Of a stretch of DNA of 32,000 bases, positions 1-32,000 are shown in pieces; position 1 is the first letter of the stretch; each line of letters opens with the position of its first letter. The position numbers were made by a program, and so were the translations under genes. This DNA is from Candidatus Nanosynbacter lyticus (GTDB taxonomy: Bacteria; Patescibacteriota; Saccharimonadia; Saccharimonadales; Saccharimonadaceae). The stretch is from the NCBI RefSeq assembly GCF_030253515.1, contig NZ_CP124549.1:90001-122000 (forward strand). Direction: 5' to 3'. The notes under the pieces were generated by a model. That model was not told the origin of the DNA and ran no database searches. It saw only the letters and a list, made by a program, of their open reading frames with translations.

Positions 1-213
1 GGTGGCTTGAAGACAGTAAAATCGGCCGCTACCTCGAGTGTTTCTACCACAAAAGCACCGGCGCGCAGTAAAAAGGTTGTGACTAACTCGGCGGCGGAAC
101 CGAAAATGACGCTACCAACTATGCCGCGCCGCCGTTTCCCGCGCCGCCAGGTGCCAGACACCGAGGCGAATGATACCAAGGCTCGAGAGGTCGGCCGAGT
201 GCGCGCGTACTAG
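1..213 (+). CDS. 3' end of an unidentified CDS entering from upstream (basic, Ser/Thr/Ala-rich C-terminal tail)
   Basis: Frame 1 is open from the window edge to TAG at 211-213. The only in-window start is a TTG at 7, so the gene probably begins upstream. No recognisable motif. Confidence 0.35.
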   Translation, partial: GGLKTVKSAATSSVSTTKAPARSKKVVTNSAAEPKMTLPTMPRRRFPRRQVPDTEANDTKAREVGRVRAY

Positions 214-220
214 CTCACGC

Positions 221-274
221 TTGCTATTTGTTGTAAAATATGCTACAATGTGAATGTCGGTAAAGTGATATAAT
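221..274 (+). promoter_or_regulatory. Candidate sigma70-type promoters for ftsK (TTGCTA-17-TACAAT, then extended -10 TGATATAAT)
   Basis: TTGCTA 221-226, 17-nt spacer, TACAAT 244-249. A second extended -10, TGATATAAT, lies at 266-274, 10 nt before the ftsK ATG (285). No SD in 275-284. Confidence 0.45.
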
Positions 275-284
275 AAAAGTAGTT

Positions 285-2507
285 ATGCCAAAAAAACGAA
301 AATCTACCCGCAAGAAATCAGTTTCCACAGCTCCAAAGCATGATGTGCCGAGCGGCTTTTGGGCGCAAGTCGGCGCGGTGCTTCTCGTTGTGTTGTCGCT
401 TCTTCTGATGGTGGCGTGGTTTGGTGTTGGTGGCCCGGTGCTGGAGTGGCTACATAAGGCGACTCTGAGCATGCTTGGTTACGCGATGTATGGGCTGCCG
501 ATTTTGCTGATATATATTGCTGTGGAGATTTTCCGGGCGGAGAATAATCGGTTGCCGCTGGCGATGAAATTAGCAGCCATCCTCGAGGTGGTGTGGTTGT
601 CTGGTTTGTTTGGATTATTAAAGACACCAACCCGCCCAAATGCTGGTGGATTTATCGGTGATACGGCCAATCGGGCGATGAGCGCCATGGTCGACCCGGG
701 CATCGCTGCTTTGATATATGTGGTCCTCATCATTATTACCGCGCTATTTATTACTCAGACGTCGCCGTTTATGGTGATCAAGAAAATCGCCGAGGCGCTC
801 AAGCGCGACCACTCCGAGGAGGATAACAATGCGGCGGTGATGAAGAAGGCGGCTCGTGAAGATGCGGCCAGCGCCAAATCATCGAGCGACATCAAGTTGA
901 ATGCCGGCGTCCCAACCGTCGATCCGGTTACGCCAAAGGATAAAAAGGCATCGCCGTTGAGCAGTCTGCGTGGTAGTGTAGCGCGGGATAAGGCAGCTGA
1001 GGAGCAGGCAGCACTGGTGGCGGCACACGACCCGAATTGGCAGGCACCGAGCCTTGATCTATTGGAGAAGAAGCAAAGTCCAGCTGATGCTGGTGATATT
1101 CGGCAGAATGCGCAGATTATTCATGATACCTTGGCAGAATTTAACATTGATGTGGAGATGGAAGACGCAAATATTGGACCAAAGGTGACGCAGTATACCT
1201 TGCGGCCGCCGAGTGGTGTGAAATTGACACGCATCACGGCACTGGAGACGAATATTGCTTTGAATCTGGCGGCACAGAGCTTGCGGATTGAAGCGCCAAT
1301 TCCTGGGCAAAAAGCCGTTGGTATTGAGGTGCCAAATCGCCGAGCGGCTGATGTGCGGCTGTATGGCGTGTTGGATTCTAAGCAGTGGAAGAATGCTCGC
1401 GAGCCGCTGAGCTTTGCAATTGGTAAGGACATCTCTGGTGAAGCAGTGGTCGGTGAGCTCAACAAAATGCCACATATGTTGATCGCTGGACAGACTGGTT
1501 CTGGTAAGTCGGTGATGATTAATACCCTACTGACCAGTTTGCTATATCGCAACAGCCCGAGCGATATGAAGTTGATTTTGGTTGACCCAAAGCAGGTGGA
1601 AATGGCGCCGTATGAAGACATTCCACATTTGCTGACCCCGGTGATTACTGAGCCAGAAAAGACTATTTCGGCCTTGAAATGGGCGGTCAATGAGATGGAG
1701 CGGCGCTATAAATTACTGGCGGCGGAGAAGATTCGTGATATTAAAGGGTATAATCAACGGCTAGCCACGCGAGCTAAAAAAATCCCGGTAGCGGACGCTG
1801 ATGGCAACATTCAACAGCACGAAGACGGGGCGATGCCGTACATCGTTATTGTAATTGATGAGCTAGCCGATTTGATGATGGTGGCAGCACGCGACGTCGA
1901 GGCACTGATTGTTCGCTTGGCGCAGAAAGCGCGGGCGGTGGGTATTCACTTGGTCCTGGCAACGCAGCGGCCAAGTGTTGACGTAATTACTGGCCTGATC
2001 AAGGCGAACGTACCGGCGCGTATCGGCTTTACCGTGGCGTCGCAGGTTGACTCGCGGACCATTCTTGACCAAATTGGTGCCGAGAAACTGCTTGGCCAGG
2101 GTGATATGCTGCTGTATACGCCGAGCATGAGTAAGCCAAAACGTATCCAGGGCGCGTGGGTGACCGATGACGAGGTCAATAAAATTACTGACCATTTGCG
2201 GATGCAGTCAGCACCGCAGTATAATGATGAGGTGGTGGCGCAGCCAGTACAACTAAATGGCAAGGGCGGCCTGGCAGTTGACTTTAGCGGCGGCGGTGAA
2301 GACGAAGCATTTATGGACGCGGTGCGAGTGGTGATTGAGGGTGGCAAGGCCTCTACCAGCTATTTGCAGCGGCGGCTACGGATTGGCTACGGCAAGGCAG
2401 CGCGACTGATTGAAGAGATGGAAGAGCGTGGCATCGTCGGCCCAGCGAACGGCTCAAAAGCTCGTGATGTTTTGGTCTCAAGTATAGACGAGCTGGGTAA
2501 TAGCTAG
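285..2507 (+). CDS. ftsK: DNA translocase FtsK/SpoIIIE
   Basis: 740 aa. N-terminal hydrophobic helices and a charged Ala-rich linker precede the motor domain. Motor motifs: Walker A GQTGSGKS, Walker B VIVIDELADLMM, ATQRPSVDVITGLIKANVPARIGF. C-terminal winged-helix gamma domain: YLQRRLRIGYGKAARLIEEMEERGIVGP. Confidence 0.95.
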   Translation: MPKKRKSTRKKSVSTAPKHDVPSGFWAQVGAVLLVVLSLLLMVAWFGVGGPVLEWLHKATLSMLGYAMYGLPILLIYIAVEIFRAENNRLPLAMKLAAILEVVWLSGLFGLLKTPTRPNAGGFIGDTANRAMSAMVDPGIAALIYVVLIIITALFITQTSPFMVIKKIAEALKRDHSEEDNNAAVMKKAAREDAASAKSSSDIKLNAGVPTVDPVTPKDKKASPLSSLRGSVARDKAAEEQAALVAAHDPNWQAPSLDLLEKKQSPADAGDIRQNAQIIHDTLAEFNIDVEMEDANIGPKVTQYTLRPPSGVKLTRITALETNIALNLAAQSLRIEAPIPGQKAVGIEVPNRRAADVRLYGVLDSKQWKNAREPLSFAIGKDISGEAVVGELNKMPHMLIAGQTGSGKSVMINTLLTSLLYRNSPSDMKLILVDPKQVEMAPYEDIPHLLTPVITEPEKTISALKWAVNEMERRYKLLAAEKIRDIKGYNQRLATRAKKIPVADADGNIQQHEDGAMPYIVIVIDELADLMMVAARDVEALIVRLAQKARAVGIHLVLATQRPSVDVITGLIKANVPARIGFTVASQVDSRTILDQIGAEKLLGQGDMLLYTPSMSKPKRIQGAWVTDDEVNKITDHLRMQSAPQYNDEVVAQPVQLNGKGGLAVDFSGGGEDEAFMDAVRVVIEGGKASTSYLQRRLRIGYGKAARLIEEMEERGIVGPANGSKARDVLVSSIDELGNS

Positions 2508-2508
2508 C

Positions 2509-2537
2509 TTGACATAATTATTTTTATAGGTTATAAT
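2509..2537 (+). promoter_or_regulatory. Consensus sigma70-type promoter (TTGACA-17-TATAAT)
   Basis: TTGACA 2509-2514, exact 17-nt spacer, TATAAT 2532-2537. Sits directly after the ftsK stop and about 110 nt upstream of the AAGGAGG at 2642-2648. Confidence 0.6.
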
Positions 2538-2869
2538 ACGCTAAGTGAGAAATTGATTTGTATGTGGAAGGATGGCTACGTGGCGCGCATAAGTTGTAGA
2601 AATAATGGAGAATTATCTCCTAATAGTAGAGCCGACAAGTTAAGGAGGCCTCTTGTGGTGGGGTTGCTGCGGTCACGTTAGCCGTATCAGGTATACTTGG
2701 GTATAGTCTTGGCCGGTCACACAATGTTCCGCCCGCACCATCAGTAGAAAATACCGATGGTGGAACATTCAAAGAGTCCAATGATAGTTCGAGAGCGGAA
2801 GAAATTACATTTACGCTACCAGACACCGAAGGCCGTCAAGAGGCAGAGGTCTTTTTAAAGAATCCTGAT

Positions 2870-3484
2870 ATGCTTCGACAGGCACGCGGTATTGCCGGAC
2901 GAGTGCTTACTGCTGCGGGGAAGTTGGTTGATAGTAAGGCCGCTCGACTTACTCGCCAAGATTATCATGATGATCACAATAGGCTTAAACAGCAGTCAAT
3001 AGCGATTACAGATGATAGGGGAAATGTGGTATCGGTTGATGTTACTCAAGGCGACAAAAGGCTTGGTGGAAGTGAGATCGCAGTAGAAGTTGCCACTGAT
3101 ATGATTGAGGTCGGCGCAAAGAGTAGACAGACGGACCGGATAACGTGGCGGTTGGATTTTTTGTCTCCAGAACCTGTGGCACATCAGCATATTGAATCTC
3201 CAGAAGCACTACTACCGGCTCTAGAAGGCGTGTTACCGACGAAAGTGGAATGGTCGCACAGACAGACTGCTGATGGTTGGTCGGAGACTAAGGAAATTAC
3301 AATCGTTTCACCAAAGTCTGTCTCGCCATCGAGACCAGATTATGAGAGCATAGCGGCGGTACCGGCTAAGGGAGAGATTAATGGTCGGGCCGTGGAGAGT
3401 GCTAAGGTATATGATGCGGCAAAAAGCCTATTCAATCGGCTCGCGACCGATGGTGATATATCCGATCTTTTGCCTTCTCAGTAA
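2870..3484 (+). CDS. Hypothetical protein. The first canonical start is 2870, but the frame is open from 2627 and probably encodes an N-terminal TM anchor (see finding).
   Basis: 204-aa ORF from ATG 2870 with no SD or -10 in front of it. The same frame is stop-free for 81 further upstream codons and encodes GGVAAVTLAVSGILGYSLG (TM-like). No family motif recognised. Confidence 0.55.
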   Translation: MLRQARGIAGRVLTAAGKLVDSKAARLTRQDYHDDHNRLKQQSIAITDDRGNVVSVDVTQGDKRLGGSEIAVEVATDMIEVGAKSRQTDRITWRLDFLSPEPVAHQHIESPEALLPALEGVLPTKVEWSHRQTADGWSETKEITIVSPKSVSPSRPDYESIAAVPAKGEINGRAVESAKVYDAAKSLFNRLATDGDISDLLPSQ

Positions 3485-3485
3485 A

Positions 3486-4295
3486 CTAACGTGCCGCCAG
3501 ATATTCACCAAGTAATGTTATTTTGTGCCCAGTTGAGGTGATTTTATTGATGGCACGCTGCAATGACGGGCCGGCAGCATCGACGGTCATAAAGAATTTG
3601 TAGTTCCACGGTTGGCCGACGATGGGCTGGGATTGGAGGCTGGTGAGGTTAATGGACTGATCGGCGAATGTGCGGAGTATTTCAAGGAGGCTGCCTGGCT
3701 GATGGGCGGTGGTCACTACGAGCGTTGCTCGATTGGCATCAGTCACTGTCGTTATCTGGTCGAGGACCAGGAAACGCGTGATGTTGTCCTGGGCATCTTG
3801 GATGTGGCGTTTAAGAATTGGCATATTGTATAGTTGGGCAGCGGCTTCGCTAGCGATGGCTGCCAGGTGTGGTGAACCCTGTTGCTTGATAAATTCGACA
3901 GCGCCAGCGGTATCAAAATATTCAATTTGTGTGGCTTGTGGCAGGCGTTCTTGGAGAAATTGATGGCATTGCGACAGAGCGACAGGATGTGAATAGACAG
4001 CGGTAATGTCTTCAAGTTTTGTGCCCAGATTGGTGATGAGTGTTTGTTGAATGGTAAGTGTTACTTCCCCGACGATGGGAGCACTGCAGGATTCAATGTG
4101 ACGGTAAGTTTCGTTGATGGTGCCGTAAATGGTATTTTCCACTGCCACGACAACGGCGTCGGCCTTACTGCGAGCATAGGTTTGAAAGACATCGCCAAAG
4201 GTCATGCACGGAACAATGGTGATGTCAGATCCATACCATTGTTTTGCCGCTTGTTCGTGAAATGACCCAGCTTGTCCTTGAATGGCGATACGCAT
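3486..4295 (-). CDS. pheA: Prephenate dehydratase (PDT catalytic domain plus C-terminal ACT domain)
   Basis: 269 aa. N-terminus MRIAIQGQAGSFHEQAA is typical of PDT. C-terminal ACT-like segment: ATLVVTTAHQPGSLLEILRTFADQSINLTSLQSQP...WNYKFFMTVD. Confidence 0.85.
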   Translation of the reverse strand: MRIAIQGQAGSFHEQAAKQWYGSDITIVPCMTFGDVFQTYARSKADAVVVAVENTIYGTINETYRHIESCSAPIVGEVTLTIQQTLITNLGTKLEDITAVYSHPVALSQCHQFLQERLPQATQIEYFDTAGAVEFIKQQGSPHLAAIASEAAAQLYNMPILKRHIQDAQDNITRFLVLDQITTVTDANRATLVVTTAHQPGSLLEILRTFADQSINLTSLQSQPIVGQPWNYKFFMTVDAAGPSLQRAINKITSTGHKITLLGEYLAAR

Positions 4296-4302
4296 GGACC
4301 CT

Positions 4303-4311
4303 ATTGTAGCA
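4303..4311 (-). promoter_or_regulatory. Extended -10 (TGCTACAAT on - strand) 7 nt upstream of the pheA ATG; implies a leaderless mRNA
   Basis: Reverse complement of 4303-4311 is TGCTACAAT. The ATG is the reverse complement of 4293-4295. No SD between them. Confidence 0.45.
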
Positions 4312-4332
4312 TGGTCTGGCGGGGTGCATCAC

Positions 4333-4361
4333 TGGACTTTTGCATTAGATTACCGTATAAT
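4333..4361 (+). promoter_or_regulatory. Promoter of the rpsF-ssb-rpsR operon (TGGACT-17-TATAAT)
   Basis: TGGACT 4333-4338, 17-nt spacer, TATAAT 4356-4361. Followed by a roughly 65-nt structured leader and AGGAGG before ATG 4432. Confidence 0.5.
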
Positions 4362-4431
4362 ACGGAGGAATAATAACCTAAGGTTATGTGCGATAACATA
4401 ACCATCCGTAATGGATTCCAAAGGAGGAAAC

Positions 4432-4791
4432 ATGAACGAATACGAACTGACTGTTCTTATTCACCCAGATTTGGAAGCAAATTTGGATACGGCCCTAGAC
4501 AAGGTCCGGTCGCTTGTCACTACCAATGGTGGCGAAATTACTAAAGAAGACAATTGGGGCAAGAAAAAGCTAGCCTATGCAATTCGTCGTGAAGACTTTG
4601 CGGTGTATGTTTACTTTGAGGTGAAGTTGCCAAGCAGTGCGCCGCTCAAGATATCAAATGTTCTGAATATCACCGACGAGGTGCTTCGTTATTTGTTGGT
4701 TAAGACCGACGAGAAGACACGTCGAGCGCTTGCTGAGCAGAAAGAGCGCGAAGCTAAGGTCGCTACCGAGGCGGCTGATAAAGAAGCCTAA
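4432..4791 (+). CDS. rpsF: 30S ribosomal protein S6
   Basis: MNEYELTVLIHPDL...NWGKKKLAYAIRREDFAVYVYFEV is typical S6. Start moved from the ORF-track 4411 to ATG 4432, which follows AAAGGAGG (4421-4428). Acidic/Lys-rich tail. Confidence 0.9.
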   Translation: MNEYELTVLIHPDLEANLDTALDKVRSLVTTNGGEITKEDNWGKKKLAYAIRREDFAVYVYFEVKLPSSAPLKISNVLNITDEVLRYLLVKTDEKTRRALAEQKEREAKVATEAADKEA

Positions 4792-4828
4792 TATTCGACG
4801 CGATACATAATAAAAAAGGAGGGTCATC

Positions 4829-5257
4829 ATGGCACGAAGTATCAACCAAGTTATTTTACTAGGGCGGTTAACGCGCGATCCAGAGCAGCGGACAACGCCA
4901 TCAGGTCGGACAGTTGTTAGCTTTAGTATCGCGGTTGATCGTGCCGGACAGGATGATCAAGCTGATTTTTTCGACGTTACCGCGTGGGAAAAATTGGGCG
5001 AACTGGTGATGCAGTACCTGTCAAAAGGCCGCCGCGTGTTGGTCCAGGGTCGGTTGCGACAGGACAGCTGGGATGATAAAGAAACCGGCAAGCGCCGCTC
5101 GCGTATTGAAGTGACGGCGACCGACGTAACATTCCTTGACGCTCCGAGCGGCGATAGCGCGAATACAACCGCACCACGTAATACTAATACCAAGCAGGCT
5201 GAGACCGTAGCGGATATTGACGATAAGCCGATCGATCTTAGCGAGATACCGTTCTAA
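4829..5257 (+). CDS. ssb: Single-stranded DNA-binding protein
   Basis: OB-fold N-terminus ([32 protein letters not shown]...[13 protein letters not shown]), disordered linker and C-terminal acidic tip DLSEIPF. SD AAGGAGGG lies upstream. Classic rpsF-ssb-rpsR synteny. Confidence 0.92.
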
Positions 5258-5268
5258 AGGAGAACAAA

Positions 5269-5472
5269 ATGGCAAAACGATTAAAGAAGGACACCCCAAC
5301 GGTTTTTGACTATAAGGATGTTAAAACATTAATGCGCTATGTTAATGCGTATGGTCAAATTGAGCCGATAGCGAAGACGGGTCTCAGTGTCAAGCAGCAG
5401 CGTAGCTTGGCAGTGGCAATCAAGCGTGCTCGGCACTTAGCATTGTTGCCGTTTGTATCGCAAGGGCAATAA
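5269..5472 (+). CDS. rpsR: 30S ribosomal protein S18
   Basis: 67 aa. [50 protein letters not shown] matches the S18 pattern. SD AAAGGAG lies upstream. Confidence 0.92.
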
Positions 5473-5534
5473 AAGTATACGTTGAGGGAACTCTCTAGCC
5501 CCCGAACGTATTTATAGATAAGAAAGAGAGTCGA

Positions 5535-5574
5535 GTGGTCTGTGCAGGGTAAGGCACGGGCCACTGTTGTTTGT
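5535..5574 (+). terminator. Candidate intrinsic terminator after rpsR
   Basis: 11-bp stem 5535-5545 / 5554-5564 (GUGGUCUGUGC / GCACGGGCCAC, two G-U pairs), 8-nt loop, then a U-rich UGUUGUUUGU tail. Confidence 0.45.
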
Positions 5575-5753
5575 GGACTGCTGTACAGCGTATTTTTATT
5601 TTTTGATACAAGATAGTATTATGTGATGCTACTAAGCCCACTGTGGGATGTTTGGGTAAAAAATATGTTCAGTCAGCGAGAAATACTCTGCCGTCCGAAA
5701 GAATGTTAGAATTAGGTACGGTAGCTTAATGGTTATAGGAAAGGAAAAACAAT

Positions 5754-6314
5754 ATGTATCAGCCGACAGATCTTAAAAAGGGTACGGTTTGTCAGATTGA
5801 CGGTAAGCCATACCGCGTCATTGAATATGGACAGAAGGTTATGGGGCGTGGAGGTTCTATTGTGAACGTTAAATTGAAAAACTTACTGGATGGAAGTGTC
5901 ATCCCGAAGACCTTTAAGGGTCAAGACAAAATTGAGCCAGCTGAAGTGGCTAGCAAGACTGTTCAATATTTATATCATGACGGAGATATCTTCTGCTTCA
6001 TGGATCCAGAAAGTTTTGAACAATTTGAATTGTCTAATGATGTGGTAGATGAGGCGAAAGATTATTTGAAAGAGGGTTGTGAGCTGAATCTCCAGGTGTT
6101 TGACGGGCGAGTGATTAATGTTGAATTACCAAAAAATCTCTATCTCGAAGTTACATATACCGAAGATGTCGTGAAGGGCGATACAACCTCAAGCGTACTT
6201 AAGGATGCAACGCTTGAGACGGGCCTCGTTATTAAGGTACCAGCATTCATTAAACAGGGCGATATTGTCAGTGTTGACACAGCGACGGGTGAATATCGAG
6301 AGCGCAAAAAATAA
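5754..6314 (+). CDS. efp: Elongation factor P
   Basis: 186 aa. DLKKGTVCQIDGKPYRVIEYGQKVMGRGGSIVNVKLKNLLDGSV and the three-domain length are typical EF-P. SD AGGAAAGGA lies upstream. Confidence 0.93.
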   Translation: MYQPTDLKKGTVCQIDGKPYRVIEYGQKVMGRGGSIVNVKLKNLLDGSVIPKTFKGQDKIEPAEVASKTVQYLYHDGDIFCFMDPESFEQFELSNDVVDEAKDYLKEGCELNLQVFDGRVINVELPKNLYLEVTYTEDVVKGDTTSSVLKDATLETGLVIKVPAFIKQGDIVSVDTATGEYRERKK

Positions 6315-6335
6315 CAAAAGGACCTTCTTGTCGGA

Positions 6336-6368
6336 AGCGTCGCCCAGAGTGTTCGGGCGACGCTTTTC
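6336..6368 (+). terminator. Rho-independent terminator of efp
   Basis: Perfect 10-bp GC-rich stem AGCGUCGCCC (6336-6345) / GGGCGACGCU (6355-6364), 9-nt loop, then UUU. Confidence 0.7.
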
Positions 6369-6720
6369 GTTGTTGTAACTACATCAAATAACGATAAAGA
6401 ATGGAACAAGATTTTAGATATTGATGCTAAAAATACAACGTAATAATATATATAGCTGGTAGAGTGTTTTTAGTGATACATATGATAATTGTTTTCATGA
6501 AAATTATGGGCCTATTCGCGATAATGGTGAGAGCCTTCTTGACTAGTACAGAGGTAAATATAACTATTGATGTATAAAGTACACTGATGTGTAGTATACA
6601 ACGTTGTATTTTAGTTAACGTAGAATTAACGATAGCGAAGATCGGCCTATAGGTAAGAGTAAGAATAATTATTGATGTATTTATAACAGCAGTTCTACTA
6701 TCACAATAGGTCACTAGTGA

Positions 6721-6749
6721 TTGAGAAAAATATGTATTCAGGCTACAAT
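6721..6749 (+). promoter_or_regulatory. Promoter TTGAGA-17-TACAAT, 10 nt upstream of the tlyA ATG (leaderless-type)
   Basis: TTGAGA 6721-6726, 17-nt spacer, TACAAT 6744-6749, ATG at 6760. No SD in between. Confidence 0.5.
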
Positions 6750-6759
6750 GAGAAGTGAC

Positions 6760-7530
6760 ATGAAGCAGCGATTAGATAAAATGATACTAGAACGCGGGTT
6801 GGTTGAATCGCGTTCAGAAGCAGAGAATTGGATAGGCTTAGGGCAAGTCATGGTCAATGGTAGGGTGGCGACGCGTCCCGGATGTTTCGTTAATGATACA
6901 GCAGACATTACATTGCTGACTCGTGAGCGGTACGTTTCGCGTGCAGGCCTCAAACTAGCGAGTGTGGCGGATAGTTTTCGGTTGGACTTTCAGGGGAAAA
7001 CAGTGCTGGACATAGGGTCGAGTACTGGTGGATTTACTGATTTTGCGCTGCGTCATGGCGCCCGACGCGTGTATGCTGTTGATGTGGGCACGAATCAGTT
7101 GCATCATCGACTGCGTGACGATCGGCGTATAATATTACACGAAAAGACAGACATTCGTGACTTTGAGCTTGATTGTCCACCAGACATTATCGTGGGAGAC
7201 GTGTCATTTATTAGTCTGCGCGACATTCTACCACACGTTGCAAAACGGCTGATGGGCAGTGCGACGGTGCTTGTAGCAATGGTAAAACCGCAGTTTGAGG
7301 CAGGGCGTCATTTGGTACAAAAGGGTGTTGTAAAAAATGCCGCTATACGACGAAAGATCCTGACCGATTTTGAGCAATGGGCAAAACAGTATTTTGTAGT
7401 TCTTGATAAAAAGGATAGCACCGTCGCTGGCAGTAAGGGTAACGTTGAGCGCTTCTATAAGCTACAGCTAAAAATAAACAGAGGTAATAACTGTAGTAAA
7501 AATAGCATCGTTGTATTTAGGGCAACGTAG
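6760..7530 (+). CDS. tlyA: TlyA-family 16S/23S rRNA (cytidine-2'-O)-methyltransferase (S4 domain plus FtsJ-like MTase)
   Basis: MKQRLDKMILERGLVESRSEAENWIGLGQVMVNG (S4-like), YVSRAGLKLASV, and the SAM-binding motif VLDIGSSTGGFTDFALRHGARRVYAVDVG. Start placed at ATG 6760, not the ORF-track TTG 6721, which coincides with the -35. Confidence 0.8.
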   Translation: MKQRLDKMILERGLVESRSEAENWIGLGQVMVNGRVATRPGCFVNDTADITLLTRERYVSRAGLKLASVADSFRLDFQGKTVLDIGSSTGGFTDFALRHGARRVYAVDVGTNQLHHRLRDDRRIILHEKTDIRDFELDCPPDIIVGDVSFISLRDILPHVAKRLMGSATVLVAMVKPQFEAGRHLVQKGVVKNAAIRRKILTDFEQWAKQYFVVLDKKDSTVAGSKGNVERFYKLQLKINRGNNCSKNSIVVFRAT

Positions 7531-7547
7531 TATACTATACAATAAGG

Positions 7548-8627
7548 CTAGACATTGAACCGAAATTCGACGACATCGTTAGGCTGCATGATGTAATTTT
7601 TACCCTCAGTACGTATTTTACCCGCTTCACGGGCCTTAGCTTCTGAACCTGCGGCAACAAGGTCGTGGTAGCTAATGACTTGTGCAGCGATGAATCCGCG
7701 CTCAAAGTCTGAGTGGATGACGCCAGCAGCCTGTGGCGCCGTCCAGCCTTTATGTATTGTCCATGCTCTAACTTCCTTCTGACCTGCCGTGAGATAGCTT
7801 TGTAGACCAAGTATGTCGTACGCGGCATGGATAAGCTGCGACAATCCAGTTTCGGAAGCCCCGTAGCTATCGAGCAGTTCCAAGGCGTCATTATTTGACA
7901 ATTCTCTGAGCTCTTCTTCAAGCTTGGCACAAATAAATAATACTCGAGCTGGCGCGACGAGTTTGGCAAGTTTTTCCTGTAGGACATGGTCGCCGAGCCC
8001 CGCCTCGTCAACATTAAATGTATAAATAATTGGCTTGGCAGTGAGTAAATGAAGATCATTAATTATCTCATATTTGATATTTTCTATGGATGCTATCGGC
8101 GTACCTGAATTAAGTGATGTCAGGAGTGTTTCAAGGTATGTAGCGACCTGTCGTGCCTCCGGCTTGGCTTTGGCTTCTTTTTGGAGACGAGGCAGACGAT
8201 GTTCTATGGTTTGGATGTCGGCAAGGATAAGTTCGGTATTGATGATGTCAATGTCGGCTTGAGGGTTAATCGGGGTATTGTCGTGTCGTAATATATCTGA
8301 GTTTTCAAAGGCGCGAACGATGTGGATAATGGCGTCGCATTCGCGAATATTGTGCAGGAATTTATTGCCAAGCCCTTCTCCTTTTGAGGCGCCAGCTACC
8401 AATCCAGCGATGTCGACGAACGTTACGGTCGCGGGGATAATTTTTTGCGTATCATACAGTTTTGCGAGTACATCGAGCCGCTCATCGGGAACCGGTACGA
8501 TGCCAGTATTCGGTTCAATGGTGGCAAACGGGTAATTAGCCGCTAGAATATTATTGTTAGTAAGTGCATTAAATATGGTCGACTTACCGACATTTGGCAG
8601 GCCGACGATTCCGATTGATAGACTCAT
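7548..8627 (-). CDS. ychF: Ribosome-binding ATPase YchF (Obg-family GTPase/ATPase)
   Basis: 359 aa. G1 motif GIVGLPNVGKSTIFNALT, FVDIAGLVAGASKGEGLGNKFL, C-terminal TGS-like domain (RAWTIHKGWTAPQAAGVIHSDFERGFIAAQVISY). Confidence 0.93.
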   Translation of the reverse strand: MSLSIGIVGLPNVGKSTIFNALTNNNILAANYPFATIEPNTGIVPVPDERLDVLAKLYDTQKIIPATVTFVDIAGLVAGASKGEGLGNKFLHNIRECDAIIHIVRAFENSDILRHDNTPINPQADIDIINTELILADIQTIEHRLPRLQKEAKAKPEARQVATYLETLLTSLNSGTPIASIENIKYEIINDLHLLTAKPIIYTFNVDEAGLGDHVLQEKLAKLVAPARVLFICAKLEEELRELSNNDALELLDSYGASETGLSQLIHAAYDILGLQSYLTAGQKEVRAWTIHKGWTAPQAAGVIHSDFERGFIAAQVISYHDLVAAGSEAKAREAGKIRTEGKNYIMQPNDVVEFRFNV

Positions 8628-8634
8628 ATCGTGT

Positions 8635-8643
8635 ATTATAACA
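8635..8643 (-). promoter_or_regulatory. Extended -10 (TGTTATAAT on - strand) 7 nt upstream of the ychF ATG (leaderless-type)
   Basis: Reverse complement of 8635-8643 is TGTTATAAT. The ATG is the reverse complement of 8625-8627. No SD. Confidence 0.45.
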
Positions 8644-8691
8644 AATTATACAAACTTGCCTCAGTATATAATATGTATTAGAATAAGCAGT

Positions 8692-9186
8692 ATGAATAAG
8701 ATTATTGTCTCGCGAATATTTATGATAGTGGGTATCGTGTTGAGTGTCGGGGCGATAGTCGCCGTTATCATGATGGTGATGGGGCGATTGCATGTTGGAT
8801 TAAAAGAGCCGAGCCAAGATATCGCGCCAACCGCTAAGATGATATGTGGCGAGGATATGATAAAAGAATATCAATCAATTATCGCTGCACCGAATGGGTA
8901 TGGTCCGACAGCGCTTGAGGGGCTGGTGAAGAAGATTTCAGAGCGTGGCGGCCCGGGTGACGATACGGTGTGTCACTATATTGTGCTTCACGATGCATCA
9001 CTACGGAATGATCGCCAGCGGATTGATCAGATTCATCAAGGGTTGATCAACTCAATGAAGATGCGCCAGGCGGTCGAGCCGTTTTATCGACTGGGTATTA
9101 ATCAGGATACGGTAAAGGCACTGGTCGAGATCGGTAAGGCTGATGCGGGTGCGGGGAATAAGGATGGTACACCGGGTCAGGGCTAG
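8692..9186 (+). CDS. Hypothetical membrane-anchored protein (single N-terminal TM helix)
   Basis: ATG 8692 gives MNKIIVSRIFMIVGIVLSVGAIVAVIMMVMG... (TM anchor) and a 130-aa soluble part with 2 Cys. The ORF-track start 8554 would overlap ychF and was rejected. No family motif recognised. Confidence 0.55.
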   Translation: MNKIIVSRIFMIVGIVLSVGAIVAVIMMVMGRLHVGLKEPSQDIAPTAKMICGEDMIKEYQSIIAAPNGYGPTALEGLVKKISERGGPGDDTVCHYIVLHDASLRNDRQRIDQIHQGLINSMKMRQAVEPFYRLGINQDTVKALVEIGKADAGAGNKDGTPGQG

Positions 9187-10822
9187 GGTCGGACTGCGGC
9201 TCATTATTGGCTATATGCTGGCACTTGTGGTTGTCGCATCGACGTTGGTGATTATTGGTGCGGATAAAGCAGAGGCGGTGGACTGTAGCGGTTTGAGCGG
9301 TCGACGACATTTGATGTGTATTAATGCGCGCAATGATGGTGAACGGTTTGCGGTGCAATATATCTGTAAGGGCGGCGGAACGCGGTGCGGTGCGATGTGG
9401 ATGTCGTCGCCTGGGACGTCGTATACGAATGATGTTATTAACACTGCTAGCTGGAATGCGACGTCATTATCACTCGACTTGAGGGGGTCGGTGAATGGTA
9501 ATGGCCAGTCGCAGGCGCGGGTGTGGGCGACAAATGTAACGGTTAGTCAGAATGGTCGGACATTAGTATCTGGCGGTACGCTTGATCGTGGGACGCATCC
9601 ATCGGGCGCGTACCACTGGGTTGATGGCGGTAGCAGCATTCGAGTAAATGGGATTGATATATCTGGCGTAATTGCACCAGGAAGTTCCGGCCGTATCATT
9701 TTGCAGGTGCGGCGCTGTTTCTATAGTAGTCCAGGCGGTAGCGGTGTTTGTGCGACACAAGATGTTGAGGTGTGGATTAAGCGTGAGCAGGCGCCAAACC
9801 AATGGACTGTCGAAGGACAATCGCGAGTATCAATCAATGGTGGTAGTTTAGTGCAAAACGCGACCGCTGCGCCAGGACAGCGCGTACGATTTTTTCATTA
9901 TCTACGGAATAATTCTTCATATACGATTCCTCCCTACACCCTAAAGCGCATAGGAATTAATCAGGATGTTAATGGTACGACAACGCATCACGCGTGGGCG
10001 TCGCCGTATACGCATAGTGCTAGTCCGTGGAATACGTTTTATGAGCCGAGCGATGTTAAGCCATATAATAATGTCTTTGGGGCTGAGGGGATCGTGACGC
10101 AGGATGATGTCGGTAAAACAGTGTGTCAAAAGATTTTATGGCTGCCGGGCGCGTGGAATACTGATGGCTGGGGGGTCTCATCGAATGCCTGTGCGTCGGT
10201 GCCGTATGACTATGAGTTGCGACCTGAAGTGCAGGCGCCAGATTATATTAATGAAGGAACGATTGAGGTGAGTGGCGTGACTGCGCGAATTAATCATACA
10301 GGATCGACACGGTCAAATCGGGCAAATTATGCTGTGGTGCGGTTTGTGTTAAGGGGCGGTGGAAATTATACCGTGCCAGGCGGTGAGGGAGTTGTTGTGC
10401 CGTATGATAGACGTTCGCCAGGTAATTTAGTGGGCGATTGGGATTGTTATATCGCCAAGAACACGATTAAAAATAGTCGACCAGGTTTACAAGTGGCAGA
10501 TTGTACATCAAATAATTTGGCACGTAATGGCGCGGGAACAATTATCCAGCGAGGTGGGCTGGAAATTCCGCTCGGTAAGGATAATTTGAGTGGAGTGACG
10601 ATGACGACTGGTGACCAGTTGTGTTATATGACTATTGTGAGTACATACAACCAACATGTGAATACCAGTACGTTTCGCTATGCGGTAGACTGTGCAAAGG
10701 TTGCCGGACGGCCAAAAGTTCAGTTTTGGGGGGCGGATGTGCGAGTTGGTGTCGGGATAGACGGTAGTGCGGGTAACAATAATGCGGAAGTCAGGACATC
10801 ACTGACGAGGGTGAGGCGATAG
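9143..10822 (+). CDS. Hypothetical secreted/surface protein, Cys-rich (12 Cys), N-terminal signal or anchor
   Basis: 559 aa. N-terminus ...MVHRVRARVGLRLIIGYMLALVVVASTLVIIGADKAEA has a basic n-region, hydrophobic core and AxA. The exact start is uncertain (9143 or 9164). The ectodomain is rich in G/N/S/T/V with recurring GxxxC and C..VPYDY-type segments. No named family recognised. Confidence 0.6.
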   Translation: MRVRGIRMVHRVRARVGLRLIIGYMLALVVVASTLVIIGADKAEAVDCSGLSGRRHLMCINARNDGERFAVQYICKGGGTRCGAMWMSSPGTSYTNDVINTASWNATSLSLDLRGSVNGNGQSQARVWATNVTVSQNGRTLVSGGTLDRGTHPSGAYHWVDGGSSIRVNGIDISGVIAPGSSGRIILQVRRCFYSSPGGSGVCATQDVEVWIKREQAPNQWTVEGQSRVSINGGSLVQNATAAPGQRVRFFHYLRNNSSYTIPPYTLKRIGINQDVNGTTTHHAWASPYTHSASPWNTFYEPSDVKPYNNVFGAEGIVTQDDVGKTVCQKILWLPGAWNTDGWGVSSNACASVPYDYELRPEVQAPDYINEGTIEVSGVTARINHTGSTRSNRANYAVVRFVLRGGGNYTVPGGEGVVVPYDRRSPGNLVGDWDCYIAKNTIKNSRPGLQVADCTSNNLARNGAGTIIQRGGLEIPLGKDNLSGVTMTTGDQLCYMTIVSTYNQHVNTSTFRYAVDCAKVAGRPKVQFWGADVRVGVGIDGSAGNNNAEVRTSLTRVRR

Positions 10823-12832
10823 ATGGCGCTGCAGTTAAAAACCCACAGGTGGTGGATCGGGGTTGGTACCGTTGGGTTAGTGGTATTCGGAAGCCTTGGA
10901 GTGTATATCTGGCGTCATTATATCAGCGTGACGGCGCAAGTAGCGCCTGACGTAACTCACGTCGAGAGGGTGGTGCTAGCAGCAAGTACGACAACGCCAC
11001 CGGGCGGCAGTAGTTATGGCCCAGCCACGTCATATCACATGCCATGGGAGAAATATCCGGTTGGCGAGAGAGAGCAGATCGGCGGAACGCCAGAACGGAT
11101 TAGTAGTTGGCCAACGGCCGGGGATGGTGGATCTGACTGTCGTGTGAACGCAAATGCTACGACAGTGGTCGATGGTATTGGCGGGACGTTTAATTATGGT
11201 GGGTTTACGATGATGCCAACACCGATGTCTGGTAATCGGACAGTCGGTCAGGATAAATGTAGCGGATCGGTGTCAGCATGGACGGCACCGGACGGTGAAA
11301 ATAGCACGTCTTCGGCAACGCCAGCACCGAGTTGGTTTGACGATGTGGTAGCGGCCAATAGCGGTGGTCGAGCGGGTGGAGCATATGTTAATCCACGAGC
11401 GTATGGTGGCTGGGCGACGGATGCTAATGCCACGACGAAAGTACCATTTGGTGTACCTGCCCAGCGATCGGGCGTGACTGGGGCGGCTGAGTTTGCCGAA
11501 TGCGGCGGGGTTGCCAAGGAATCGGGGACATCGGCGTGGGCGACTGACGGGGCTTTTCGGCAGTCAATGTATGATCAAGGCGGCCAATCAAAGCCGCTCT
11601 GGGGCGCGCGCTGTAAGGACGAGACAAAGTTGAAAGAGGTGCTGACTCGGCGTCATAATGCGCCGCAAGCTGATACCAACGGTGGAAATTACGTGAAGTC
11701 GTCTGGTATAACACTATTTCGGCAGAAATTCCGGCTGACGAGCCAGCAGCTTGAAGAGATTCGCCAGCTGGATTTATTGAACGACGGACGATCGGGATTA
11801 TACTTGCGTTTGGCGGTTGATGATTATGCTGCGGTATACATTAATGGCAAGCCAGTCTTTGCCAATCCGAAAGCGTCGTCTGGTGTCGAGATGAAGAGAA
11901 TCATCGCGGATTATTTACGGGCTGGTGATAATGTGATTGCTCTAGAGGTGCAAGATGCGATTGCTCCAACTAGCCTCGCCAATGCTAATGCGGCTGCTCG
12001 GTGGCTGCTCGGTGTGTATGCGCCAAAGGGGTGGCAGCCAGTGCCAGGGGAGCCGCGGCTATACGGATCGTGGGCAGAATATGCCATCAGTGCGCCTGGA
12101 CAAATTATTTCCTCTTCGGGAGCAGGACTATCATCTACGCCGACAGGGCGAACGGGGGCGATTGAGGCACGGCAATATAATGATCTGACGTTTCAGAACA
12201 CTAACACCCCGTTTGGTAATTTCCGTGACAAGATGCCGACCGTGCGAACACCTGATGCCTATTTTACGAACACGGGAAATTTGTCTGGGGCGGTGTCTAT
12301 GAGCGACGTGGCTAGTGGCGTGTATCAGGCTGGCAATCTGACAATTACCGGAGGAGAAATTAAGCGTGGCCGGCAAATTGTTATCAAATCGGGCGGCGTG
12401 GTGACTATCAAGGGTGACGTAAAGCAGGAGGGCGGTAACTATTCGGCGGCTCGAGATTTGCCACAGCTGATTATCAGCGCTCGGCATATTATCATTGAGC
12501 CGAATGTCACGCAGCTTGATGCTTGGCTGGTGGCCAAGAATGGTACAATCAATACCTGTGATACCATAGTTCGTGATAGTCGTCAGTGGCTGTTGGGGCT
12601 GGATGCAAAAACCTGCGAAAAACAGCTGCGGATCAACGGTCCGATTATCGCGAAGCACCTCTTTTTGCGTCGTACCTTTACCAAGGGTGGCGATACCTCT
12701 GGCAATAATCCGGGCGAGCCGGCGGAAATATTGAATTTGCGTGCTGATGCATATTTGTGGGGAAATGAGCGGTCGAAAGAATCGGGGGCTATCAAAACGA
12801 TGCATCTAAAAGAGCTACCGCCACGATTTTAA
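10823..12832 (+). CDS. Hypothetical membrane-anchored surface protein with a jelly-roll-like (galactose-binding-like) segment and a repetitive beta-rich C-terminus
   Basis: 669 aa. The ATG directly abuts the upstream TAG, with the SD GAGGGTGAGG inside the upstream gene. N-terminal TM: WWIGVGTVGLVVFGSLGVYIW. Segment LYLRLAVDDYAAVYINGKPVF...YLRAGDNVIALEVQD resembles sugar-binding jelly-roll domains. C-terminus: GNLTITGGEIKRGRQIVIKSGGVVTIKGDV. 6 Cys. Confidence 0.65.
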   Translation: MALQLKTHRWWIGVGTVGLVVFGSLGVYIWRHYISVTAQVAPDVTHVERVVLAASTTTPPGGSSYGPATSYHMPWEKYPVGEREQIGGTPERISSWPTAGDGGSDCRVNANATTVVDGIGGTFNYGGFTMMPTPMSGNRTVGQDKCSGSVSAWTAPDGENSTSSATPAPSWFDDVVAANSGGRAGGAYVNPRAYGGWATDANATTKVPFGVPAQRSGVTGAAEFAECGGVAKESGTSAWATDGAFRQSMYDQGGQSKPLWGARCKDETKLKEVLTRRHNAPQADTNGGNYVKSSGITLFRQKFRLTSQQLEEIRQLDLLNDGRSGLYLRLAVDDYAAVYINGKPVFANPKASSGVEMKRIIADYLRAGDNVIALEVQDAIAPTSLANANAAARWLLGVYAPKGWQPVPGEPRLYGSWAEYAISAPGQIISSSGAGLSSTPTGRTGAIEARQYNDLTFQNTNTPFGNFRDKMPTVRTPDAYFTNTGNLSGAVSMSDVASGVYQAGNLTITGGEIKRGRQIVIKSGGVVTIKGDVKQEGGNYSAARDLPQLIISARHIIIEPNVTQLDAWLVAKNGTINTCDTIVRDSRQWLLGLDAKTCEKQLRINGPIIAKHLFLRRTFTKGGDTSGNNPGEPAEILNLRADAYLWGNERSKESGAIKTMHLKELPPRF

Positions 12833-12836
12833 GGGT

Positions 12837-12864
12837 TTTACATTTCAATATGCTTATGTATAAT
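12837..12864 (+). promoter_or_regulatory. Promoter TTTACA-16-TATAAT, 8 nt upstream of the pilM ATG (leaderless-type)
   Basis: TTTACA 12837-12842, TATAAT 12859-12864, ATG 12873. The intervening AGAATAGT has no SD. Confidence 0.5.
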
Positions 12865-12872
12865 AGAATAGT

Positions 12873-13919
12873 ATGAAATTAGCTAAAGGGCTGGGCGACT
12901 TTTTCGGATTAGACATCGGGACGAATGCGGTGCGTGTCGTTCAGTTGGCACGAACGAGCAACGGATGGAATCTGCTGCACTATGGTTATGCACCTGTTGA
13001 CCCGAAGGTTACGGGTAGTGATTCGCCAGAGGCGCAGCGTAAGCTTGGTGAAGTGATCATGACTGCTGTCGGACAGAGCGGTATCAAGACGCAAAATGTA
13101 GCGATTGGACTACCGTCGAGCAAGACCTTTACGGCGATTATTGATGTGCCAAAAGTGTCAGACCAAGAGCTAAAGGCGACCATGAAATACCAGGTCGATC
13201 AGTACATTCCTATGGCGATTGAGGATGCCAAGGTTGATTGGGCGCTGCTCGGTGACAGTTTGCGCGAGCAAGGCCAGTATGAGGTGTTATTGACGAGTGC
13301 AGCGATTAGCTATGTCGAGGAGCGGCTTGAGTTCATCGAAGGTCTTGGCTTTAATGTGGTTGCTGAGGAGCCGGATCCGATCGCGATGCTTCGGGCATTA
13401 GCGCCGACTGATGGAGCGACCGCAAAGTTAGTACTAGATATGGGCGAACACTCGACCGATTTGGCGGTCATTTATGGCGATATGCCGCGGTTAGTGCGCA
13501 CGGTGCCGAGCGGATTGCAGGCGTTGGTGCGAGCGGCGGTGCAAAATCTCAACGTGCAGGATGATCAGGCTCGCCAGTTTATTATCAAGTTTGGTTTGGC
13601 GCCTGACCGGCTTGAAGGGCAAGTCCTCAGGGCGATTGACGGCGTGCTGGATAACTTTGCGACCGAGCTGACCAAATCAATCAAGTTCTTTCAGACGCGC
13701 TATCCGAGTATTTCCGTGTCAGGAATTCTGCTGTCAGGCTTTGGCGCGGCGATACCGATGATGGATAATTATATTGCTAGCAAGACCGGCATACCGGCGA
13801 CTACGGCTGATCCGTGGCAGCATGTCAGCCTTGGGCAGGCCGATCAGCAAAAATTAGCACCAATTGCCTCGGAGTTTGCGACGGTTGTTGGTCTAGCGCA
13901 GCGGAGGAGTGGGTCGTGA
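12873..13919 (+). CDS. pilM: Type IV pilus assembly protein PilM (actin-like ATPase fold)
   Basis: 348 aa. N-terminal GLDIGTNAVRVVQL (actin/HSP70 phosphate-1-like), LVLDMGEHSTDLAVI. Position is directly upstream of pilN with a GTGA overlap. Confidence 0.88.
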   Translation: MKLAKGLGDFFGLDIGTNAVRVVQLARTSNGWNLLHYGYAPVDPKVTGSDSPEAQRKLGEVIMTAVGQSGIKTQNVAIGLPSSKTFTAIIDVPKVSDQELKATMKYQVDQYIPMAIEDAKVDWALLGDSLREQGQYEVLLTSAAISYVEERLEFIEGLGFNVVAEEPDPIAMLRALAPTDGATAKLVLDMGEHSTDLAVIYGDMPRLVRTVPSGLQALVRAAVQNLNVQDDQARQFIIKFGLAPDRLEGQVLRAIDGVLDNFATELTKSIKFFQTRYPSISVSGILLSGFGAAIPMMDNYIASKTGIPATTADPWQHVSLGQADQQKLAPIASEFATVVGLAQRRSGS

Positions 13920-14647
13920 TTGAGATTAACTTGATTCCCGATGTCAAGCGCGAGCTGCTTCGGGCAAAAATGATGCGCAACACCGTGACAGCGATGTCGA
14001 TAACCGTCAGCATGATCGCGGTCGGGGTGGCGGTTGCCCTCGGCTTAATCTTTGGTGGTCAGATAGCCTTAGAGGCACTGCATGATGGAACAATTAAGAG
14101 TAAGACGCGCGAGCTGACGTCGATCGAAGATCTCGATAAGTTAGTGACCATCCAGCATCAGCTGGCGACAATTAACAAACTATCAAGTGAGCGTCAGGCC
14201 GATTCGCGACTATTTGACGTGATGACGGCAGTCAATCCGGTGGCGCCAAATAGTATTAAAATTGCGACGCTAAAGCTCAAACCAGAGTCACGGACAATTA
14301 CTATTGAGGGATCAGCCGAGAATGGCTATATCGCGCTGGAGATATTTAAGAAGACGATTACTAATACGACTGTGCAGACAACACAAAATGGGCAAGAGGT
14401 TAAACAACCGCTGGCTGAGAATCTGCAGGCGGGTGAGGCTAGCTTTGGTGAAGATGCCAACGGTAAGAAGGTGTTGCGCTTCTCGTTCACGTTTACCTAT
14501 CCGGCAGAATTATTCTCGAAAACGAGTAGCTCAGTGGTGATTGCGACGCCAAACGGTAAAGTTGATGTGACTGATTCGCGGCTGGGGGTGCCAGAGAGCC
14601 TATTTGCCAAGAAGCCAAAAGACGCTTCAAATAAGGAGAAAAACTAA
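13916..14647 (+). CDS. pilN: Type IV pilus assembly protein PilN
   Basis: GTG 13916 is preceded by GGAGGAG (13903-13909) and overlaps the pilM stop. N-terminus VIEINLIPDVKRELLRAKMMRN followed by a TM helix is the PilN signature (INLLP motif). The ORF-track start 13814 lies inside pilM and was rejected. Confidence 0.8.
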   Translation: MIEINLIPDVKRELLRAKMMRNTVTAMSITVSMIAVGVAVALGLIFGGQIALEALHDGTIKSKTRELTSIEDLDKLVTIQHQLATINKLSSERQADSRLFDVMTAVNPVAPNSIKIATLKLKPESRTITIEGSAENGYIALEIFKKTITNTTVQTTQNGQEVKQPLAENLQAGEASFGEDANGKKVLRFSFTFTYPAELFSKTSSSVVIATPNGKVDVTDSRLGVPESLFAKKPKDASNKEKN

Positions 14648-15324
14648 TGCCTGAAAATAAAGACGTTGCCATCCGTAAGCGCCAGCAGATTGATTCATCA
14701 AAGAAAACCATGTTTCTGTTCGTGGCGGGTGCGGCATTTGTTAGCGGGGTAGCGATTGTGGTGTCGTTCTTCCTCGTGCGGCAGATTTTGTTTCATGGCG
14801 CAGTTGTCCTTGCGAAGCAAGACACCATCAACACACTGGAGAATAATAAAAAGGCGGCCGAGTCGCTCAAAGATAATGTGCGTTCACTAGAGGCGAATGA
14901 GGCGCTTAACTCAGTGAAGTTAAAGGATAGTAGTAGTCCATTGCAGACGATTCTTGATGCACTGCCGGCTAGTGCGAATGCCGATGCGCTTGGTGCATCC
15001 ATCCAGAAGAAGTTCGTTAATGGCATCGCCGGTCTGTCACTAGAAAGTATCTCGGTCCACTATACGGCGAATGAGTCGGGTGCGGAGCAAGAGGACGCTG
15101 GTGATGGTCGCTCGGCGGTGAGTTTTACCATGACAGTGAGCGGCACGTCATCGAGCCTCAAGGAGCTATTGACGCGCTTTGAAAAATCAATTCGGGTTAT
15201 CAATATTACCGAGATCGAGATGCAGGCCAGCGAGGACGGCAAGATGACGATGGATATCTCTGGCAAGGCTTATTTTGAGCCGGCGCAAAAAGTTGGATTA
15301 GGAAAGAAGGTGATCAAGCCATGA
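14647..15324 (+). CDS. pilO: PilO-like type IV pilus assembly protein (bitopic, coiled-coil plus C-terminal domain)
   Basis: 225 aa. TAATG overlap with pilN. Short cytoplasmic N-terminus, TM helix MFLFVAGAAFVSGVAIVVSFFLV, predicted coiled-coil (NTLENNKKAAESLKDNVRSLEANEAL). Assigned mainly by architecture and position. Confidence 0.55.
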   Translation: MPENKDVAIRKRQQIDSSKKTMFLFVAGAAFVSGVAIVVSFFLVRQILFHGAVVLAKQDTINTLENNKKAAESLKDNVRSLEANEALNSVKLKDSSSPLQTILDALPASANADALGASIQKKFVNGIAGLSLESISVHYTANESGAEQEDAGDGRSAVSFTMTVSGTSSSLKELLTRFEKSIRVINITEIEMQASEDGKMTMDISGKAYFEPAQKVGLGKKVIKP

Positions 15325-15551
15325 AGAAGAGCGATATAGCAATGATTGTGTTGATAGCCAGTCTCGGCGTTGTAGTGGCATATTTCGTTGCCAGTAGTAT
15401 TCCGTTCTTGCGCGTACCATCATCGGGTGTAGAAGTACAGACGATATCAAAAATTAGTCCAGATATTGAGCAGCCGGATAAGGCAGTGTTTCATCGCGAT
15501 GCTATTAACCCAACGGTGGAAGCAATTGTTGGTAAAGCGACTGGTAGTTAG
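15321..15551 (+). CDS. Small single-pass membrane protein of unknown function inside the pilus operon
   Basis: 76 aa. ATGA overlap with the pilO-like gene. TM helix IAMIVLIASLGVVVAYFVASSI. Ends 12 nt before pilB. Confidence 0.5.
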   Translation: MKKSDIAMIVLIASLGVVVAYFVASSIPFLRVPSSGVEVQTISKISPDIEQPDKAVFHRDAINPTVEAIVGKATGS

Positions 15552-15563
15552 CGCGGAGGTGAT

Positions 15564-17327
15564 ATGGCGCTACTGACGGATGATATGCAGGGAAAATTGA
15601 TTGGCTTGCTGACGAGCGAGGGCTTGATTGAGCGGTCGGTTGTTAAGGAGGCGCAAAAGCGTGCCAGCGAGTTGGGTAAGCCGTTACTGTCGCTGTTGAC
15701 CGAGGAGCACCTTTTGGAGAATGAATTATTGGTGCATGCGGTGGCGCAATTGTCTGGTGTGCCGTATGTTAATCTCGCAAGCAGCGTGATTGAGCAGCAC
15801 ATCTTGAACCTGCTGCCGGAGGATGTTGCCGAGCGATTTATGGCGGTACCGCTGGCCGAGGTGCAGGGGCGCTTGGCGGTGGCGATGATTGATGCTAATA
15901 ATGTCCAGGCGGTTGATTACCTAGCAAATCGTATCCAGCGACCGCTCAAGGTATTTATGGCCTCCGAAGAAAGCATCCGTCATGTCCTTGGCCAGTACAG
16001 AACAGACTTATCATCGGTCAATGAGGCAGCGGAAGACTCGCAGCGCGAAGCACTGGATGAGTCGTCGCAGAACATTGTGACGATCGTTCAAGATTCGCCG
16101 ATCTCGCGGGCGCTTAGTACAATCCTAGAGTATGCAGTAAAGAGCCATGCCTCGGACGTGCACATTGAGCCGTTAGAAAAGGCGTTGAAAATTCGCTGCC
16201 GTGTTGATGGCGTGTTGCGGGAAATTATGCAGCTACCAAAAAGTATTGAACCAGCGCTAGTTAGCCGTATTAAAATTCTATCAAATCTCAAAATTGATGA
16301 GCATCGAATTCCGCAGGATGGCCAGTTCGCGGTCAATGTAGCCGGCAAGGACGTCGACCTACGTATCGCGATTTCGCCGGTGGTATGGGGAGAGCAGGTG
16401 GTGATTCGTCTGCTGGATAAGACAGGTAACTCGTTTGATCTGACTGATATGGGATACGCCGGGCGCGCACTGAGAGCCATCCAAAAAGGCATCAAGCGGC
16501 CGAGCGGAATGATCTTGACATCTGGGCCGACCGGTTCAGGTAAATCAACCAGTCTATATGCGCTGATCAAGGAAATCAAGGACGACTCGATCAATATTGT
16601 GACGCTGGAGGATCCGGTGGAGTACAAGATTGACGGCGTCAATCAGATTCAGGTGCACGCTGATGTTGGACTGACGTTTGCATCGGGCTTACGGTCAATC
16701 CTCCGGCAGGATCCTGACGTGGTGATGGTCGGTGAGATCCGCGATACCGAGACAGCGAACTTGGCGGTGCAGGCGGCATTGACCGGACACTTGGTATTTT
16801 CGACACTGCACACTAATTCGGCGGCGGGTGTGCTGCCGCGGCTGCTGGATATGGGGATTGAGCCGTTCTTGATTGCTAGTACCGTGAACACCATTATTGG
16901 TCAGCGGCTGGTCAGGCGAGTGGCGCCAAAATATGATTCATATCAATCGTCACCACTTGAAACGGAGACTATTAAGTCAACGGTCGGTCATCTCCTGCCG
17001 AAAACCCAGGCTGATATACCGACCGTTTCGCAGGATTTGGGCTACAAGGCCTTGCCATTATCTGGTCAAGCCGCTTATACTTTAGTCAGGGGCCGCGATA
17101 TGCCGCAGACGCCGCAAGGTTACTCTGGCCGGTGCGGTTTGTACGAGGTTATGGACGTCACTGAGGAAGTTCAAAACCTGATCGTCAAGCGGGCAACGAG
17201 CGCCGAGATTCAGCGGCTCGCCATTCAGCAAGGCATGATAACGATGCGTCAAGATGGTTATCTCAAGGCGCTCAGTGGCGTGACAACATTAGAAGAAGTA
17301 AATCGGGTAGCAGCCGATACAGCATAA
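15564..17327 (+). CDS. pilB: Type IV pilus assembly (extension) ATPase PilB / GspE family
   Basis: 587 aa. N-terminal T2SSE_N-type domain, Walker A GPTGSGKSTSLYAL, Asp box, Walker B DPDVVMVGEIRD, His box LVFSTLHTNSAA. SD GGAGG 15555-15559. Confidence 0.92.
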   Translation: MALLTDDMQGKLIGLLTSEGLIERSVVKEAQKRASELGKPLLSLLTEEHLLENELLVHAVAQLSGVPYVNLASSVIEQHILNLLPEDVAERFMAVPLAEVQGRLAVAMIDANNVQAVDYLANRIQRPLKVFMASEESIRHVLGQYRTDLSSVNEAAEDSQREALDESSQNIVTIVQDSPISRALSTILEYAVKSHASDVHIEPLEKALKIRCRVDGVLREIMQLPKSIEPALVSRIKILSNLKIDEHRIPQDGQFAVNVAGKDVDLRIAISPVVWGEQVVIRLLDKTGNSFDLTDMGYAGRALRAIQKGIKRPSGMILTSGPTGSGKSTSLYALIKEIKDDSINIVTLEDPVEYKIDGVNQIQVHADVGLTFASGLRSILRQDPDVVMVGEIRDTETANLAVQAALTGHLVFSTLHTNSAAGVLPRLLDMGIEPFLIASTVNTIIGQRLVRRVAPKYDSYQSSPLETETIKSTVGHLLPKTQADIPTVSQDLGYKALPLSGQAAYTLVRGRDMPQTPQGYSGRCGLYEVMDVTEEVQNLIVKRATSAEIQRLAIQQGMITMRQDGYLKALSGVTTLEEVNRVAADTA

Positions 17328-17345
17328 AAGAAAAGGGGGACGATT

Positions 17346-18416
17346 ATGAACAATCAAGAATTACGCATCGAAATTTTACTCGAAGAGGTGGTTAAAAAGC
17401 GGGCCTCAGACCTTCACATTCAAGTGGGCCTGCCACCGATGCTGCGTATTGACGGAACGTTGGTCGCAGCAACGGGCACGCAGCCGCTTGATGAGGCAAC
17501 CGTGGAGCGGCTGGTATTTCAGATTCTTGATGAGGATCAGCGGCAAATTTTGCTCAAAGATAAGGAGTTTGACTTTTCGTTTGCGTTCGGTACACTGGGA
17601 CGATTCCGGGTGAATGCCTTTCACGAGAGGGGTAATTTGGCAGCGGCGCTGCGCTTAATTCCAAACGAGATCAAGACTGCGCAGGAGCTGGGCATGCCGC
17701 CAATTGTCAATACATTTGCCGATTTCCCACGCGGTTTGGTGTTGGTGACGGGGCCGACTGGCTCTGGTAAATCGACGACGCTGGCGGCGCTGGTCGACAA
17801 AATTAACGCCGAAAAGTCGCAGCACATCATTACTATCGAAGACCCGATCGAATTTACGCACAAGTCAAAAAAATCAGTGGTGGTGCAGCGTGAGGTTCAT
17901 TATGACACTTATTCGTTCTCGGCGGCGCTGCGTTCAAGCCTGCGCCAAGACCCAGACGTGGTGCTGATCGGTGAGATGCGCGACCTCGAGACAATCTCGG
18001 CGGCGATTACCATTGCCGAGACCGGGCACTTGGTGTTTGCGACGCTACACACCAACTCGGCGGCGCAGTCGATTGACCGTATGATCGACGTCTTCCCGCC
18101 GCATCAACAGCCGCAAATCCGGGCGCAGCTATCAAACATCCTGATGGCAATTTGTTCGCAGAGGCTGGTGCCGTCTATCGGTGGCGGTCGGGTGGTGGCG
18201 GCCGAGATCATGATTGCTAATCCAGCGGTGCGTAACATTATTCGCGAAGGCAAGAGCCATCAGCTGGATGCCGTCATTCAGACGGGTGCTGATCAGGGTA
18301 TGCAGACCATGGATCGGACGCTGGTAAATCTGGTACAAAACGGTACGATTACCTATGATAGTGCCCGTGAGTTTGCGGTTGATCTAGCGGAGTTTGAGCG
18401 GCTTATCAGGGGATAG
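17346..18416 (+). CDS. pilT: Twitching-motility (retraction) ATPase PilT
   Basis: 356 aa. ASDLHIQVGLPPMLRIDG, Walker A GPTGSGKSTTLAAL, DPDVVLIGEMRD, GHLVFATLHTNSAAQSIDRMIDVFP, and the AIRNLIRE-like motif PAVRNIIREGK. Confidence 0.93.
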   Translation: MNNQELRIEILLEEVVKKRASDLHIQVGLPPMLRIDGTLVAATGTQPLDEATVERLVFQILDEDQRQILLKDKEFDFSFAFGTLGRFRVNAFHERGNLAAALRLIPNEIKTAQELGMPPIVNTFADFPRGLVLVTGPTGSGKSTTLAALVDKINAEKSQHIITIEDPIEFTHKSKKSVVVQREVHYDTYSFSAALRSSLRQDPDVVLIGEMRDLETISAAITIAETGHLVFATLHTNSAAQSIDRMIDVFPPHQQPQIRAQLSNILMAICSQRLVPSIGGGRVVAAEIMIANPAVRNIIREGKSHQLDAVIQTGADQGMQTMDRTLVNLVQNGTITYDSAREFAVDLAEFERLIRG

Positions 18417-18419
18417 CAC

Positions 18420-19631
18420 ATGAAAAAATATTACTATGAAGCCAGGGATTCAGCCACGCAAAAGATTACCAAGTCGGTTGTGCAGGCTGAGAGCGAGGTC
18501 GCTGCGGCGAAGCTATTGAGCGCTCAGGGTTTCGTGCCGCTGAAAATTGAGCTGCAGGATGAGCGTGAGGGCTTCTTTCAGCGATTGTCAAATAAAATAT
18601 CGTCCAAGGACAAGATCGTCTTTACGCGGCAACTAGCGACGTTGATTGGTGCGGGGTTGCCGCTGGCGCAGAGCATGCATACGGTACTGGAGCAGACGCA
18701 AAACAAGCGGATGCAGAGTATCATTCAGGAGATAATTTCCGATATCGAAGGCGGTCGGCAATTATCAAGTGCGTTCGAGAAGCATCCAGAAGTATTTGAC
18801 AATGTGTATGTAGCATTGGTGGCGGCCGGTGAGGTATCAGGAACGTTGGATGAAGCGCTTAAGCGCATCGCGTCACAACAAGAAAAAGATACAGCGATGC
18901 TTAGCAAAGTGCGTGGCGCCATGGTCTATCCGGCGATTGTGCTGTTAGTGATCATCGCGGTGGTGGTATTCATGCTCGTGATGGTAGTGCCGCAGGTCGA
19001 AGGACTGTATGGTAGCTTACATAAAGAGCTACCGTTTACAACGAAGGCCATGGTCAGCGTCGCTGGTTTTTTGGCGCAGTTTTGGTGGGCGCTGGTGATT
19101 TTACTTGGTATCGGTTTGTATTTCTTTCAGCAGTATCTCAAAACCGAGGCTGGTATTCGCGCTAAAGATACGTTCAAGCTGAACATACCAGTGTTTGACG
19201 CCATGTTCCGCAAGCTGTACATGGCTCGCTTTACCCGTACCGGTCAAACGCTTCTCAATAGCGGGGTGGCGATGCTGGACATGCTGCGCATCACCGCTCG
19301 GGCAGTCAATAATTCAGTTATCCGTCAAGGCATTGAGCATGCTAGCGAGAAGGTGAAGGGCGGCAAGGCGCTGTCGGTGTCCTTAAAAAATGAGGACTAT
19401 ATCTTGCCAATGGTGCCGCAGATGATCAAGATTGGCGAACAGTCGGGTAAGATTGATGAGATGATGGGCAAGTGTGCGCAGATTTACGAAGATGAGCTGG
19501 ATGAAGAGATCAAGGCGATCACGACGACCATTGAACCAGTGCTGATGGTGGTCTTGGCGGTCGTGGCCGGCGTGATGGTGGGTGCGATAATCTTTCCAAT
19601 TTATAATCTGGTCGGAGACATTAGCCTCTAG
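18420..19631 (+). CDS. pilC: Type IV pilus platform protein PilC (GspF family)
   Basis: 403 aa. Duplicated GspF domain (FTRQLATLIGAGLPLAQSM.. and FTRTGQTLLNSGVAMLDML..), three hydrophobic segments. Confidence 0.92.
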   Translation: MKKYYYEARDSATQKITKSVVQAESEVAAAKLLSAQGFVPLKIELQDEREGFFQRLSNKISSKDKIVFTRQLATLIGAGLPLAQSMHTVLEQTQNKRMQSIIQEIISDIEGGRQLSSAFEKHPEVFDNVYVALVAAGEVSGTLDEALKRIASQQEKDTAMLSKVRGAMVYPAIVLLVIIAVVVFMLVMVVPQVEGLYGSLHKELPFTTKAMVSVAGFLAQFWWALVILLGIGLYFFQQYLKTEAGIRAKDTFKLNIPVFDAMFRKLYMARFTRTGQTLLNSGVAMLDMLRITARAVNNSVIRQGIEHASEKVKGGKALSVSLKNEDYILPMVPQMIKIGEQSGKIDEMMGKCAQIYEDELDEEIKAITTTIEPVLMVVLAVVAGVMVGAIIFPIYNLVGDISL

Positions 19632-19657
19632 ACAATCCATAAGCAGTACAGTATAAT
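19629..19657 (+). promoter_or_regulatory. Dedicated promoter for the major pilin (TAGACA-17-TATAAT)
   Basis: TAGACA 19629-19634 (overlaps the pilC stop), 17-nt spacer, TATAAT 19652-19657. The roughly 35-nt leader carries AAAGGTGGG before ATG 19697. Confidence 0.55.
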
Positions 19658-19696
19658 AGCAAGAGAAAGTTAAGTCACAGAAAGGTGGGCAACTTC

Positions 19697-20170
19697 ATGG
19701 CTCAGCAAAAAGCAAATAAAGGATTCACAATCATCGAGGTCGTGTTGGTGCTGGCAATCGCTGGGCTGATATTCTTGATGGTATTCTTGGCATGGCCGGC
19801 CCTGCAGCGCAGTCAGCGCGATACACAACGACGGAGCGATGTGACCAGGTTTGTCTCGCAGGTGAATAGTTACGCGACGAACAACAAGGGAAGTATTCCG
19901 AAAACCGATACAGGATCGATTAATAGCTTCCTCGATTCGTATATGAAGCGTGGCAATGGTGAATTCAAGGATCCGCAGACCGGCAATAATTACAGCGTGG
20001 TAACTGGCGTCGCTCAGCAGGGCTCGGCAACGACCGAGAAGATGGTATATGCCACGAGCGCTCAATGTGATGGCGAAAATATTGTTGCCAAAAGTGGCTC
20101 ACCGCGGTCATTTGCCGTCAAGGTGCAGCTGGAAGGAAGCGGTGCGTTTTGTAAAGACAACCAAAACTAA
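19697..20170 (+). CDS. pilA: Type IV major pilin (class III signal peptide)
   Basis: MAQQKANKG|FTIIEVVLVLAIAGLIFLMVFLAW has Gly-1, Phe+1, Glu+5 and a hydrophobic alpha1-N. C-terminal Cys pair (SAQC...GAFC) typical of a D-region disulfide. It has its own promoter and terminator. Start moved from GTG 19685 to ATG 19697. Confidence 0.9.
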   Translation: MAQQKANKGFTIIEVVLVLAIAGLIFLMVFLAWPALQRSQRDTQRRSDVTRFVSQVNSYATNNKGSIPKTDTGSINSFLDSYMKRGNGEFKDPQTGNNYSVVTGVAQQGSATTEKMVYATSAQCDGENIVAKSGSPRSFAVKVQLEGSGAFCKDNQN

Positions 20171-20190
20171 CCAGAGACAACGAATTATTG

Positions 20191-20222
20191 GTAGCCTCCT
20201 ACTATCAGGGGGCTGCTTTTTT
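20191..20222 (+). terminator. Rho-independent terminator after the major pilin
   Basis: Stem 20191-20199 / 20208-20216 (GUAGCCUCC / GGGGGCUGC with G-U pairs), 8-nt loop, then UUUUUU 20217-20222. Confidence 0.7.
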
Positions 20223-20248
20223 CATGATTTCTTGTTACCATTAACAGT

Positions 20249-21115
20249 ATGATGATAGTGACAATACTGGTGGGCGTGGCGATCCTCGGCGCGGTGACGG
20301 GAAGTTTTATCGGTGCTCAGGTGTGGCGAGTCCGTGCTCGGCAGCTCGTTGAAGACAAGCAGGCCGGCGAACCGGTTGATACGCTGGAGCTCCGCCGCCT
20401 GAAGCCGCTGCTCAAACCTCTCAAGGACGATCGATCGCAGTGTCTTTCCTGCGGGCACGAGCTACGCTGGTATGATTTGCTGCCAGTGGTGAGCTGGCTG
20501 GTTGCTAGAGGTCGCTGTCGGTACTGCCAGGCACCGATTGGCTGGATGGAGCTGGGGCTCGAGGTGGCGATGGCCGGGTTGTTTGTCGCAGTGACGTGGC
20601 ATGGCATGATGACGTTTACGGCGCCACTAGTGATAACGAAGGTTGCGATTATGTTGATGGGGCTATCGTATCTAGCGTTCCTGTTCGTGTATGACAAGCG
20701 GTGGTTTTTGCTTCCGGACGTGGCGAATTGGCCGTTCGTGATGTTGGGGGCGCTATTTGCTGGGATTCACGTAGCAACTGGCCAGCTGCCGGGCGGAGTG
20801 CTGGGGTTGATAGCGGCGGTTGTTATCCTCAGTGGCATGTACGCATCGCTCTACGTTGTGTCGAGTGGTCGCTGGATAGGGTTCGGTGATGTCAAGCTGA
20901 CACTCGGCCTCGCCCTCTTTTTGATGGATTGGCGGCTAGCATTTCTCGCGCTCTTTTTAGCGAATTTACTCGGCACGCTACTGGTACTACCGGGGATGCT
21001 TCGGGGTACAGTGCAGCGTGGAGCGCGAATCCCATTTGGGCCGCTACTAATCGTCGGCTTTCTTATTTCGTGGTTTTTCGGCGTGAGGATCGTGGATTGG
21101 CTTATCGTGATTTGA
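20249..21115 (+). CDS. pilD: Prepilin peptidase / N-methyltransferase PilD (peptidase A24)
   Basis: 288 aa polytopic. Zn-finger-like CLSCGHEL...GRCRYCQAPIGW in the first cytoplasmic loop. Catalytic-Asp contexts FVYDKRWFLLPD and GFGDVKL. Confidence 0.9.
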   Translation: MMIVTILVGVAILGAVTGSFIGAQVWRVRARQLVEDKQAGEPVDTLELRRLKPLLKPLKDDRSQCLSCGHELRWYDLLPVVSWLVARGRCRYCQAPIGWMELGLEVAMAGLFVAVTWHGMMTFTAPLVITKVAIMLMGLSYLAFLFVYDKRWFLLPDVANWPFVMLGALFAGIHVATGQLPGGVLGLIAAVVILSGMYASLYVVSSGRWIGFGDVKLTLGLALFLMDWRLAFLALFLANLLGTLLVLPGMLRGTVQRGARIPFGPLLIVGFLISWFFGVRIVDWLIVI

Positions 21116-21124
21116 TAGTGCTTA

Positions 21125-21133
21125 TGCTATAAT
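21125..21133 (+). promoter_or_regulatory. Extended -10 (TGCTATAAT) 9 nt upstream of the ATG of the first minor-pilin gene (leaderless-type)
   Basis: TGCTATAAT 21125-21133, ATG 21143. No SD between them. Confidence 0.4.
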
Positions 21134-21142
21134 AATGAGCAT

Positions 21143-21880
21143 ATGAAGCGGTGGCAATCCGGGTTTACAATCGTTGAAGTGGTGTTGTTCTTGGCGATCA
21201 CCGGTCTATTGACCGTTGGCTTGTTAGCTGGCGTGAGCGCTGCGCTGCGTCAACAGCAGTATCATGACGCTGTTCAATCGTTCGCCGGCTTTATTCGTGA
21301 TCAGTATAGCCGAGTGATTAGTATCGAGAATGATCGGGGCGATCGCGACACATGTCCTGTTAAGGGTGCAACAAACGACGGAGCTCGGGGCCAGTCGAAT
21401 TGCGTTGTCGTTGGTCGCTATGTCAAGTCGACGAATTCCGAGGCACGTTCATTTACCGCCTATCCGCTGTATGCTCTGAAACGCTCGGGAGTGTGGACGT
21501 ATAGCTATAGTGAAAGTGAGGCAAATACCTATACGGTTGGCTGGGGTGCGCAGGTACGATCACTCACGGCAACCAATACCATTGGTAGAGAACTGGCTTT
21601 ATTAATATACCGCGACCCAGATAGCGGGCAGGTTATCGTACGCACGAATGACGCACCGTATTCACCAGCTAATATTAATAATTTTATTCGCAATATGCAG
21701 CCGAATGGCGGTATGTATACGGCTGATTTACAGCTGCGGCAGCGAGAGTTTTGTATCTATGATACTGGCTGGTCGGTTGGCCAGAGGCTGTCAGTCTTTT
21801 TGGGAGCAAAGGCTGGCTCGAGCGAGGCAGTGACAGTTGGTCATGCGACAAAGGGGTGCGATAATGAAGCGACGGCATAG
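21143..21880 (+). CDS. Pilin-like protein with class III signal (minor pilin)
   Basis: MKRWQSG|FTIVEVVLFLAITGLLTVGLLAG (Gly-1, Phe+1, Glu+5). 245 aa, 4 Cys. Confidence 0.8.
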   Translation: MKRWQSGFTIVEVVLFLAITGLLTVGLLAGVSAALRQQQYHDAVQSFAGFIRDQYSRVISIENDRGDRDTCPVKGATNDGARGQSNCVVVGRYVKSTNSEARSFTAYPLYALKRSGVWTYSYSESEANTYTVGWGAQVRSLTATNTIGRELALLIYRDPDSGQVIVRTNDAPYSPANINNFIRNMQPNGGMYTADLQLRQREFCIYDTGWSVGQRLSVFLGAKAGSSEAVTVGHATKGCDNEATA

Positions 21881-22424
21881 CGCGCAGGGCGACACGATCA
21901 TTGAAGTGGTGATGGCGGTAGCGATGTTTAGCATGCTGGCGATCGGTATCATGGCACTCATGAATAGCGGTATTGCTATGGCGCAGCGATCATTAGAGTT
22001 GACGCTTGTGCGGCAACAGATTGATAGTCAAGCAGAAATGCTGCGCTACATTCACGACAAGTCATCTCAGGCCGGCAGCTCATTTGCTACCCTCTGGGAC
22101 GCGATGAAAGGTCGGACTATTGACCACGCCAATTCGCTACTGAATGTTAATCGATGTCCAGAGGCAATGCCGAGTGGGGGATTCGCACTAGCACCCAGCA
22201 AAAATACCTTTCAGTTGATTACCAATAAGTATGAATTATCGCCGACATATGCCAAGATTTCAACTGCTCGAAATCCAATTTCTCAGGGCATTTCAATTCA
22301 GCTGGTACGTGTTGAAGGCGGCCGCGCCTATGATGCGTACATTCAGGCCTGCTGGATGAGTGTGGGGACCGACCGGCCGATGACCACGGGGACGATTGTG
22401 AGGATGTATGACACGGCGGTATAG
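21864..22424 (+). CDS. Pilin-like protein with atypical class III signal (Asp at +1)
   Basis: ATG 21864 is preceded by AAGGGGTG. MKRRHSAQG|DTIIEVVMAVAMFSMLAIGIMAL has Gly-1 and Glu+5 but Asp+1. 186 aa, 2 Cys. 17-nt overlap with the upstream gene. Confidence 0.7.
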   Translation: MKRRHSAQGDTIIEVVMAVAMFSMLAIGIMALMNSGIAMAQRSLELTLVRQQIDSQAEMLRYIHDKSSQAGSSFATLWDAMKGRTIDHANSLLNVNRCPEAMPSGGFALAPSKNTFQLITNKYELSPTYAKISTARNPISQGISIQLVRVEGGRAYDAYIQACWMSVGTDRPMTTGTIVRMYDTAV

Positions 22425-23142
22425 ACGATATGGGTTTACCTTGGTTGAGCTGATGCTGGCGATGGCATTCGTGTCGGTGTTGCTACTGGCGATTGCTACG
22501 ATAGCAATCCAGGCCGGCAAGCTGTATAATCGAGGCCTCACGCTCAAAAGTATCAATCAGTCCGGCCGCGAAATTAGCGATAGCTTGCGGCGTGACTTTT
22601 TGCAGGCTAATGCTGGCAAGATAAGTGGTAATGCTAATTCGGCCGTTGTCATGGTGCAGGCGGGTGGTGCTGATCGGAGCGGCCGACTCTGCCTCGGTGA
22701 CTATTCATATGTCTGGAATGTGCCAAAGGTTGTCTCTGGAGAAGTGAAGGCCGGTGCGGGTATTATTACCGAAGTTGGTGGGCCGCATTCTGGTCGTCCG
22801 ATTAATTTTGCTCGAGTGATTGACCCAGATGGTATGCTGTGCCAGAAAAATGAAACAACGGGGGCGTACATGTCAACAGTCGCGACGGATAAAGTGACAC
22901 ATCTTCTCAAGCCAGCCGGGTCGAATGATGTGGTGCTGGCAATTCATCAAATGAAAGCAGCGCGAGTGGCGGGTGATAGCGGGGCAGACAGTCTGTATCG
23001 TTTGGAATTTGTCCTTGGAACCAGTCAGCTTGAGGCAGTTAACACCGCTAATGGCACCTGTAAGCCACCGGCGGATAACAGTGAGAATCTCGACTTTTGC
23101 GCGATAAATAGTTTTGAGATGATTGTGAGGACAAATGGATAA
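22408..23142 (+). CDS. Pilin-like protein with class III signal (minor pilin)
   Basis: MTRRYRRYG|FTLVELMLAMAFVSVLLLAIATIAI (Gly-1, Phe+1, Glu+5). 244 aa, 4 Cys. Overlaps both neighbouring genes. Confidence 0.8.
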   Translation: MTRRYRRYGFTLVELMLAMAFVSVLLLAIATIAIQAGKLYNRGLTLKSINQSGREISDSLRRDFLQANAGKISGNANSAVVMVQAGGADRSGRLCLGDYSYVWNVPKVVSGEVKAGAGIITEVGGPHSGRPINFARVIDPDGMLCQKNETTGAYMSTVATDKVTHLLKPAGSNDVVLAIHQMKAARVAGDSGADSLYRLEFVLGTSQLEAVNTANGTCKPPADNSENLDFCAINSFEMIVRTNG

Positions 23143-24289
23143 AATAGCGAGAAATAATCAATCAGGTGCGGTGTCGTTATTTGCAGTGATCTTTGCGACA
23201 CTGTTACTAACGGTTTTGATGCTCGGCTTCATGCGGCTCATAATGGTTGATCAGCGACAGGCCCTGAACAATGAGCTGTCACAAAGTGCGTATGATGCAG
23301 CCCTGTCCGGTGTTGAAGACGCCAAGCGAGTCGTGCGTGCCTGTCAAAAAGGAGATAACGGTGGCAAGGCTTGCGAACAGTTACGACTGCCTGATGACTG
23401 TAAAGTGGTCGCACGTGCGGGCGTTGCCGGTAATGTGGCCGCTAACGAGACGCTGATTCAGTCACGTCGCTCAGGGGATGGTAAAGAGTTCAACCAAGCC
23501 TATACCTGCGTCAACATCACGATGGACACGGAAGATTTCCTGGTTAGCATACCCGAAGGATCATCTCGTTTGGTGCCGCTGAAAGCCAAATCTGAATTTA
23601 ATAAAATTGTCCTCGAGTGGTTTACTAAAGAGGACGCGAACGGCAACGTGGCTGCTGGACGAGTAAAAAATGCTGCCTCCGTATCAACTTCGCTGCCGGC
23701 ATACAGTGACTGGGATGAGTCGCCGTCTCGTCCTGCACCCGCGCTACTGCGCACTCAGATGATTTTTCCAGGCGATACATTCGACCTTGCTAGTCTTGAT
23801 AGCTCTCGTGTTGCGACAATGTTCCTTTATCCACGGACGCTGAGTGTCCCCGGACCGACGAACGGAGGTGTATCGGCAATTAATCTACCGCGAGCGGGCG
23901 GTGGTGGGCAATTTAATAATGCTCCGACACCGGTGAGCTGTTCTCCGGATTTTGCGAATAGTGGTTATTCGTGCCGAGTCACAATTGATATATCACCTGT
24001 TACGGCTGCCGCCAGCGTTAATTCATTCTTGCGTCTGACGCCGCTATATCGCATGTCACACGTGCGAATTGCCCTATATAATGGTGCAGAACCGGTTAAA
24101 TTTGATGGTGTTCAGCCAGCGGTTGATGCAACTGGTCGTGCTAGTAATGTATTTCGGCGGGTTGAGGCGCGCCTTCAGATAGGTGACGACTTCCCGTATC
24201 CTGAAAATGCTATTGATCTTGAGAATAGCCTCTGTAAAGACTTTTCGGTGACCGAGGGTAGTGTGACACCGGGTAATTGTCGACCGTAG
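23135..24289 (+). CDS. PilX-like pilus-associated protein (PilX_N-type N-terminus, large Cys-rich C-terminal domain)
   Basis: MDKIARNNQSGAVSLFAVIFATLLLTVLMLGFMRLIMVDQRQALNNELSQSAYDAALSGVEDA resembles the PilX N-terminal domain (hydrophobic helix, no Glu+5). 384 aa, 8 Cys. Last gene of the pilus cluster. Confidence 0.6.
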   Translation: MDKIARNNQSGAVSLFAVIFATLLLTVLMLGFMRLIMVDQRQALNNELSQSAYDAALSGVEDAKRVVRACQKGDNGGKACEQLRLPDDCKVVARAGVAGNVAANETLIQSRRSGDGKEFNQAYTCVNITMDTEDFLVSIPEGSSRLVPLKAKSEFNKIVLEWFTKEDANGNVAAGRVKNAASVSTSLPAYSDWDESPSRPAPALLRTQMIFPGDTFDLASLDSSRVATMFLYPRTLSVPGPTNGGVSAINLPRAGGGGQFNNAPTPVSCSPDFANSGYSCRVTIDISPVTAAASVNSFLRLTPLYRMSHVRIALYNGAEPVKFDGVQPAVDATGRASNVFRRVEARLQIGDDFPYPENAIDLENSLCKDFSVTEGSVTPGNCRP

Positions 24290-24296
24290 CATGAAC

Positions 24297-25217
24297 CTAT
24301 CTGGTGTCACTGTGAAAGCGCTCGTGGACATCTTTGAGGTGCTGGTCGGTGACGTGTGTGTAAATCTGAGTCGTGGCAATATTGCTGTGGCCAAGCATTG
24401 ATTGTACCGCCCGCAGGTCTGCTCCATTCATCAGAAGGTCGGTTGCAAAGCTATGGCGCATAGTGTGCGGGCTAACGTGTTTGGTGATGCCAGCAAGCCG
24501 GGCGTAGTGTGATACCATCCGCTGGATCGAGCGAGCACTCAGCCGACGATAATCGCCGGAAACTGATGGTTTTGTTAGGCGCCTGCTATAGCTGATAAAT
24601 AGAGCCGGTAGGCTGTCACTGCGCGAATCAAGGTAGTTTTTGACATGCTCAGCAGCGGACATCGAGACAAATACCGGCCGGTCTTTCTGGCCCTTACCGC
24701 GCACCATAAACTCGCGTCGAGCGAGATTGATGTGGTCACGATTCAGGTTAACAAGCTCTGACACGCGCAGTCCGCTTGAAAACAAAAGCTCAATAATTGC
24801 GCGGTCGCGAAGGCCTGGTTCATTGTCCAATGGGATCTGCTCGATGAGCCGTACCACCTCGTCGTAGTGGAGAAATGTGACTTGTTTGCGAACGGTTTTT
24901 GGTAGGATGATCTTGTCGGCTGCCAGCGATGGAATATCTCGTTGTGATAAATACGTCAATAATCCACGTAGGGCAATTAAGTGGTAATTTTGTGTAATTA
25001 ACAACAATTCTTCACCGGTGTTGCTATTTTTATAACGGTTTAACCAGAGGCGATACTTACGAATTGTCTCTGATGTTATTTTTGCAACATCAATATCACC
25101 AGCAAAATCAATGAAGCGCTCAAGGTATAATTTGTAGTTCTCAATGGTGCGCGGACTGCGACCACCTTCAACTTCGAGATGTTCTAGGAAATCTGCTAAT
25201 GCTTCTGAGAGATACAT
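24297..25217 (-). CDS. xerC: Site-specific tyrosine recombinase, XerC/XerD family
   Basis: 306 aa. N-terminal SAM-like core-binding domain (FLEHLEVEGGRSPRTIENYKLYL). Catalytic motifs ..SGLRVSELVNL.., HTMRHSFATDLLMNGADLRAVQSMLGHSNIATTQIYTHV. XerC versus XerD cannot be distinguished by eye. Confidence 0.85.
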   Translation of the reverse strand: MYLSEALADFLEHLEVEGGRSPRTIENYKLYLERFIDFAGDIDVAKITSETIRKYRLWLNRYKNSNTGEELLLITQNYHLIALRGLLTYLSQRDIPSLAADKIILPKTVRKQVTFLHYDEVVRLIEQIPLDNEPGLRDRAIIELLFSSGLRVSELVNLNRDHINLARREFMVRGKGQKDRPVFVSMSAAEHVKNYLDSRSDSLPALFISYSRRLTKPSVSGDYRRLSARSIQRMVSHYARLAGITKHVSPHTMRHSFATDLLMNGADLRAVQSMLGHSNIATTQIYTHVTDQHLKDVHERFHSDTR

Positions 25218-25223
25218 AGTTTA

Positions 25224-25252
25224 ATTTTAACAACATCTATACCGTTTATCAA
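25224..25252 (-). promoter_or_regulatory. Promoter TTGATA-17-(TGT)TAAAAT on the - strand, 6 nt upstream of the recombinase ATG (leaderless-type)
   Basis: Reverse complement of 25247-25252 is TTGATA. Reverse complement of 25224-25232 is TGTTAAAAT. The ATG is the reverse complement of 25215-25217. Confidence 0.5.
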
Positions 25253-25300
25253 ACGAATACTTTTTGTTATGATGAAGAAAATAATACACGAAGGAGACAT

Positions 25301-25828
25301 ATGACTGAATCAAAAGAAAAGAATATGTGTGGCATTGAACGAACACTGATTGTGTTCAAGCCTGATGCAGTACAGCGGGGGATCGTCGGCGAAATCTTGC
25401 AGCGGTTTGAGCGTGTTGGCCTCAAGATTATCGGTGTCAAGATGGTTGCTCCGGGTCGTGAGCACTACTTTGCGCACTACGAAACGATTGGCAAGATGGT
25501 AACGCGTCGTGGTGAAGAAATTTTTGATATGACGCTCGATATGATGATGGATGGGCCGGTTATCGCTATGGTTCTTGAAGGAGTTGAAGCGGTTGCCGTG
25601 GTGCGTAAAATTGTTGGCCCAACCGAGCCAAAGTCTGCCGATATGGGTACGATTCGTGGTGACTATTCGCACGTTAGCTTTGGCTACGCCAACGAATGCC
25701 AAAAGGGTGTGCCGAACTTGATTCACGCATCGGGTGATCCTGACGAGGCGGCACAAGAAGTCGCCCACTGGTTTAAACCCGAAGAGTTGATGGATTATGC
25801 GACGTTAAACGAAAAGTTTACTCGGTAA
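25301..25828 (+). CDS. ndk: Nucleoside diphosphate kinase
   Basis: ERTLIVFKPDAVQRGIVGEILQRFERVGLKIIGVKMV, ..GPTEPKSADMGTIRGDY.., NLIHASGD (active-site His). SD GAAGGAG precedes the ATG. 175 aa, longer than the usual ~140-150 aa owing to an internal insertion and a C-terminal tail. Confidence 0.88.
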   Translation: MTESKEKNMCGIERTLIVFKPDAVQRGIVGEILQRFERVGLKIIGVKMVAPGREHYFAHYETIGKMVTRRGEEIFDMTLDMMMDGPVIAMVLEGVEAVAVVRKIVGPTEPKSADMGTIRGDYSHVSFGYANECQKGVPNLIHASGDPDEAAQEVAHWFKPEELMDYATLNEKFTR

Positions 25829-25847
25829 CATTTGTCGCGACCGACGA

Positions 25848-25880
25848 CCACCCGTGTTATAATTAACACGGGTGGTTTTT
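25848..25880 (+). terminator. Rho-independent terminator of ndk
   Basis: Perfect 12-bp stem CCACCCGUGUUA (25848-25859) / UAACACGGGUGG (25864-25875), 4-nt loop, UUUUU 25876-25880. Confidence 0.8.
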
Positions 25881-25886
25881 ATGTGT

Positions 25887-25963
25887 GCCTCGGTAGCTCA
25901 ACTGGATAGAGCAGATCCGTCCTAAGGATAAGGTTGTAGGTTCAACTCCTGCCCGGGGTACCA
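25887..25963 (+). tRNA. tRNA-Arg (anticodon CCT), CCA encoded
   Basis: Hand-folded cloverleaf. Acceptor GCCTCGG/CCGGGGT (two G-U pairs). D arm GCTC-AACTGGATA-GAGC. Anticodon arm GATCC-GTCCTAA-GGATA (27:43 G-A mismatch). Variable loop AGGTT. T arm GTAGG-TTCAACT-CCTGC. Discriminator A, then CCA. Confidence 0.85.
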
Positions 25964-25970
25964 AAGAATT

Positions 25971-26504
25971 ATGACGAAGAAAGCCAAATCAGATAAATCA
26001 TTTGATGGCCAGCGCGATGGCGAGGAGTTGCTGTTTGTGTTTCGTCGGCATATTATTGCTATGCGTAAGGGTTTTTATCTATTACTCATCCCAATGACGA
26101 TTGGCGCGCTGCCGTATCTTATTTGGCAGGATAATCTCAATCTTTTATGGGTATTTCTCGGTAGCTTCATCTTTGGGCTCGTTCTGTTCAGCTATCATTT
26201 TTTAATGTGGTTCTACACATATTACATTGTAACGAACCAGCGACTTCGCCAGATAACGCAGCATGGTTTTTTTGGTAAGGATGTAATTGAACTTAAACTA
26301 GCGAAAGTCCAGAATATCAGTTATGTCGTGCCTGGTTTTACGGGCGAAATGTTCAAATTTGGTACAATAGTTATTCAGACGTTTGTCGGGGACCTTGTCA
26401 TTAAAAATGTCGAGCACCCAGATGAGATTTATAATAAGCTGCAAGATGCGGTGGACCTTGCTGCTGAAAGGAGTGATCATGCTAAAGAAGACAACGAAGG
26501 TTAA
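25971..26504 (+). CDS. Membrane protein with bacterial PH (YdbS/YdbT-like) domain
   Basis: 177 aa. GEELLFVFRRHIIAMRKGF followed by two TM helices and a beta-rich domain (YIVTNQRLRQITQHGFFGKDVIELKLAKVQNISY..GTIVIQT), typical of bPH_2/DUF304 proteins. The ATG is 7 nt after the tRNA-Arg CCA. Confidence 0.55.
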   Translation: MTKKAKSDKSFDGQRDGEELLFVFRRHIIAMRKGFYLLLIPMTIGALPYLIWQDNLNLLWVFLGSFIFGLVLFSYHFLMWFYTYYIVTNQRLRQITQHGFFGKDVIELKLAKVQNISYVVPGFTGEMFKFGTIVIQTFVGDLVIKNVEHPDEIYNKLQDAVDLAAERSDHAKEDNEG

Positions 26505-27501
26505 GAAAAAGGACAAACGCTCACTGCCGTCACGGATTACTAATGATACCGTCGCGGAGCATCGCGAGAAGGTGCTGGCCGGTGGGCGCAAACACAAGTA
26601 TCCGATACAGTACTCCAAGCATAAACTAGTCTGGAACACGATTTTTATTAGTATCGCTGGGCTCGTGACAGTGATAGTCCTGTTATACCTGCAGCTCTAT
26701 GTTTGGAAGGACACGAGCGATTTGGCATATCGTATTACTAAAATTTTGCCACTGCCGGCCGGTTCAGTTGAAGGGGAATTTGTGCGCTATAGTGATTATT
26801 TACTATATAACCGCGGTAATATGGCGGTGCTTAAGACTCAGGGTCAAGATCAGGCTGGTGATAAAGTCGCTTTTCAGCGGCAGCGGGCCATGAACCAAGC
26901 GGTGCAGGATGCATATGTGCGTAAGCTAGCGAGAGAAAGGGGTATATCAGTTGATGATCGAAAAGTTGATGAAGAGATGGACCGCCAGCAAAAGGATGCC
27001 GGCCTGTCAAAAGAAGCCTACCGTTCGGCGGTAAAAGATATGATTGGCTGGTCGCTTGATGAGGCGCGTGATGGCATTAGGGCATCGCTGCTGCGCTGGG
27101 AAGTATCGTTTGCCGTTGATGAAGCGGCGGCCAACCTTGTTAAGGAAGTTGAAACACAGCTCAAGGCCGGTAAATCGTTGACCGATGTCGCGGCGGCGTT
27201 AGGCGAACGAGTACAAGTAATGCCAGAGACTGTTGTTCCGAAGACCAACAAAGACGGTGGCTTGACCGAGGTGGCGATTAGAACCGCAGATGGCACGATC
27301 TCTGGGGTTATTAAGCCGCTCGGTGGCGATGGCTACTACTTTGTTCAGCCACGCTCACGGGATAACGGTTCAATCACCTACTCATACCTCAAGATTCCAT
27401 TGACGACATTTAAAGCTAATTTTGATAAGTTGATCAATGACAAGAAAGTTACCTATTACGTTCATCTTGATCAGCCAGCCGAACAAAAGTCTGGTGAGTA
27501 G
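26479..27501 (+). CDS. Membrane-anchored protein with SurA-N/PpiD-like chaperone-type region (putative)
   Basis: ATG 26479 is preceded by AAAGGAG (26467-26473). Lys-rich N-terminus, TM helix VWNTIFISIAGLVTVIVLLYL, then PAGSVEGEFVRYSDYL... and helical repeats reminiscent of SurA N-terminal domains. No PPIase motif seen. The ORF-track start 26383 was rejected. Confidence 0.4.
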   Translation: MLKKTTKVKKKDKRSLPSRITNDTVAEHREKVLAGGRKHKYPIQYSKHKLVWNTIFISIAGLVTVIVLLYLQLYVWKDTSDLAYRITKILPLPAGSVEGEFVRYSDYLLYNRGNMAVLKTQGQDQAGDKVAFQRQRAMNQAVQDAYVRKLARERGISVDDRKVDEEMDRQQKDAGLSKEAYRSAVKDMIGWSLDEARDGIRASLLRWEVSFAVDEAAANLVKEVETQLKAGKSLTDVAAALGERVQVMPETVVPKTNKDGGLTEVAIRTADGTISGVIKPLGGDGYYFVQPRSRDNGSITYSYLKIPLTTFKANFDKLINDKKVTYYVHLDQPAEQKSGE

Positions 27502-27531
27502 AAATAGCCTCCGGCCTGCTCGTCATCATCT

Positions 27532-27560
27532 TTGCGAAAGCCTCACTCATCTGCTATAAT
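27532..27560 (+). promoter_or_regulatory. Promoter TTGCGA-17-TATAAT driving tRNA-Thr and probably the downstream genes
   Basis: TTGCGA 27532-27537, 17-nt spacer, TATAAT 27555-27560. The tRNA begins at 27575. Confidence 0.55.
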
Positions 27561-27574
27561 TCTTGGGGAGACAT

Positions 27575-27650
27575 GCCGCTGTAGCTCAGTTGGTAGAGCG
27601 GCGCTTTCGTAAAGCGTAGGTCACCGGTTCGAATCCGGTCAGCGGCTCCA
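27575..27650 (+). tRNA. tRNA-Thr (anticodon CGT), CCA encoded, discriminator U73
   Basis: Cloverleaf. Acceptor GCCGCTG/CAGCGGC. D arm GCTC-AGTTGGTA-GAGC. Anticodon arm GCGCT-TTCGTAA-AGCGT. Variable loop AGGTC. T arm ACCGG-TTCGAAT-CCGGT. Discriminator T, then CCA. Confidence 0.93.
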
Positions 27651-27657
27651 GAACAGC

Positions 27658-28035
27658 ATGAAGAACCATATTACAAACACATTACGACAGATAATGAAAG
27701 ACCGCTGGCTACTTGGTCTTGTTATTGTTAACATCTTACTAGCGTCAATAATTATTATCTCCTTTGCTGTTACTATCAAGCCTAAAGAAACCCAAGTTAT
27801 TGTTCAGCATAGTGCATTTAGTGTGACGGGGCTTTATCGTGGTCACTGGTATTCGCTTTGGACGTATGGCGTGTTGCAGCTTATGATTACGGTTGGGCAC
27901 ATCATATTGAGCGCTAAGCTTGCTGTGGTACAGCGTCGAGACTTAGCACTGGCACTTCTTTGGCTCACAATCGCTATATCAGTTATACTAGCACTGTTTG
28001 CTTACTCAATAATCGTAATCGCGTCGGTGGTGTAG
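27658..28035 (+). CDS. Hypothetical small integral membrane protein (3 predicted TM helices)
   Basis: 125 aa with hydrophobic segments LLGLVIVNILLASIIIISFAV, YGVLQLMITVGHIILSAKL and LALALLWLTIAISVILALFAYSIIVIA. The ATG is 7 nt after the tRNA-Thr CCA and the gene ends 4 nt before the GT2 gene. Confidence 0.5.
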   Translation: MKNHITNTLRQIMKDRWLLGLVIVNILLASIIIISFAVTIKPKETQVIVQHSAFSVTGLYRGHWYSLWTYGVLQLMITVGHIILSAKLAVVQRRDLALALLWLTIAISVILALFAYSIIVIASVV

Positions 28036-28039
28036 AATT

Positions 28040-29722
28040 ATGGATATAGAAATACCACTTGGTAAACGAAAGCCGCTCTATCGATTTCTAGAGATTCTGC
28101 CGGGTCTGTTGAGCTATGGTGCAATTATTCTTCTTGTCATATTGTCGATTTTTAGTCCACTGCTTGCGTCACTCTATCTGCTTATTATCATCCTGTCGAT
28201 GATGGTGCGCGTGGTTGGTATTACCTATCATATGGTCGCTGGCCGTGCCAGGATGGATAAGGCGTGTCTGATCAATTGGCATGCGCGTCTTGAAGATCTC
28301 GAAGATCCGCAGGCGGTATATGCACGTATTCGTGACCAGCGACAGAAGGAGGTCGGCTTTGCAGAGCACAAAGAAAACTTACGTCTCATTGCTTCTGCAC
28401 AGCCAGGGTTTTTCCCGAAACCATCTGAAATTTATAATGCAGTCATCATGCCAGCCTATAATGAGAGCATTGAGGTAATCGAACCAGCCATTCAAGCAGT
28501 AATCGCTACTACGTATGATAAAAAGCGTATGATTATGGTATTTGCGTATGAAGAGCGAGGCGGTAAGGATATCGACACGACCGCCAAGACACTGCAAAAA
28601 CGCTATGGCAAGTATTTTCACGCCTTTCATATCGTCAAGCATCCAAAAGACATTCCGAATGAGGTGATCGGCAAGGGTGGCAATATTACACATGCCGGGC
28701 GCTGGCTGAAGGGGTGGCTTGAGAAGCAGCATATTCCGTACGGTAATGTTATTGTCACGACGATGGACTGTGATAATAAGCCACATGAAACCTACTTTGA
28801 CTACCTGACATACGAATATATCGTCCGCGAGGACCGTAAGCACTACTCGTATCAACCGGTTTGCCTATTTACTAGTAATATTTGGGATGTGCCGGCGCCG
28901 ATGCGTGTGGTCGCGACGGGTAACTCATTCTGGAATATTATTAGCTCAATGCGCCCTCATTCGCTACGTAATTTTGCTTCACATGCTCAGCCGATGGATG
29001 CGCTCGTTGAGATGGACTTCTGGAGTGTTCGAACGATCGTCGAAGACGGCCACCAGTATTGGCGCAGCTACTTCTATTTTGGTGGTAACTACGGGGTCGT
29101 GCCACTCCATGTACCGATTTATCAAGACGCGGTATTGTCAGCTACGTATATAAAAACGCTCAAAGCGCAGTTTATCCAGTTTCGTCGTTGGGCGTATGGG
29201 GCATCTGATGTTGCGTATGTTGGTGAACGGGTCTTTACTAAGCAGCGTAATGTACCATTTTGGGCTGGTTTCTCACGGTTTGTGCGGCTACTTGATGGGA
29301 ATGTGACATTAGCCTGCAATTCGGTTCTAGTTGCTTTTGGTGGCTGGGTGCCGCTTATTGTTAATGCCGAGGCAGCTCGTAGTGTCGCCGCGCATCAATT
29401 GCCTGATACGGTGAGTACGCTGCAGCAAATTGCGTTGATTGGTATGGCGATAGCGATTTTTAGTGCTTTCAAGATTTTACCACCGCGTCCAGTTCGCTAC
29501 ACGCGACGTCGAAGTGTCTGGATGCTTTTACAATGGGTACTAATGCCAGTGACGTCTATTGTCTATAGCTCTGCTGCGGCGTTTGCCGCGCAGACTCGCC
29601 TGTTAGTCGGGCGATATCTCGATAAGTTTGACGTCACCGAAAAAGCCACAGCGGCGATTAACGCTCGCCAGAGGGCGGCTGCACGTAAACGGTCGAAGAC
29701 CTCCCGCGTCGTCGAGAAGTGA
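28040..29722 (+). CDS. Membrane-embedded family-2 glycosyltransferase, processive synthase type (cellulose/chitin/hyaluronan-synthase-like)
   Basis: 560 aa. Two N-terminal TM helices, then GT-A motifs in canonical order: AVIMPAYNES, TTMDCDNKP (DxD), IVEDGHQYW (TED-like), QFRRWAYG (QxxRW). C-terminal TM helices follow. Confidence 0.75.
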   Translation: MDIEIPLGKRKPLYRFLEILPGLLSYGAIILLVILSIFSPLLASLYLLIIILSMMVRVVGITYHMVAGRARMDKACLINWHARLEDLEDPQAVYARIRDQRQKEVGFAEHKENLRLIASAQPGFFPKPSEIYNAVIMPAYNESIEVIEPAIQAVIATTYDKKRMIMVFAYEERGGKDIDTTAKTLQKRYGKYFHAFHIVKHPKDIPNEVIGKGGNITHAGRWLKGWLEKQHIPYGNVIVTTMDCDNKPHETYFDYLTYEYIVREDRKHYSYQPVCLFTSNIWDVPAPMRVVATGNSFWNIISSMRPHSLRNFASHAQPMDALVEMDFWSVRTIVEDGHQYWRSYFYFGGNYGVVPLHVPIYQDAVLSATYIKTLKAQFIQFRRWAYGASDVAYVGERVFTKQRNVPFWAGFSRFVRLLDGNVTLACNSVLVAFGGWVPLIVNAEAARSVAAHQLPDTVSTLQQIALIGMAIAIFSAFKILPPRPVRYTRRRSVWMLLQWVLMPVTSIVYSSAAAFAAQTRLLVGRYLDKFDVTEKATAAINARQRAAARKRSKTSRVVEK

Positions 29723-30122
29723 TGAGGCGGTGCTGAGCGGCATACTGGAGTGCCGCTACTGGATCGTAGCGTTGGAGAATCATGTGTGTTATTTGAGTGA
29801 TGATTTGTGTAGATAGCGGCTTACCTTGCTTGATAATCTGTTGCTGCACAGTTTGTGCAAGGAAGTAGCTATCATGTGCTGCAGCATGCTTATTATGTTG
29901 AAAGCTACGGCTAATGCTTATGATGAGCTTTCCTAAATTGAAAGGGGTGGTTGACCCGTCGTGTGTTAGCACCATGCGCCCGTCTAGCGTAGCTTGTTCG
30001 TATGTCGTAAAGACTGCGCCACATTCTGGACAGGCCCGTCGCCGCCAGACGCTGGGGTGTTTCGTGTGCTTGCGGGAGTTTTTTGTAGTAGTTTTATCGT
30101 GAAAACAATTTATACAAATCAT
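29658..30122 (-). CDS. nrdR: Transcriptional repressor NrdR (zinc ribbon plus ATP-cone)
   Basis: 154 aa. MICINCFHDKTTTKNSRKH...WRRRACPECGAVFTTYE is the NrdR CxxC...CxxC zinc ribbon with the RRR.C context. It is followed by an ATP-cone-like DGSTTPFNLGKLIISISRSF. The 3' end overlaps the convergent GT2 gene by 65 nt. Confidence 0.8.
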   Translation of the reverse strand: MICINCFHDKTTTKNSRKHTKHPSVWRRRACPECGAVFTTYEQATLDGRMVLTHDGSTTPFNLGKLIISISRSFQHNKHAAAHDSYFLAQTVQQQIIKQGKPLSTQIITQITHMILQRYDPVAALQYAAQHRLITSRRRGRSSTVYVQPPSGER

Positions 30123-30189
30123 ATCAATATATTGACATATCGCTATAAAAAATACTAGTGGAAAAGTATATAAAAATGTGTAAAATAGA

Positions 30190-30220
30190 AAAAACTAAAA
30201 ACCCTCCGCACTGCGAGGGT
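30190..30220 (-). terminator. Rho-independent terminator following tRNA-Val (- strand)
   Basis: On the - strand: ACCCUCGCAGUGCGGAGGGU hairpin (30201-30220) followed by UUUUAGUUUU (30200-30191). Confidence 0.65.
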
Positions 30221-30232
30221 TGTATGCAATAA

Positions 30233-30309
30233 TGGTGGGCAATAGAGGATTCGAACCTCTCACCTCTTCAACGTCAATGAAGCGCTCTAGCCAAATGAGC
30301 TAATCGCCC
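30233..30309 (-). tRNA. tRNA-Val (anticodon GAC), CCA encoded
   Basis: The reverse complement folds as follows. Acceptor GGGCGAT/ATTGCCC. D arm GCTC-ATTTGGCTA-GAGC. Anticodon arm CTTCA-TTGACGT-TGAAG. Variable loop AGGTG. T arm AGAGG-TTCGAAT-CCTCT. Discriminator A, then CCA. Confidence 0.92.
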
Positions 30310-30320
30310 GACTATTGTCA

Positions 30321-30349
30321 ATAATAGCAGGAATTAGTGGTGAATGCAA
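30321..30349 (-). promoter_or_regulatory. Promoter TTGCAT-17-TATTAT on the - strand for tRNA-Val
   Basis: Reverse complement of 30344-30349 is TTGCAT. Reverse complement of 30321-30326 is TATTAT. 17-nt spacer, and the tRNA starts 11 nt downstream. Confidence 0.5.
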
Positions 30350-30460
30350 TTACCTCTTGCGGAGAGCGTAGGGGTTGGCCGTCATGTCGTTTCTTGGTGT
30401 AGTATTACGGATCCGCTACCTAGTCCATGCGTCGTAAGGGTTGCCCGGAACTTTTAACTA

Positions 30461-30626
30461 TGATACGGTGAGAATAGCAAGGACAGAGACTAACCACCTC
30501 TCGAGCAACGTGAAAGCGGTTGCGGCGCACGAAACCAGCCGGAGCAAGAGTCATCGCCAAGGTGGAACCTCCTGGCTCGTCCCCAGGACCGAGGCACGCA
30601 CGCTATACGCGTTGGGCGTGCTTTTA
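30461..30626 (+). promoter_or_regulatory. T-box riboswitch leader (Thr, specifier ACC) with antiterminator/terminator switch upstream of thrS
   Basis: Antiterminator: helix A1 (30556-30558, 30561-30562 / 30589-30590, 30593-30595), 7-nt bulge UGGAACC (30563-30569), helix A2 UCCUGG/CCAGGA (30570-30575 / 30583-30588). Terminator: GCACGCACGC...GCGU(UGG)GCGUGC 30594-30621 plus UUUU. Upstream Stem-I-like elements: AGAGA 30485-30489, GCAAC-GUGAAAGCG-GUUGC 30505-30523, GAA-ACC-A 30531-30537. Confidence 0.68.
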
Positions 30627-30647
30627 TAATTACTTAAAGGAGGTTTT

Positions 30648-32000
30648 ATGAGCGAAGATAAACTCTATGCAATGCGACACAGCCTGGCGCATATTATGGC
30701 GGCGGCTGTGCAGCGGGTATGGCCAGACGCCAAGTTTGGAGTTGGTCCGGTTATTGAACATGGGTTTTATTACGATATTGATCTTGGTGAAACGAAGATC
30801 AGTGAGCAGCAGTTTAATAAAATTGAAAAGGTAATGCGACGAATCATTGCCGAAAAGCAAGACTTTGTGTGCACAAAATGCCCAATTGATGAAGCAATTC
30901 AATGGGCCAAAGATAGCCATCAGCCATATAAAGAAGAACTTCTTAATGACCTAAAACGTGCCGGGACAACGGTAGCAAAAGATCTGGACGCTGCAGAAAT
31001 GGGTACAATTGCCGAAGGTGATAGCGCGCTCGATGAAGTTTCGTTTTATACCAACGGGTCGTTTAAGGATCTGTGTCGTGGACCGCATGCTGTAAATACC
31101 AGTCAGGTTGGTGCATTTAAGTTGATGCGGGTTGCGGGCGCCTATTGGCGGGGCAATGAAAAGAATCCTCAAATGCAGCGACTATACGGTGTAGCTTTTG
31201 CTACGCAGGAAGAGCTGGATAAATATTTGGAGAAATTAGAGCTGGCCAAACAGCGTGATCACCGCAAGTTAGGCAAGGAGCTTGATCTGTACACCACCTC
31301 GCCGCTCGTGGGGGTTGGTTTGCCATTATTTACACCTCGTGGAACTATCTTGCGCGATACCGTGGCCCAATACTCAAATCAGCTGCGTCAGAGGTTTGGT
31401 TTTGAAAAAGTCTGGACGCCGCATATTACCAAAAAGGATTTGTATGAAACGTCAGGCCACTGGGCCAAATTTGGCGAAGAGCTGTTTTTGGTTAAAAGCC
31501 AGGAAACCAGTGATGAAATGGCGTTAAAGCCGATGAACTGCCCGCACCATACGCAGATTTTTGCTTCACAACCTCGTAGCTACCGCGATATGCCGGTGCG
31601 CTACTTGGAGACGACCACTGATTATCGTGACGAGAAAACCGGTGAGCTTGGTGGTCTGAATCGCGTGCGCTCATTAACCCAGGACGATAGTCATGTTTTC
31701 TGTCGTCCAGATCAAATTGAGCAAGAGATCAATAATTTGTTGTCCGCTGCCCAGGAATTGTACGGTACTATTGATATGAAACTGCGGGTTCGACTGAGTT
31801 ATCGCGATGATTCTGATGCATATTTGGGCGAACGTGAGCTGTGGGCTTCCGCACAAAATCAGTTGAAATCAGCAGTTGAAAAAGTTGGCTTGGACTATTT
31901 TGAGCAGGAAGGTGAGGCTGCTTTTTACGGACCAAAAATTGATTTCATGGCAACTGACGCTATCGGTCGTGAGCACCAAGTCGCGACAGTGCAGCTAGAC
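30648..32000 (+). CDS. thrS: Threonine--tRNA ligase (5' 451 codons; runs off the window), no N-terminal TGS domain
   Basis: Not in the ORF track because there is no stop in the window. ATG 30648 follows AAAGGAGG. Begins MSEDKLYAMRHSLAHIMAAAVQ (HxxxH of the editing/SAD domain). Also HRKLGKELDLY, KPMNCPHH, RVRSLTQDDSHVF, GEAAFYGPKIDF. The frame is open to position 32000. Confidence 0.93.
   Translation, partial: MSEDKLYAMRHSLAHIMAAAVQRVWPDAKFGVGPVIEHGFYYDIDLGETKISEQQFNKIEKVMRRIIAEKQDFVCTKCPIDEAIQWAKDSHQPYKEELLNDLKRAGTTVAKDLDAAEMGTIAEGDSALDEVSFYTNGSFKDLCRGPHAVNTSQVGAFKLMRVAGAYWRGNEKNPQMQRLYGVAFATQEELDKYLEKLELAKQRDHRKLGKELDLYTTSPLVGVGLPLFTPRGTILRDTVAQYSNQLRQRFGFEKVWTPHITKKDLYETSGHWAKFGEELFLVKSQETSDEMALKPMNCPHHTQIFASQPRSYRDMPVRYLETTTDYRDEKTGELGGLNRVRSLTQDDSHVFCRPDQIEQEINNLLSAAQELYGTIDMKLRVRLSYRDDSDAYLGERELWASAQNQLKSAVEKVGLDYFEQEGEAAFYGPKIDFMATDAIGREHQVATVQLD

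Follow-up and report, generated by a model that had tools for sequence, protein, structure and literature searches.

Genes and signals between ychF and pilM

The analysed DNA, referred to as the window, is a stretch of 32,000 nucleotides that carries three intact, coupled open reading frames between ychF and pilM (164, 559 and 669 aa), with the coordinates and features described in the earlier note. The features of the locus, all on the + strand, are the following:

8656..8684, +, putative promoter of the module, TTGCCT-17-TAGAAT (consensus scan, 9/12 matches)
8692..9186, +, ORF1, small partner, 164 aa (ORF and hydropathy)
9143..10822, +, ORF2, N-terminal half of a split large, predicted secreted protein, 559 aa (ORF)
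9143..9277, +, ORF2 Sec-type signal/anchor, residues 1-45 (sequence and hydropathy)
10076..10810, +, conserved middle domain, ORF2 residues 312-556 (BLASTP to residues 280-517 of relative P0006, E=3e-47)
10807..10825, +, fission junction: Shine-Dalgarno (SD) sequence GAGGGTGAGG, CGA, TAG and ATG in a single frame (sequence)
10823..12832, +, ORF3, C-terminal half of the split large protein, 669 aa (ORF)
10823..10936, +, ORF3 signal/anchor gained after fission, residues 1-38 (hydropathy)
10937..11692, +, clade-specific region, ORF3 residues 39-290 (no similarity beyond the clade)
11693..12049, +, putative galactose-binding-like jelly-roll, ORF3 residues 291-409 (Glyco_hydro_2_N, sub-threshold)
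12050..12832, +, conserved C-terminal domain defining the family, ORF3 residues 410-669 (invariant columns)
12837..12864, +, pilM promoter, TTTACA-16-TATAAT with extended -10 (TG) (11/12 consensus matches)
12873..13919, +, pilM, first gene of a T4P-1-type operon (Pfam PilM_2, 1.4e-37)

The divergent ychF and ORF1 are separated by 64 nt of AT-rich sequence, in which the putative module promoter is situated; the -10 box of this promoter ends 7 nt upstream of the ORF1 start codon. Searches with ORF1-3 against Pfam, NCBIfam, PHROGs and PADLOC yielded no match passing threshold, in line with the earlier failure to assign a family, and a PDB sequence search with the three ORFs gave no match. Hydropathy analysis likewise recovered the hydrophobic N-termini of ORF1, ORF2 and ORF3. 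Even cysteine counts were found as described, with 2, 12 and 6 residues in ORF1, ORF2 and ORF3 and 2, 4, 2, 4 and 8 in the five downstream pilin-like ORFs; PilM, PilN and PilO contain none. The reported 44-nt overlap of ORF1 and ORF2 applies if translation of ORF2 starts at the ATG at 9143. However, NCBI records contain ORF2 versions of 552 or 535 aa; with their starts, at 9164 and 9215, the overlap would shrink to 23 nt or disappear.

Two database entries, QHU91825.1 from Saccharibacteria oral taxon 488 (98% identical to ORF2) and QJU07195.1 (in a 97% identical cluster with ORF3), are both annotated as hypothetical proteins. The organism carrying the module belongs to Saccharibacteria oral taxon 488 and is an oral epibiont, the case for which the earlier note had considered its reading attractive. 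In comparisons with nine related genomes, every segment of ORF1-3 was under purifying selection (dN/dS about 0.01-0.20), which indicates that these are real genes.

Fission of one large gene into ORF2 and ORF3

At the junction of ORF2 and ORF3, an SD sequence inside the upstream gene (GAGGGTGAGG, 10807-10816) is followed by a TAG (10820-10822) that directly abuts the ATG at 10823, as originally reported. The first description did not mention that both ORFs share one reading frame and that this single TAG is all that separates them. ORF2 residues 312-556 and ORF3 residues 410-669 match consecutive stretches of single proteins of relatives, and fused ORFs of 784-1168 aa occupy the same locus in L017, L019, L029, L053 and L071. 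ORF2 and ORF3 are hence the halves of one large protein that most other Saccharibacteria encode as one chain. The module does not consist of three unrelated genes, as had been assumed, but of one split gene, formed by ORF2 and the C-terminal part of ORF3, together with ORF1 as small partner.

Since the two halves lie in one frame with the TAG as sole separator and fused relatives are known, read-through of the in-frame stop to a single polypeptide or a decaying pseudogene might be considered as well. Both appear very improbable. The split is kept in L007-L016 and, at no more than 57-65% identity, also in L001, whose junction (GGTGAGG..TGA-T-ATG) combines a TGA with a one-base shift into a different frame. 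The TAG-ATG arrangement is kept in L007-L010 and L012-L016, the stop is present in all genomes of the clade including the complete genome CP128407.1, and an SD sequence and an ATG following the stop are conserved. Both halves are retained under selection in the nine genomes (dN/dS about 0.01-0.14). ORF3 moreover begins with a hydrophobic signal that is missing from fused relatives: downstream of its N-terminal signal, L017_1168 contains no hydrophobic segment, and when this protein was aligned globally with ORF3, the first ~130 residues of ORF3 lay almost wholly opposite gaps.

The split carried by oral taxon 488 and its clade lies at a hinge where other lineages have variable inserts, and the downstream half has acquired a signal peptide of its own together with a restart coupled through SD-TAG-ATG. 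The separate ORF3 signal and the restart lead us to propose that the halves are exported separately; they would rejoin outside the cell.

Domain architecture, export and the small partner

The large protein belongs to an unnamed family that is found across Saccharibacteria and forms at least 5,282 clusters at the 50% identity level. Sec-type signals were present in nearly all of the about 60 N-termini of relatives that were read, and together with the conserved cysteine pairs these signals make the large protein and its relatives look exported and disulfide-bonded. The predicted order of parts would be a signal peptide, a stalk of Ig-like or CARDB-like beta-sandwiches, the conserved middle domain, the hinge and a triangular beta-solenoid ending in ELPPRF.

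The signal of ORF2 shows a basic n-region, a hydrophobic core at residues 19-40 and a predicted cleavage site at AEA|VD. AlphaFold modeled ORF2 as beta-sandwich domains in a chain (pLDDT 68), Foldseek matched this model to multi-Ig-like proteins, and one relative gave a weak CARDB match. The middle domain, a beta-sandwich with three conserved cysteine pairs and the C-terminal end RPKVQFWGADVR, also aligns to L002_713, L017_1168 and others; its cysteine columns are nearly invariant (dN/dS 0-0.06).

The hinge contains no insert in 17 loci, an insert of 600-1000 nt in 49 and one of more than 1000 nt in 11, with content varying by lineage. It would accommodate lineage-specific binding cassettes, in the present clade the clade-specific region and the galactose-binding-like jelly-roll. 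Outside the window clade, the only full-length orthologues of ORF3 found were P0002/P0003 (65-66%). The ORF3 signal has a predicted cleavage site at VTA|QVAP, and the motif AQVAP is kept in P0001-P0003. Residues 39-290, in which Gly, Ser, Thr and aromatic residues abound, have a pLDDT of about 22, and similarity to them was confined to the window clade and L001/P0002/P0003; residues 1-409 as a whole are under purifying selection (dN/dS 0.08-0.13).

A galactose-binding-like domain in ORF3, as proposed previously, can be upheld as a candidate. Located at the variable hinge, the segment resembles the sugar-binding domain of GH2 enzymes (Glyco_hydro_2_N), which was weakly matched at this position in three orthologues (E=0.006 with whole ORF3 and 0.0004 with the isolated segment, 0.039 for P0002, 0.11 for P0003), but all scores (12.9-20.7 bits) were under the 28-bit cut-off. 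In contrast to GH2 glycosidases, ORF3 has no catalytic GH2 domains, and AlphaFold gave no confident fold for the segment. Jelly-roll-like motifs also occur inside the inserts of L017 and L018.

The C-terminal domain is 44-58% identical at related genome loci beyond the window clade and runs from YGSWAEY, SGAGLS and LTF.N through a predicted beta-solenoid and one cysteine pair to PAEILNLR.D and the ELPPRF end; the terminus E-x-x-P-R-[FYL] is found in 127 of the 144 representatives. Its dN/dS of 0.01-0.07 indicates a constraint equal to that on PilM and PilB. AlphaFold modeled ORF3 with confidence solely at about residues 481-600 (pLDDT 75-91; mean for ORF3 37), and this part consists of short strands throughout, which fits the beta-helix suggested earlier. 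The leading Foldseek matches, to the beta-solenoid of ComZ (E=0.046, prob 0.97) and to an ice-binding protein (E=0.16), are of a fitting type too, although none reached significance. The domain thus looks like a beta-solenoid, with the assignment below significance.

ORF1, for which Pfam and NCBIfam gave no family, consists of an N-terminal transmembrane helix followed by ~130 aa with two cysteines, C52 and C94, that are invariant in partners of the ORF1 type (alignment A6, including the small ORFs of L023 and L057); its dN/dS is 0.09-0.20. Homologues precede the large gene at the same position in L001, L002, L018, L019 and L071, and in L001, L002, L004, L071 and L089 the large gene is overlapped or directly adjoined by a small ORF with a transmembrane helix. 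In some lineages the partner is of the TPR type: the small gene of L089 encodes a transmembrane helix plus TPR, passes the TPR_8 and TPR_21 cut-offs and thereby resembles YfgM-type proteins (TPR_21). ORF1 shares size, position and the N-terminal transmembrane helix with such partners, but has no TPR match, reaches a probability of only 9.8% in a profile comparison with the TPR-type partners and differs by the two invariant cysteines of its type. Translationally coupled to the large gene, ORF1 might act as its membrane-side chaperone or anchor. The absence of a small partner from Nanosynbacter loci counts against a two-component adhesin.

Linkage to the pilus operon and proposed function

The block ends 40 nt upstream of pilM (12832 to 12873), as noted before, and pilM opens an operon of the order pilM-N-O, a 76-aa ORF, pilB, pilT, pilC, pilin, pilD and minor pilins. 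Synteny with pilus genes holds for the closest subfamily, with pilM 41-49 nt downstream at 77 of the 79 genome loci with sufficient downstream sequence to judge and the same spacing at 28 environmental metagenome loci. It does not extend to the distant subfamily, which adjoins unrelated genes, e.g., fpg, truB and glmS, nor to Southlakia epibionticum, where ychF directly adjoins pilM and the module is absent from the site. The family is not obligatorily tied to pili. The description of the module as joined to the front of the operon is correct with regard to adjacency, but is weakened by the pilM promoter in the 40-nt gap. This promoter ends 8 nt upstream of the pilM ATG, and its -35 and aTGTATAAT boxes are kept at constant spacing to the ATG in 14 diverse loci, so that pilM probably begins its own transcript and the module is probably transcribed separately.

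These observations bear on the possibility that the large protein is a general cell-surface protein whose place before pilM is inherited order without functional tie to the pilus; it could be S-layer-like, a wall-associated lectin or a nutrient-binding protein. The entire Saccharibacteria gene order rpsF-ssb-rpsR-efp-tlyA-ychF-X-pilM is kept, plainly unrelated genes included, which makes adjacency to pilM alone weak evidence of shared function. The separate promoters, the scattered distant subfamily, a paralogue (L085) two ORFs downstream of a sortase gene, and the size of a family essentially confined to Saccharibacteria fit this explanation as well. However, the link to pilM outlasts a replaced upstream flank in L089, persists where tandem duplicates of the large gene precede pilM and is still seen where PilM identity is as low as about 61%, and we regard a general surface role as somewhat unlikely.

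Alternatively, the large protein might belong to the T4P-1 machine of these single-membrane cells as an accessory structural component. It could span the wall as a guide, or prime the pilus or act at its tip, docking via the beta-solenoid, and might also bind DNA for uptake; PilY1/PilC or the tip receptor ComZ would then be its analogues. The very stable place directly upstream of pilM, the PilM- and PilB-like constraint on the C-terminal domain, the structural match to the ComZ pilus-tip solenoid (PMC6561018) and the PilY1-like build of a large, Sec-exported non-pilin would be in accordance with such a role. Nevertheless, it seems unlikely, considering that there is no prepilin signal and no PilY1/PilC domain detectable by Pfam, that the gene lies apart from the minor pilins, that pilM has a promoter of its own, that paralogues occur far from pilus genes, and that the module is missing at the Southlakia site though T4P1 genes are mostly essential there. 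The ComZ match reflects a generic ice-binding-like solenoid.

Our preferred reading, held tentatively and at somewhat less than even chance, is that the large protein is a modular, disulfide-bonded adhesin or lectin of the cell surface, which has a small partner in the membrane and works alongside the retractile pilus T4P-1. A Saccharibacteria-wide family whose closest subfamily nearly always precedes pilM is a candidate host-contact factor. Such an adhesin would bind the host or a surface in a lectin-like manner once T4P-1 has drawn the epibiont onto its host; the conserved C-terminal domain would dock to the cell or the pilus apparatus, and the variable parts would make the contact. The fission, the membership in the family, the purifying selection and the conserved place next to pilM are shown, and sequence features point to export; we infer adhesion, cooperation with the pilus, the part played by ORF1 and the reassembly of the halves. 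Close-range adhesins that act after T4P-1 twitching have been proposed, without being identified; on the other hand, T4P-1 of TM7x already has a PilY1-like candidate, PilX1, which counts against an adhesin (both PMC12206443). In weighing this reading, the Ig-like stalk, the variable hinge, the recurrent matches to sugar-binding domains, the beta-solenoid-like C-terminal domain, the linkage to the pilus locus and the small partner were counted in favor, and the separate pilM promoter, the absence in Southlakia, the distant subfamily, the sub-significant lectin and solenoid matches and the poor ORF3 model against.

Among known systems, Gram-positive adhesins with Ig-like stalks resemble the family in an exported stalk followed by binding modules. 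The C-terminal domains of antigen I/II, Cpe0147 and the Fn3 domains of C5a peptidase were among the Foldseek matches of ORF2, next to the beta-sandwiches of CfaB pilin subunits and CARDB domains. With TM-scores of only 0.1-0.25, this resemblance is generic; in contrast to these adhesins, the protein has no LPXTG sorting signal, ends in ELPPRF without a membrane segment and passes no Pfam threshold.

ComZ of Thermus thermophilus (PDB 6QVI), a pilus-tip DNA receptor, gave the best Foldseek match with the confidently modeled part of ORF3 (169 aligned columns) and is likewise linked to type IV pilus loci; its solenoid belongs to the fold class of ice-binding proteins (PMC6561018), one of which was the second-best match. 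Sequence similarity is absent, however, the match is not significant, and where ComZ inserts into the fibre through a pilin-like domain, members of the family start with an ordinary signal peptide and lack a pilin fold.

PilY1/PilC proteins of Pseudomonas, Neisseria and Myxococcus differ by their beta-propeller domain, which was not detected in the family protein, whose C-terminal domain is a predicted beta-solenoid and whose gene lies upstream of pilM under a separate promoter and not among the minor pilins. PilY1 combines a variable N-terminal with a conserved C-terminal part. The family likewise represents large, Sec-exported non-pilins encoded at a type IV pilus locus, with a conserved C-terminal domain and lineage-variable remainder.

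The locus between ychF and pilM

Three ORFs are located between ychF and pilM, exactly where the earlier note had placed them, and are followed by a type IV pilus operon:

8692-9186, ORF1, 164 aa
9143-10822, ORF2, 559 aa
10823-12832, ORF3, 669 aa
12873 (start), pilM, after ORF3

The 44-nt overlap described for ORF1 and ORF2 holds if ORF2 starts with the ATG at 9143, otherwise it may amount to 23 nt or be absent; the GenBank versions of ORF2 (98%-identical proteins) comprise 552 or 535 aa. The ORF2/ORF3 junction (GAGGGTGAGG at 10807-10816, then CGA, TAG and ATG), the hydrophobic N-terminus of each of the three ORFs and the even cysteine counts (2, 12 and 6 in ORF1-3; 2, 4, 2, 4 and 8 in five downstream pilin-like ORFs) were all confirmed; PilM, PilN and PilO do not contain any cysteine. 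In line with the former assessment that ORF1-3 belong to no assignable family, matches in Pfam, NCBIfam, PHROGs and PADLOC all remained below threshold, which for the latter two also speaks against a phage or defence origin, and no PDB sequence match was obtained. The epibiotic lifestyle that would, according to the earlier note, make a surface adhesin attractive is given, as 97-98% identical proteins are found in Candidatus Saccharibacteria bacterium oral taxon 488 and in Nanogingivalaceae (QHU91825.1 and QJU07195.1, both labelled 'hypothetical protein'). The same locus is present in the complete genome CP128407.1 (L012).

The type IV pilus operon downstream is complete, comprising pilM, a pilN-like gene, pilO, a 76-aa ORF, pilB, pilT, pilC, a pilin gene, pilD and minor pilin genes. 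Since it contains pilT, it corresponds to the T4P-1 locus (retractile type IV pilus) of Nanosynbacter lyticus TM7x (PMC12206443). The 76-aa ORF (15321-15551, between pilO and pilB) has one hydrophobic helix and no Pfam match; L001, L002 and L089, three loci with a homologous large gene, each have a 76-aa gene at this position as well, and SEML1_0107, the small gene at the corresponding position in Southlakia, is essential in the Southlakia Tn-seq table. The minor-pilin cluster ends with a 384-aa ORF (23135-24289; 8 Cys, hydrophobic N-terminus, no N_methyl match), which by position may be the counterpart of PilX1 of TM7x, proposed as a PilY1-like protein of T4P-1 (PMC12206443). Directly after the pilin cluster, a gene for a XerC/XerD-type tyrosine recombinase (24297-25217, minus strand; Phage_integrase, 2.6e-43) was found, followed by ndk and tRNA-Arg. 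Across the window (1-32000), each 1-kb interval has a positive GC skew (0.06-0.30) and almost all long ORFs are located on the plus strand.

Fission of one large gene

The proposal of a module of three separate genes could not be maintained. The homologues of ORF3 that were found first match only its last ~260 residues, and their N-terminal parts resemble ORF2. Residues 312-556 of ORF2, called the middle domain here, align with residues 280-517 of the 780-aa homologue P0006 (BLASTP, E=3e-47), and residues 410-669 of ORF3, the C-terminal domain, align with the stretch of P0006 directly after it. The stop codon of ORF2 is located a few residues past a conserved RPKVQFWGADVR…TS.T motif, and the conserved part of ORF3 opens at YGSWAEY, which is the next segment in single-chain relatives. 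Fused ORFs were found at the same locus in L017 (172+1168 aa, small plus large ORF), L019 (199+1119) and L071 (162+784), as well as in two Nanosynbacter genomes (978 and 991 aa), and L002 contains a doubled pair (171+713+182+672 aa). In the window, the two domains are not on one polypeptide; one TAG alone parts ORF2 from ORF3, which have a common reading frame. Given the fused relatives, the consecutive alignments and the shared frame, the supposed three-gene module consists of a small partner gene and one large gene that underwent fission in the window clade, and this two-ORF layout makes the window a fission variant of the family described below.

The TAG-ATG junction is kept in all nine clade genomes examined. 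In the more distant L001 (57-65% identical) the gene is likewise split, though the stop is TGA, a single spacer base follows and the frame differs; the Shine-Dalgarno sequence GGTGAGG is common to both junctions. ORF3 starts with a basic and then hydrophobic signal with a conserved ..TA/QVAP, and its first ~130 residues lie almost wholly opposite gaps in a global alignment with the fused L017 protein, which does not contain any hydrophobic segment after its own N-terminal signal. dN/dS ratios (Nei-Gojobori, window versus nine related genomes) lay at 0.09-0.20 in ORF1, at 0.04-0.14 in residues 1-310 of ORF2 and 0-0.06 in its middle domain, and at 0.08-0.13 in residues 1-409 of ORF3 and 0.01-0.07 in its C-terminal domain; for pilM and pilB the values were mostly 0.01-0.03. 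All parts of ORF1-3 are thus under strong purifying selection, which rules out a decaying pseudogene and speaks against simple read-through of the TAG. Together with the out-of-frame split in L001, this makes it extremely improbable that ORF2/ORF3 represent a read-through product or a pseudogene. The oral taxon 488 clade offers a clean natural case of a split gene whose downstream part gained a signal peptide of its own together with a coupled restart; both features are consistent with the two halves working outside the cell.

An unnamed protein family of Saccharibacteria

The family is defined here as large secreted proteins of Saccharibacteria that contain the middle and the C-terminal domain. 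In a word-indexed homology search the family seemed rare, with just 5-9 relatives for each protein, a view overturned by an exhaustive profile search in which 5,282 cluster representatives reached E<=1e-3 and 2,408 of them E<=1e-30. Members are typically 750-800 aa long, with lengths up to about 1,300 aa, and 80 of the 80 genome loci retrieved originate from Saccharibacteria. The signature of the middle domain, …DVGK.CQ…VPY.Y.L.P…N.G.T.S…CY…KRPKVQFWG.DVR, is present in ORF2, and this domain was also matched in L002, L004, L017, L019, L023, L029 and L071. The C-terminal domain is 43-65% identical to those of L001, L002, L004 and L017-L085, with invariant columns; its signature YGSWAEY…SGAGLS…PAE..NLR.D… is present in ORF3, and E-x-x-P-R-[FYL] forms the C-terminus of 127 out of 144 representatives. 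Of about 60 representatives inspected, nearly all begin with an ordinary Sec-type signal and not with a prepilin signal, and several Cys columns are nearly invariant across the family. Judged from these signals and the conserved Cys pairs, export of the large protein is indicated.

None of the family members looked up had a name. Pfam searches with eight long members yielded nothing beyond weak CARDB, DUF7507 and Peptidase_M73 matches, those with the inserts between the two domains of L017, L019, L029 and L028 gave nothing useful, and neither single proteins nor the alignments A4 and A5 gave a meaningful match in sequence and profile searches of the PDB. The literature found on Saccharibacteria contains no description of the family either. 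The family is thus unnamed; it is restricted to the phylum and includes an unusual fission variant.

The AlphaFold model of ORF2 (pLDDT 68) starts with a helix, followed by a small helical region and three beta-sandwich regions; Foldseek matched it to multi-Ig-like proteins, among them alpha-2-macroglobulin MG domains, CfaB, ICAM-5, antigen I/II and Cpe0147. Since the TM-scores were low, the likeness of the model indicates only a generic Ig-like stalk. For ORF3, modelled from a 9-sequence alignment, mean pLDDT was 37 and the model is usable for residues 481-620 only, a region modelled as short strands. Foldseek returned nothing at 1e-3 for ORF3; the top match was ComZ, a pilus-tip protein of Thermus, with its beta-solenoid (E=0.046, prob 0.97), followed by an ice-binding protein (E=0.16) and, at lower ranks, by tailspike, bactofilin and pectate lyase solenoids. 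As the closest fold of the ComZ solenoid is that of ice-binding proteins according to its authors (PMC6561018), the two top matches point to one fold class, and the C-terminal domain might on this model belong to an ice-binding-like class of triangular right-handed beta-solenoids. A DUF3494-type ice-binding profile was not matched by ORF1-3 in Pfam at E<=1 or in the PDB sequence and profile searches.

For the segment of ORF3 ahead of this domain, a jelly-roll of the galactose-binding type had been suspected. Glyco_hydro_2_N matches recur in three orthologues (ORF3, E=0.006, or 0.0004 with the isolated segment; P0002, 0.039; P0003, 0.11), all of them, however, below the Pfam cut-off of 28 bits (16.9, 20.7, 14.3 and 12.9 bits, respectively), and NCBIfam gave a weak LacZ match for ORF3. 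Because of this recurrence, a galactose-binding-like fold in ORF3 appears plausible. In L017 and L018, too, an 'L.L.VDD…INg…I.IEV'-like segment is located ahead of the C-terminal domain.

The hinge between the middle and the C-terminal domain varies among lineages. In 17 loci both domains are <=60 nt apart, in 49 the distance is 600-1000 nt and in 11 it exceeds 1000 nt. Residues 1-412 of ORF3 showed no BLAST similarity to the inserts of fused relatives, the jelly-roll-like segment common to ORF3, L017 and L018 was recovered only via global alignment and motif search, and the insert of L028 looks different again. The fission in the window clade sits exactly at this hinge.

The large gene is tightly coupled to the gene of a small membrane protein, with overlapping or abutting genes in L001, L002, L004, L071 and L089. 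In L001, L002, L018, L019 and L071, the gene before the large one encodes an ORF1 homologue with a transmembrane helix and the invariant residues C52 and C94, and alignment A6 assigns the small ORFs from L023 and L057 to this type as well. A second type, combining a transmembrane helix with TPR, was found in the second pair of L002, in L004, L017 and L089, the last one scoring above the TPR_8 and TPR_21 cut-offs. ORF1 shares an N-terminal transmembrane helix with YfgM-like TM-TPR proteins; no TPR match was obtained for ORF1 or the ORF1-type partners, and homology of the two types was not demonstrated (hhalign probability 9.8%). Nanosynbacter loci do not contain a small partner; genomes such as TM7-008 have their ~990-aa large gene directly before pilM, and TM7x presumably has a counterpart. 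In a distant subfamily that is not adjacent to pilM, an unannotated ORF of 270-375 aa without Pfam match regularly precedes the large gene (L111, L107, L129, L097, L144, L087) and could correspond to the small partner in a larger form.

Placement ahead of the T4P-1 operon and possible role

The orthologous subfamily is stably placed ahead of the T4P-1 operon. Synteny with pilM, with a gap of 40 nt in the window, was conserved in 77 of the 79 genome loci (out of 80) with enough downstream sequence to judge, pilM starting 41-49 nt after the stop. The members in L028 and L085, the two exceptions, look like second copies elsewhere. In L085 (1836-6804), a sortase-domain gene is located two ORFs upstream of the paralogue (1086 aa), which is not beside pilM; the family itself is devoid of LPXTG. 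In the environmental relative L089 (715-2267), a Peptidase_M78/DUF4411 pair takes the place of ychF, with small gene, large gene and pilM still linked. Two tandem large genes precede pilM in L002 (3868-9127, each copy with its own small partner), L103, L153, L162 and L163. Starting from the most distant member, a scan of metagenomes revealed 28 pilM-adjacent loci (gap again 41-49 nt, PilM 61-71% identical, several with tandem duplicates) and 47 distant-subfamily loci with unrelated neighbours (fpg, a DHH protein, truB, glmS). In Southlakia epibionticum, in which most T4P genes are essential, ychF (SEML1_0103) is directly before pilM (SEML1_0104), and the supplementary tables list no family member at this site. 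Since the whole gene order rpsF-ssb-rpsR-efp-tlyA-ychF-X-pilM is conserved in these small genomes, adjacency to pilM alone says little about a common function. Another reading is a surface protein that has nothing to do with pili; with the unrelated neighbours of the distant subfamily on one side and the stable adjacency on the other, we regard it as rather unlikely.

The view that the module is joined to the front of the pilus operon agrees with the stable adjacency; pilM, however, has a putative promoter of its own in the gap. The 40-nt gap (12837-12872) contains TTTACA-16-TATAAT with an upstream TG, and the -35 and aTGTATAAT boxes are conserved 8-9 nt before the pilM ATG in 14 diverse loci (window, L001, L002, L004, L014, L017-L019, L023, L029, L053, L057, L071, L089), with no Shine-Dalgarno sequence between -10 box and ATG. 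From these conserved boxes, pilM very probably has its own near-leaderless transcription start, which suggests that the T4P-1 operon mRNA is leaderless or near-leaderless across Saccharibacteria. A promoter-like site of the same geometry is located 7 nt before the ATG of ORF1. As no terminator-like site was found after ORF3, some read-through into pilM is possible.

Our tentative reading is that the large protein may be a modular surface adhesin/lectin working with T4P-1. Its variable parts would contact the host surface, the conserved solenoid would dock the protein, ORF1 would chaperone or anchor it, and the whole would cooperate with the retractile pilus. The TM7x study proposed that unidentified 'close-proximity adhesins' come into play once T4P-1 twitching has taken place, leaving the gene upstream of pilM1 out of consideration (PMC12206443); published TM7x and Southlakia work treats the pilus genes from pilM onward. 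It is also conceivable, if decidedly unlikely, that this upstream gene is an unrecognised part of the essential T4P-1 that helps set host range, with the solenoid docking to the pilus or cell apparatus, hinge cassettes (jelly-roll lectin, other folds or none) swapped to match host surfaces, and a two-subunit fission version with a newly evolved signal peptide in oral taxon 488. The findings bear on the means by which Saccharibacteria recognise their bacterial hosts and stay attached to them. The large, unnamed family of predicted exported proteins defined here stands directly before the T4P-1 operon in most sampled lineages and has a lineage-variable putative binding slot. As strains are genetically tractable by natural transformation, it is a concrete knock-out target, and its value lies mainly in providing a concrete candidate for host contact of Saccharibacteria that can be tested.

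Among known systems, type IV pilins and ComZ carry a prepilin signal, whereas the large family has Sec-type N-termini; the class III signal profile N_methyl matched the window ORFs at 19685 and 22408 and none of ORF1-3. A true structural or tip component of T4P-1, with the ComZ-like solenoid model on its side and these N-termini against it, appears quite improbable. PilY1/PilC proteins have a C-terminal beta-propeller, for which ORF1-3 gave no Pfam or NCBIfam match at E<=1, in contrast to the short-strand beta-solenoid modelled for the C-terminal domain. Modular Gram-positive adhesins contain LPXTG, whereas the sortase signal of LPXTG, hydrophobic segment and basic tail is absent here, the C-terminus reading ...ELPPRF without a hydrophobic segment. 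In its presumed way of working, the large protein would nevertheless be most like the PilY1/PilC-type non-pilin adhesins or the modular Gram-positive adhesins.
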